Of a DNA stretch of 64,000 nt, positions 1 to 64,000 are shown one piece after another. Every line of letters starts with the position of its first letter. Position 1 is the stretch's first letter. The notes under the pieces were generated by a model. The model saw only the letters and a list, made by a program, of their open reading frames with translations, searched no databases and was not told where the DNA came from. The stretch lies in the NCBI GenBank assembly GCA_001600695.1, contig BCKQ01000009.1, positions 484,772 through 548,771 on the forward strand. The letters run 5' to 3'. The translations under genes and the position numbers were made by a program. Origin of the DNA: Ascoidea asiatica JCM 7603 (lineage: Eukaryota > Fungi > Ascomycota).

Positions 1-1100
1 AACTGAAGATAAGTTTAAGGAAGTCTCTGAAAAAGTTCATCTTTCAAATTCTAACTGTTCCATTGGAAATCTAGAAAACATGGTAAATGAAAAATACTTT
101 CATCTTGATAGTATTCTATTATTTCAAGAAATTATTAGAGTTTGTCCTCATTGTCAGCTTGTGAAAAAGCGATCAGCTATTTCTAAGACATTAACTCCAA
201 TTCCTTCTGCAACAGCCTTCTCAAGATGGGGGTGGTGGATTATATTGGTCCTTTTCAAAAAACTTCATCTGGAAATAAATTTTGTATCACTGCAATTGAT
301 TATGGTACAGATTATGCTTATGCTGTTGCAACACCAGATACTGGCTCGTTACATGTTTTAAATTTAATTCATTCATATCGTCACTAGCCATGGTCAAATG
401 AAAGAAATAATTATGGATAATGGTTCTGGTTTTGTTGCCAATAATGTTATTGAGAAATTAGATTCCTTAGGAATCAAATATCGCAAAACCACTCCATATC
501 ACCCAGATACTAGTGGTAAACGTGAGAAGTTTAATGGTTTATTCCAGCCAATTTTATTTCATTTGAATGTTTTCTCAGAATGGGACCTCCTTATCAATGC
601 TGCATTAATTCAATACTGGTCAAAAAAGTCAAAATATTGGTTTTCACCTTACTTTTTAGCTTTTGGTGTATATTCAGATTCAAGCAATAATATGCAACCT
701 TACGTAAAAGAACCTGCAGATGCCGAGGATCAAGATGCTACTGAATTAAGCGTCTTACAAATTCAAAAGCTAAATAAAAAAAGAAAGGAACATTCCAAAA
801 TTAAATGGAACATTGAAATTACCAAAACAAACCTTCAAGAAGACAAAGCAGTGTTTAATGTTTTCGAAGTAGGTGATAATATGTTAAGTCAAACTGTTAG
901 AAACGACATATTAAAACCATATGATGATGCTCGACATATTGTGAAAACATTTTTTGAGAATAATGTTTACATACTCTCTACTTTAAAAGGGGCTGATATT
1001 AAAATAAAATAAATGGTAATAAATTATTTCCTGCTTTGACTTATAAGCATCCAATTAAAACTTTTTTTTAATCAATCTCAAAAATTACTAAATGGTGATA
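1..1100 (+). pseudogene. Decayed Ty3/Gypsy-type integrase (3' end of pol), frameshifted; 5' part outside the window
   Basis: Zinc-finger CxxC (IIRVCPHCQ) in ORF 80-361. The core continues in another frame (DYIGPF...ITAIDYGT). ORF 398-1012 has IIMDNGSGF and TTPYHPDTSGKREKFNG (DDE), and C-terminal 'NNVYILSTLKG..NGNKLFP' follows. Several frameshifts and stops. Confidence 0.85.
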
Positions 1101-1158
1101 GATAAAAATTAACTAAAACCTCAAGTGGCTTTGATTTCGAATCCTGCGGCTATTTGAT

Positions 1159-1578
1159 TGTTAATCATTTTATTCTTTTATGAGAATTGTCTTTAAATAT
1201 TCTAGGCTATTCTTACACTTTCTTAAATTGCATATATTGTTCTACGACTACATTTTATTGCGTTCTCAGAACTTCCGTGTGCATGGTAAATGTACCAGAA
1301 CGTTCTGGGTCTGCATTATTTATTCTTTCTTCGAAGTTCTGTGCGCATCTCGAATGTACTGGAATTTTGCTGCTTGTTCTTCGAATGATGTAGTGTTGTC
1401 TACAACAATACTTTATTCTATTTATTTTCTTAAGTATGGGAAGTAAACTTTCACATACTAAATTTACAAATTTATTCTTGTGGTGGCTTACCCGCTCCAA
1501 TTTTCCACTAATATAAATAGGGCACTTACCTCCCATATTTTTTATATAATTTTTATATATTTTATATTTTAATTAACA
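1159..1578 (+). mobile_element. Probable 3' LTR (~420 bp) of the decayed Gypsy element
   Basis: Begins TGTTAAT (1159) and ends ATTAACA (1578), a 7-bp terminal inverted repeat, directly downstream of the integrase. Contains TTACCCG, TATAAATA and several GAAnnTTC-like units. No clear PPT or TSD, and no partner LTR in the window. Confidence 0.5.
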
Positions 1579-2619
1579 ATTGTTTATAATTTGAATTAGA
1601 TATCTTCTTAGTAATAATTAGATATTTCGTTCGAACTACAATCATCCTCCGGGTTCCGTGTTTCTCGAGTGATCTCTGAAACGAGCGGTAAGAGGTTGCT
1701 GTGTCAAGCGATACCTCACGCACTTTCTCTGTGGTTTCGTGGTATCCCGGTTGTGCAGTCTGTCGTTGTTCCCAGCAACAGTAGGCTTCTTTGTCCTTTC
1801 CACTGTTTCCATGACAGAGTTGTTCCAGACCACATGTTTATTTAGACTCCTACAGCTTTTCACAGCTGATCAGCCACAATTGAAGGGTTTAAAGTTAAGA
1901 TTTAGTGTTATTTATTCTGCAACTACGGCAACTGCTTTCAAAGCCTTCCTCACCGCAATTCTCTTTTTGCGCTCCTACCGCCGCAGTTATGCGGTGATTC
2001 ATTTTCTCACTTGTTATGATTGCCAATTAATTAACAATTGTGTCACCAAAGGTCTCACCCAAGTTGTTGTACTATTACCATTGCTACGGTAGATCCTATT
2101 ACCATTTCTATTCTGAACACTGCTCCTATTCTAAAATAGTGAATGTTAGATGATATTATATTGGGCTTAGTGTTCCGCCTTTTTCCGGAGTCATGATATT
2201 CATTTATTATCCTAGCACCGGTTTCAAAAGTGTATACAGATTTAATTTCAATATACTCTACGATTTCCTATTTAGGAAATATTCATATTAAGTTAAATAA
2301 CTTTATTGTATATTGAATTATATGTATGTATTATTGATTATAAATTGATTGAAAAATCTTTTGAAAATTATGCCAAATAAAACAAGAATTGAAAAAAAAA
2401 ACTTCCTTTTCTACAAAATGAAACCAAGTCCCCTTAAAAAATGAATAAAAACAAAAAAAAAACTGAATGTTTGACCCTTTGGTTAGCCAAATGGTTCGCC
2501 AAAAGATTCATGAATCTAGCTATATTAAAGTAATTGATAAAATAAAAAAAAGTACCAAATCAAAATAAAAATAAAAATGAAAAAAAAAAAACTTTCCAAT
2601 TTGATAAAATTTACATTCA

Positions 2620-5600
2620 TTAAATTGATGAGATATCTTCAATCATAATCTTTTTAATATTATCAATTCTTTCTTCGATATTCTCAAAATTATCTTCTCT
2701 TATCTTTTTGATATTAGTACCAAACTTATAATCTTCTTTATCAGTTATATCATCCCTATTTTCTTTCTTTTCTTTATTACTATTTTCATTATCAATAAAT
2801 CCGTATTTATCTAAAAGTTCTATACTTAAATAAATTAAAATATCTTCATTTTTCTCAATTAAATAAATGTCTAAAAATCTTTCTATTAATTTAAATTTAT
2901 TATTAATATTAAATTTATTTAAATATTTTATATTAAATAGATATTCATAGATTAAATCTCTTATAATATTCATTGAAAATACTTTACCTTTACTTAAAGT
3001 TTTCTTCTTATTTGAATTTTTCTTATTACTTATACTTTTCTTATTTAAATCATTCGAAATCCCAATTATTTTTTTAATTATTAATTTGAATTCATAATTT
3101 TTTTTATAATTTAGTCTTAAATTTAATAATTTTTCAAATTTTTTAATCATTTTTTCTTTATTACTAATACTATTATTATTATTCTCATTGATTAAATCAT
3201 TATCAAATAGTTCTTTAATATTACTAATAATATTTAAATAAATCTGAAATTTTTTAAATTCATCTTTCTTAAATAAATTATAAATTAAATAATTCAAAAT
3301 AATTTTAAAATCATCATTAATTTGATCAATTATCATTTCCCAATTAAATTCTTTAATATCTTTGATTTCTTCATTCTTAACTTTTTCAATATAAATCAAA
3401 TTCTTAATTATACTTAATTTTTTATCCAATTTATTCAAATAATCTTCACAATTATCATATTCATAAAAATAGATGATTTTATTTAATTTTAAATTAATCA
3501 AATAAATATTTTCAATTTCTTCTTTATTTAATTCTTTATATTTATTTAATAATGTATTAATTAATAATTTAATTTCAGTTTCATTAGAAATTTCAAGATT
3601 ATAATCATATTCAATTTTATCAAATTCTTCAATTATTCTCTCAATATTTGAAATCCTTGAATTGATCTCTTCTTTTTTCAAAAAATTATTATTAAAACTA
3701 TCAAAATTATAAAAAGTATTGATAGTATTATTACTGTTATTACTATTATTCAATGTGCTTAAATACCAAATAATAGTTCTTAATCTTATATCTGTATCCT
3801 TGATAATAAAATATGATTGAGTATCACCTTTTATGATTGTGGAGTTGGATTCTATTGATAATGATGAAGAAGATGATAATGTTGATGGTATTCCATTATT
3901 TGAGCTCTGACTTTTATTTGATGTTAAAAATGTTAATTTAATTTCTGGTATACCTTCCCACCAAATTGGAAAATCACTTAAATTAATCAGTTTTATTTTA
4001 CTATTAAAAGTACTGTTATTATTAGAAGAAGAAGAAAATGAGGAAAATGAAGAAGATGAAGAGGTTGAAGAAGTTTGATTAAACAAATTATTGGATTTTG
4101 AATGATTTGAAAATATGGATGATGGTCTAGAAGATCCAGAATCTTGTAAACTATTATTACTACCATTTAAACCATTTGTAATATTATTACCTAAGGATAA
4201 TAATGATGAAATAGATGAAGCTATAGAAATTACTGATGATCTTCTATTATTTCCAGAACTTCTATGACTTCCTTGACTACTATGACTATTATGAGAACTA
4301 TTGGAATTATTTGAAATATTAGAACTATGACTACTAGTACTTCCATTTTTATTGGCTATAGTATTATTACTTGAATTATTACTAGAATTATTATTTATAT
4401 TTATTGAATTTGATGGAGAAGATGATCCATTATTCAAAGAAATTGAAGAATCACTGGAAGATAATGATAAAGATAAATTTGAAGAATTATTTAAATCATA
4501 GCTTAAATCACTATTTATATCGTCTAATGATTTAAAAGAAACTGGTAAAGAGTATCTCTTTTTCATATATAATGAAAATTCACAATTTTCAGTCTCATTT
4601 ATATTTATATCGTTAATTTCATTCATATTATTATTTAATGTTATCGAGTTATTTGATTTATGATTTTCATTAGCTTTATTATTGGTATTATTAGTATTGC
4701 AGGTGGTAGTATTATGAAACAGACCAATAGTATTAGTTCTTGTATGAGATAAATGAGAAGGATGTGATGAATGATTTGAATGAGATGAGTGAGATGAATG
4801 AGGTAAATAATTTGCAGGTGATAAATGTTGAGGATGAGTAAATTGATATTGTTGAGTTGAAATTATGAAATTTTGTTGTAATTTTGCAAAATCATTATAA
4901 ATATTTAAAATATTTATTTTAAAATTATTTAAAAAATCATTTTTCATTGAATTATTTATTAAATTTAATTCATTTTTTATAAAAAATTTTAATAATAAAT
5001 CTATATTAATTAAAGAATTTATATTAATTTGATTTTTAAAAAATTGATTATTGAAATTATTAAAATTTATAAAATTATTTGAATTATTAATTGAAAGTAT
5101 TAAAAAATTTAACCAAAATTTAATTAATTTTGAATTATTTAAATTGATTAAATAATTAAATAATTTTTTTTTATTATAATCAATTTGAAAATTTTCATTT
5201 TTTAAGATATAATTTTTATTTGAATTAAATTCAATTGTTAAATTTTTGACATCATTTGATAAATTTTTGAAAGATTTATTATCATTTAATAAGGCTTGAT
5301 TAAATTGAATTGAATTTTTTTTAGTATTATTATTTGAAGAGGTATTTGAAGAAGAATTTGAAGAAGAAATAGAAGAGGAAATAGATGAAGAAATAGATGA
5401 AATTGCATCAGAAATATTACTTGAAATATGATTTTCATTAATTATTGAATCATTTGATAGAATACTTGGATCTGCAAATTTATAAAAAGATTGAGAAATT
5501 GGAACATTGAAACAAACATAATCATTTGGAATTTCATCATCTCCATCATCATCATCATAATCAAAATCATTCTTATTATTATTATTATTTTTGTTATTCT

Positions 5601-6276
5601 TTTTATTTGAATGTTTATTCTGATAATATTTTTGATTTTTATGTTCATTAGTTATATCATTATCACTGTGATTATCATTGGTGTTAGTATTTGAGTTAGT
5701 TATGGTATTAGAATTTGAATGTTTTGATTTTATTAAAGAATCCTTTTTGGTTGAATGTTTTGATTTTAATTTTTGTTTATGATTTTTTATTAATAAAGAT
5801 TTTCTTCTAATAAATTTAGAAGTTGAAATTGACATTTCATTAAGTATTTTGTTGTTATTAGTTAAAGAAATTATATCAGATGATGATGATGAAGTATTTA
5901 TATTATTAGTTAAAATTGAAGCTTTTAAAATTTCTTTTGAATTTTCTTTTGATAAATCATTTGAAGTAAATTTTATTGAAGAAGGTCTATTTGATAATTT
6001 TTTATATTGAGAATTAGTTGGACTTAATTGTCTTTTAATTGAGTTATTTGAATTACTTAAATTATTTATGTTATTTGAAAGTTTTGTATCAATAATTAAA
6101 GAATTATCATTAAATTTAACACATTTTTTTTTCTTAAAAGTAATTGGATCTGAAATTGGGATTTGAATTGAAGAATGTGTTAAATTTATTGGAATTGAAG
6201 GTATATCATTATTAGATTCTGTTAAATTATTTGATATTGATATTGAAGATAAAGAATTATTTGAATTTGAATTCAT
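2620..6276 (-). CDS. SBE2/SBE22-like protein (degenerate Rab-GAP TBC-like C-terminal region), N/S-rich, 1218 aa
   Basis: Long ORF. Motifs DDDEIPNDYVCFNVPIS and WWEGIP...RTIIW resemble the fungal Sbe2/Sbe22/TBC1D14-like family; the rest is low complexity. Confidence 0.6.
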   Translation of the reverse strand: MNSNSNNSLSSISISNNLTESNNDIPSIPINLTHSSIQIPISDPITFKKKKCVKFNDNSLIIDTKLSNNINNLSNSNNSIKRQLSPTNSQYKKLSNRPSSIKFTSNDLSKENSKEILKASILTNNINTSSSSSDIISLTNNNKILNEMSISTSKFIRRKSLLIKNHKQKLKSKHSTKKDSLIKSKHSNSNTITNSNTNTNDNHSDNDITNEHKNQKYYQNKHSNKKNNKNNNNNKNDFDYDDDDGDDEIPNDYVCFNVPISQSFYKFADPSILSNDSIINENHISSNISDAISSISSSISSSISSSNSSSNTSSNNNTKKNSIQFNQALLNDNKSFKNLSNDVKNLTIEFNSNKNYILKNENFQIDYNKKKLFNYLINLNNSKLIKFWLNFLILSINNSNNFINFNNFNNQFFKNQININSLINIDLLLKFFIKNELNLINNSMKNDFLNNFKINILNIYNDFAKLQQNFIISTQQYQFTHPQHLSPANYLPHSSHSSHSNHSSHPSHLSHTRTNTIGLFHNTTTCNTNNTNNKANENHKSNNSITLNNNMNEINDININETENCEFSLYMKKRYSLPVSFKSLDDINSDLSYDLNNSSNLSLSLSSSDSSISLNNGSSSPSNSININNNSSNNSSNNTIANKNGSTSSHSSNISNNSNSSHNSHSSQGSHRSSGNNRRSSVISIASSISSLLSLGNNITNGLNGSNNSLQDSGSSRPSSIFSNHSKSNNLFNQTSSTSSSSSFSSFSSSSNNNSTFNSKIKLINLSDFPIWWEGIPEIKLTFLTSNKSQSSNNGIPSTLSSSSSLSIESNSTIIKGDTQSYFIIKDTDIRLRTIIWYLSTLNNSNNSNNTINTFYNFDSFNNNFLKKEEINSRISNIERIIEEFDKIEYDYNLEISNETEIKLLINTLLNKYKELNKEEIENIYLINLKLNKIIYFYEYDNCEDYLNKLDKKLSIIKNLIYIEKVKNEEIKDIKEFNWEMIIDQINDDFKIILNYLIYNLFKKDEFKKFQIYLNIISNIKELFDNDLINENNNNSISNKEKMIKKFEKLLNLRLNYKKNYEFKLIIKKIIGISNDLNKKSISNKKNSNKKKTLSKGKVFSMNIIRDLIYEYLFNIKYLNKFNINNKFKLIERFLDIYLIEKNEDILIYLSIELLDKYGFIDNENSNKEKKENRDDITDKEDYKFGTNIKKIREDNFENIEERIDNIKKIMIEDISSI

Positions 6277-7585
6277 TATAGATAATAATTTAGATAATTT
6301 TTTAAATGGTAATAAAGCGAATGAATATTAAATATTTCAATTAATTACTGAGAGAAGAATATTTAAATATTTAGCGAATGAATTTAGATATAATCAAGAT
6401 ATAACCTAGCTATTATTTAGATATGATTGATGAATAATTTGAAAAGGATAATAGATATTGAAATTGTATATTATTGTATATTATAGTATATTATATTATA
6501 TTATATTAAAGATTTGTATGGTAATTTAGACAGAACTATTTATAACCTTTGTATGAGAGTAAGGGAAAGTGTTAAAAGGAAGCTTAAAATATAAATAAAC
6601 GGGTGGTATTTTAATACTTTAATAGTTATTTAATGATAATGATAATAATAATATGGCTGGCTATTTATGAGAGAAATGGATATCAATAAAGGCACTAGTG
6701 CTAAAAGAAGCTGAAGTTGTTGAATAAGAAGATGATGATAAAGAATAAAGAAGATAAAATTGATGAACGATTGAATTAGTGAAATTAAAGAAAAGAGATA
6801 ATTGAACAGTATTGAGATTCAAAATTCAGAATTAAATTTCAGATGTATTTTTAATTTTATTTGAATTTCAGAATCAAATACATTAATAAATAAATAGATA
6901 AATAAATAAATGAATATTAATAAATGAATAAAATAATAAAAATGAAATCAGATTTACATGAATTTCATTTAAAAGCAAAACAAAATTTAAATCAAGCCAA
7001 TAAAGATTGAATAAAATTAATTCTGGACTAATAAAGATTAACTTAAGATCAAGAAAAGCAATAATATTACCATAATGATAATATTTATTCATTTACATGT
7101 AAATAGCAAATTGAAAGTGGTTAAATATGTGAATAAACTGAACGAAACTAAATGAAATTAAATGAAATTGAATAAAGTGAATCAAATCTGCAATGGTTTT
7201 GAAATCTTGCTCTGTTTTAGATTAAAACCGGTTCAAAATATATTCAAAAACAGCCAGAAAACAGTCAAAAAACCACTTTTCTTTTTTTCTTAGCATTTCT
7301 TATTTCTTTTGCTCTTGTCGATTCCAAAAACAGCATTTTTCCACACCGTTTCCAAATCGGAAAAAACAACAACAAACACAAGATCTACGGGGCGGTGAAG
7401 GCAGCAAAAAGTAATAACACCGCCACATGTCACGAGTCTGGCTCGTATTCGACTCGGCTTTGCAAGCTCTGGGAACGAGGCTAGATTCGACCAAACCACT
7501 CGGGGGTCGGGAATTAAAAATAACTGACAGCCCGCAGCCGCAGCAGGATACTGCTGATCCCCAGAAGTGGTGGCAACAACTTTCA

Positions 7586-7789
7586 AACCCTAATTGTGGC
7601 TAATCACGGAATACAAATAAAAATATCGGTTAACAGAAAACTGATAAACTAGTACATCCATGTTTTTGGTTTCACATAGATCACATAAATTACATTAGGG
7701 CTATTAGCGAAACTATTTTTAATATAGCCCTGGATTTAGGTTTTTCAGAATAATAAAGTAATTAGTGACAGCTTTTTTTAAAACACGTG
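7586..7789. promoter_or_regulatory. Ribosomal-protein promoter module: Tbf1-type sites plus a Cbf1 E-box
   Basis: AACCCTAA (7586-7593), inverted pair TTAGGGCTA (7695-7703) / TAGCCCT (7725-7731) and CACGTG (7784-7789), upstream of RPS25. Confidence 0.6.
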
Positions 7790-8190
7790 TAATAGCTAAT
7801 ACAGATTCACCCACGCAGACTCTCTTTGATAGAGCCACAGGCCCAGTTTTCATTCATTTTGCTAAGAGAGTTGGAAAGCCCTGCAAAACAGCTTCAAAGT
7901 CGCTGAGAGAGCTTCAAGCTGTTGGCTTTCTGACCCTTGAGATCACGTTTCCACTGGTGCTCCTTGCGTTTTGCTCTTACTGTTACTGCTTCTCTATGAT
8001 ATGGCGAAGAATGGTAAGAGCTCAGTCAATCTAGCTGTAATTACCGTCAGCACTTTACCTTTACACGATTCTTATTATTATCGAAATCGATATTTCAAAA
8101 TTAATTGATTAAAATTAATATATTTGATTTGATTTTTAATTAAAAGGTTTGTGTAATATATCATAATCATCAAATAATAATATAATTCAT

Positions 8191-8805
8191 GTAAGTAATT
8201 AGTCAATATACAACAAAATATAAGAATAATAATCAAATTTAATGAATAAATTAATGAATGGAGAATATAACAATATAAGAATTATTTGAAATAATATTAA
8301 AATGAAAAACTATTAGTGAATATAATTTGGAGAATATAACTACTGTAATAAATAATTAGCTATGAACAAATTTCACTAAATGACTATAATTAGTATAAAT
8401 ATATTATGAAGAAAAGATTGATCATCCAAGTTCAATAAAATTCGAAAATTTTCAATAAAAGGCTATTTTCAAGTTTCTATAAATTATGAAATAAAAGGGA
8501 TACACGACACATCTGGTTAATTACTGTAGAACTGAAAATGATCAGGAATTCTTTATCAAGACTGTTTCATTTTGAAAATATTAAGATAAACCAATAGGGA
8601 ATGATATAATAATTAGTTCTATATAAGGTTATCTTTGAATTCACACGATATTAAAGCCAAACTTTTAAGGAATTGTTCACTCAAATGTAATTCATTTTAT
8701 TCATTCAATCTTTATTATAATTACAATTTCAAATATCAAATATCAAATTTAAATAATTTTCAAAATACTAATTATTTTCTTTCTTTCTTTCTTTATTTAA
8801 TTTAG
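8191..8805 (+). other. 5'-UTR spliceosomal intron of RPS25 (615 nt)
   Basis: GTAAGT at 8191, TACTAAT at 8766-8772, pyrimidine tract, and TAG ending at 8805, one nt before the ATG at 8807. Confidence 0.8.
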
Positions 8806-8806
8806 A

Positions 8807-9130
8807 ATGCCTCCAAAAGTTCAAGCAACAAAAGCTGCCAAAGCCGCTGCCGCCATGGCAGGTGGTAAAAAATCCAAAAAGAAGTGGTCCAAAAAATCGG
8901 TCAAAGATAGAGCTCAACATGTTGTTATCTTAGATCAAGAAAAATATGATAGAATTATGAAAGAAGTTCCAACTTATAGATATATTTCTGTATCTGTTTT
9001 AGTTGATAGACTTAAGATTGGTGGTTCAATTGCAAGATTAGCTATTAAACAAATGGAAGCTGAAGGTATTATTAAACCTGTTTCAAGACATTCAACTCAA
9101 TTAATCTATTGTCGTGCCGCTGTTGTTTAA
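8807..9130 (+). CDS. RPS25: 40S ribosomal protein S25 (eS25)
   Basis: MPPK...[17 protein letters not shown]...[23 protein letters not shown], with highly biased codons. Confidence 0.98.
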
Positions 9131-9277
9131 TTTATTTTAATTATATATATATATATGTATATCTAATAAAATTTATTATAATTTAATTTAAATCTCTTCA
9201 ATTACAATCATCTCATTCTTTACCTTCATTACATTGAAATTTCCTTAAAATTAAATTATTTCTATCTACCACCACGG

Positions 9278-9427
9278 TTACCCGTTTTAAACATAGCAAT
9301 TCCAGTATTATTCAAAATTAAAAAAACAAACAATCACGTGTTTGAACCCTACTTTATTATTTTTGTTCAGTTAACTCATTAAATTCAATTCATTATGATA
9401 AAATTTTCATTTTACATCTCTATAAAT
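9278..9427 (+). promoter_or_regulatory. Promoter of the snoRNA host transcript (Reb1, Cbf1, Tbf1-like sites, TATA)
   Basis: TTACCCG 9278-9284, TCACGTG 9334-9340, AACCCTA 9345-9351, TATAAAT 9421-9427. Confidence 0.55.
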
Positions 9428-9654
9428 TTCAATCTCAATTTCTTTTATATCTAAATTTATTTTAATAGTTCAATAATTTTTTAATAATTAATATCAAATA
9501 TTAAGTTATTTATTTATATATTTAAAAGATAATTACTATTATTATCAATTTTCTTTATGGTAAAAGGAATGATTTTGATATGATTTTTCTTTTTACATTA
9601 TATTGATTAATGGGTATGTCTCAATTTCAATCACAATTTCAAATTATTATAATT

Positions 9655-9728
9655 AACTGATTATATTATATTCACTGAGGAAGTATATGCAGGACCAATT
9701 TGAATTAAGGAATTCTTCGTTTATGATA
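9655..9728 (+). ncRNA. SNR57: C/D box snoRNA snR57 (18S rRNA 2'-O-methylation guide)
   Basis: TGATTA box C-like, CTGAGGAAGTATATGCAGGAC core as recalled for yeast snR57, and guide AGGAATTCTTCGTT complementary to 18S AACGAGGAATTCCT (one G-U) before box D ATGA. Confidence 0.85.
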
Positions 9729-9859
9729 ATTATAATAATCAACTTTCAATATAAAATAAATTTATTTTTCAATATAAAATTAAAAACTAACTTAATAATT
9801 TAATAGTATGTCTATTTTCAAAATATTTATAAATTTTAAAGGTTCCTTTTTATTATTTT

Positions 9860-9945
9860 AAACTGATGATATCCTTACATATTTCTGCTGATTTTTTTTT
9901 AAAAAGAAATGATTCTAAGAAAAACATGCATCACCAACTGATTCA
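9860..9945 (+). ncRNA. SNR55: C/D box snoRNA snR55 (U33 family, 18S Um guide)
   Basis: Box C TGATGA 9864-9869, D' CTGA 9888-9891, guide CATGCATCACCA complementary to 18S TGGTGGTGCATG (one G-U), box D CTGA 9938-9941; middle position in the 57-55-61 cluster. Confidence 0.85.
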
Positions 9946-10102
9946 TTGAAATATAAAACAATTACAATTTATTCCCTTTCAACTTTTTAATGGTTTCAAT
10001 TTTATGAAGAACATGTTTACTGACTAATTTTTCATTATAGATAAGTATGTTTTACAATTTCAATAAAAAAAAATAATAAATAATATGTTAATTGATTGAT
10101 AT

Positions 10103-10193
10103 TTTATGATGATAAACTTATTCAGTTCTGCTTCTGAACCACTTTTTTCATGAAGATAACAATTTTACCACATCATTCAAAACTTTCTGACTA
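10103..10193 (+). ncRNA. SNR61: C/D box snoRNA snR61 (25S rRNA Am guide)
   Basis: Box C ATGATGA 10106-10112, guide TTCAGTTCTGCTT followed by D' CTGA (complementary to 25S AAGCAGAACTG), C' ATGAAGA, AATTTTACCA element, box D CTGA 10187-10190. Confidence 0.88.
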
Positions 10194-11307
10194 AATATCA
10201 ATCAATTATTATTATTAATATTAAATGAATCAATCATATCTTAACCATTTCAAGGAACATTAATCTAACAATTTTATATTATATAGTCTATTTGTAATTA
10301 ATAAAACAATTTCTTTTTCACTTTAATTCATTATCATATTTCTTGTAGTAAATTAATCTAACAGTTTTCAGTGTAAAATTAATTTTATTACCATTGAAAA
10401 AGTGCGTGTCGAGTTGCGTTTTTTGTATTTTGATGCGTCGACGGTTTTTTATCAAATGTTCTTTGCATATACTCAGTGTTATCAACATTTGGTTACCGTA
10501 CCTAGAGTTCAGTTTAAAGACTTACCCGGCTTAAGATAATTCCATACTTCTGGCTTCTATTGTGAGTACAACTTTATTTTGATTTTAACTTCGTCTAATT
10601 TTATTTAGATCTGAAAATTTATAATAACCTATTTATAAGAAATTATATGAAAATATTTGTGATAAATAAGAGAATCATTAGTTTTATAAGTTACTCGAAC
10701 CTCCAATTGATTTTAACAAAGAATTTTTTCATCTAGTCTATGGTAAATATATTTTTATTCCCTTAACAACTAGAATTTATAAATACTGTCAACAAAATTT
10801 GTTTCAAATTACACCATGAGTAAGCTTTTATTCTCAATATTCTAAACTTCTTAATATCTAGAAGATTAATTAACAAACTGGACAAAAGAATTCTATAGAA
10901 TCTGCCCATGAATTGATTCCTCAATTTTTATTTCATTTCAATCTAAGTGATGATCCATAATTTTTTTTTGGAAATCAAAAGATAAGTTTTCAGGAAACTA
11001 TAAATTTAAAATTATTTTTTTTTAACTCAATCATTCAGCCTATCCCCGTTTAATGATCTATTTAAAAAAAAAAATAATATATATAAATTCATTCAATTCT
11101 TCTCATTACTATAATCCTATTGTTTATTGTATTCTTAAATTCATAACTATATTAAATTTAACTATCTCATTTATTTTCATTTATTGATATTCATTTCATT
11201 TTTTTTTTGATCTATCAAGCTAAAATTATCATAAAATATTTATAATTTATCAATTAAAAAATATATATATTCAATCACAAATATAAGAAAGAGATAAATA
11301 AAACAAA

Positions 11308-12717
11308 ATGATATTCAATTCTATTTTAAAAACTTTAATAACACCTTTGATATTATTGAATAACTTCAATAGTAATTCATTAATTAGTGCAACAACTTCT
11401 GCAAAATTTGATTTATATGCAATAACTACTTCTGATTCTTCTATTCATTTAAATCCATTAGGTGTAACATCTGATAATGTTTTAGCAATTGGTGATGATA
11501 TAACTTCTGTAGATATTCAAATATTAGATAATGGTACTGCAAAAATTTTAAATTCAAATTATTATTTAAAAGTAAAAACTGATAATTTATTAACATATTC
11601 AACAACTGGTTCTTCAATTTTTTTTATAACTGGAAAACATTTACATTATAATGGTTATTATACTTTTGTAGCTTGTCCTTTATCTGATGATTCTGATACT
11701 TATGAAGTTTATGTTGATACAACTGAAGGTTCTTTTTCTCCTTGTTCAAATGGTACTTTATTTTCTTTTAGAGCTAGAGAAACTTCAGATGAAGATATTA
11801 TAGAATCTTATTTTCCTTCAACTTTAGATCCAAGTGCTGCAACTGCTACTGGTTCAGATAATATATTTGCAACATCAACTGGTTCATCTGATGGAACTAT
11901 AATTTTTACAGAAACTGGCGTTACAACAACAGCAACTACTTCTAGTTCTAATAGTGATGAATCTGCAGAAATTGGTGAAGATTCAGTTACTACTATTTAT
12001 TCAACTAAAACTGCAAACGGCCAAGTTGTTCCAATTACAACTTATACTGGTAAAACTTCAACAAGTTATTCAACTGGTTATAGTTATGAAACAATTACAA
12101 GTACAGTTATGGTTCCAATAACTGAAACTTATACTTCAAAGGGTAAAGATACTGTTGTATTTTTAACTACTTATTACAGTGCTCAAGAAACTTGTATAAC
12201 AAAAACCACAACTTCAGTTGAATATTCTGCAATTACAACAGATACTATAACTTATGTATCATGTTTAAATGGCGGTAAAGAATGTAAAACTACAATAACT
12301 TCAACTTTCAAATATGCTCCTGATTCTTCAACATTTATTACACAAAAACTTAATCAATCTTCTTCTGCAGCTTCATCTTCTTCTGGATTAATGTTTTCAA
12401 TTTATGAAAGTGATTCAGAAATGATTACTTCAACCATATCTGGTAAAGCTTCATCATCATCTTCATCTTCATCAAATAAAAATTCTAGAACTTCAGATGT
12501 TTCGGACAATAATTCAAGTGAACAGATAGAATCAACAACAGCAGATGCCTTTGGTGCTATAGAAACTATATTTAACTCTTTAACATCTGCTGCAGCTTCA
12601 GTTGCCTCAAATATAACTGGACAAATTTTTTCAAGTCTGTCAGTGAATGAAGCTAATTCTTTGAAATCATTTTCAGTTTTTTCATTTATAACAATTTTTG
12701 GTTTAATGTTGATTTAA
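11308..12717 (+). CDS. Secreted Ser/Thr-rich, probably GPI-anchored cell-wall mannoprotein (469 aa)
   Basis: Hydrophobic N-terminus, beta-rich Cys-containing N-domain (FVACP...SPC), S/T-rich stalk with a TTDTITYVSC...C repeat, and C-terminal NEANSL plus hydrophobic tail. Confidence 0.8.
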   Translation: MIFNSILKTLITPLILLNNFNSNSLISATTSAKFDLYAITTSDSSIHLNPLGVTSDNVLAIGDDITSVDIQILDNGTAKILNSNYYLKVKTDNLLTYSTTGSSIFFITGKHLHYNGYYTFVACPLSDDSDTYEVYVDTTEGSFSPCSNGTLFSFRARETSDEDIIESYFPSTLDPSAATATGSDNIFATSTGSSDGTIIFTETGVTTTATTSSSNSDESAEIGEDSVTTIYSTKTANGQVVPITTYTGKTSTSYSTGYSYETITSTVMVPITETYTSKGKDTVVFLTTYYSAQETCITKTTTSVEYSAITTDTITYVSCLNGGKECKTTITSTFKYAPDSSTFITQKLNQSSSAASSSSGLMFSIYESDSEMITSTISGKASSSSSSSSNKNSRTSDVSDNNSSEQIESTTADAFGAIETIFNSLTSAAASVASNITGQIFSSLSVNEANSLKSFSVFSFITIFGLMLI

Positions 12718-15700
12718 TGATAATTTATTATTCAATTAATTTTTCTCAAAATTTTCAAAATCTTTAAATTCATCTTCATTTATCCTTAATCAATATTATC
12801 AACTTCAAGTTTAGTTTCAAAAACAAAAGAAAATATATTCATTGTTCCCCTTTTGAACTAGACTACAAAAATTTCAAAGAATAACTTTCATTCTACTTTT
12901 CTATTTTTATTTTTATTTTTTCCTTTGAAAGAAAAACAATTATTGTGTTTGGTCTCATTTTTTCGGGCGATTGCCTTTATTTAATTTTTTTTATTCTATG
13001 TGTTTATGGATTATATTACCTTTATGTGTGGTAATCTGGTTTTATGGTGTTAATATTTGGTTAAGCTTTAGGCTTTTTTTTTTATAATTTTAATTTTTAT
13101 ACAGTATAATAATTCTTTAAAAAGCTATACATTCTCAATTTGCGAGTTATTTTTTCTTTTCAACTTTCATATTTTACAAATTTTTAGACAATTTCCTTAA
13201 ATAGTCGATATATTTAGATAATTAATATATATTTCATTTATCGTATTTAAAAAACCAATTATAAATTATTAAAGATGAGCAATAAACTTTTTGTCGGTAG
13301 TCTTTATTGACAAACTCTTTTCTAATTAATATTTTTGAATATTGGTACTTTAAGGCTTTTCCTACTTCAAATAAAAAGAAAATGAATATCATCTTTTCAT
13401 TTTGCTTTTATATAATTTAATTCAAATTTCAATCTCATTTATTTCTTTTGAAGATTATTTTATTTTTATATTGATACTTAATTTTTTTTTATTGATTTTA
13501 CGGTACAGCAGTGACTCGGTACGGGTAATTCCGTGAGGTGAAGATAATTTTTAGGAATAATGAAATATTTAACGGGAAATTTAGATTACCAATCCTAAAA
13601 TGATAGTATTTGTGGTAATCAGTTTGACAAAGCCAATTTCATGAAGTCTTTAAAGAAAAGATGAAAAAAAGCAAAAAAAATTGCATTAAAGACGTTTGAT
13701 GATCTATTAGTGAAAAACCGTTGAATATTAATGAAAAAATATGCAAAGCTTTTGTATTCAATCAAAAAAATATTACATAAAGAATAACAGTGTGTAATAT
13801 AATCCCTTTAGATAATAATTATTTAATTTTGAAACAAGAAGTAAGTAATTGATTTTCGATATTGTAAAGTAATGTAATATCAGAGGCTTCTACAGCAGGA
13901 TAAGATGAAAGAGAAGTTAAAATACTCAAATAATATGCAATAAAAAGGTCATTTAATAATTGAAACTTCAAGATCATCAATATTTTATCTTATTGACATT
14001 ACCAGAAATCAAAAAATATGTACATAAATGGTTTCTACTGCAAACAATCCCTCAAGTGAACAATGGATGGAGCATCATTGTTCTTTTCGTCTTCGAAGAG
14101 ATTGTCCTTTTTGTGGTTTTAGGGTCGGAACAGCCGAACGAGTGCAGACACGGATCTGGTGCGGGATTCTAGGACGTAATCTGTGTTTAGGGCATACTCT
14201 CCAAATTTCAAAAGATGGTGGAGATGGTGAAAGTGAAGGTGAAAATGAAGATGAGTATGTCTCTAATTTTTTTTGATCTTTTCCAAGAGAAAATAGCAAA
14301 AACCAATATTAAAAAGAAGTTGCTGGTTATGATTTCAGGAACTATTGAGAACCGTGGAAAATATTTCTACCCTATAAGTACAGTAAGTAATTTTATTGAA
14401 AGAGCTTGCCTAATAAGATGATTAATGAGATTGATAATTAAAATCTTTTCAAAAATAGTTTAGTTAATATTCTATTATTAGAGCTAATTAATTCAAGAAC
14501 TTGTAGATGATATAATATTTAAAATCATTGTAAATAAGAAAGCATATATACTGACTAATTATGACTAATATTTAATGTTTCGAAAGAAAAAACAAAATAC
14601 CCAATACCTATTATATAATATATTTTTCTTAAGACAAAATTGAATTATGAGCTACTGTATATCAGTAACGTATAATGAGAAAATAAAATTCCCTCAAAAA
14701 AGGCTTTAATTTAATCAAAGACAAAAAAGTGTGGAAAATAAATAGATAAAGAAAGTTGATAAAGAATGAGAGTTAGTAGACAAAATACATCCATCTTATT
14801 GGCTACTGAATGGTTATTGATTGGATGCATTAAAAGAAGAAGAAAAAAAAAGTCACTAGCTTTTTTTAAAAAGTATTGCAAAATAGTAAAAATACTAATT
14901 GAGATTTACTTCGCTTATTTTGTATCAAATATTTGACAAAATTTAACATTTGAAGATTCGTAACTAATGTTCATTATGCTAGAATACTTTGAATACTTTC
15001 TTAGTATTATTACTAAATACTAAATATATTTTTTAGTAAGTTTTAGTAAATTCTAGGTGAATTAAGATACTCAAACTAAAAAACTGATGGCATGCTTTTG
15101 TTGCTTAATAATATTCAATAAATAGTATTATAGTAGTGGATATATACATAAATTCACCCTCTATTTTATAACGTAAGATATATTATATAGCAAATTTATC
15201 ATCATATAATATTCAAAATGCTTCGATTTTGATTAACAACCAGAGTAATCACAAGGTAAAATTACCTTTATAAGATCAAATATGAACATAAACATAAGCA
15301 TATCATTATTGATTATCCAAAAGAGCTAATAAGTAGTAATAAGAATATATTGAGGAAATTTCATTATCCTGCTTTATTTCGGTTAACATTACATGACAAG
15401 CTCCTGAAAAAAAGTACGTTTTTATAGATTTCGGTAACTATTATAATATTACTCTGTCAGATAATAATTTTATAATTGAAGCAAATTTGTTGGGATTCTT
15501 GAGACATAATGGAATAAATTAAGTTGTTTTAGTTTAAAAATTATCAAAGATAATGAAAAATGAGGTCCATATTATAAATATATTAATAATAAATATTATG
15601 TATTAATATATGTAAAATAGTAAATATAAAACTCGATAATTTCAAAACTATATAAAATTAAAAAAAGTGTAGACAAAAACATACATGTTTATTTAGTTTT

Positions 15701-15763
15701 TTGTACATAGCGCAATTAATGTTCTTCAGCACTTGAAATGTCAATTACTCTTAATTTTTTCTT

Positions 15764-16269
15764 TTAACTTTTAGTACCTCTGTGGCAACGGCGTAAGTAT
15801 TCAAAGCTATAATTAACAAAAGAACTCTCTAACAGCCAAGCCCAATTTTTAAAAGATGAACTAATCGGATTATTCCTTAATAATTTTGTAATCAATTTCA
15901 CTTTTGTTGAATCATATTTTTGATCCACATATGGTTCTCCACAACATTTTAAAAGAAAACTATCTAGTTTCTTTCTCATTTGAACTGGTAAATTATGTTT
16001 ACTTTTTACCTAACGTTTTGGAATTAATGCTTTCGTCATACTTGATTCTTCCGATTGGCTACTAACCAGTGAGGGATTGAAAGCAAATTCAACATTTGTT
16101 GCTTGAAAATAAGTAGGTGGAGGATCTATTTTTAATTGAAGTGATTTTAGTAAGATTAGTAACTGAAGGAAAAGAAAATAAAATAAGAAAAAGGTTAACT
16201 CAAATATTTTTGACAACGAGTGACAACGAGCAACAACAACTGACAACACATACATTGAACATCCAACAT
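15764..16269 (-). pseudogene. Spliced micro-gene or pseudogene (exon 16269-16254, intron 16253-16126, exon from 16125) with an in-frame TAG at 16010-16012 and a TALE-homeodomain-like remnant downstream
   Basis: GTATGT / TACTAAT / TAG intron joins MLDVQ-Y in frame to PPPTYFQ. ORFs 16010-16255 and 15764-15979 are in the same frame, separated by one stop. GTCACGTG lies just upstream (16288). Confidence 0.4.
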
Positions 16270-18039
16270 TCGATATAAGAAAAATAAGTCACGTGTCATA
16301 GTTGAAACATATTTGAATTAAACTTAAAAGAAACAAAAATAAAGAAATAATATTTGCCTGTAAAAGCATAAAAAGAAAAAGTAAAATAAATGAAAACAAT
16401 TTTAACAAAATTACATCATTCTGAATAAGTTCTTCTCATAAAAGAAAGTTACGCTCTTGAATATAAGATAAAAACTAGAAGTAATTAGGTAAATTAATAA
16501 TAAACACTAAAAGGTAGATAATAAATCATAAATTTTAAATTATGAATTGTAAATTGAAAATCACAAATAAAATAACATTGCAAGCATTTTCAAAAGCTTT
16601 GAAGAAAATTTTAATACAATTTTTTGTGGTGTATTTTTAATAATCCAATTAGGTTTTCACAACAATCCAATTTGGAGAATCCTTAAAACAATAACACTTG
16701 TAATCGGGAATGCGTTGTAAACAGGATGTCGAGGCTAAACAGAAAATATGTAAACAAGATATCAGATGTCTCTAAACGGGACAACAAGCTCCGATAAATA
16801 TGAAGGGTGCATCAAGCTTCTAGAATCAGCACTTCTTGGAGAGTTTAGGCCGCAGCCAGCAGATAAAGGATTAAGCTTTCACTAGCGGTGAACAGATGAT
16901 TTATTCATATTCTGGCGCCATAATCAAATCATGATTTCAGTTTCAAGTTCAGATTTATTCGCCGCATTGCTGCACTGAAAGAAAATTGTCAGGCAAATCA
17001 CTATTTAACACCTGATACCCAAGATTCCTGATGCTATATGAAAGTTGATATGGTGATTATAACCTGATTTTTGAAGCTCAATCGTTTTCAAAACCATAAT
17101 CACAAGATTACTGCTAAATACATATGGGTTCGAAATTTTAAATAAAATTATGAATACAATATTTTTTTTTTTCAATGAATTTGTGGTTTGAATTTTAAAT
17201 TTTATTATACAAAAATTGATTTTTCAGCTTTAAGGTATCTTTATTAATCATTGAAATAAGTATTACCTACCTTTAAAGCTTTCGAAGCTTTTTTTGAAAA
17301 TGCTAAAAGTTTCTTTGAATATTAGTAATCTTTGAAGAAACTTCCATAATTTTTTACAATCGAACTATGCACAAATAAAATGAACATTTGTTATCAATAA
17401 TCTTAAAAGAAAAAATAAAAGAAAAAAGTTAAATTAAGAACATTGATTTCCACTGTTTTATTAAAATAATGTTAAGATCTTATATTTATGAGACATTAAT
17501 TGAAATTATTATTAATTGAAAAATTTAACATTGTTTCATTTCAAGAAACATTACATATTATTTTTGAAAAGAATTAACAGGAATATTGAAATCATTCAAA
17601 TTATAGAAAACATTCAAATCATACAAATCATAAGTTTTCACCAGACTGCAGTGGTATGTTCTAAAACCTGCGTTTATGTTTTATAAAGCTCAAAAAGCCC
17701 AAAAAACCCAAAAAGTTTAAATTTAGTGCGCTGTTATACAGATACGCTTGGAGTTTAAGCTGCTGGTCAGTCTGCCTGCATGATGAGCTTGACTTCAACT
17801 CGTACTCGTAAGCGGGACTGTGGCCCCCACTAAATCAATTTTTGTATCCATAATAAACATATCCATAGCCATAACCGTAACATAACTATTCACGAATATT
17901 TTTGTAATTTATAACGTTACAGGATTACTGTGATAATACAATACTATGATAGTGTAAACATGTAAATTCTGAAGAAGAAGTAACTTTTAGTTCCAAATTG
18001 AAATCAGAACACCTTTTTTATACATGGAACACAAAAGGA

Positions 18040-18085
18040 AAGAAGAACAGAAAGAAGAAAAGAAGAAAAGAAGAAAAGAAGAACA
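18040..18085 (+). repeat. (AGAAGAAA)n purine minisatellite
   Basis: Directly visible tandem 8-mer. Confidence 0.75.
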
Positions 18086-19011
18086 AAAAATCTTGTAATA
18101 TTCACAATTTCTGAATTCTAATACTCCTAGACGAATACGAAAAAATAGTTCATGCGATTTATAATCAAATTTTCGCCTTTTTTACTTCAAACATTTCTCC
18201 ATTACCTCATATACTGTATATTAGAAATATTTATGGAAGACTTGAAACCCAGCAGTGAACAGTTACTCGACCATCTCAAAAGCCAATTTAATTCCTTGAA
18301 AGAAAAATAAGTGTTTTTTTTTACTCAATTTGAAAGCGCAGGTGATTCCCTGCAGAGGAACGTTGTAGTATCTGGTAGATAAATCTTATAAATCTTATAA
18401 ATCTCAACCACCCACTATTAGCATTATTAGCCAAAAGTAATACACGTAGAAATTCCAGTAAATTTCATTTTAAAATATTCAAAAGAAAATTGGATTTTAA
18501 GCATTTTGGTAAAATTAACGAATTCATATGACTATTGCAAGTCAGTGAGTGTATTTAGATCCATATTTCATTAAGCTTTCACCTATACAAAGTTATCAAC
18601 ATACTGTATATAAATTTCTCAAATTTTGAATTCACTGGTACTTTTTTCAAAATTGTATGCAGTCGTAGTTAGAAATGCACAATTTTGTGAGTTTATAATT
18701 TTATATTCCTATACTACAATAGAACTAGTAGTAGTATTGAGTATATTTCAGCAGTATATTTCTACACTACGTTATTGTATGTACATAATAAGATTTTATA
18801 TACTGTATAAAATCTTTCCATATATCATAGTTATGTGTACTCTGAAATTTAAACATTTTCAAAGCATTCATGTTTTTTATAATTTATATGATATATATAT
18901 CTCATGAATTTCCTCCTGAATATTTTATTTTCCCACCTTTTTTTTTTTTTTTTTCTTTTCTTTTAAACTTTTGATTTTCTAATTTGTTTTAATACCTAAA
19001 GAAAAAAAATA

Positions 19012-19062
19012 TAGAATATAGAACACAGAATACAGATATACAGAATACAGAATACAGAATAC
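19012..19062 (+). repeat. (AGAATAC)n 7-bp tandem repeat upstream of the zinc-finger gene
   Basis: Directly visible, with degenerate copies. Confidence 0.75.
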
Positions 19063-19267
19063 ATCCATTTTTCAATATATTTTTATATTAAGCTTATCTT
19101 TTTTTTTTTCTTATTATTTTGATTTTTTGTTTCTTTGTTTCCTAATAGAAATTGATTAGTTTTTAATGTATGTAATAAAAAACTATCCTTTTTATTTTTT
19201 TAAAATTTATTTAAATAACTTTTGAATTAACAAAATCTTTTAAATATATTTAGTTCATTATAACATA

Positions 19268-20764
19268 ATGGAAAAAAAGAAAAATTTTGAAGAAATAAAT
19301 CAAATTAATAAAGGAATTCAACAGAATACAAATACAAATCCTTATATAAATTACCAATCGAATACAATTTCAAATCCAAATATGATTAGTTCAACAACAA
19401 ATTTAAATCAACATTTTGATCAAAATAATCATTTTAATCCAAATATAAACCTTAATCAAAACTTGAATTTAAATTTAAATTCAGGTTTGAATTCAAATTT
19501 AAGAAATACTAATAATCAGTTAAACTCTTATGATTATCAAAATAGTTATAACTATTTGATTAATCAACAAAATAATGATCAAATTCAATCTCAAATTTCA
19601 AATCAATTAACTCCTCAAGTTTCAAAACAAATTATAAATCAAAATGTTAATGTTAATTTATCTTCAAGTTTTTCTCCTCAAAACTTAAATCAACAGAATA
19701 ATCTTTATACAAATAATAATTTATTAAATTATAATAATCAACTAATCTTTCTTCCACAATCCCAACTGCAACAACCTCTTCAACCTTTACAACCTTTACA
19801 ACCTCTACAACCTCTACAACATCATCAACACCAACAATTTCCAACAAGTACTGAAACTTCTCAATTAATTAATTTCAATAATTTATCAAATTCAAATAGT
19901 TTAAATTATATCAATAATGCTACAACTCCCTTAGAAACAACTTTTAATAATCAACAATTACTTTTAAATCCAATTCATCAATCCAATCAAACTTTAGAAA
20001 GTAATTTTTTAATTCAACAAACTAATAGTAGTAATTCTCAATATTTTCCAATAAAATCAAACTCTCTTTCTTCAATTAATAAATTAATTTCAAATGATTC
20101 AAAAAAATTATCTGAAAGTTCAGTATCAAGTATGAATTCGAATTTTTCTTTGAATGAAATCAAATCACCTTTAAATAATGAGTTTGATATTACTCAACAA
20201 TCAAGTTCAAACTCAATCTCGAATTCTAAGTCGAAATCGAAATCAAAAATTAAATCTAATGATGATCTTTCAGATGGTAAAAGTGATGAACAGGGAAAAC
20301 CAAAAGCAAAAAGAAAATATAAAGCAAGATCTTGCCCAATTTGTGGAAAATTTCTTCAAAGAGATTTAACAAGACATTTAAGAATTCATCAAGAAATTGG
20401 TAGATTTAAATGTATTTTTCCAAAAGAATCTTGTTCACATAAAACTGGCTATTTTAATAGACCATATGATTTCAAAAAACATTTACTTCATTCTCATTTT
20501 CAATTTTTCGACTATAATGCAACAAAACTTATTAAATTATCAGAAAAAGAAGAACAAATAGGCGCTTGTTTAGCTTGTGGTTTAAGATGTCAAGCTGGTT
20601 ATTGGTTAAATAATCATGTTCTTAGTGAAAATATTCAAGAAAAATGTCCAATTTTAAAGGTCGCAAACTTAAGTTACATAACACCAAATTATCAAAATAT
20701 TGATTTATTGAATCCACCTTCTTCTGGAAAGCCAGGTAGTTCTTCTCAGCGAAAAATCTTATAA
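19268..20764 (+). CDS. C2H2 zinc-finger transcription factor with N/Q-rich N-terminus (498 aa)
   Basis: CPICGKFLQRDLTRHLRIH, CIFPKESC...FNRPYDFKKHLLHSH, CLACG...WLNNH; (QPL)n repeat. Confidence 0.9.
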   Translation: MEKKKNFEEINQINKGIQQNTNTNPYINYQSNTISNPNMISSTTNLNQHFDQNNHFNPNINLNQNLNLNLNSGLNSNLRNTNNQLNSYDYQNSYNYLINQQNNDQIQSQISNQLTPQVSKQIINQNVNVNLSSSFSPQNLNQQNNLYTNNNLLNYNNQLIFLPQSQLQQPLQPLQPLQPLQPLQHHQHQQFPTSTETSQLINFNNLSNSNSLNYINNATTPLETTFNNQQLLLNPIHQSNQTLESNFLIQQTNSSNSQYFPIKSNSLSSINKLISNDSKKLSESSVSSMNSNFSLNEIKSPLNNEFDITQQSSSNSISNSKSKSKSKIKSNDDLSDGKSDEQGKPKAKRKYKARSCPICGKFLQRDLTRHLRIHQEIGRFKCIFPKESCSHKTGYFNRPYDFKKHLLHSHFQFFDYNATKLIKLSEKEEQIGACLACGLRCQAGYWLNNHVLSENIQEKCPILKVANLSYITPNYQNIDLLNPPSSGKPGSSSQRKIL

Positions 20765-21420
20765 ATAAAGAAAAAAAATATAATGATATATTATAATAGT
20801 TGTGTTTTGTTTTGTTTTATTATTTTTTTTTCAATTTTCTTTAACTTTTTGTGATATTTTGTGATTTTTTGTGATACTTTGTGACTTTTCTATACATATT
20901 CATATTCTTATACTTTTTTATTTATTTTTATAGATTACTTTTTGATTTTGAATTTTCTAACTTCTTTTGAGCTGGTCTTTTTTCATAGTAATCAACTTAT
21001 AGTTGTGACTTCTGTATTTTTATTACTTGCACTTGGTGAATAAACATGAATAGTTTCAATTCAATCCAATTCTTTACTATTTCAATTTTTATATCAAGTA
21101 TTCAATATTCCCATGAAATTTGGGTTTCTTGCCTTTGAATTATGATAAAACTATTCAAAATGGTTGCACATTTTATTTATTGAATTGATTCTTGGCTTTT
21201 GAATTACTCAGTGAACTTAAGTAGCACCGGCTGAACTTGACTTTTCCAAGCAAAAAAATCGTAAAGGACTCCTCTAATTATAATTTAGTTTCGCCGTGCA
21301 AGCCTGAGTCTTTTATGAGGAAAATTTTACAGGAGGAAAAAATTTATTACATATTAATTTTTCACAATTATTCAAAAATTAAATATTTGCTTCATAATAT
21401 TTTCTATCACATAAAGACGT

Positions 21421-22436
21421 TGTAAGATTCTCAACGATCCTACTCACCCAGTACGATAATCAATATCACCACGTGTCGACGAGTTAATAACTAGCAGCTC
21501 AAAATGCTTACTATTAAAAACCAAAGCTACATCCAACGACGTGTAACAAAAAAGAGGTTTCATCCAAACATTGGATTTTTTATTTCAATTTTACTGTTTA
21601 ATATATTGATTTAAAATCTTTTATTGATTATTAAGTTTTTAACTCTTAAAATTGATGGATTGTTTGATAATTAATTCAGCTAATTTATGGCGATAAAAAA
21701 AATAATAAGAGTATTTATATAAAATTTAAGGGCATGAATGTTAGAAAAGGAGTTGTTTAAAATGTACTGAATCAAGTGAAAACAAATTGGTGAGATTGTA
21801 AAATTGAGAAATGTCACATTTAAAGATAAATGTTGAAATTGTAGGATTGTAAATAATAAAACTGATTCATAATTGTTGCAATTATAAACTTGTAAATAGT
21901 TAAACAGATAAATAATTGTTGAAATTGTAAACTTGTAATTAGTATAGCTTATAAATAATTGTTGAAATTGTAAAGTTGAGCCTTGGTGGTGAAACTGTAA
22001 AAGCAAAATTGTTGGATTTTGAGGCTGAAAACGTTGAAGACACCACGAATTTATTTCACATGCAATTGATAGATTTATGTGTCAGAGATTCAATTGGGCA
22101 TGCTGATGCTAACCCATGGACCTATGAGACTAAAGCATTGAAAATCGGCAATAATGGTCGTTTTTATGAATGACTTAATAGTTGGATTATGAGACTCAAA
22201 ACTTGTTCAAGGAGGCTGAATTATTGGTTTGTGGGAGATAGTATGTAAAAATAACATATAAATTTGAAACAAGTTTGCTGGGGGGAGATCCATACAGATG
22301 GCGTCAATTTGATAAAAAAATTAAGAAATGTTAAAGGATAGGCTAGGACGAAATATATACGAAAATTGAAACCGTAAACGGATAAATGACAAATGGACGA
22401 AAGTGATTTCAATTTAACTTAAATCGCTTGCTTATA
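21421..22436 (-). repeat. 3' LTR (1016 bp)
   Basis: On the plus strand starts TGTAAG and ends CTTATA. About 98% identical to 26214-27228 by manual comparison (18 differences). Confidence 0.93.
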
Positions 22437-22447
22437 ATTCTCCCTAG
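22437..22447 (-). other. Polypurine tract
   Basis: Minus strand TAGGGAGAAT immediately before the 3' LTR. Confidence 0.65.
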
Positions 22448-22489
22448 GTATAGATACGTTGATTATACCTGTGTCTATGGGTATTATAA

Positions 22490-23550
22490 AGTATTGTTTT
22501 TCTAGTCACAAATAGTTTCAGATGAGAGCCACAGAAAGCGATCTTCAAAATTGTTCCATCTAATTCTGATATAATATATTTTCCATATCCATTATATTTT
22601 GAGATAAAATATGGCCCTAACCACCTGGATCTGTAGTAAGACCTACGATCACTTTTAATTTTTTATTTGATAATAAAACTAATGTCCCTTCTTTAAAAGA
22701 TTTAAATCTAACATTGTTTCTAGCGTCATAATATTTTTTAATATAGGTTCTTATTTTTTCCAAATTATTACCAGCCTCTGCTTGAATAGATACCATAAGT
22801 TCAAATTGAGCAGCTCTAATTAATCGAAATTCTAAACTTGTAAGTTTTTTAGCATATTTTCCAGGAAAGGATGACACTAAATGGTCAATAGACAAAAGAG
22901 GCATCAAACCATACATCAAAAAATAAGGACTATAACCTGTACTTTTCTTGGTAATAACCCGATCAGTAAAAAGAATTGCATTTAGATGTTTGACCCCTGG
23001 GCCAAACTGAGCAACTTTTTCTAATCCTTCTTTTAGAACCTTGTGTCCTCTTTCCACCAAGCCGTTGGCCTTAGGGTCGTAAGGGGATGTAGTGATGTTT
23101 TTAATGCCAAACTTTTGTAATAAAATAGGAACAACTCCTTTATTCTCAGGCCCTCCAATCATGTTTTATATTCAAGACTTGACCATAACGACCAAAAATA
23201 TCTTCGTACAAAAATTCAGCAATATTGTATGATGTCAAATTTTTCAATGGCCTAGCCTCAACAAAATTAGGGAAGTAATCATGAGCAACTACAGCAGCAT
23301 TGTATCCTTCATCACTTGGCAAATAAATAGCATCAATAGCAATAGTGTGAAAAATGGTTTTTATCACTACAGGTTTGAGTGGTTCTTTTTGTGCAGCAGT
23401 TTTAGACATCGTTTGACAAATTAAGCAACTATTAATATGGTATGCAATATCTTTGTTCATACCTGGCCACCAGTATCGAGCCGATATAGCATTTTGCATT
23501 CCAACTAAAGCTCTGTGTCCTAGTTCCTTCTTTTGTGGTAAACGGTCTGA
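22490..23550 (-). pseudogene. Gypsy integrase, frameshifted
   Basis: ELGHRAL..YWWPGM..CLICQ (HHCC), IAIDAI, HD/GGPEN, SPYDPKANGLVERGH. A TAG at 22617-22619 is followed in frame by GPYFISK (GPY/F domain). Frameshift near 23150. Confidence 0.9.
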
Positions 23551-25809
23551 TTCAAACTCATATGATCATCTTTTTCTGGATTTAACATTGGGAGTTCATA
23601 GAGCATAACTATATGCACCTGTGTATTAAGTGCATGGTTCATTCTTACTGTAATTCCAAACTCGGCAATGAAATTAGCTCCAATAATATTATCATGATTG
23701 GAAACATAAAGATTAATAGGATAAGTGTATCCACTTATTGTAACCGTAGTCTGAACTACACCTAACATGTGGCTGATTCTTTCCCCAATACCTAACACAG
23801 TTTTATTGGTGGGATTAACTGTAAGTCCTGCTAACTCATCATTTCTTTGACTAATCAAACTAACTTGGGCACCTGTGTCGAATAGCATTTTTACCAGTAA
23901 CCTGTTATTTAATGTTGTTGATATGCAATAGGCGTAACCTGAGTATTCCATTGACTTTTTAGAGTCGTCAATGTCTTTTACATTCGGTGTTTTTTCATTA
24001 CTTTCCCTTTCACTGTCAATTTCAGATTCTGTCATATCGGAAAGTGACTCAACCCTTGCATCATATATTTCTTCATATTCTGTATTATAATCATTTGGTT
24101 GGGTTGTATCATCATTAACCTTTCTATTCGTTTTATTATATCCTGCGATATCAGAATCCAGAATGTCTTGTCTTTCATCGTCATAGTCAACATCATCTTC
24201 AACATCATTTTCAACATCATTTTCAACATCATCCTCAGATGAATTATAACCATAAACCTTTCCAATGTTAGCTGTTGGCTTCGGAATTGGAATTGCAACC
24301 GATTTCATTTGCTTCTGTAGTGCAGTCTTTATTTCTTTTGAATACGCTGATAAGTTTGCTAAATTTGTGGTGATTGGAACTTTTGTGAATAGTGTTTTAA
24401 TAATTTCTTCCGGTGAATCTGCCATTACAGCGACAGTAGCAGCATAGTAATTGGTCCTTACTCTTTTCTTTTTCTCGACTGATTTATCATCAATATTCAT
24501 ACGAGTATCTTTAGTAGCAGCGGGTCTGTTTACCAAAATGGATCTTTTAGGCTTAGGAGTAGCTGGATTCAACATATCTCTAACAGCTAAGGGCTTTTTA
24601 GCTCTGGTTGATTTTGAAGTTAATTTATGATTACCTTTTGTATTGTTAGCAGCTTTCATGTCGAATGGTTCAACCATATCATCTGTAATTGTCTTGACTA
24701 TTCCGTCAGTGTATTTTCCAATTAAATCATAAGATTCTTCTCTGGACTCGTCTGCATAATCATAGTCTTTAACAACATTGACATTGGTTTGTTTGACTGC
24801 AGTATTGGTACTTAAGTCTCTAATCTTAGAAGATTTATTAAAAGGCCTAGTATCGAAAAGGATTCTTGCTTTTGTTTTTGAATCGTTTAAAAAGTACATA
24901 TCAGTTGGATCTTTATATGCTAACCCATCGCTTAATAATTGAGCAATTTCTTGGAAATCTCGCATTATGTGATCCTCACTACCACACTATAAACAGCTAA
25001 TGTAATTATTCATCCCAATCCTATTTCTACTGGTTCCGGTTTTAGCACCTTCAATATTTGCCATCTTAATTGATAACAGACTCATTTGTGAAATAAGTTT
25101 ATCCATGTGAGATTCCATTGATTTAGGAGCGACATGTTCTGTCATCCTGTTATTGTATGAATTTCTTATCATACTAGGAATTTTATTCACAGGTTGTTTT
25201 GAGAATTTTGTTGTCTCCTGTTCAGTTAAAACTAATTCGTGTTTGGAAATTCCTGAGAGGAATTCGAATTCAACAATTTTTAAATAAACATTATGCCAAT
25301 CTTCTTTTGCATTATATTTGCCGTAGCCTTTAGTATAGAAATGAAGAGCCTTATTTGTATTTAATACCTCAGCCATTACATTCGCGAAATGTTCGATTAA
25401 GAAATTGTACACATGATAGTAAACAACTTCTTTTTCTCTTTCAATTGCAAAATTTACTTCTTCCAAAATGTTCCTCAATAATACAGGTCTTTTGTTAGTC
25501 GATCCTTTCAACAATTTATTTAACACAGCTTCTAATGAGTACATTGGCTTTATACTTGTTGTAAACTTATCATCAAGTACTGTCCCGTCAATGTTTTCTG
25601 TTTTAGAAGCTTTGGACAGCCTGTGCAATAAAAATTCTAATTTTTTGACTAATAATATCATCAATATACTGATTATTGCTAAGAAAATATTGGAGTTCCA
25701 AAGGAGTAACATCATTTTCATTGACAATTAGATGCAACTGAATGAGCCATGCCTCACCCTCACCCTCTAGATTTCTGATAGGGGATATGTTTTTTCTAAG
25801 AGCTCCCAT
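23520..25809 (-). pseudogene. Gypsy gag and aspartic protease, disrupted
   Basis: ORFs 25603-25809, 24987-25727 and 23520-24965. In-frame TAG inside the zinc knuckle (C-L-*-C-GSEDH-IMRD-F). Protease LFDTGAQVSLI...IIGANF. Confidence 0.85.
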
Positions 25810-26193
25810 ATCTAAGCACCGATTTTAAATTACCTATAACTGTACCAAAGAATTTTACTTCTATCAACCAGTATTATATTTAATAACTGCTTTGAATTTG
25901 CAAAAAGTCTAGGGTTAAACTTTTTTTTACAGCAACGATTTAATTTTGAATAGTTCTTGAATAACCTTCAGTATGTCCAGTAAATATCCGGATTACTAAA
26001 CTAAAATAATATTAATGATTGGAAGTTTGACGATCAGTAGTGAAAAACTTAAATAACTTCCTTGAAAGTTAAAATAATTTTGCAACAAAGAGATACCAAC
26101 AAAAAATAATTTATAACCAATAATATCGTTCCTTAATAAAAAGACAATTTTTCAAATAAAACCCAAAACAACAGCAAATTAAAATGATCTTAT

Positions 26194-26209
26194 CAGGGTA
26201 CGACCACCA
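26194..26209 (-). other. Primer-binding site
   Basis: Minus strand TGGTGGTCGTACCCTG starts 4 nt after the 5' LTR and is complementary to a tRNA 3' end ...GGGTACGACCA-CCA. Isoacceptor not assigned. Confidence 0.65.
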
Positions 26210-26213
26210 CAAT

Positions 26214-27228
26214 TGTAAGATTCTCAACGCTTCTACTCGTTCAGTACAATAATCAATATCACCACGTGTCGACGAGTTAATAACTAGCAGCTCAAAATGC
26301 TTACTATTAAAAACCAAAGCTACATCCAACGACGTGTAACAAAAAAGAGGTTTCATCCAAACATTGGATTTTTTATTTCAATTTTACTGTTTAATATATT
26401 GATTTAAAATCTTTTATTGATTATTAAGTTTTTAACTCTTAAAATTGATGGATTGTTTGATAATTAATTCAGCTAATTTATGGCGATAAAAAAAATAATA
26501 AGAGTATTTATATAAAATTTAAGGGCATGAATGTTAGAAAAGGAGTTGTTTAAAATGTACTGAATCAAGTGAAAACAAATTGGTGAGATTGTAAAATTGA
26601 GAAATGTCACATTTAAAGATAAATGTTGAAATTGTAGGATTGTAAATAATAAAACTGATTCATAATTGTTGCAATTATAAACTTGTAAATAGTTAAACAG
26701 ATAAATAATTGTTGAAATTGTAAACTTGTAATTAGTATAGCTTATAAATAATTGTTGAAATTGTAAAGTTGAGCCTTGGTGGTGAAACTGTAAAAGCAAA
26801 ATTGTTGGATTTTGAGGCTGAAAACGTTGAAGACACCACGAATTTATTTCACATGCAATTGATAGATTTATGTGTCAGAGATTCAATTGGGCATGCTGAT
26901 GCTAACCCATGGACCTATGAGACTAAAGCATTGAAAATTGGCAATAATGGTTGTTTTTATGAATGACTTAATAGTTGGATTATGAGACTCAAAACTTGTT
27001 CAAGGAGGCTGAATTATTGGTTTGTGGGAGATAGTATGTAAAAATAACATATAAATTTGAAACAAGTTTGCTGGGGGAGATCCATAAAGATGGCGTCAAT
27101 TTGATAAAAAAATTAAGAAATGTTAAAGGATAGGCTAGGACGGAATATATACGGAAATTGAAACCGTAAACGGATAAATGACAAATGGAAGTAAGTGATT
27201 TCAATTTAATTTAAATCGCTTCCTTTCA
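26214..27228 (-). repeat. 5' LTR (1015 bp)
   Basis: On the plus strand starts TGTAAG and ends CTTTCA; direct repeat of 21421-22436. Confidence 0.93.
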
Positions 27229-27427
27229 ACATGACAAATTTTCGGGCTTTAAAATTCGATTCTATTAAAACACAGGATCTCAACAAAGATCAATGCTACG
27301 TATTTAAAAATGGGTTTTTTTATTAATGAGACCAATTAATTTGGTTATATAACGAATGAAACTTAAATGCCTATAAAACCAATTAGTCTATTATAAATTA
27401 CTTATTTTTGCTCAATCGTGGTCATTC

Positions 27428-28436
27428 TTAAACCACTTTGGAATCATTGTTTTCCTCTGAATTAGAAGAAGTCTTTGAATTTTCAGTTGCATTAGTATGA
27501 AAAGAAAGCATACTAGAATCTATACCAGAATATCTTCTAACCAACTCAGTTATTTGCCATGGAAAAGCTCTGAAAACAGGTAAAATGTTTGCATAGAAAG
27601 GTAATTTAATCTCTCCTCTTCTACCAAATTGAACTGAACAAAATACAAATCTTGCTAAATATTCTGGATCAAGCTCAGGAGCTAATAATGAACTTGGAGA
27701 TCTAACACCATCAAACATTTTAGTATTTAACTGACCTGGGCATATAAGCAATGTTTTAACACCAGTTCTATTAAATGAAGGTGGACCTAATTCATAAGTT
27801 AAAGACTCATGAAGAGCTATTAAACCAGATTTTGAAGCACCATATGCACCTGATAAAGAATGTTAGAAATCAATAAAATGAAAAAAATCCGAAATTGCAG
27901 GACAAAAAAGTTTACTTACTTAATCTTGCTGGAGACATATATCCTAAAACTGAAGCGATTGTAACAATGTAACCACGTTTTATTTCAAGCATATCAGGTA
28001 GGAAAGCTTTGATTGTATAGAAACTGGATAAAAGATTTATTTGAATAGTTCTTTCAATCTCGGAATAACTAAGATCTAACAAGGATTTCCCTGTTGTGAT
28101 TCCTGCATTGTTAATTAATAAGGTCATAACTCCTATTTCTTTTTTTATTTGAGAAGCCACTTTTAAAACCTGATCATTATTACTTACATCACATTTATAA
28201 TAGGTTACACCTGGAAAATCATCATCAGGTTTGGGAGCAACATCAAGAACAACTACTATAGCACCTTTTTTACTAAATATAGAAACTAATTCTTTTCCTA
28301 ATCCTGAACAACCACCAGTTATTAAAACTTTATCTCTATAAGGATCAAATATGGTTCCTATTATAGTATCAGTAACTTGTCTATATTTTCTATTGAATTG
28401 ATATAATAAAAGAGAAGAAGCAAGCAACCCGGTCAT
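27428..28436 (-). CDS. Short-chain dehydrogenase/reductase (17beta-HSD XI/TDA5-like); exons 28436-27920 and 27849-27428
   Basis: VLITGGCSGLG and LINNAG motifs. A 70-nt intron (GTAAGT...TTCTAAC...CAG, 27919-27850) restores PARLSAYGASKSG (YxxxK). Confidence 0.9.
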
Positions 28437-31400
28437 TCAAAAGAAGGCTTTTGAGAGTAATTTTTTAGTTTGTTGAAAATTAAATATTCAAAAAAAATTA
28501 ACTGTTAAAGGAAAAGCAGCTCAATAACAAATTTTATTGAATTTCAATAGAAGTTTAATCTTTAATGAAATGACTTTAGTATCTGAATTATTAGTAAAAG
28601 TAGTAGTTTCTTGGAGTAATGTTTAAAAGAAGTTTGAAAAGTATTCAAGAAGAGGAGAATTTAAGTTTTTAAAAAAATAACAATATAATCAAGATAATTA
28701 CCCCAAGATCAAATTATGAGTACTTTAGGATTGAATATGATGATTGGCCCTCATTTGTGTTTTCATTATCAGCTAAGCCATAGCCTATTATCCTCAAGTA
28801 TAGTCAAAAAATGCGTCTTTCTCAATCTCTAGAACAAATTGGCTGCCACAAAAGGAACATAACTTTTCTTGTTGATAAATAACTTTGAGAATATGAAATA
28901 GGAAAATAAAAAACAAAAATCTATTTTCAACAGGAGGAGTAAGCTGCTATTTGAAGCTTGGTTGGAGTTATCTGTTTTGAATTCTTTTAATGAGAAAGAG
29001 GAAGCTTTCACCGTCAAAGTTTAACCATATAATGTACTTACAATTTTTCACTTATAATAAATATTTTACAACAAAGCTACTTTTGGCGAGCATCAATATT
29101 CCATAGAGATATATTTTTCTTGTTCAAGTTTGGTAGAATTTTCTCAAATTAGAAATAAACAATCTATTGTTAGTTTTAATTTATTTTGTTAAAGCTGACC
29201 TTAATTGTAATTTTAAGAGAACGAACTTCTCTGAATAGTATGATTTGTTTTCAAAGTGGAGTATTAAACAACTATTAAAAGTGTTTTTTATGTATTTTTG
29301 AATTTTGATTCTATTACCATTTTTGTGGAGCCAAAGTCTTATAACGTTATTGTATACAAAAATTATTTTTATATGTTTTTGTGATTCATGATGATTCGAT
29401 AAATTAATGATACTCGGATTAAAAAATTGTTTTAAACTTACTGCGTAAAAAAAACGGTCAAGAGTTTAAAGTTTATAGGTCCCGATATCAAGGGTTTTTT
29501 TGTCAAGAAAAAGATAATGAATTTCGGAGCCCTTCTTTTCAAAGAGCCAGAGCCAAATCAAGTAATTCCGCGAACCCTCAGACACATGCGGATATCTGAA
29601 TTTTTAGTTTCAGTTTGACGGATATAATGGAAAGATATTACATCCGTAGAATATCAGTAAATTGACAATTCTAAAATGTTGTTCAAAAAATTGTCTACTT
29701 AGAAAAAAAACAGTAACTAAATGACTAGAGAAAAGAGAAAGTAAATTGTTTTTTTTTTGAACCAGTTCTTTTTGAAAATAATTTTCAGCTAATTTAAAAA
29801 AAATCTCATGAAATTCGCTTTTGCAAATTCAATTTATTAGAAGCTTTTTTATTAATTTCCCAATTTCTATTTTGTACGAATAAATTCCAATATGAATGTA
29901 ATCATTTCAAGGTTTCACTGTATTTTTATTTTGAAAAACAAAATTTTTGAGGTTAATACTTCCCACCTAGATTTATGATTATTTTGGTAAAAGTCAGGGA
30001 GAATTTCCTCTTCTTTGGCCAAATTTCAAATTATTATTTATGTTTGTACATCCGGCAATTTCAACCACTTTTTTATTGTATTACTTTTTATTTTTATTTT
30101 TACGTTATTTTATGAAATCTCGGAAGTGTGATAACGTTGAAATTCTCAGTCTCACTTTTAAACTACGCTCCTAAAATATTCAGAGCTTCTAGAAGGTAAA
30201 CATAGTTTTCTAGAACATTTTATGAGTGCATACTAAAATATTATAAAATCTTTTCTGAAAGAAAATTATTATTCCGACCCCAGAAGAGAAATAAGGTTCA
30301 AAGGTTTTTGAAATGTATGCAGCTTTCTACCTTAGCTTGATTAACGTTAATTGTTGGCATTATCTCTCAAAATTGGATATGCAATAATCTATTATTCGTG
30401 GGTAGTACAAAATACATTTAATGCTGTACGTTTTTGAATACCGAAATTCATAATTTCTAGAAGGGTTTAAATTTCACTTTCCTCTAAATCTAAGATTTTC
30501 AACTCAAAATAAAATTGTTTATTCAAGGGAGTAAAGTATATTCTGGCGCCAACTCTGAAAAATTAAAATAATCGGGAGCCTGAACAATTCAGGCTCTCGG
30601 CTAAAATGATAAACCCTTGCTAATATTTTTCAGTAATAAAAAGAGAAAATTGAAAATAATAAAAAAAAATATACATCTGAACTGAAATTCAAACTTTAAT
30701 TTGCTTTTTTTCATAATTTTTAAAAGTATTATTATATCATATTCATTTAAATTTGTGCACTTTTCCAGTGAACTGAAATTGGAATTTCAGCTTTCAGTGT
30801 AATTTAAATTATTCCTTGTTTTTCTTTTTCTTTTATTATTTGAATACTCGTTTCTGTTTATAAATAATATTGACCATAATCAACTTTTTTCAATAATGTT
30901 TTGCTCTGTTTTGAATTATCCCAATAAAGTTGAAAGAAGTAAAGGAATTATGGAAAAGATGAATTTGATGAACAATTTGAAGAGATTTTTTTTTTGTTAG
31001 AAACAAAAAATCTCGAATACCCGCTCTTCAAAGTTTAAGAACATAGTGAAGAATGCCAGATGTTAACCATACATATAGCATTTTTAAATACATAGGATCA
31101 CATAAATAATCAAATAAGATGATAAAATGAGAAAAAGGTTATTTGTAAATTTTAGCAGAGCTTTGGATTCTGCTCAAATATATTTGTGAACTTATTACGG
31201 TTTTGTTAATATTTACCGATTACTGATTTGATATTTTGATTATAGAAACATAAAGTGTACATTATGTAATTTACCTACATGCCGAATTCACTTCAAATTG
31301 GCTGATTTCTCATTTACCTATAATATAAATATAGGAATTTTGGTTAAATAAAATGGCTTTCCAGTACCAGTTAGCCGTTCTTTTTCTATAACAGTACCGA

Positions 31401-31764
31401 ATAATTTCTTTTCAAGTAATTTTTTCTTTTATTACAGACTGGAGAAAGATATATGGGCAAGATCTTCTTTTGACATTTTATTTCCCACACGGCCTGATTT
31501 GATTATTTGGCCTAACTAAATGGGCCCAGAGTATTGGCGTCACTTATGCAATGGATTATAGGTTACCCTGCTGTCTAATCTTTGATTTAGTTCAAATCAA
31601 TTGTTTATTTTTGTTTATTTACAAAAACAACCGAAAACAGATCAAATTGTCAAATTATTCTAAAATTTAAAAACTAACAGTGAACAGTGAACAGTGGATA
31701 GTGGATAGCGAATAGAGATATTTTTAACTTATTTTTCAGTTTAATTATATAAAAGACTTAAACA

Positions 31765-34700
31765 ATGAATTCAAAGAATACAATTAAAATTACTCAGCCT
31801 ATGAAAAGACATTCTTCTCCCAGTGATGTAGGTGACAATTCAAACAATAGCAAAAGAACAAGATCTTCTATAGATAATCCAATTCCTTCCCTGAGATTTT
31901 CTAGAAATAGAGCAAATAATAATACTAATAGTAAGATAAATAGTCTTCCAAGAAATCGAAGTAATCTAAACTCTTTTACCAAATCCAAACAATCAAATCT
32001 ATCTTCATCTCGTCTTTCCCAATCAAATTCTCAATCAAATTCACAATCTAATTCACAGCCAAATTCTCATCCAAATTCCTCTTCACTGTCTAATAATGGG
32101 TTTAGTAATATCAGAAGACAAAGCAATCAATCTTCTCAATCAAATAATTTGAATAATACTGGAAAAAATGAAAATTCTACACTGAATTCAGAGGAGTCAA
32201 ATATATCTGTTTTTGTGAGATGTAGATCAAGAAATGAAAGAGAAATCAAAGAGAATAGTGGCGTTGTTGTTTCAACATTAGGCCATATGGGAAAAGAAGT
32301 AATATTGAAATCAAACACAACAAAAACTTACACATTAGACAGAGTTTTTGGAGCAGAATCTGATCAGGAAACAATCTTTGAATCTATAGCTTCTAATTTT
32401 TTAGATGAGGTTTTAGATGGCTACAATTGTACTGTTTTTGCTTATGGTCAAACTGGTACAGGAAAAACATATACAATGACTGGTGAATTTTCAATGAATG
32501 ATATTTCTGATTCAAACAATGATAAAATTGTATTGAATGAGCATGCTGGTATAATTCCAAGAACTTTAGTGGAATTATTCAAAAATTTAAAGAAATTGCC
32601 TGAGTATACCGTAAAAGTTTCATTCATCGAGTTATATAATGAAGAATTAAGGGATTTGCTAGTTAATAATTCAACCTACGATAAAAGAGTAAGAATATAT
32701 GATGACCCATCTAAAAAGTCAATTATTGTCCAGGGAATGGAAGAGATATTTATAAAAAGTGCATCTGAGGGTTTAAAACTATTAGCTGATGGCTCTTTCA
32801 AAAGACAAGTTGCAGCCACCCAATGTAATGATTTATCTTCTAGATCACATACTGTATTTACTGTAACTGTAATGATGAAACAAACAATTGAAAGGTCTGA
32901 AAAAAATGGAAATTTGCAAAATGACGAGAATAATGAATACTATAAAATTGGAAAATTAAACCTTGTTGATTTAGCTGGTTCTGAGAATATAAGTAGATCT
33001 GGTGCAGAAAACAAAAGAGCTAGAGAGGCTGGAATAATAAATCAAAGTTTATTAACCTTAGGAAGAGTAATAAACGCACTAGTAGATAATTCTCCTCATA
33101 TTCCTTATAGAGAATCAAAATTGACCAGGTTGTTACAAGATTCTTTAGGTGGTCAGACAAAAACATGCATTATTGCAACAATCTCTCCTGCAAAAGTTAG
33201 CTTAGATGAAACAATGAGCACATTAGAATATGCAAATAGAGCAAAAAGTATTAAAAATAAACCTCAGATAAATCAATCAGTTTCAAAGAAAATGCTTATA
33301 AAAGAATATGTTCAAGAGATTGAAAGACTAAGAAGTGAACTAAACGCAACTAGATCCAGAAATGGTATATATCTTACTGATGATGTTTATAAGCAAATTA
33401 CCGATGAAAGTGAAAGCAGAAAAATAACTATTGATGAACAAAAATTAAGATTAAATTACCTAGAATCCAATATAAAAAAGTTCAAGGAAAATAACGAGCG
33501 TATGACTCAAGAACTAGAAAATAAGACTCAGCAAATGGACTCGATTCAAAAAAACTTCAATATACTACAGGAAAACTTTAATAGTATTGAAAAAAATTTA
33601 AAAATTTCAATCAAAGATTTGATAATTGAAAATAAAATTAGGATAAATCACCAATATAATGAAAAAAAATTGCATGGAATATCAGTTAATTTAATTGATA
33701 TATTAAATGAAGTTATAATGCAAAAAAATAAAATGCATGGGCTACTAACCTCGAAAAATCTTTTAATAAAAAAAAATTTTGTTTGTTTGCAAGATATAAA
33801 GAAAAAATCCTCTAAATTGATTTCTAATAATCTAAAAGTTGGACTTGAAATATTTGTTAAGGAGCATAATGAAAATATTAATACTTTTGATACGGAATTA
33901 AAGGTTTTACTAGAATCAAAATCCAAAGATTTTTCAATCTTGCTGCAAGAAATTTTGAGTTCAGCAAAATTATTAAATGAAAAGATAGAAAGTATTACTG
34001 ATATTTCTAATGATTCTTCCAAAAGTATGGAAGATGATATTAATAATATAAGTAGTATAAAAGAAGAAATAAAAGTATCTGTGGTAGATAGGATGAAAAC
34101 TACATTATCTAATTTCAAGATTTTTGAAGAGAAGTTAAACGAGAAAATAAATTCTATTAATGCTACACTAATACAAAATTTTAAACAGATCAATGGGTCT
34201 TACAAAGACTGCATTTCTAAGATAGACAGAAAGCTTCTAGAACAAGAAGAAGAAATCATTGATCTCAAAAAAAAGATATCCATTAGCAAAGAAAATTACT
34301 CACAGATATTAAATAGCACCCAAAAGCAGATAAATAACTTTACAGAAGAGGAAGAAAAGGCAAGTGAAGATGATAAAGTTCAGTTGATAAGAGATATGGC
34401 TGATTTACTTGAAAAACATAGAGCTAATAAACAGAAAAGAATTAATAAGTCTTGTTGTAAGTTCTCAAACAAGCTTCTCGATACAAACAAAAGCTTAGGA
34501 CAGGATTTATCATTGTACGAGAACAATTTGAAAGAAATTGCGAATAAACAAAAGGAATTCCGAAATGAAGAATTGAATAAAAAAAGTTTATCAGAGTTCG
34601 AAAATGAGGTGAATGCCTCTTCTAAGGATTCTATTGAAAAGATGAATAAGTTAAAGGATTTGATAAAAAAAGAATTTTTAGAAAATAATGATAGATTTCT

Positions 34701-35586
34701 TAACGAATTTACTGAAAATATTGATGAAAAAGCATCATTGACAAAATTAGAAACCCTCCACTCAAAAATGTTACATAAGAATGAATCATTTCGTAAAAAT
34801 ATGCATACTGGTTTAGAAAACCTTAAGGGGAATTGTCTGAAATCTGCCGAATCTGTTGATCTTCGATTTAATGCCTTTAATAAAAATTTAGTATCTGAAA
34901 TTAAAGATAACTGTTCAAAGCACTATGTTGAAAAGGATAAAACTTTGCATGCAGAATTTTCCAAATCTTCTTATAATAGTTTTGGGAAATTTCTGGATAT
35001 TGTATCAAAAGCTGAATTTGCTTTCGAAAGCTCTACAGATAAAGACATTGAAAAAAATGTTGAATCAAGGAAAAGATATGATTATCCAAGAGTTTTGCCA
35101 AACTTTAAGAATGACAGTGATCTAGTATTTGAGTTGAATGAAATAAAGGGCTTAAAAAATATTGAAGAATTAAAATTAGAGGAAATATATAATCTCGTAG
35201 GAGATATGATTTTTAAGGTAGACGAGTCAGAAAATGCTAATACTACCACTGGTGAAGATGAGGAAGGAGATAGTATAATGACCGATGAAAATTTACTACA
35301 AGAGCCAAATACAAACAGTACACCATCTAATCAATCTATAAGCGACTTTACCACTAGGCAAAAATTAAGGAATCAACTAAATGAATTGAGAGTAGCATTA
35401 ACCCCCATTCATTTAAGTGATGTTAATGCCAACATTAGTAGACATTTCATAAATGGATCCAAAAATATATCGCAGCCGAATCTAAGTTTGGTAGATGAAG
35501 AACAGGAAAATCGTATACCAATTCCAATTGCTGATACACCTATTCATAAAAGTATTTTAAGCAGAGGAATAATTAAAGAAAATTAG
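31765..35586 (+). CDS. KIP1: Kinesin-5 (BimC/Kip1/Cin8 family) mitotic motor
   Basis: NISVFVRCR, AYGQTGTGKT, SSRSH, LVDLAGSEN, HIPYRESKLTRLLQDSLGG, coiled-coil stalk. Confidence 0.92.
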   Translation: MNSKNTIKITQPMKRHSSPSDVGDNSNNSKRTRSSIDNPIPSLRFSRNRANNNTNSKINSLPRNRSNLNSFTKSKQSNLSSSRLSQSNSQSNSQSNSQPNSHPNSSSLSNNGFSNIRRQSNQSSQSNNLNNTGKNENSTLNSEESNISVFVRCRSRNEREIKENSGVVVSTLGHMGKEVILKSNTTKTYTLDRVFGAESDQETIFESIASNFLDEVLDGYNCTVFAYGQTGTGKTYTMTGEFSMNDISDSNNDKIVLNEHAGIIPRTLVELFKNLKKLPEYTVKVSFIELYNEELRDLLVNNSTYDKRVRIYDDPSKKSIIVQGMEEIFIKSASEGLKLLADGSFKRQVAATQCNDLSSRSHTVFTVTVMMKQTIERSEKNGNLQNDENNEYYKIGKLNLVDLAGSENISRSGAENKRAREAGIINQSLLTLGRVINALVDNSPHIPYRESKLTRLLQDSLGGQTKTCIIATISPAKVSLDETMSTLEYANRAKSIKNKPQINQSVSKKMLIKEYVQEIERLRSELNATRSRNGIYLTDDVYKQITDESESRKITIDEQKLRLNYLESNIKKFKENNERMTQELENKTQQMDSIQKNFNILQENFNSIEKNLKISIKDLIIENKIRINHQYNEKKLHGISVNLIDILNEVIMQKNKMHGLLTSKNLLIKKNFVCLQDIKKKSSKLISNNLKVGLEIFVKEHNENINTFDTELKVLLESKSKDFSILLQEILSSAKLLNEKIESITDISNDSSKSMEDDINNISSIKEEIKVSVVDRMKTTLSNFKIFEEKLNEKINSINATLIQNFKQINGSYKDCISKIDRKLLEQEEEIIDLKKKISISKENYSQILNSTQKQINNFTEEEEKASEDDKVQLIRDMADLLEKHRANKQKRINKSCCKFSNKLLDTNKSLGQDLSLYENNLKEIANKQKEFRNEELNKKSLSEFENEVNASSKDSIEKMNKLKDLIKKEFLENNDRFLNEFTENIDEKASLTKLETLHSKMLHKNESFRKNMHTGLENLKGNCLKSAESVDLRFNAFNKNLVSEIKDNCSKHYVEKDKTLHAEFSKSSYNSFGKFLDIVSKAEFAFESSTDKDIEKNVESRKRYDYPRVLPNFKNDSDLVFELNEIKGLKNIEELKLEEIYNLVGDMIFKVDESENANTTTGEDEEGDSIMTDENLLQEPNTNSTPSNQSISDFTTRQKLRNQLNELRVALTPIHLSDVNANISRHFINGSKNISQPNLSLVDEEQENRIPIPIADTPIHKSILSRGIIKEN

Positions 35587-35720
35587 CTGTTATTTTAATC
35601 TATTTCTTATTTGTATAATATGTATTTATTAGTCTCTTTAGATTTATTTATTTTTCTTGTATTTTTTTCAAATATTTTATTTTTTATTCAATCAAACATT
35701 AAACAACATGTAAAAGTTCA

Positions 35721-36466
35721 TCAGTTATTCAACAACTTTGACTGAAATTCGTTTATTTTATCTTTAGATTTTTTTTCCAAAAAGTCATAAATAGGTTTTT
35801 TCTCTAATTGAATTCTTTTTCTATCAGAATTAATCAAGTCCATCGCTTGTCTTTTTTTATTGATATTTCTTTGAAATGGTTCGTTGATAAAAATATTTAT
35901 GTAATTTGAAGTAAATTCAAACTCTTTTTCATTCAATTTAGACAATGAGGAAGAGGTTTGCAAATTATTTAAAAAATTCAATGAATACGAAAGAGATGTT
36001 AATATTTGATCGTTTTTTATTTTCTTGGATTCCTGATCTACAAATGTTTCGTATCTTGAAAGATCTATACCACCTATAGAAGGAATTTTAATGTTTTCTG
36101 AGCTTTCATATATGGTTTCATAATATTTTTTTTCTAGTTTTGAAATGTCTTTTAGAATAATAGAATCATATGAGTTTTTATAATTTTTATTTGATTTATT
36201 ATTTTCAAAGCTTGAGAACTCATTTTGAAGGGCGTTGATAACTTTAGGATGATATTTTTGAATTTCTGAAGAAAGAAGTTCTTCTTTAACTAAACTTTCG
36301 GCTTGAAATTTCTCTTCTTCAGTTATTTCTTTATCAATATCTTAATCATTTTAACAAAAATATTTATTATTGTTAGTAATATTTTTTAACACCGAAATTA
36401 TACATAAAGTTTAGTAGAAATCAAATACTTACACCCTAAAAAATCTATTGGATCATAAGTTAACAT
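35721..36466 (-). CDS. SNT309: Pre-mRNA splicing factor Snt309/SPF27 (BCAS2 family), 217 aa; exons 36466-36433 and 36340-35721
   Basis: A 92-nt intron (GTAAGT...TACTAAC...AAG) gives MLTYDPIDFLGYIDKE...; hallmark GGIDLSRYE and INSDRKRIQ; open frame checked by hand. Confidence 0.8.
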
Positions 36467-36829
36467 TTTATTAATAAGGAAAATTTCATTAGAAGTCCAT
36501 TAATACTTCAACAATACGACAACTATTTGATGTGAATTATGAATTTAAATTAAATATCGTGTTGGATTAGTTAATGGTTTAGATTCTTCTTTTTTGTGAG
36601 AAAAGCTTCATTTCTCAAAAGTCGGCCTGTTTCAAAGCAAAAAAATTACGTAATAAATTACACATATAGGTATACTAACAGTTATGTCATCATCAAATAA
36701 TTCATCAATAGGTCATTTTTATTTATATAAATTTTAATTTATATGATTTATATGATTTATTTAGCTTGTTGCTACTTGAATATGTATTGGAATGTATTGA
36801 AGATTAATTAAATCTCGACAGTTTAAATT

Positions 36830-38278
36830 TCAATTCACCTCGCTATCTATTAGGCCAAATAAGTTTTTTAAAACATTTGCAGGATCTCTTCTCAAGCCTC
36901 CATGAAAATATTCACTTGTAATCCATTGTCTTATACCACCGATTTTAGGTAAAATTTTATTTGTTAATTCCATGGTGACATATAAATCATTAGCATAGGT
37001 TGCAGTTGCAATAGGTACAACGACATTTTCTTCCGAGGTTACATCCAATGAAGAGTTAACGATATTGCCTAATTGTTTTTCGTCATATAATGTTGTCCAA
37101 TTATTATATGAATGTAAAAGATTAGCTAATGGCTTGAGAGGTTTCAATTCAACATAATCATCAAACATTGATTTAAAAATCATTTCACCAGTGAAATAAA
37201 TTGGTTTTGAAGATTCATCTTTTGCAATTATATCTGAGTAATTAAAGTTATTAATATTTAACAAATTACGAATTCTTTCTGCGGCCCAATTTGAAATATT
37301 TTTGCCTTCACAATAAATTGATTCTTGGAACAAAATGTATATTATATTTGTATCAAAGTCTTGAGCATTTTGGATTGCACTTAAAGTATTATAAGTTGGA
37401 TAGCCTAAAGTTTGCAATTCGTAATTAAATTTAGTAACAAATTGATGGACTAAATCCAAACCTTCAATTCTACCAAATATTAAACCTAAATTCTGAAATC
37501 TTTCAACAGATAAAGTACCGCCATTTGGTAGTATTACGTTATTTTTATACAAGTATTGACAAATATTGTGAATTTTGGAAATATCATTAGGAAATTTTGA
37601 ATAATATTCTTTATTTCTTTTGATTGTTTGTTTGAAAGTTGATTTATAAACATCATCAGCAATTAAAGAAATTGGAGGAATACCACCTGCTATTAAAACT
37701 TGTTTTAAAGAATTTGGGAAAAAAGAAAGATAAGTTACCGAACAAAACCCGCCATAAGATTGTCCAATTAAAGACCATTTTTGATCAATTTGATCTTTTA
37801 ATAGAATTTTTCTTATTTCTTCACAATCTTTGATTATTGAATCTGCTCTAAAATTTAAGATATAATTTAATTGGGATTTTGAATCATTGGGAAATCTTTT
37901 CATTAAAGTTGAAGAAGAAATCGGATTACTGAAACCAGTACCTCTTTGATCTAAGTAAAAAACTTGAAAATCTTTTTGAAGTAATTCTTTAACAATACTA
38001 GAATTTGAAAGTGGTGGAGGACATTCAAAACCTGGACCCCCTTGTAAATAAACAATGATATTTTTATTGAACTTTGGTATTAAATCAAATTTTGGTAAAG
38101 ATGGTGAAGAAATTTGATTAATTTTGATTTTTTGAACAAAATGTCCAACAATATTGATTTTCTCACTATTTTTGGGATTTGAATAATCTAAAGGTAATCG
38201 AAACTTTAAGCTTGAAACTACCATATCCTTAACCCGATATGAATCAAAGATTTCAAACATTTTTAAATGAGTTCCCAT
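36830..38278 (-). CDS. Proline iminopeptidase (alpha/beta hydrolase, S33 family)
   Basis: YLQGGPG, LDQRGTG, GQSYGG nucleophile, YFTGEMI, WITSEYFHGGLR. Confidence 0.92.
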   Translation of the reverse strand: MGTHLKMFEIFDSYRVKDMVVSSLKFRLPLDYSNPKNSEKINIVGHFVQKIKINQISSPSLPKFDLIPKFNKNIIVYLQGGPGFECPPPLSNSSIVKELLQKDFQVFYLDQRGTGFSNPISSSTLMKRFPNDSKSQLNYILNFRADSIIKDCEEIRKILLKDQIDQKWSLIGQSYGGFCSVTYLSFFPNSLKQVLIAGGIPPISLIADDVYKSTFKQTIKRNKEYYSKFPNDISKIHNICQYLYKNNVILPNGGTLSVERFQNLGLIFGRIEGLDLVHQFVTKFNYELQTLGYPTYNTLSAIQNAQDFDTNIIYILFQESIYCEGKNISNWAAERIRNLLNINNFNYSDIIAKDESSKPIYFTGEMIFKSMFDDYVELKPLKPLANLLHSYNNWTTLYDEKQLGNIVNSSLDVTSEENVVVPIATATYANDLYVTMELTNKILPKIGGIRQWITSEYFHGGLRRDPANVLKNLFGLIDSEVN

Positions 38279-39111
38279 AATATGCTAAGTCAAACTCAAA
38301 AGAAAAAGTAGTAGATTGCGAATAAAAGGTTAAAATAGTAATTTGGTATGTAATCCACTCATAGTTTATATCTAAATGCTTATAATTATTGGATAATCAA
38401 GCTAATAAACCCCAAACAATTACTTAATCTCTTTACTTAATTAGCATGATGAGAAACCTTGCCGTATGAAAACATTTGGTTGAAACATATTGAGTCCATT
38501 TTTAAGGGACTCCTATCTTTTTTTGTTTCTCGATAAAAGATTCTCACACGGATATACGGATTAATTAATACGGATTGAAAGTCCCGGGGAGAGTTTTGCA
38601 GCCGTGTTATAACCAACCAATAGAATTGAAACTCATGTTTCTTCTCCTGCAAATTCAGTTCATTGTACCCATTACGGTGGGTTTGCTCCAACTTCAGCGT
38701 TGACCAACCAAAGTCACATGGTCAATAGTAGAATTTAATGACTCCAGAAATCTATTGGGGTCTAGTGGAGCCCGTTATTTACTGTCTCCATTGAAACCAC
38801 TTTATTCAGACCTCGTTCCAGTGTTGTGGAACTCTTTGCACATGCACCCTTTGGACTGGTTCAACGTACGGAAGGCTAACCAAGAGAGCCTAGATTTTTA
38901 TTTAAACTTGTTAAATAACAATTATAGCTGATTTATATATCTTATTTCATTCATTTCTTTCAGTTTATTCCAATTACAGCTGATTTTTCATAGTAATTTT
39001 TTTAATAATAATAATTCATCAACAATTCTCTGTTATTATATTTTTGCTACTTATTTAATTTTCCTTCAATTTAGATAAAAACTTTTCAGTGTCACTGAAT
39101 TTCTCACAAAT

Positions 39112-41130
39112 ATGTCATCAAAAGCCCTTAAATCTGATCCACTCAGTGTACCGTACGATAACGACGAAAATCTTAATAAAGGCACTAATCAAAAAACTCT
39201 GAGTATAGATCTAGATAATCTTAATAAAACTAAAAAAGCCAGCAATATTTCTATAAAAAATGAACATAATGATACTAAATCTCCTGAAATTCTCAGAGAG
39301 AAAAACAACAATGAAAAAATAATTGAGAAAAGTCATTTAGATTCGAAATCTCTTTCAAACTCAAGCTCGGATATCAATTTAAACCTGAATTCCAAAAGGA
39401 ATTCTAATTCTAATATAAATTTTGATAATCAAAATCAAAACCAAAATCCAGCCAAAACTGAAAATCATCAGCAACTATTAAATTCTATAAACTCAGGTTT
39501 TGCAGGAAGTTCAAATGATTTCGTTAAGAAATTATTTCAAATGTTAGAAATTGACTCTTACAAAAATGTTGTAAGTTGGACAAAAAATGGTGATAGTTTT
39601 ATAGTCTTAGATACAAATGAATTCACAAAAGATATTTTACCAAAGCATTTTAAACATTCAAATTTTGCTTCTTTCGTAAGACAATTAAATAAATATGATT
39701 TTCATAAAGTTAAATTATCTCAAGATGAAAAAAATTTATTGAGAAATCAATATAATTATCCAAAAGATACTTGGGAATTTAAGCATCCTGACTTTAAAAT
39801 TGGTAATATAAAATCGCTAGAAAATATCAAAAGAAAAGGTCCAAATCAATCAAGAAAAACAAATAACTCTATAACTGTTGAAAAAAATCAGGAAACTTTA
39901 AATTCTTTAAAACAGAAAAATTTGAAATTGGAAAAAAATTTGAAGTCAAACAATGAGGAAATCAAAAAATTAAATAAACAGTATAGAACTGTAATTGAAA
40001 GTTTAATTAGTTTCAAAAATATTACTGATTCTTTATTGAACTCAGTTTCAAATTTAACTGAATGTTTAAAAAATAATGGAATACAAATTCCTAACTCAAT
40101 GCTGCCAGTTCCTTCTCTTATTGTTCCTCAATTATCTTCAATACTTCCCAATCAGCAATCGAGTGTTTCTGCAATAACTAGTCTTCCTCAAGTTGCAAAT
40201 GTTCCAATTGTTAATCATACTTCAAATGCCTCTAATGTATCTAATTCTTCTAATGAGGTTCCTTCTCAACAAACACAACAACAGACGTCACAACTACAAC
40301 CAAATGATTCTTTATATCCTTCGGACTCAAACCATGCTTCTACTTCTTCCCAAAATGACTCAAGAAATCAATCAATGACTCAACCTTTTGGACATTCATT
40401 TCATGTACTTTTAGTTGAAGATGATGCTGTATGCATTCAATTATGCAGAAAATTTTTACTAAAATATGGATGTACTGTTCATGTTGTAACAGATGGCTTA
40501 GCTGCGATTTCAACGGTGGAAACAACAAAATTTGATCTAGTATTAATGGATATCATAATGCCAAATTTGGATGGTGCAAGTGCTACTTCTTTTATACGAA
40601 ATTTTGATAAATCAACTCCAATCATAGCAATGACAGGTAATATTGGAGACAGTGACTTAGCTAATTATTTAAGACATGGAATGAGTGATATTTTAGCTAA
40701 GCCTTTCAATTCTTCTGATTTATTCACAATCTTGCGAAAACATCTAACGGGACGCATCCCAGTTAGTAAACAGCAAGAACAGCAGCAACAACAATCACAT
40801 GCTTCTAATCAAGTTTCCCAACATCTGATCAAACGACATTCAAATTCAACTTCAATGAGTGATGTAAACATAAGAAGTAATAAATCTATGGCTGATATAA
40901 ATGCCTCTATAAACAATGGTGTTAATAATTCTTCTGAAGTAGTTTCAAATTCAAATCAATCAACCCCCAATGTCCAAGCTTTAACTCCAATGGTTCAATT
41001 AGCTGTAGGAGCTACAATTCCTAATATATCACCAATGGTCGAGCCCTCTTTACATTCTTTAAATTCCTTAAATGTTATTGGTGACCTATTAGAAACTGGT
41101 CCAATACAAAAAAGGCAAAGATTACACTGA
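39112..41130 (+). CDS. SKN7: Response-regulator transcription factor Skn7
   Basis: HSF-type DNA-binding domain (FKHSNFASFVRQLNKYDFHK), coiled coil, receiver domain (LLVEDD...LMDIIMPNLDG...AKPF). Confidence 0.96.
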   Translation: MSSKALKSDPLSVPYDNDENLNKGTNQKTLSIDLDNLNKTKKASNISIKNEHNDTKSPEILREKNNNEKIIEKSHLDSKSLSNSSSDINLNLNSKRNSNSNINFDNQNQNQNPAKTENHQQLLNSINSGFAGSSNDFVKKLFQMLEIDSYKNVVSWTKNGDSFIVLDTNEFTKDILPKHFKHSNFASFVRQLNKYDFHKVKLSQDEKNLLRNQYNYPKDTWEFKHPDFKIGNIKSLENIKRKGPNQSRKTNNSITVEKNQETLNSLKQKNLKLEKNLKSNNEEIKKLNKQYRTVIESLISFKNITDSLLNSVSNLTECLKNNGIQIPNSMLPVPSLIVPQLSSILPNQQSSVSAITSLPQVANVPIVNHTSNASNVSNSSNEVPSQQTQQQTSQLQPNDSLYPSDSNHASTSSQNDSRNQSMTQPFGHSFHVLLVEDDAVCIQLCRKFLLKYGCTVHVVTDGLAAISTVETTKFDLVLMDIIMPNLDGASATSFIRNFDKSTPIIAMTGNIGDSDLANYLRHGMSDILAKPFNSSDLFTILRKHLTGRIPVSKQQEQQQQQSHASNQVSQHLIKRHSNSTSMSDVNIRSNKSMADINASINNGVNNSSEVVSNSNQSTPNVQALTPMVQLAVGATIPNISPMVEPSLHSLNSLNVIGDLLETGPIQKRQRLH

Positions 41131-41687
41131 TAGCTTTTCTTAAGATGATTATACAATCTAAGATTCGCTTTGATATTAGGTTACTGTTTATTATATTTTT
41201 TGGGTTTTTTTTTTCTTTATTTCTTTGGGCTATTTTATAAAATTTTTGTTTCCAAAACTTTGCTATATTTATTTTTAAATTACAAAAGTTTTTTTTTTCT
41301 TTTTCATTTCTTTATATCTAATATACTTTTCTGTATTCAATCATATGTTATTTTTTATTGATAATTACTTTTCAAAATAGAATTTCAAACTAGCTTACCA
41401 AATCAATTGGTATTAAAAATTAATACATAATAAACTCTTTAATTTAAAAAAAAATTTTTTGAGAACTTACTTCTTTGAAAAAATTCAGATAAAACTAAAA
41501 GGCAGTTTTGTTAATTCAGACTCGAGCCAGATTTGGGAAGATTAGCCCTAAAATAATTTTTTCAAAATTATCGAATAAATATCATTTTTTGAAAGCACAC
41601 ATTAGAGAATAAAATAAAAGTTTTTTTCGGAAATCACATACATTTAAGAATATTGATAATTAAAGGTGGAATTTATTTACATGAATC

Positions 41688-42338
41688 TCATAGGAGATCA
41701 TCGATTGATTTCTCAGAATCCTTTCTAATCAAATCAACCATCCCATCTGGTAATATAGGTTTATTGTTCGCATCAACAATATATCTGAAAGGCATTTCGA
41801 CTCCTTCATATTTGCTAAATTTAATTTCAGGATAATCCATAAATTTTATATCCTCAAATTTCATTTTCCTTTCAGATATCATTTGAGAGCATCTTACTGC
41901 TGTATCTGTAGTCATTTGTAATGCTCCCAACCTTCTTGTCTCAAACCCATACTTCACTTTTAATTCAGTGGTTCTATCCCTAGGTGGGTGATCACCGAGT
42001 ATTCCACCAAAAACCAAAACTTGAAAGTCGTCAGAAGGATTGAGATCAATTGTAGCTTTTGGGTCGAGAAGGCAAATTTTTTTATGGTTGATTTTGGAAT
42101 CTTCCGTTAATTTTATATTCTTTAAAAAACTGAAATCTGTTATCCCAATATCATTTATTTCCTTTGTAGTCCATTGTAATCCAGCTTCAATTAATTCTAC
42201 CGGAATTTTGTTCTCACTTCCTTCAGGTAGAGAAGCTAAAATCAAGTTTTCTTTTCCAACATCTTGAATTATTTTAAGATATTCAAGAATAACCCAAGGA
42301 GAAAATTCTGCCTCCATGTGTTCTATAATATAAAGCAT
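41688..42338 (-). CDS. SFM1: SPOUT-class protein arginine methyltransferase Sfm1
   Basis: YIIEHME, FGGILGDHPPRDRT, QMTTDTA, EMPFRY. Confidence 0.93.
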   Translation of the reverse strand: MLYIIEHMEAEFSPWVILEYLKIIQDVGKENLILASLPEGSENKIPVELIEAGLQWTTKEINDIGITDFSFLKNIKLTEDSKINHKKICLLDPKATIDLNPSDDFQVLVFGGILGDHPPRDRTTELKVKYGFETRRLGALQMTTDTAVRCSQMISERKMKFEDIKFMDYPEIKFSKYEGVEMPFRYIVDANNKPILPDGMVDLIRKDSEKSIDDLL

Positions 42339-42488
42339 TTTTCTGAATTATTAAATTATAAAATACTATTTGTATATACCGAATATAGCAAATTTTTTTA
42401 TTATATATTATTTAAATATCAATTACGATTTTTAGTATTTGATTATCTAGTTATTTTGCAATTACAGAGAGTAAGTGAAAAGAATGCC

Positions 42489-42507
42489 TGAAAAAAAATT
42501 TCTCATC
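42489..42507. promoter_or_regulatory. RRPE-like and PAC-like elements upstream of SFM1
   Basis: TGAAAAAAAATTT followed by CTCATC (GATGAG on the minus strand). Confidence 0.5.
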
Positions 42508-42900
42508 CTTAATATTCAATGAAAAAAAAACAGTGTAAGCGGATAATGACAAAAAAACTATAAATCTATGGAAAAAGTTCTAAATAGCAAGCATTCTATT
42601 AGTAACACTCAAACACTCTACAACCCTGCTAAAAATTCAAGTATTCATAAAGAGATATCAACTTTTATTATGAATATTTGCATTATCGAAATAAAGAGAT
42701 AAAGAGAACAACTTAATTTACGGAATAGATACATTAGTGAGCTTTTATATTAACATTAAACTTAAAAAAATCATAAAAATTAACATAGTGAAAAATATAT
42801 AAAACATGTGAATATAACAAATGAATAAAAAATAAGAAAAAGAACAAAAATTCAAATATAATACATTACAAATACAATTAATTGACCTTGGTTCAAAACA

Positions 42901-45594
42901 TCATCCAGAGCATTTACCAAATTTCTGCTCCCAATTTAATAACTTTCTGGTAATATCTTCCATCATTGTCAAACTTCCTGTATAATTATTAAGTATGTCT
43001 TCATATGAAGCTGGTGTCTTAATCTGATCAACTTTTTTACTGGTTTTATCAATATTTCCTTCTTCTACATCTCCATTTTGATCGGATTTATTTAAACCGC
43101 TCTTGTCCTTTTTACTGTCTGCATCAGTATTATCATTACTCGACCCTTTCTCGATATACTTCAAAAGCTCCTTCCTTGCTTTTTGCTCTTCACTTAATTC
43201 ATATTGGGTCCTTCCAATGAACTCCAAAATTGCAGCAACTCTTTTTCTCATATCATTAATTGAGCTTTTCGAAGACGGTATCCTGGGTATTGAAGGTTTA
43301 TCACTATCATAATCAGAAATATGATTATTATTAGAATTATGATTCTTTTTATTATAAGCTTTTTTGGTAACCTTTTTGGAACCACCACGAGATTTAGGGG
43401 ATTTGGTATTATTTATTATTGCTGATTTTTCGGCTTGAGACTGTACCACTTTTGTTGAAGCATTTTGATTATTATTGTTATTAGTCTTATTACTCAAGGA
43501 GGAGCTACTTGCTGTAGCGGAAACTGAGGCTATAGCGGATGAAGATGAATTTAAATTGCTATTATTGAAGGTTCTTTTGGAAGGAGAAGCAGTGTTTGAC
43601 CGTGTATTATGATTATTTCTTTTAGATCTTCTTGATCTTCTTGATTGTGGATTATTCAAAGGATTTTCATCATTATTTTTTATATCTGCGATGTTAGCCG
43701 CAATTGATTCTTTGATAATTTCTCTATCAATTTTAAAATTTTCATTATCATTTTTACTTTGATTGTTTAAATGAGGATATCCATGACCATTTTCCAAAAT
43801 TTGATCTTTATCTTGACTTTTATCACTACCATCTTTTGAATTTTTATCTGATTTTCTAAGAATATGAGGATTTTCAATAATTTCATCTTTTAAATTAATA
43901 TGCAAATTATTATTTCTTTTACTTCGTCTGAGTGAAGAAGTTGAAGAGGAATGAGAGGCATTATCATCAGGTGAAGTACTTTTTTCTAATCTTGGAGAAG
44001 ATCTCGATTTTGATTTTAATGAGTTATTTGAATTATTTAAAGAACCTAACTTTGAACTAGAGTTTGATTTTGAATTTAAATTTACTTTTGAGCTAGAATT
44101 TAAGTTTGAGTCTAGATTTGGACTTAAATTTGATCTCAGTCTTGTAGACCTTGAAGATATTGGTATTGAAACTTCAAACTTTTTACTCTCGGTGATATTA
44201 AGATTAATTTTTTTATCAATTATTCTATCTTTTATTTCTTTTTCAGCTCTTTCTTTTTGATCTTTATTAAGTTTAGTTACTTTGGTGAGTTTATTAATTT
44301 TATTGAATTTATTGTTTTTATTATACTTATTATTGATTTTATTAGATTTCGATTCTTTACGTGATTTGTCAAAAATTTCTAATTCAGCATCATCTTCTTC
44401 ATCTTCTGCATTAATTTCTTCATCATTTTCATCAAAATCAGACAAATTTTCTTCTTTTAATGAAAGAGATAAATTTGAATTTCTCAGAGATCTACTTCTT
44501 TTGGATCTCGTTTTTGAAGCTAAATTACTATTATCAGCATTATTTGATAAAGAATCGGAGGATCTAGAATCAACTTTAAGACCACTTTCTTTTGCACTTT
44601 GTTCTAAAGCAAATATGTATAGTTCTTCTTCATTTGAATTTAAAGTAGTTCTACCTCTTTTTCTTGAAGTGGAAAGTGTGGAATTAACAGTGATTGTTGT
44701 TGTTGTTGAGTTTGGAGAAGAATTAGAACTTGTTTTTGATGTAGAATAATAAGTAGAATTTGAATTTAAGGTCGAATTTGAAGTTAAGCTTCCATTTGGA
44801 CTTGAATTTGAAGAAGTTATATTTGGTTTCGATGCTGGATTTGAATTTAAAATAGAAGATGAAGCTGAATCTAAAGAATCAGAAGATTTTCTTAAACCTC
44901 TTGATCTTCTTGAATTTTTTCTAGGCACATTGGGCAAATTTGAGATAGAATTTTGATTTGAATTTTTTTTATTATATTTCCTTTTACCAGCTAATGTAGT
45001 TGATGAGATTGCTGGTGATTGAAGTGAATCTTTGCCGTCATTATCATTATCAATATCATTATTATCTTCAATGTCGTTATCATTATCACTGTTGATATTA
45101 TTATTACGAGAACTATGATTATCAGAATTATAAATTGAAAATTTTTGACCAATTGAGTCTACTTTTAGTATATGTAATTCAGGTCTACATAATTCACACC
45201 AATAATGAACAGGAGTTTTATTTGATGTTTTTATACCAACACAGAATCCATGTTGCCAAACATGACATTTATCACATTGAATGAATAAGCCAGTGGCATC
45301 TTCTTCTTTACCACATATACAACGAGTTATATCTGTGGAGTCATATTCCTCTTCTTCTTCTTCATTTTGTTCCTGCTCTTTTTTAATTTCTTTGGATTGG
45401 GTTTGAATTTGTTGTAAATCTGATTGATTAGATTGCTTTTGTATTATACTTTGATTTGAGTTTTTTTTATTTTTATTTGATGATTTAGTTGAAGATTTAT
45501 TTGAAGTTTTAGTTGTTGATTTATATGGTTTATGATAATTCGACTCGACAATAAGGGAATTATCATAATCATTATCATTATCGTTATCATCCAT
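42901..45594 (-). CDS. CTI6: PHD-finger Rpd3L-associated protein Cti6
   Basis: ITRCICG...FIQCDKCHVWQHGFCVG...YWCELCRPELH; C-terminal MRKRVAAILEFIGRTQ and LLNWEQKFG. Confidence 0.9.
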   Translation of the reverse strand: MDDNDNDNDYDNSLIVESNYHKPYKSTTKTSNKSSTKSSNKNKKNSNQSIIQKQSNQSDLQQIQTQSKEIKKEQEQNEEEEEEYDSTDITRCICGKEEDATGLFIQCDKCHVWQHGFCVGIKTSNKTPVHYWCELCRPELHILKVDSIGQKFSIYNSDNHSSRNNNINSDNDNDIEDNNDIDNDNDGKDSLQSPAISSTTLAGKRKYNKKNSNQNSISNLPNVPRKNSRRSRGLRKSSDSLDSASSSILNSNPASKPNITSSNSSPNGSLTSNSTLNSNSTYYSTSKTSSNSSPNSTTTTITVNSTLSTSRKRGRTTLNSNEEELYIFALEQSAKESGLKVDSRSSDSLSNNADNSNLASKTRSKRSRSLRNSNLSLSLKEENLSDFDENDEEINAEDEEDDAELEIFDKSRKESKSNKINNKYNKNNKFNKINKLTKVTKLNKDQKERAEKEIKDRIIDKKINLNITESKKFEVSIPISSRSTRLRSNLSPNLDSNLNSSSKVNLNSKSNSSSKLGSLNNSNNSLKSKSRSSPRLEKSTSPDDNASHSSSTSSLRRSKRNNNLHINLKDEIIENPHILRKSDKNSKDGSDKSQDKDQILENGHGYPHLNNQSKNDNENFKIDREIIKESIAANIADIKNNDENPLNNPQSRRSRRSKRNNHNTRSNTASPSKRTFNNSNLNSSSSAIASVSATASSSSLSNKTNNNNNQNASTKVVQSQAEKSAIINNTKSPKSRGGSKKVTKKAYNKKNHNSNNNHISDYDSDKPSIPRIPSSKSSINDMRKRVAAILEFIGRTQYELSEEQKARKELLKYIEKGSSNDNTDADSKKDKSGLNKSDQNGDVEEGNIDKTSKKVDQIKTPASYEDILNNYTGSLTMMEDITRKLLNWEQKFGKCSG

Positions 45595-46689
45595 TCTTGA
45601 AAGAAGATATATAAAATTGAAGGGTTAAAAAAGTTTAAGCTTGAAAAAAAAAGCACAGATGAAAAGTAAACGAAACTAGCCTAAGACTTAAGATGTTTTT
45701 TTTTCTCTTTTTGAATTTGGTAAATAATTGGAATATTCTAATAGAATAAACTTTGAAAGAATAAAGAAAAAATATTAAAATTGGTTGAATAAAACAGATA
45801 TAAATAAGAAAAAAAGAAAAATTGGAGATGAATTTTTCTCTTCTTAATCTGATTGCTGAAATGAGAAATAATGATGATTGAAAAGAGCTTTGAAGATGAT
45901 TTGAAAAGAAAACTAAAAACAATATATATAAGGTCTACTAAATATTAACAGTAAGAATATATTTTAAAAAAAGAAGAGAAAGTCATCAAAGCAGAATTGA
46001 AAGTTTTGGAGAGTGAAAATAAATTTAGGAAGGGCAGAAACAGGCTCTGTTTTGTAAGTTTCTGGGAGTGGTAGTATAAATAAAATAAAATAGATTTTGA
46101 TCAGAAATTGTCAGTATCGCCAATAGCTTACCGGACACAAGCGGTCCGGCCAGCGGAGGGTACCCATTGTGCGGATTTGCTGAAATAATTTGGAGCCACG
46201 GAAAGGAAGAAGTTTTAAGGCAAACGCGCAATATTCCACCACAACAAAAACGGTCAGGGCACGGCGCATCACGTGATCTTCTTTTTTGGTCTGTTTCTGG
46301 CCTATTTGTGTTATCGCATTGTAGCGTTATCATGTTTATCGTGTTTTTTATCGTGTTATCAGAACCACACTTGGATATTTCAGCATTTGTTTATTGTTTT
46401 TGAACGTGGCACAGAGTTCAGGTCACGTTATTTTACAGTTTTATTTATATCAGGTGCTTAATTGAAGCCATAAATAGGGATACTGTTTTATCCGATTTTC
46501 AATTTTCTTTAGCCGATTAGCCGTTCGTTGTTTTCCTGATTTTATTTAGCGTTAATACTTAAGTAATTGAGTAATTTGCAAAAAAAATTTAAATTAAAAG
46601 TAAATCAATATTAAAATATAATCACAACCCCTAACAAGATGATTCATCTATAAATCCTTTTATTCCCATTTCCACTGCTCATTAAAATC

Positions 46690-48342
46690 TCATTTAGACT
46701 CACAATTGTCTTTAGTATAATTATTTTCATTAACATCATTAATATTATTATTAATATTAATATAACTATTTGTATTTGCACTTATATTTGTATTTGTATT
46801 AGAAATACTAATAGTTGTATTATGTTTTTTTAATTTACTACTTCCTTTCCTTACCCCACGACGAGTTCCCTTTTTTTTATTAATTTTATTTCTATAAGCA
46901 ACTGCTTGTTTATTATTTATTATTTCATCAATATCAAGATTTAATTTAGCTGCTTCTTCAAGATAACAAAGTCCATTAGAATCATAATTATTTATTTCAT
47001 TACTTTGTATCCCACTATTTATCGAACTTTTATTGTTATTATTGCTTGTTGAAAAAGATTCATCAGTTATTGTAGTCATTGAGGATTTTGACTGTGGTAT
47101 TCTAATTTGACATTCATTTTTAATATTCGAGTTTTCTTCTAAGAAATCTGACTTTTGTCTCTTATCTTGATCTTTATCATCTTTATCATCTTTGTTATCT
47201 TTATGATTTTCAGTATCTTCCTCTTCACTTTCGTAATGTTGTTTATATGGATTGGAGATTGTAGTTTCACATAACTTATCAAAATTTTCTATTTTATTGG
47301 AATTTGCTATATTTTTTAGATGTTTGAATTTAAATTCATTATTATTTTCATTTTTAATTATTTTCTTATTATCACTGCTAATTTGATTAGTACCATTATT
47401 AGAAGCTTTAGATATAGTCATAGAAGCGAATGATTTTATTTTTTTATTACTTTCATTTTTATGATTATTTTTATTATTATAATTATATAGTTTTTGTACG
47501 GATGAGATATCATTATTATTACTGTGATTTATTAAAAAATTTGGTCTATTTAAATTTTTTGAAGGATCTAAGTTTTTATGATTCAAATCATTCAAAGCAT
47601 TTTTACCTTGAAAGTCTTGTAAATTTATTGGCAATATTAAACCACAGTTTAAGGCAGCATTATCATGAGAAGTATATTCAATTTGATGAGTTATCCTACA
47701 ATGATTGATAAAACCTTGTGGAGAATTAAAATCTTTTCTTTTGCATATTGAGCATTGTAGTATACATAATATACCATCTGATCTTCTACAATAACACTTT
47801 GCACCTGTATAAATATTATCTATTTCTTTTTTATTTGGTAGTAATGAATCATTTGAATTATTTGAGTTATTTATATTATCTATTTCATTAAAGTTATTGG
47901 AAAAAACTGGTCTTAACGATGAAGTTTGGGATCTTGTTTTAATATAACCATCATCATTTATATCTTTCCCTGACGTATAAGAGATATAAGATGGAGAATA
48001 TGAACCATTATTTGAATTTGATATTGAATTTTGATTAGAATTCAACTTATAATTAGAATCTGGTTCGATTAATGTTTTTAATAATCTTGTATATTTTTTA
48101 GAATATTCTGAAGGCTCTATAGATAATTTACTTTCGTCATCATTACTATTGGGACTATGAGGACTGTCTGTTTGTTCATATAAGTGATTCATAAGTGTTA
48201 GTTGGGCTTCTACTTTACCAATTTCATTCTCTACCAAATTAACTTCTCTATGCTTCAAATAAATTTCAAAATCCACTTGTTCATTTATTATCTGTCTTTG
48301 CTTCTTTAATTGTTTCTCTGTTAATGAACTTGTTCTTCCCAT
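46690..48342 (-). CDS. AHC1: ADA histone acetyltransferase complex subunit Ahc1
   Basis: EIYLKHREV..IGKVEAQL and RRSDG..CSIC..FNSPQGFINHCRITH...HDNAALNCG. Confidence 0.85.
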   Translation of the reverse strand: MGRTSSLTEKQLKKQRQIINEQVDFEIYLKHREVNLVENEIGKVEAQLTLMNHLYEQTDSPHSPNSNDDESKLSIEPSEYSKKYTRLLKTLIEPDSNYKLNSNQNSISNSNNGSYSPSYISYTSGKDINDDGYIKTRSQTSSLRPVFSNNFNEIDNINNSNNSNDSLLPNKKEIDNIYTGAKCYCRRSDGILCILQCSICKRKDFNSPQGFINHCRITHQIEYTSHDNAALNCGLILPINLQDFQGKNALNDLNHKNLDPSKNLNRPNFLINHSNNNDISSVQKLYNYNNKNNHKNESNKKIKSFASMTISKASNNGTNQISSDNKKIIKNENNNEFKFKHLKNIANSNKIENFDKLCETTISNPYKQHYESEEEDTENHKDNKDDKDDKDQDKRQKSDFLEENSNIKNECQIRIPQSKSSMTTITDESFSTSNNNNKSSINSGIQSNEINNYDSNGLCYLEEAAKLNLDIDEIINNKQAVAYRNKINKKKGTRRGVRKGSSKLKKHNTTISISNTNTNISANTNSYININNNINDVNENNYTKDNCESK

Positions 48343-48753
48343 GCTTGATTTTATATCCTATTATTAGTTGTAAATTTTGCATAAACTACATATAATATAC
48401 AAGTTTTTAACTATTATTTTTCTTCTTTTCTGTTACAAGAATTCAAGAAATGGCTAAATTCAAGAAATACAACAAAAAGTAAAAGAAAAGAAAGCCAAAA
48501 GCGCCAGACCACTCTCCTTATTAACCTTGCTAAGTTATTCCCCCGGGGGTTAATGAGGAACAAGGAAGGCGATCCACAGAAACTGGATTATGTAAGTACT
48601 TACTGTGATTTTTTTGCTCATGACCAGATCAGTTGCACAGGAAGCAGAAAGCACTGCAATTAGGAACTATTTAATCTAAAGTTAATTTTTTAATGAAACT
48701 GCTTGCTTTAAGTTTATTAAATGTTACTATATAAAACCAGAAAACATTAAGAA

Positions 48754-49500
48754 CTATGACATATTTCCATATCTAATAGTCTCTCTTTCTATAACATCAT
48801 CATCAAATTTTATTAAAAAAACCGTTCTTAATGGGTATCCTTCCTTTGGTACAGTATGAGCAGTAACACTAGCTTGAAAATAAGCTGCATCTAATATTCC
48901 TTCAACTATACCTGCAATAAATGCAGAACAGTTTAACTTCCTTAATTCTTTAGGAACCGAAACAAATTGACTTATTATTGGATCATTATCAATAATCATA
49001 AATTCATTAATTATATCTTTTGATTTTTCTAATTCATCTGCATTTTTACCAAATAAATTCTTCCAAATAATACCATGTAAAAATTGTAAAATTTCAATGA
49101 TTTTTAATTCCCTTTTTAAATTTTTTTTCAAATTTGAAATATTTTCTCTATACGTTGTTAATTCTAAAATTTTACTACCGATTGAATAACCTAAAATATT
49201 TAATTTATTTTCTAATTGTTGAATACCTTTTGATGTGGAATGACTATACGAAACAATCTCACAAAATAAAAATGCTAATGATGATATATTTATTCCATTA
49301 TTTTTATTTCTATTTAAATTTTTTTCATAAATTGAATTTCTTCTAAGATTTAATGGTATTGGCATTGGATTATTACTGGAATTACCATTTTTTGGTGGAA
49401 CTAAAATTTGTGGTCCTATTGCTGGATTATATGTTCCAATTGTTTGTGAAAGTACCTTAGTTTGAGATGGTAGTATTATATCATTCATATTTAATACCAT
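48754..49500 (-). CDS. TRS31: TRAPP complex subunit Trs31
   Basis: SIYEKNLNR, SSLAFLFCEIV, LNCSAFIAGIVEG, VTAH, RTVFLIKF. Confidence 0.95.
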   Translation of the reverse strand: MVLNMNDIILPSQTKVLSQTIGTYNPAIGPQILVPPKNGNSSNNPMPIPLNLRRNSIYEKNLNRNKNNGINISSLAFLFCEIVSYSHSTSKGIQQLENKLNILGYSIGSKILELTTYRENISNLKKNLKRELKIIEILQFLHGIIWKNLFGKNADELEKSKDIINEFMIIDNDPIISQFVSVPKELRKLNCSAFIAGIVEGILDAAYFQASVTAHTVPKEGYPLRTVFLIKFDDDVIERETIRYGNMS

Positions 49501-49895
49501 ATTTATAATTTAATTCTATACAATTTTTTAATAATATTATTAAACTCAATAATTTAATCTCTGATTCAATATTCTTATCTTAATATCCTGCTTTAATTTT
49601 TATAATTATTCTAGTATTGACCTTTACCACTTTTGATAAATAAGTCAAATAAATCATAAGAATTTCTTAAATTCTAGCTGTTAAAATCTAAAAATGAAAT
49701 CACTATGGATTACGTAATACAAATTTATCATATAAATTTTAAAAGAAAAAAATCTACAGTACTAAAATCAAACACTAATAATTAAAACTATTATCTTTTA
49801 GATAAAATGAAGTTATAAAGCAAACACAAAAAAACTAAAAAAACATTCCTAAAACACTCTCAAGAATAAGAGTATTCCCAAGAATAATTTAAAAA

Positions 49896-50627
49896 ATGGC
49901 TATAACTATAAGAAAGGCGCGTATTGAAGATTTACAGGCAATGCAAAATGCAAATTTGCATAATTTACCAGAAAATTATCAATATAAATATTATCTTTAT
50001 CATTTATTATCATGGCCACATGCTTCATTTGTTGCAACTACAACTTCAGATTTAATTGATGAAGAATTTGAAGATTATCAAATAAATGAATTAGCTTTAT
50101 CAATTGATGAAATTAAATATAATAATTTAAAATTAGATCAAAATAAAAACGATCCATCATATTCAAATTCAAAAGAAAAATTAGTTGGATATGTTTTAGC
50201 AAAAATGGAAGATGATCCTGAAGCTACAGATAAAACTCCTCATGGTCATATAACAAGTCTTAGTGTAATGCGTACATATAGAAGAATGGGTATTGCAGAA
50301 AAATTAATGAGACAATCAATGTATTCTCTTTGTGAAGCATATGATGCAGAATATGTTGGTTTACATGTTAGAAAATCAAATAGAGCTGCTTTACATCTTT
50401 ATAGAGATACTTTAAAGTTTGAAGTATTATCAATTGAAAAAAGTTATTATGCTGATAAAGAAGATGCTTATTCTATGAAAAAAAAATTATTTTTAAACTC
50501 TGATTCAATGTCACCAAAATTTGAAAAATCCAAACTTGAAGATGATTTAACTTCAGATCTATTAGATGGTCAAGAATGGGCTATAGAAGAGTCTCAGAGT
50601 AAGATTCCTGAAAAAGTCTCAAGCTAA
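49896..50627 (+). CDS. ARD1: NatA catalytic subunit (Naa10)
   Basis: [54 protein letters not shown]. Confidence 0.97.
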
Positions 50628-51705
50628 AATATAGATAAATAAAATTTTAAATAGAATTACAAATAAATTTCAATGATAAATAAAATGGAACTTAAACAGT
50701 TAATCGAGGTTCAAGTGAATGAAATTAATAATCAAGCGATCATCAATAAAGCATGTTTATCTTACAAAAACAAATTCTTTGAAATGAAGTTTTATAGAAA
50801 ACAGGTTAGTGGTTTGTTTTGTTATAATCACTTAGAAAACAAAAAAAAAACAAAAAAAACACATAAACGAATTATAGAAACTAAAATTATTTTAAAAATG
50901 CTACAAGCTAAAAGCTAGAATTAAGGAAAAGTTATTATTTATTACTAAAAAAGATATTTACAAAAATAAAGCTGATAAATTAGTTAGTATTAAAAATTTC
51001 ATTTATGAAAGTAATTATTATAAAATAAATTTTAGATTTAAATTCAGAAAAAAATTAATGGTAGCTAGGGTTTTTCCACATTGACAGAAAGTCTCGAGCC
51101 AAATGCCTTCGTATTCATCATATATTTAAATTTTTGATAACTTTATTTATTTTTAAATTGTAACATACTCTTTGATAGTTCTAATAACTGATAACCATTT
51201 TATGAATGAAAGAATTATTGAAACAATGATAATTGATAATTAAAAAAAAAATAAATCAGATAATGTAAAAAAGAGACAAAAAAAGTTTCTTATAAATCAT
51301 TGTAAAAGTTACCCTTCCTCCGAAGATTTAGTAGTTTAATGTATGTAAGAAAAACTAGGCCTTCAGAAAGCACGCAAAACGTTAGCTCACTTGAATTTTA
51401 TTCAAGGGCACTGTGTTTCTTAAACTTTTTCTAGGGCTGAAGGAAACTATTATCGACTTTCCAGGCACAACGTTGATAGTTTTTAAATATGAATTAGTAT
51501 TGGATCTTAATAATTCCAGTCTGAAAATCTTGTTTATTATTATATATTTTACAAATGCAATTCATATCAATAGCAATTGTAACGAATTGAGTTCTTTAGT
51601 TTAAACTAGTTTTTTTAAACTATTGAATCATTTACAATAGCGTCTAAGGAAATTAAGAATTAATTAAATAGACCAGGTTATATATTATTAGTTTAATTAA
51701 TGAAC

Positions 51706-52818
51706 TTATTCCTTACGATAGGTTACTTTATCTACTTTAACTTCACCATCGATATAAGTATATATATATAAGGTACAAACAGAACCTTGAACATCTAGTA
51801 AACAAAAACTAGGAATTTGTTCAATTATTTCATCTTCCTCACTGTCATAATCACCATCGTCATCATCATCGTCATCATTATCATCGTTATTACCATTAAT
51901 TTCTTTATCAGATATATTTTGTTTAACTTCAATGTCAGTTTTTGAAGTATTGATATTACTATTAAGATTTGATTTATCATCTTTTGAATCTATTTTATCT
52001 TTAGAATTAATATCTGGTAAAAGATTTTCTTCTGTAAGTTTTTCATTATTATTTGTAGTATCTGAAATAGTTTCAATTGACTTTGATTTCACTTTTGAAT
52101 TATCATTATTTTCTTCATTTTTATTTATTGGGTTTATTTTCTTATTTGTATCAATATTACTATTATCATTATTTTTATCAATTTTTGAATTTTCTAAACT
52201 TTCTTGACTACTTTTTTCACTATTTTTATTATTTTCCATAATATCTTTTTCAGATTGTTGAGTATGTTGATCACCATTTTGGTAATCTTCTTCTTCTTCT
52301 TCCTCGTCGTCGTCATCATCTTCAATTTGTTTGGTTAAAAATGCACCAGTTGCACTACCTGGATTAACAAAAAATTTTCCATCTAAAGTATAAGCTTCGA
52401 CTCTATGAGTTCCACCCCATAATAATATATCACAATCCATTTGTCTTGCTTGTATTAATAGAGATAGAGGATCATTTTGAGGAATAATATTAAAACCATT
52501 TAATACACCTATTTTTAATTGATCATGCTGTACAATTAAAGATAAAGGTAAATTATTTAAATTGGAATTAGAATTAGCATTGGATATTGAGCTTGAATTA
52601 CCTATAGTATTTATATTATTAATATCAAATTCACCTTTAACTATTCTAAAATCATTTGAAATTTCTTTTAAGAATTCTAAAGTTGAAATTGAAGAAGTTG
52701 AATTACCTAGACATAAAACTTGTTGAATTCTACCTGGAGATAATAATTTTTTAAATTTTAGCGGTAAATCAATTGATCTTTCAGGAATATGAAGATCTCC
52801 TATTGCTAATATTAACAT
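51706..52818 (-). CDS. VPS29: Retromer subunit Vps29 with a long acidic insertion
   Basis: MLILAIGDLHIP, ARQMDCDILLWGGTH, FFVNPGSATGA, PSFCLLDVQG, GEVKVDKV. Confidence 0.96.
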   Translation of the reverse strand: MLILAIGDLHIPERSIDLPLKFKKLLSPGRIQQVLCLGNSTSSISTLEFLKEISNDFRIVKGEFDINNINTIGNSSSISNANSNSNLNNLPLSLIVQHDQLKIGVLNGFNIIPQNDPLSLLIQARQMDCDILLWGGTHRVEAYTLDGKFFVNPGSATGAFLTKQIEDDDDDEEEEEEDYQNGDQHTQQSEKDIMENNKNSEKSSQESLENSKIDKNNDNSNIDTNKKINPINKNEENNDNSKVKSKSIETISDTTNNNEKLTEENLLPDINSKDKIDSKDDKSNLNSNINTSKTDIEVKQNISDKEINGNNDDNDDDDDDDGDYDSEEDEIIEQIPSFCLLDVQGSVCTLYIYTYIDGEVKVDKVTYRKE

Positions 52819-53522
52819 TTTTTTGAAAATATTATAATTATATAAATTGAAAAAGAACGAAAAAAAGCAGTGAGAAGTAGTTGAAAATTATTTGGAAAGT
52901 GAATTAAATGGACTTTAACCTAAAAATGATCAATAAAACATAGAATTAAAGTCTAAGTCAAAAAACAAACACACTTAATTTATTATGATATTTTGTTCAC
53001 TTTGTTGATATTTGACATTTGATTTCAATTTTAATATTAATATCAGTAGCTTCACCGGTACGTAGGCTTGAATAACGTTGAGGTGAGGATATTTGTTCCG
53101 GATTATTACTAAAATGGAATCAATATTTAACATCCGTATAGCGGATATCAGGAATTATTTTATTTATAAACAGATCCATATTTCTGGCTTTTAATTTCTA
53201 TGAAAGTTTACTCTTTTTCTAGCCATCCATAAATACATGGCATATTAGTAATATAATACTACCTAAGGTTACAAATTTGAAAAGTGAGTGACTTTATTTG
53301 ATTTAATTTATTAACATTTGTTAATAGTTTCTCTTCAAAAAAATCAGGAGGTTTTTACTACAATTAACAATTCGAAGATTTGTTTGATTTTAATTATAAA
53401 TTGAATTATTATTATATATGAGAAGTTTTTACTTCTACATTAGATGAAAGATTATTAACGCTATAGATAAAATTGAAAAAATTGAGATAAAATTAAGATA
53501 AAATTGAATAATTGAAAAGGAA

Positions 53523-54005
53523 TTATTTGAGTAATTTTTCAATTGGTTCTTCTAAAGTAGAAGGTTTGGTTAAAGAGCTATATCTTTCAAATACTTTACC
53601 ATCTTTTCCAATTAAGAATTTTTCAAAATTCCATTTAATACCTTTAAAACCTAAAAGACCACTTTTTTGTTCTTTTAAGAATTTATAAACAGCATCAGCA
53701 TCATTACCATTAACATCAACTTTTTTCATAATTGGGAAAGTTACACCATAATTTAAAGAACAGAAACTGACAATTTCCTCTTGAGTACCAGGTTCTTGAT
53801 GACCAAATTGATTACATGGGAAACCAATAATTTCTAAACCTTTATCATGATATTTTTTATATAATTCTTCTAAACCTTGATATTGAGGAGTAAAACCACA
53901 TTTTGAAGCGACATTAACAATTAAAACAACTTTTCCTTTTAAATCAGAGAATGGAAATGGTTTACCAGTTTTATCTAATGGAGCTAAGTCATAAAAAGTA
54001 GACAT
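53523..54005 (-). CDS. HYR1: Cys-type glutathione/thioredoxin peroxidase (Hyr1/Gpx3-Gpx2 type)
   Basis: IVNVASKCGFTPQY, GFPCNQFGHQEPG, FCSLNYGVTFP, KWNFEKFL. Confidence 0.9.
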   Translation of the reverse strand: MSTFYDLAPLDKTGKPFPFSDLKGKVVLIVNVASKCGFTPQYQGLEELYKKYHDKGLEIIGFPCNQFGHQEPGTQEEIVSFCSLNYGVTFPIMKKVDVNGNDADAVYKFLKEQKSGLLGFKGIKWNFEKFLIGKDGKVFERYSSLTKPSTLEEPIEKLLK

Positions 54006-54269
54006 TTTTAGTTATTTTTGATTAATTTGTTAAAATTTGAATTGAATTAGTTAAGAGTAAAATTGAATTTTTACTTTGATATTAGTTATTAAATATTAAT
54101 TATTAGTTATTAGTTATTATTTGAAATAAGAAATAAAAATAAATATGAAAATAATAAAATCTTGGAAATATAATGAAGTTTATATAGATTTAACAATTAA
54201 TTAAAGGGTTGATAATGTAAAAGAGCTCCTCGAAAGTTTTTGGATTAATGATAGCATCCAGAGAATATT

Positions 54270-54608
54270 TTACTAACGTCCCGTACCCGTACTGAATAAA
54301 GAAAGTGGGATGGAAACTCGGAAAAGAAATTTTCCTTTATTTTTGTTAGTTCTTACGGTAATAAGAACTCTAGAAATTGAATAAATTTGTCAGCGAGCTC
54401 GATCTTCAATAAATTTATAATCAAGTAGCATTGATAGAACTATTTTAAAATGAGAGATGATCAATTTAACTCTTCTCAATTCTTCTGAAGTCTTCTTAAC
54501 CGTTTTCAAAAGTTTTTTACTCTTTCAATTCGAATCTACCGTAGTCAAATCAAGGCATTGCAAATGAATTAAATCTTTAGTTCAAAACCTGTTGTAGCAT
54601 ATTACTAA
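54270..54608. promoter_or_regulatory. Two Yap1-type response elements upstream of the peroxidase
   Basis: TTACTAA at 54270-54276 and 54602-54608; an AT-rich motif, so chance occurrence is possible. Confidence 0.4.
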
Positions 54609-55177
54609 AATCACTATTTGACTATTTTATTTGTTGCCAAACTGGTGGTTGAACGTTGTGACGTTGTTCAGGATTAAGCACTTATCTCTCTAAATATTGT
54701 GATGTTTTAAAACTATTCGGAAAAAACAAAACCCAGAATTGTGGTACTTATGCGACGATTACAAAGTCTGCATTGGAGTGAATAAAAAATAAAAAGGCAG
54801 GCAACTTTAAACCCGCCACTGTCATGCCTTTTTCACGTGCTCAATGGAATAAAAAATCTAATTTTTTTATTTTTTGAATCCGTTTTTATGGTATCTATTT
54901 TTAAATTACCCTGATAAACCCTTTTTAAAATACTTTAAATGAAGAGTGGAAAATAATCAAAATTCAAGCATTATCCTTGTCGAGAATAAAAACTTGATTA
55001 AACTTAAATTTTCGATTTACTCTTAAATCGATATTCTCTATTAAAAGAATAAAAAATTAAAACATTGAAGTTATAGGTGATTAATTAATCAATTAATTTT
55101 TGTTGCCATAGCAGACGTACTTTAAATAGCTGAACAAAGGAACAATTTTCTCAGGTTTTCTAAACAATTTATTAGAA

Positions 55178-55660
55178 ATGAACAAAATCTCCAGGATTAA
55201 TTTACAGAAGATGACAGAGCAGATGGTTGCTGATGGACTTACGCTTCTCAAGAAAGACAACTTGCGAATCAACAAAAGCATCAAAAACACTAAGTTTAAG
55301 ATGAGCGAGTGGCAGTTGTATAGGTTCAACAATTGTGACTCCCTTCAGAAGAATTACAAACTCAGTGACTTTGAATCCACCTGGGCTTTTCTCCAGAAAG
55401 TAGCAATGCGTAGTCATCTCACTGGCCACCATCCCACCATCATCAACACCTACACCAGAATCCAGATTATTTTGCAGACCCATGATGTGAAAGGCCTAAG
55501 TTCCATCGATTTTGAGTTGGCTCGAAGATTCGACTCTTACTATGCTACGTTGGTTCCAGCTCCTCCTACGATCTCATCTAGCCAAGCAGATACATCTTCT
55601 AAGTCTGTGAATCCCGATGCTGCGTCTGATGCCAATGCTACTAAAAAGGACACTCAGTAA
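55178..55660 (+). CDS. Pterin-4-alpha-carbinolamine dehydratase (YHL018W/MCO14-like)
   Basis: L.K.Y...DF..TW.FL..VA..SH...HHPTI...Y..I.I.L.THDV.GLS..D..LA..FD motif. Confidence 0.88.
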   Translation: MNKISRINLQKMTEQMVADGLTLLKKDNLRINKSIKNTKFKMSEWQLYRFNNCDSLQKNYKLSDFESTWAFLQKVAMRSHLTGHHPTIINTYTRIQIILQTHDVKGLSSIDFELARRFDSYYATLVPAPPTISSSQADTSSKSVNPDAASDANATKKDTQ

Positions 55661-55999
55661 TTATAACCTTTTTCAATCAAAAGTTTCACATGCTTATTTT
55701 CCCTTATAAGCTTATCTCATCTGAGCCTTGTTGCCAGTTTCCAAGGTCTCCATTGTTCTAAATCTATTTTTTGATGCATCAATTTTCAATTCTTCGTTCC
55801 TTTTTCTCTTTTATTTGTTTATTTTGCATTCTCAAAATTTGTATATATTCTCTTTTATTGGCGCTTAATTTTAAATTTTTTCATTATTCTTTTTAATTTT
55901 TTTTTTACTTAATATATTGCAGTCATCCATATACTTATTACTTAAATCAATTATCAATTCAATAATCAAGCTAAAATATTTCTTTTAAACTCTTTTATA

Positions 56000-56932
56000 A
56001 TGTTTACTGCTCTTAAATCAACTCAGACTTTTCGAACTTTTGAAGTGGCAACAAAAACTCTTTTAATTCAGGTTGCCAAAACTGGCCCAATGCCACAACA
56101 TGTCGCTTTTATAATGGATGGTAATAGAAGATATGCAAGAGAAAATAAAATGGAATTAAAAGATGGTCATAATGCCGGTGCTACAAGTCTTGCTGATATT
56201 ATTGAAACTTGTTTTAGTTTAGGTGTTCATACTGTAACTGTATATGCTTTTTCAATTGAAAATTTCAATAGACCCGAAAGTGAAGTTAAAGTTTTATTTT
56301 CAATGTTAAGAGAAAAATTATCTTTTGTTTCTGGTGATAATCAAATTATACCAAAATCTCAAACAAAAATTCAAATTATTGGTAATAGATCTTTAATTCC
56401 AGATGATATTTTAAAAGAATTTGTTGCAATTGAAGAAAAAACTAAAAATTTTACTAATCATTTATTTAACATTTGTTTTCCATATACTTCAAGAGATGAT
56501 ATAACTAGTTCAATTATAAAAACAATTTCAAATTTAAATCCAGAAGATCCAATTGATGATCAAATTAATACAGATATTTTAACTGATAATATGTATATGG
56601 GTCCAGATTCAAAAAAATTAGATATTTTAGTTAGAACAAGTGGTATGACAAGATTAAGTGATTTTATGTTATGGCAATTAGAAAATAATTCAAATATTGA
56701 ATTTGTAAATGTTTTATGGCCACAATTTAAATTTTGGGAAATGTATAAAATTTTATTCAAATGGAGTTATTATAAAACTATTAATTCGAATAATTCAAGA
56801 TCTATTAATTTCATAAAATCAATTTCTTCAACTTTAATTTCAAATTTAAATTATAATTTACCTGAAAAAAATGTTTATGATTTAAATTCTTTACCAAAAC
56901 CACCTCCTTTTGCTTCTGTTACTGGAAAATAA
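56000..56932 (+). CDS. SRT1: cis-Prenyltransferase (dehydrodolichyl diphosphate synthase), Srt1 type
   Basis: PQHVAFIMDGNRRYA, YAFSIENFNRP, LVRTSG..RLSDFMLWQ; C-terminal LPKPPPFASVTG typical of Srt1. Confidence 0.85.
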   Translation: MFTALKSTQTFRTFEVATKTLLIQVAKTGPMPQHVAFIMDGNRRYARENKMELKDGHNAGATSLADIIETCFSLGVHTVTVYAFSIENFNRPESEVKVLFSMLREKLSFVSGDNQIIPKSQTKIQIIGNRSLIPDDILKEFVAIEEKTKNFTNHLFNICFPYTSRDDITSSIIKTISNLNPEDPIDDQINTDILTDNMYMGPDSKKLDILVRTSGMTRLSDFMLWQLENNSNIEFVNVLWPQFKFWEMYKILFKWSYYKTINSNNSRSINFIKSISSTLISNLNYNLPEKNVYDLNSLPKPPPFASVTGK

Positions 56933-56944
56933 AATTATATGCAA

Positions 56945-56950
<6 letters not shown>

Positions 56951-56983
<33 letters not shown>
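56951..56983. repeat. (TA)n microsatellite
   Basis: Directly visible. Confidence 0.95.
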
Positions 56984-56986
<3 letters not shown>

Positions 56987-57152
56987 CTCTTTTTCTTTTC
57001 CTATATTTGCTTCAATATTCTTCTCAATCTTTTACTCTTACAACTCAAGCAAAGCTTTTTAATAAACTTTAAATGACTAGATTAACAAAATTTCTCCATT
57101 GTAGTTTATTGTTAGCGTATCGGCATAAATAGTTAAGCACGGGTCACAACTT

Positions 57153-57214
57153 ACGCGTAAGTAGACAAATAAAACGAATTAATAAATTTAATTTTAAATA
57201 ATAAAAAACCGCGT
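57153..57214. promoter_or_regulatory. MCB (MBF) cell-cycle boxes upstream of POL32
   Basis: ACGCGT 57153-57158 and CGCGT 57210-57214 in CpG-poor DNA. Confidence 0.7.
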
Positions 57215-57413
57215 CGCAATTTTATTTTCATGATAATTGAATCAACATATTTAACAAACAATAATTGAAAATAATATACATTTTACAAACATCCAGATGT
57301 CATCTAATTCAAATATCTACCTTGTCATCTGCCTTCTCATTTAATTTTCCAAGTCATTTTTTTTCAAATTGTAATCAAACTATATCAATATAATTATAAA
57401 ATAATTATATATA

Positions 57414-58799
57414 ATGGAACAAGATTATGAAGAATTTATCGAAGATTCTCTTTTTAAAAATCAACCAGTATCTTTTAAACTATTAACAAGGGAATTTTCA
57501 ATCAATGCTACAAAAGCAAAGTCAATTTTAAAAAAATATTACAATAAAAATGATGAAATTAAAAAAAATTTAAATCCAACTTTTATAATCACTGGAATTT
57601 TAAAAGATTCAAATCAATTTGGTATATCGTTATCTAATTTTGAAAATATTAATGATGATTTAAAAATTATTGAAAATTTTGAAAAAATTATTTCAAATGA
57701 TGTTTATAGTTTATCTCCAAAAAAATCAAATTTAAATATAAATCAAATAATATCGGGTATTCAAGTTTCTTTATCAATATCCAATGATAAAAATAATTAT
57801 ACAATTAAAAATCTTAAAAATTGGGGCGTTATCTTAAATCCAAATAATTCTGAAATAATTGAAAGCAATAATAATGAAAAACAAAAACAAATTAAAGAAA
57901 AGAAATTTAATTCAGATTCTCAAAAAGTAAATAAGTCTTATAGTAGTAGTACTACTAATAATAAAGAAGAAAGTGAATCACCTTTAACTTCTGGATTACC
58001 TTCAGGTTATGTTTCAAGAAAAACGGAGAAACGATCAAAAACTGAATCAATAAATATTTCCAATGATTTCAGTAATAAAAACAACAATAGTCGATCAAGT
58101 AAAAGAGCTCAAACTGAAAAAATACCTGCGAAAAAATCTACTTATGTTTATGTCTCAAGAAAACAGGAAGCCAAAAATAAGAAAGCTAAAGATGTAGTTA
58201 TTCAAGATATAAGTAGTGACGACAGTGATAGCGACGTTGTTCAAATCAAAGAAGATAAAGCAAAAAGCAAAAGAAAAAAGAAAACAATAAGTAAAAAACC
58301 ACGAAAACATGAAAAAGATAATGATATAAAAGTAGACAATTTAACAGTAAAGAAACAAAAAGAGGATTTGCAGGGTCTTTTTGATGATGAAGAAGAAAAT
58401 GAACAAATGATGAGAGATGGTTTGAAAAGTTTTAGTGAAGAGCCTGAAGTTGAGAAGCCAAAAGAAAGCATTAGTAAAGATAATTTTGACGATGATGTTG
58501 ATATGGAGAAAGGATTTTCATCAACAGATAATCATGAAGAGAAATCAATAGTGGAAGATAGCCATTCCTATAAAAGCTCTCTTCCTAAAATAAATAAATC
58601 ATCACCTCCAAAAGAAGAATTTAGCAATTTTGTTGATGAAGAAGGTTATTTGGTTACAAAAGTTTCTCATCCAGTCAACAGAACAGTTTCAGGTTCCAAA
58701 ACAAGGGCAAGAGCATCTTCCATCAAAACTACCGAGGGTCCTCAAAAGAAAAAAAAGAAAGCACAAAGCTCAATTATGAATTTTTTTGGCGCTAGATAA
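57414..58799 (+). CDS. POL32: DNA polymerase delta third subunit (Pol32/Cdc27)
   Basis: N-terminal VSFKLLTREFSI..AK..L winged helix, DEEGYLVTK, C-terminal NLS and PIP box QSSIMNFF; MCB promoter. Confidence 0.88.
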   Translation: MEQDYEEFIEDSLFKNQPVSFKLLTREFSINATKAKSILKKYYNKNDEIKKNLNPTFIITGILKDSNQFGISLSNFENINDDLKIIENFEKIISNDVYSLSPKKSNLNINQIISGIQVSLSISNDKNNYTIKNLKNWGVILNPNNSEIIESNNNEKQKQIKEKKFNSDSQKVNKSYSSSTTNNKEESESPLTSGLPSGYVSRKTEKRSKTESINISNDFSNKNNNSRSSKRAQTEKIPAKKSTYVYVSRKQEAKNKKAKDVVIQDISSDDSDSDVVQIKEDKAKSKRKKKTISKKPRKHEKDNDIKVDNLTVKKQKEDLQGLFDDEEENEQMMRDGLKSFSEEPEVEKPKESISKDNFDDDVDMEKGFSSTDNHEEKSIVEDSHSYKSSLPKINKSSPPKEEFSNFVDEEGYLVTKVSHPVNRTVSGSKTRARASSIKTTEGPQKKKKKAQSSIMNFFGAR

Positions 58800-58985
58800 A
58801 TCATGTGAATTAATAATGGATGTTGGATGCTTCTTCTATTTTTTTTTTTTTCAAAAATTGAAAAATGATTGTTTAACATTACCGTTTTAAGTTCGGAAAT
58901 TTTTTTTTTTTGATGAAAATTTAATTTTTAAATCAATTAGCTACTTTTTATATAGATATATTTTATAAATTAATTATAAATAAAA

Positions 58986-61160
58986 ATGGATGAAACAAAC
59001 ATTAAAACTATTTTTGTCAGGGGAATTCCATTAAATGCAACCTCCGAAAAGGTGTCGGAGTTCTTTAGTGAATTCGCTCCTGTAAAGCATTGCACCATAG
59101 TAACAGATAAGAACAAAAACTCAAAAGGTTTTGGTTTTATTACATTTTCAAGTCATGAAGATTGTGAACAGGTTTTAATTGAATGCAAAACTAAAAGGTT
59201 TAATAATAAGCAGTTGTTGATTGAGTATGCAAAGAAAAGAGAGCGAACAATAAAAGAACCCAAAAAAAAATTGAAAATTGGTGATATTATTGAAGAAACT
59301 GAGGATGATGATGATAATCTCAGTAATGTTCAAACCAAAGAGGATATAATACATAAGAAAAAAGAGAAGTTCAAAGAAACTTCTAATGTGAAGAAACCGT
59401 ATAAATTTGAAGGACAAACAGAGATTATAGAGAAAAGAAAGCCAAGATTGATTGTTAGAAATTTACCTTGGTCAGTACGTGATCCAGAAATTCTTAAAAG
59501 AGTTTTTCAAAGATATGGAACTGTAACTGATGCAATAATTCCAAGAAAAGAAAATAATAGAATGTCTGGGTTTGGAATAATAACAATGAAATCCCAGAAG
59601 GGAGCAGCAAGAGCTATTGAAGATTGTGCTAAAAAAGGCCTCAAAATTGACAAAAGAGAAGTGGCTGTTGATTATGCTTTAGAAAAGAGTAAATGGAAAG
59701 AACATAAAAAAACTCAGAAAACTGAACTTAAATCCCAAAAGAAAACAGCTTCTGGTAAAAATGATGATTCTGATTCTGATTCTGAAAGTTCTGATTTGGA
59801 ATTAGATGCTGAATCTTTATCCAATTCAGAAGATGAATTTGATTCAAAAATAAAGGAAGAAGATGACAGCGAAGAAGAAGATGATGATGAAGAAAATGAA
59901 AACAAACTGAAAGAATCTTCTATAGAACATGCCAAAAAAAATAGAATTGAGCAATTCTTAGTATTTGTAAAAAATATACCATATGATGCTGATGAAGATG
60001 GCCTAAGGGAACATTTCAGTCAATTTGGGAATGTAAAATATGCATTGCCAGTAATTGATAAAAAATCAGGATTGGCCAAGGGAACAGCTTTTGTCGCCTT
60101 TTATGAAGAAAGAGCTTATAAGGAATGTTTAAACAATGCACCAGATAGTAATGGTATCTCAATGTTATTGCCAGATGATGCTTCCCCTTTGTATGTTTTT
60201 CAAGGAAGGGTTCTTTCAATAACATCCGCTGTTACAAGAGAGACTGCTGGAAAACTAGAAGAATCTAATTCTAAGAAACGGGCAGAAAAACTTGGGAAAT
60301 TACCAGAAGATAAAGATAAGAGAAATTTATTTCTATTAAATGAGGGTAGAATCACAGAAAATTCTAAAATATTCAAGTTGGGCTTAATATCTAAAAAAGA
60401 CATGGAAATCAGAAATGAAGCTTATAATCTAAGAGTATCACAATTGAATAAAAATCCTGCTTTACATATTTCCTTCACCAGACTTGCAATAAGAAATATT
60501 CCACGTTCGATGACAGAAAAGGGATTAAAAGCATTAGGTCGTAAAGCTATTGTTGAGTTTGCTAAAGAATTAAAAGAGAAGAAAAGGCAACCTTTATCTC
60601 AAGAAGAGTTAAAACGTTCCACTTTTTTCAGTCAGATAAATAGAGTAAAAGAAGAAGCCAAAAAGACAAAAAAGTCCGGTGTTGTTAAACAGGCAAAAAT
60701 CATGATTGAAATAAAAGAAGATGGAAAAGAAGGTAGATCAAGAGGTTATGGATTCTTGGAATTTAAAGATCATAGAACAGCATTGATGGGTTTAAGATGG
60801 CTAAATGCACATTTGGTAGAAGAAGAAGAAATTTTACAGGGGTTGAATGATGAAGAAAAAGAAGGATTTGTTTACAATGTTGAAAATAAAAGAAGATTAA
60901 TTGTCGAGTTTGCAATCGAAAATGCATCTGTAGCCAAAAGAAGAAAAGAAAACAGAGAAAAACAAGTCAAAAAATCATCAGAAATGAAAGGTCAAGAAAA
61001 AACAAAGAATGATTCTGGCAAACGACCAAGAGATGATGTCGAAGAGGATAAAAATAAACCTTTTAAGAATTTCCATAAAAGAAAGAATACAGGAAAAAAA
61101 AACAATAACAGAGGAAATAAACTCAAAGGAGCAAGACCAAAACCAGTTACAACTAAATGA
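58986..61160 (+). CDS. NOP4: Nucleolar multi-RRM 60S biogenesis factor Nop4
   Basis: Four RRMs (IFVRGIP/KGFGFI, LIVRNLPW, VFVKNIPY/KGTAFV, LAIRNIP/RGYGFLEF), DKRNLFLLNEG, RRLIVEFAIEN. Confidence 0.95.
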   Translation: MDETNIKTIFVRGIPLNATSEKVSEFFSEFAPVKHCTIVTDKNKNSKGFGFITFSSHEDCEQVLIECKTKRFNNKQLLIEYAKKRERTIKEPKKKLKIGDIIEETEDDDDNLSNVQTKEDIIHKKKEKFKETSNVKKPYKFEGQTEIIEKRKPRLIVRNLPWSVRDPEILKRVFQRYGTVTDAIIPRKENNRMSGFGIITMKSQKGAARAIEDCAKKGLKIDKREVAVDYALEKSKWKEHKKTQKTELKSQKKTASGKNDDSDSDSESSDLELDAESLSNSEDEFDSKIKEEDDSEEEDDDEENENKLKESSIEHAKKNRIEQFLVFVKNIPYDADEDGLREHFSQFGNVKYALPVIDKKSGLAKGTAFVAFYEERAYKECLNNAPDSNGISMLLPDDASPLYVFQGRVLSITSAVTRETAGKLEESNSKKRAEKLGKLPEDKDKRNLFLLNEGRITENSKIFKLGLISKKDMEIRNEAYNLRVSQLNKNPALHISFTRLAIRNIPRSMTEKGLKALGRKAIVEFAKELKEKKRQPLSQEELKRSTFFSQINRVKEEAKKTKKSGVVKQAKIMIEIKEDGKEGRSRGYGFLEFKDHRTALMGLRWLNAHLVEEEEILQGLNDEEKEGFVYNVENKRRLIVEFAIENASVAKRRKENREKQVKKSSEMKGQEKTKNDSGKRPRDDVEEDKNKPFKNFHKRKNTGKKNNNRGNKLKGARPKPVTTK

Positions 61161-61489
61161 AAAAGTATTTCTTTTACATTATTTCTATTAAGCAATTCTA
61201 ATTGAATCATTTGTGCTTTTTCTGTAGAATGCATTTAATCAAAATCTATATACACTTTATAACCGAATATTATAGATAAAAAACATTAGGAAGAATAAAA
61301 AGAAATGAGGTTTAGAAAAATTAAGTAGAGAAATTGAACGAAGAAAATCAACAAATATTTTCGGAGATGTTTCATAAAATAGTAATATATAATTAAATCA
61401 AAAGAGGAACACATTAATTAGAAGAAGTAAAAATTAAATTAAACCAAAAAGAAAAAAAAATGCAAAAAGGAACGCAAAAACCAATAAAC

Positions 61490-64000
61490 CTAAAACGTAT
61501 CATCATCATTATAGAAATCACCATTATTATCAAACGACAATCGAGAATTACTTAGTACACTGGAACGACTGTTATTACATTCTTTGAGAAATCTATGATG
61601 TAATAAATCATTAGCAGTTTGACGTTTATGAGGATTCCAAATCAAAAATTTTTCAATGAATTCAACCAATAATTGACCATCTCTACCTTTAACTTTGAGA
61701 ACAGATGATAATGTTTTTGAAGAGGGTTTTACCCTTTTCTCAGAATTATTAAAAAACTCAGCTTTGATTTTTCCTTCACTGTCAAAGAAAGCTTCGAGCA
61801 TGGTAAATGAATGAGGTTGATGCTCATCCCCATCATCAATCTGGCCATATTTATATATTTCCTGTCTTAATAATAAAATGGTTTTCCGAGTAGGAGGCCC
61901 AAGAACTTCAATATTTAACATCAATTGTTCTCTCTCATTGCGACCAGGAAATAAAGGAATTCCTGAATAAAGCTCAGCAAGAACACAGCCTAAACTCCAA
62001 ATATCAATGGGTGTTGAATATCTTCCTCCTAATAACACCTCAGGTGCTCTATAAAAACGAGATTGGATATATGAATAAGATGATTCGTTTTTGAAGCACG
62101 CTGAACCAAAATCTATAATTTTAACATCAAATCTATCAGGAGATATTAACATAATATTTTCAGGTTTCAAATCACAGTGAATAATATTATGGCTGTGGAT
62201 AAAATGAAGAGCTCCTAGTATTTGAGAAGCAAAAATCCCAATTACAGAGCAGCTAAAACCTTTAAAATTAGAAGCTTCGATAGCCTGATACAAAGTAACA
62301 GATAATAACTCCGTCACAATGCACATATGACTTCTGAAATGAAAATGCTCAAAGTAGTTCAATAGATTATAGCTACCAAGGGATTTATCATCCTCCATTA
62401 AAGCACTGTTTTTGTAAATCTTTTGGGTAGAGTTCTTTTTGCTGGCAAGAATATTCTTCAAAACTTTGATTTCATAAACGGCTTGTAAGGCCCATTGATA
62501 ATCATTTTTTACAATTTTAATAGCAACAATTTTACCTAGTTTGTGATCTTTACATCTAACAACAGTTCCAAATCCTCCACTCCCAAGGACATTTAATACT
62601 TCATACCGATAGTCAATATGGTCCCCTAAAACTGCTTTATAATTTTTATCAGTGTCATCAAATCCAAAATTCTTGCTGAAATTGGATAATTCAACTCTTA
62701 CTTTTTTGGTACTAGATAACCCAGTGAAAAATATTTCCTTTTTACGAGTGCATTCAGTTCTTTCATATTGATTAAGATTATAAACTAACCTTTCATCATT
62801 CAAAATATGAGAAGGTTTCAAAGGTAAGTTTTTCCAAATATCTTCCATATTTAGGTTAGAACTTTTTCTTCTTTTTTCATAAAGTTTTATCATACTAGCT
62901 GTTTCCTTGAATATTTTCAAACTTTGGAATAGTTCTTCTGGTGTTCCAATTTGACGATTTGGATTAAATGAACAATTAGAAGAGCTGACTTTTTTATTTT
63001 CACTTGCCCTTCTAGTTGAGATTTTTTTATTAGGAACTGAAACAGACACTGAAGAAGTATTTAGTGGATGATGTTGTGAGGAATCTCTCTTTTTTTTCAT
63101 TTCAAGAGATTTTTTAGAAGACTGTTTCAAGTCTAAATTACTTTTATTGAAAAAGTCGCTTTTACTTTTGGAGATGTTCGATGTTTTAATTGAATCTTGG
63201 TCTAAGTTCAGAGAAGTGTTAATTTTATTATTTATATTCAAAACATTTTTATTTGAAGAGATTCCCAACGGCACTTTTCTAGTTGTTTTCATAGCTTTTT
63301 TACTAGATAGGTAGCCATTATTAGTTGATTTACTTAACATTTTTTTATGGTCATTGTTAACTAAATGAGAATTGGGGTTTACATTCGACTTTAAATTAGA
63401 ATTAGAGCTTAAACTCAGATTAGATTGTGAGTTTGAGTTCGTTATAGAGTGATGATGAGTTTGCGATCTTGAGAATAATTTTGAATTTGGATTTGGGTTG
63501 GAGTTAATATTAGTGCTTGATATAGCATTTAAATCAAAAGCATTAGTAGAAGATGATAAAAGGGTAGTTTTTTCTCTTCGCAAAGAAGATTTATTTAAAA
63601 TTTTACTTTTAGGAGGAATTGAATTTGAAGCTGATCTTGACTGGACTGATTTTGAAAGCAAATTAGCTTTTTTCATCTTAGAAATGTCTGTAGAATCAGA
63701 GCTTTTTTCGTTTTTTGGATTTGATTGACTTATAATTTCATTTAGGTTTCGAATGCTTTTCTTACTAGGTATAATATTTGAGCCTTTAGATTCTAACTGC
63801 AAGGAATTATTTGAGTGATATATATTCTCATTTTTTTCTATTTTATCATGGTGGGAAAGGTTTTTGTTTTTGTTTTTGTTTTGATCCAACTTTTCCTGAG
63901 TCTTGGATCTATTTCTTGAAAATTTTGGTATATTATTTAATGAAGGTGAATGCTTTATATATTTTGTTTTTAAATCAAGCAAACTTTTATCAAAAGTTGG
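61490..64000 (-). CDS. Class-2 DYRK (Pom1/Ppk5/DYRK2-like) dual-specificity kinase; 5' end beyond the window
   Basis: DH-box GFDDTDKNY...DHIDYRYEV, HCDLKPEN, YSYIQSRFYRAPE. The frame is open to position 64000. Confidence 0.88.
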   Translation of the reverse strand, partial: PTFDKSLLDLKTKYIKHSPSLNNIPKFSRNRSKTQEKLDQNKNKNKNLSHHDKIEKNENIYHSNNSLQLESKGSNIIPSKKSIRNLNEIISQSNPKNEKSSDSTDISKMKKANLLSKSVQSRSASNSIPPKSKILNKSSLRREKTTLLSSSTNAFDLNAISSTNINSNPNPNSKLFSRSQTHHHSITNSNSQSNLSLSSNSNLKSNVNPNSHLVNNDHKKMLSKSTNNGYLSSKKAMKTTRKVPLGISSNKNVLNINNKINTSLNLDQDSIKTSNISKSKSDFFNKSNLDLKQSSKKSLEMKKKRDSSQHHPLNTSSVSVSVPNKKISTRRASENKKVSSSNCSFNPNRQIGTPEELFQSLKIFKETASMIKLYEKRRKSSNLNMEDIWKNLPLKPSHILNDERLVYNLNQYERTECTRKKEIFFTGLSSTKKVRVELSNFSKNFGFDDTDKNYKAVLGDHIDYRYEVLNVLGSGGFGTVVRCKDHKLGKIVAIKIVKNDYQWALQAVYEIKVLKNILASKKNSTQKIYKNSALMEDDKSLGSYNLLNYFEHFHFRSHMCIVTELLSVTLYQAIEASNFKGFSCSVIGIFASQILGALHFIHSHNIIHCDLKPENIMLISPDRFDVKIIDFGSACFKNESSYSYIQSRFYRAPEVLLGGRYSTPIDIWSLGCVLAELYSGIPLFPGRNEREQLMLNIEVLGPPTRKTILLLRQEIYKYGQIDDGDEHQPHSFTMLEAFFDSEGKIKAEFFNNSEKRVKPSSKTLSSVLKVKGRDGQLLVEFIEKFLIWNPHKRQTANDLLHHRFLKECNNSRSSVLSNSRLSFDNNGDFYNDDDTF

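Follow-up and report, generated by a model that had tools for sequence, protein, structure and literature searches.

A shared-guanine junction between the predicted snR57 and snR55 introns of a snoRNA host gene in Ascoidea asiatica

In the window, by which we mean the whole 64,000-nucleotide stretch of Ascoidea asiatica DNA that was analysed, the last base of one predicted snoRNA intron is also the first base of a donor sequence for the next. We consider it likely, with a probability of roughly 0.8, that the locus is orthologous to the fungal cluster II snoRNA host and that its main splicing route is stepwise, the inner intron being removed before the outer one. From the sequence anatomy, the conservation between species and the experimental precedent in other yeasts we infer splicing at this locus, its order and the ends of the snoRNAs. 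The same arrangement at the same gene has already been published for Candida and Debaryomyces yeasts, and the Ascoidea case is an orthologue of it in a lineage where it has apparently not been described.

In the route that we favour, the exon between introns 1 and 2 would have shrunk to a size of −1, with the TAG of the first and the GTATGT of the second overlapping at G9806. Positions 9614–9806 would be excised first and their debranched lariat would give rise to snR57. G9613 would now be joined to the TATGT at 9807, forming a new GTATGT donor, and G9613 together with 9807–10040 would be excised to yield snR55. Excision of 10045–10286 would provide snR61, and the four nucleotides ATAA would be retained in a functionless spliced RNA.

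The host gene and its predicted introns

The snoRNA cluster is found ~500 nt downstream of RPS25 (coding sequence 8807–9130; Pfam PF03297; 90% identical to eS25 of A. rubescens), its upstream syntenic neighbour, and all of the window features described here are on the + strand. Rfam matches locate the box C/D snoRNAs snR57 to 9651–9731 (RF00474, 66.8 bits), snR55 to 9859–9943 (RF00472, 40.4 bits) and snR61 to 10101–10193 (RF00476, 63.3 bits). The snR55 match is below the gathering score of 50 but has an E of 8.5e-5 in a local scan, and the 3' guide and D box of this snoRNA are 95% identical to those of its orthologues. The identities of snR57 and snR55 put forward in the original prediction are supported by these matches. 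Consensus donor, branch site and acceptor sequences surround each of the three snoRNAs, which, by the matches and the splice signals taken together, follow one another in the order snR57, snR55, snR61 with one in each intron. They start 37–56 nt past the donors and end 59–80 nt ahead of the branch points; for snR57 the distances are 37 nt from the donor and 59 nt to the branch A. No open reading frame of at least 60 aa occurs in 9131–11307. As read from its letters, the snR57-snR55-snR61 locus is a non-coding host whose predicted introns each contain a single snoRNA.

The candidate promoter region of the host gene, as judged from its motifs, is at 9335–9427 and contains CACGTG (9335–9340), AACCCTA (9345–9351) and TATAAA (9422–9427). 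The first two resemble Cbf1/Tbf1-type sites of snoRNA and ribosomal-protein genes in non-Saccharomyces yeasts. A CACGTG is also seen at the A. rubescens locus (L001, 4516–4521). Just 3' of the host gene, positions 10400–10560 form an island richer in G+C than its very AT-rich surroundings, for which Rfam returned no match up to an E of 10 and BLAST found nothing similar in the fetched loci.

Exon 1, part of the putative non-coding host RNA, spans 9450–9613 (the start is approximate) and terminates in TTAATGG, the final base being the G9613 that would be donated to the second donor. The inner intron, intron 1, is 193 nt long (9614–9806) and has the donor GTATGT at 9614–9619, the branch site ACTAAC at 9786–9791 and the acceptor TAG at 9804–9806; a scripted check confirmed that the first AG 3' of the branch site ends at 9806. 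G9806 is both the last base of this TAG and the first base of a second, genomic GTATGT (9806–9811), giving an exon size of −1, and the junction aligns with the corresponding block of four further loci described below (L002, L006, L010 and L013). The original prediction had placed the donor at 9614 and the end of TAATAG at 9806, with the G common to GTATGT, and in the scripted reading of the window letters this is exact to the base. Its further claim, that removal of 9614–9806 rebuilds GTATGT from G9613 and TATGT, agrees with the letters as well.

The body of intron 2 extends over 9807–10040, so that the outer intron, G9613 plus this body, measures 235 nt. Its branch-site candidates lie within TACTGACTAAT (10018–10028) and its acceptor TAG is at 10038–10040. 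The 4-nt micro-exon ATAA (10041–10044) separates it from intron 3 (242 nt, 10045–10286), which has the donor GTATGT at 10045–10050, the branch site TCTAAC at 10264–10269 and the acceptor TAG at 10284–10286. The sequence TTAATCTAACA occurs twice, at 10260–10270 and 10353–10363; an AG downstream of the first copy ends at 10286 and one downstream of the second at 10371. The snR61 intron has in this way two candidate pairs of branch site and acceptor, the alternative pair occupying 10357–10371.

A search of sequencing runs for this stretch returned three, from two studies and all of DNA, which are possibly the same data that gave the assembly. Their contigs show no differing letters over the segment 9400–10500, and with this identity, assembly error is ruled out as the source of the junction. 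The single apparent joint in the contig comparison, from 9768 to 10205 with 528 other letters between, does not represent splicing, as it stems from unrelated contigs that match over 21 nt of low-complexity sequence.

Could the overlap of AG and GTATGT be a coincidence in AT-rich DNA? The loose motif CTAAY..AGTATGT is common and is not enriched, with 162 matches genome-wide compared with 212 in the reversed control, and the case is therefore carried by context and conservation and not by the motif alone. The composite pattern of a G plus donor, a branch site and AGTATGT within 500 nt is, however, found once in the window where Markov-1 simulations give an expectation of 0.015 per strand per 64 kb. 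The overlap also falls exactly between two snoRNAs, and its position is conserved in other species as well as in another cluster of this genome. We regard coincidence as extremely improbable, and the sequence comparisons that follow have effectively refuted it already.

Conservation of the shared-G junction

Orthologous loci were taken from the neighbouring DNA of other yeasts using RPS25 homologues as anchors. Besides the window, four of them have all three snoRNAs together with intron signals. In Cyberlindnera fabianii (L006), exon 1 ends in ACAG followed by GTATGT, and the junction reads TGCAG with its G common to GTATGT. The equivalent sequences are TAAG, GTATGT and ATTAG in Wickerhamomyces ciferrii (L010) and ATAG, GTAAGT and TTCAG in a yeast assembly from Logan (L002), the last G being shared with GTATGT in both. 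The fourth locus, that of A. rubescens (L001, 4658–4921), has an exon 1 ending in A, followed by GTACGT, and a 4-nt exon TTTG with no overlap. The conservation that the original prediction looked for among orthologues, a shared G accompanied by an exon-1 G, is therefore present in three of these species and absent from A. rubescens. Outside the snoRNAs, the sequence that aligns between species is limited to the branch site and the AGTATGT block, and a BLAST comparison of the host-gene region with all of the fetched loci found nothing conserved except for the three snoRNAs.

This pattern bears on the possibility that a single long intron (9614–10040 or 9614–10286) is removed in one step, the internal AG/GTATGT being ignored and the snoRNAs being freed from the lariat by other nucleases. 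Minor exon skipping is known in Candida snoRNA clusters (PMC5033589), and Luo et al. (PMC3596301) left room for such an explanation in pointing out that a single functional donor used with alternative acceptors would yield the same RT-PCR products as theirs. Against it, nothing in the spacer apart from the internal branch site and AGTATGT is conserved in four species, exonucleolytic release as a rule goes with a single snoRNA in each intron, and the snR57-snR55 spacer has no stable stem that might serve as an endonuclease site (z +0.60). We consider removal as one long intron to be improbable.

The window genome has a further shared-G junction in another cluster, snR41-snR70-snR51 (cluster III), at 1156–1412 of locus L013, corresponding to G000:C3:690155–690411. 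This locus (G000:C3:689000–692500) was found through two matches of the loose genome-wide motif scan. Its exon 1 ends in AAATG and is followed by GTATGT at 1156; snR41 is at 1217–1302, and the ACTAAC beyond it precedes a TAATAG with its G at 1407, which is also the first base of a further GTATGT (AGTATGT, 1406–1412). The second junction of this cluster (1683–1719), ahead of snR51 at 1820–1901, is ambiguous as it has several candidate AGs. If the first AG past AACTAAC, with its last base at 1707, is the one used, a 6-nt exon ATTAGA precedes the GTATGT at 1714; an AG ending at 1712 or 1714 would give instead a 1-nt exon or a further shared-G overlap.

The base preceding the upstream donor is a G in 5 of the 5 shared-G junctions and in 4 of the 13 other host-gene donors (Fisher p = 0.015, which is indicative only, since the cases are phylogenetically related and not independent). 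The exon-1 G thus goes together with the overlap, and these sequence comparisons suggest that the shared-G junction is of old origin and under constraint. The window organism is not close to the Candida/Debaryomyces clade: its best RPS25 match is that of A. rubescens (90% identity), and a prolyl-aminopeptidase-like hydrolase of its genome is no more than 49% identical to a protein of any named yeast, with many distant yeasts among the matches.

A broader reading, which we put forward tentatively and hold to be rather doubtful, is that the −1-nt exon is ancient and has been maintained by selection through several orders of budding yeasts (the CTG clade, Cyberlindnera/Wickerhamomyces and this deep AT-rich lineage) instead of being peculiar to the Candida clade, and that it recurs in a second host gene. 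The exon-1 G would then be held in place to rebuild the donor, and the overlap would enforce a coupled release of the snoRNAs in the 5'-to-3' direction. Were this true, the exon-1 G would be free to change where a micro-exon reappears, as in A. rubescens.

Some of the loci examined lack part or all of the cluster. No cluster II was found beside RPS25 in Yamadazyma tenuis (L005) or in L007, L008 and L009. Babjeviella inositovora (L004), Pachysolen tannophilus (L012) and Ogataea parapolymorpha (L016) have snR55 and snR61 near RPS25 but not snR57, and are thus uninformative as to the snR57/snR55 junction. The snR61 of O. parapolymorpha has no intron signals.

Order of splicing and release of the snoRNAs

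The experimental precedent comes from the same cluster in other yeasts. Donovan et al. 2016 (PMC5033589) describe a shared g that can serve as the last base of intron 1 or as the first base of intron 2, the donor being regenerated after removal of intron 1 "by donating a G residue from the upstream exon", a pathway which was predominant in RNA-seq. Ordered splicing in C. albicans is credited there to Mitrovich et al. 2010, whose work we cite through that paper. In D. hansenii, RT-PCR by Luo et al. 2013 (PMC3596301) revealed a "shared nucleotide by two introns" and only those products that are expected from stepwise splicing in the 5'-to-3' direction. Altogether, nested splicing of cluster II has been seen by RNA-seq or RT-PCR in C. 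parapsilosis, C. orthopsilosis, L. elongisporus, C. albicans and D. hansenii (PMC5033589, PMC3596301).

The original prediction held that the order should be fixed, with the snR57 intron removed first, because use of G9806 as a donor would destroy the acceptor of intron 1. By precedent, removal of intron 1 first is the likely main route, but the order is not strictly forced, since ATAA (10041–10044) and the following G10045 supply an AAG at 10043–10045 that could replace the lost acceptor. In a reverse order, 9806–10040 would be removed first by way of the genomic GTATGT and intron 1 would then use this AAG; in a hypothetical sequel, G9613 would rebuild a donor with the TATGT at 10046 for the snR61 intron. 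Excision of 9806–10040 would join TTAATA to ATAA and G, placing the first AG past ACTAAC ~20 nt from the branch A, and an analogous minor "pathway 2" was observed by RNA-seq in C. parapsilosis (PMC5033589), although the published pathway requires a single-G exon, which the hypothetical route here does not have. On the other hand, pathway 1 predominates in C. parapsilosis (PMC5033589), products with intron 2 or intron 3 removed first were never detected in D. hansenii (PMC3596301), and TAG is the stronger acceptor compared with AAG. Both routes require the G at the end of exon 1, which therefore does not discriminate between them. As the main route, we judge the reverse order to be unlikely, and inner-then-outer removal is the one that we retain. 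The suggestion that such ordering meters the release of the snoRNAs is unsupported.

The snoRNAs might, instead, be released from an unspliced polycistronic precursor by RNase III (Rnt1) and exonucleases, the splice-like motifs being relics. This is the mode of processing in Saccharomyces, and Saccharomycodes ludwigii offers a locus that looks to be of the RNase III type: its snR57, snR55 and snR61 (L011, 5878–6521) have no flanking intron signals, and the spacer between snR57 and snR55 folds strongly into a long stem (−26.6 kcal/mol, z −3.65). In the window, each of the three predicted introns has correctly spaced consensus signals (donor, branch site and acceptor), and the two spacers between the snoRNAs are no more structured than shuffled controls (z +0.60 and −0.13). 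We therefore find an unspliced precursor very improbable here. The folding of the spacers fits a release that depends on splicing in the window and on an endonuclease in S. ludwigii, and stepwise splicing continues to be the reading that we prefer.

Comparison with known systems

The value of the Ascoidea case lies mainly in annotation. The host gene is invisible to ORF-based tracks, and the snR55 intron would escape any intron predictor that does not allow splice sites to overlap. There is also a modest comparative addition, in that the junction is found in Cyberlindnera, Wickerhamomyces, the L002 assembly and cluster III of the window genome, with the exon-1 G tracking the overlap. Between 2010 and 2016, RNA-seq and RT-PCR had already demonstrated the mechanism in other yeasts, so the locus opens no new question.

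In S. cerevisiae, the orthologous snR57, snR55 and snR61 are arranged in the same order as in the window but in an intron-less polycistronic transcript, from which they are released by the Rnt1 endonuclease; the neighbourhood of that cluster is presumably syntenic too, through RPS25B. The window locus differs in having intact splice signals and spacers without stems. It is not a precursor of the Saccharomyces type, given the consensus splice signals and the z values set out above against that of S. ludwigii.

The recursive splice sites of metazoans, or ratchet points, are formed by a complete AG and a complete GU in juxtaposition, with an exon of size 0. These sites and the route proposed for the window have in common that removal proceeds in steps, the first of which re-creates a 5' splice site at the junction. 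Here, however, AG and GT overlap by one base, the exon size is −1 and the regenerated donor would need a G from the upstream exon. As AG and GT share G9806, the junction is not a recursive site of the metazoan type with a zero-nucleotide exon.

The (D1,2) spliceosomal twin intron, or stwintron, was defined in filamentous ascomycetes by Flipphi, Fekete and colleagues (PMC8469720), and the sequence features of that definition are all present at the window locus. Its putative complex intron begins with 5'-GGU (G9613, G9614 and T9615), and the putative inner intron has its own donor (GTATGT at 9614), branch site (ACTAAC at 9786) and acceptor (the first AG, ending at 9806). TAG and TATGT meet at 9804–9811 such that G9613 and TATGT would restore GTATGT, and the putative outer intron has its own branch site, within TACTGACTAAT, and a TAG ending at 10040. 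The comparison with a (D1,2) stwintron made in the original prediction is, in this respect, borne out. Since the first exonic base downstream is an A, the alternative (A2,3) excision would be unavailable in the window. The stwintron definition comes from protein-coding pre-mRNAs, in which full removal is imposed by the reading frame, whereas the window host is non-coding and has a snoRNA in each constituent intron.

The closest counterpart is cluster II of Candida and Debaryomyces. There, nested splicing has been seen in RNA; in the window it is predicted from DNA. In place of the single-G exon of the C. parapsilosis group, the window has the 4-nt ATAA (10041–10044) between introns 2 and 3. 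The two agree in other features: both have the order snR57-snR55-snR61, with one snoRNA per intron of a non-coding host, and in both introns 1 and 2 have a G in common and the G of the upstream exon rebuilds, or in the window would rebuild, the donor.
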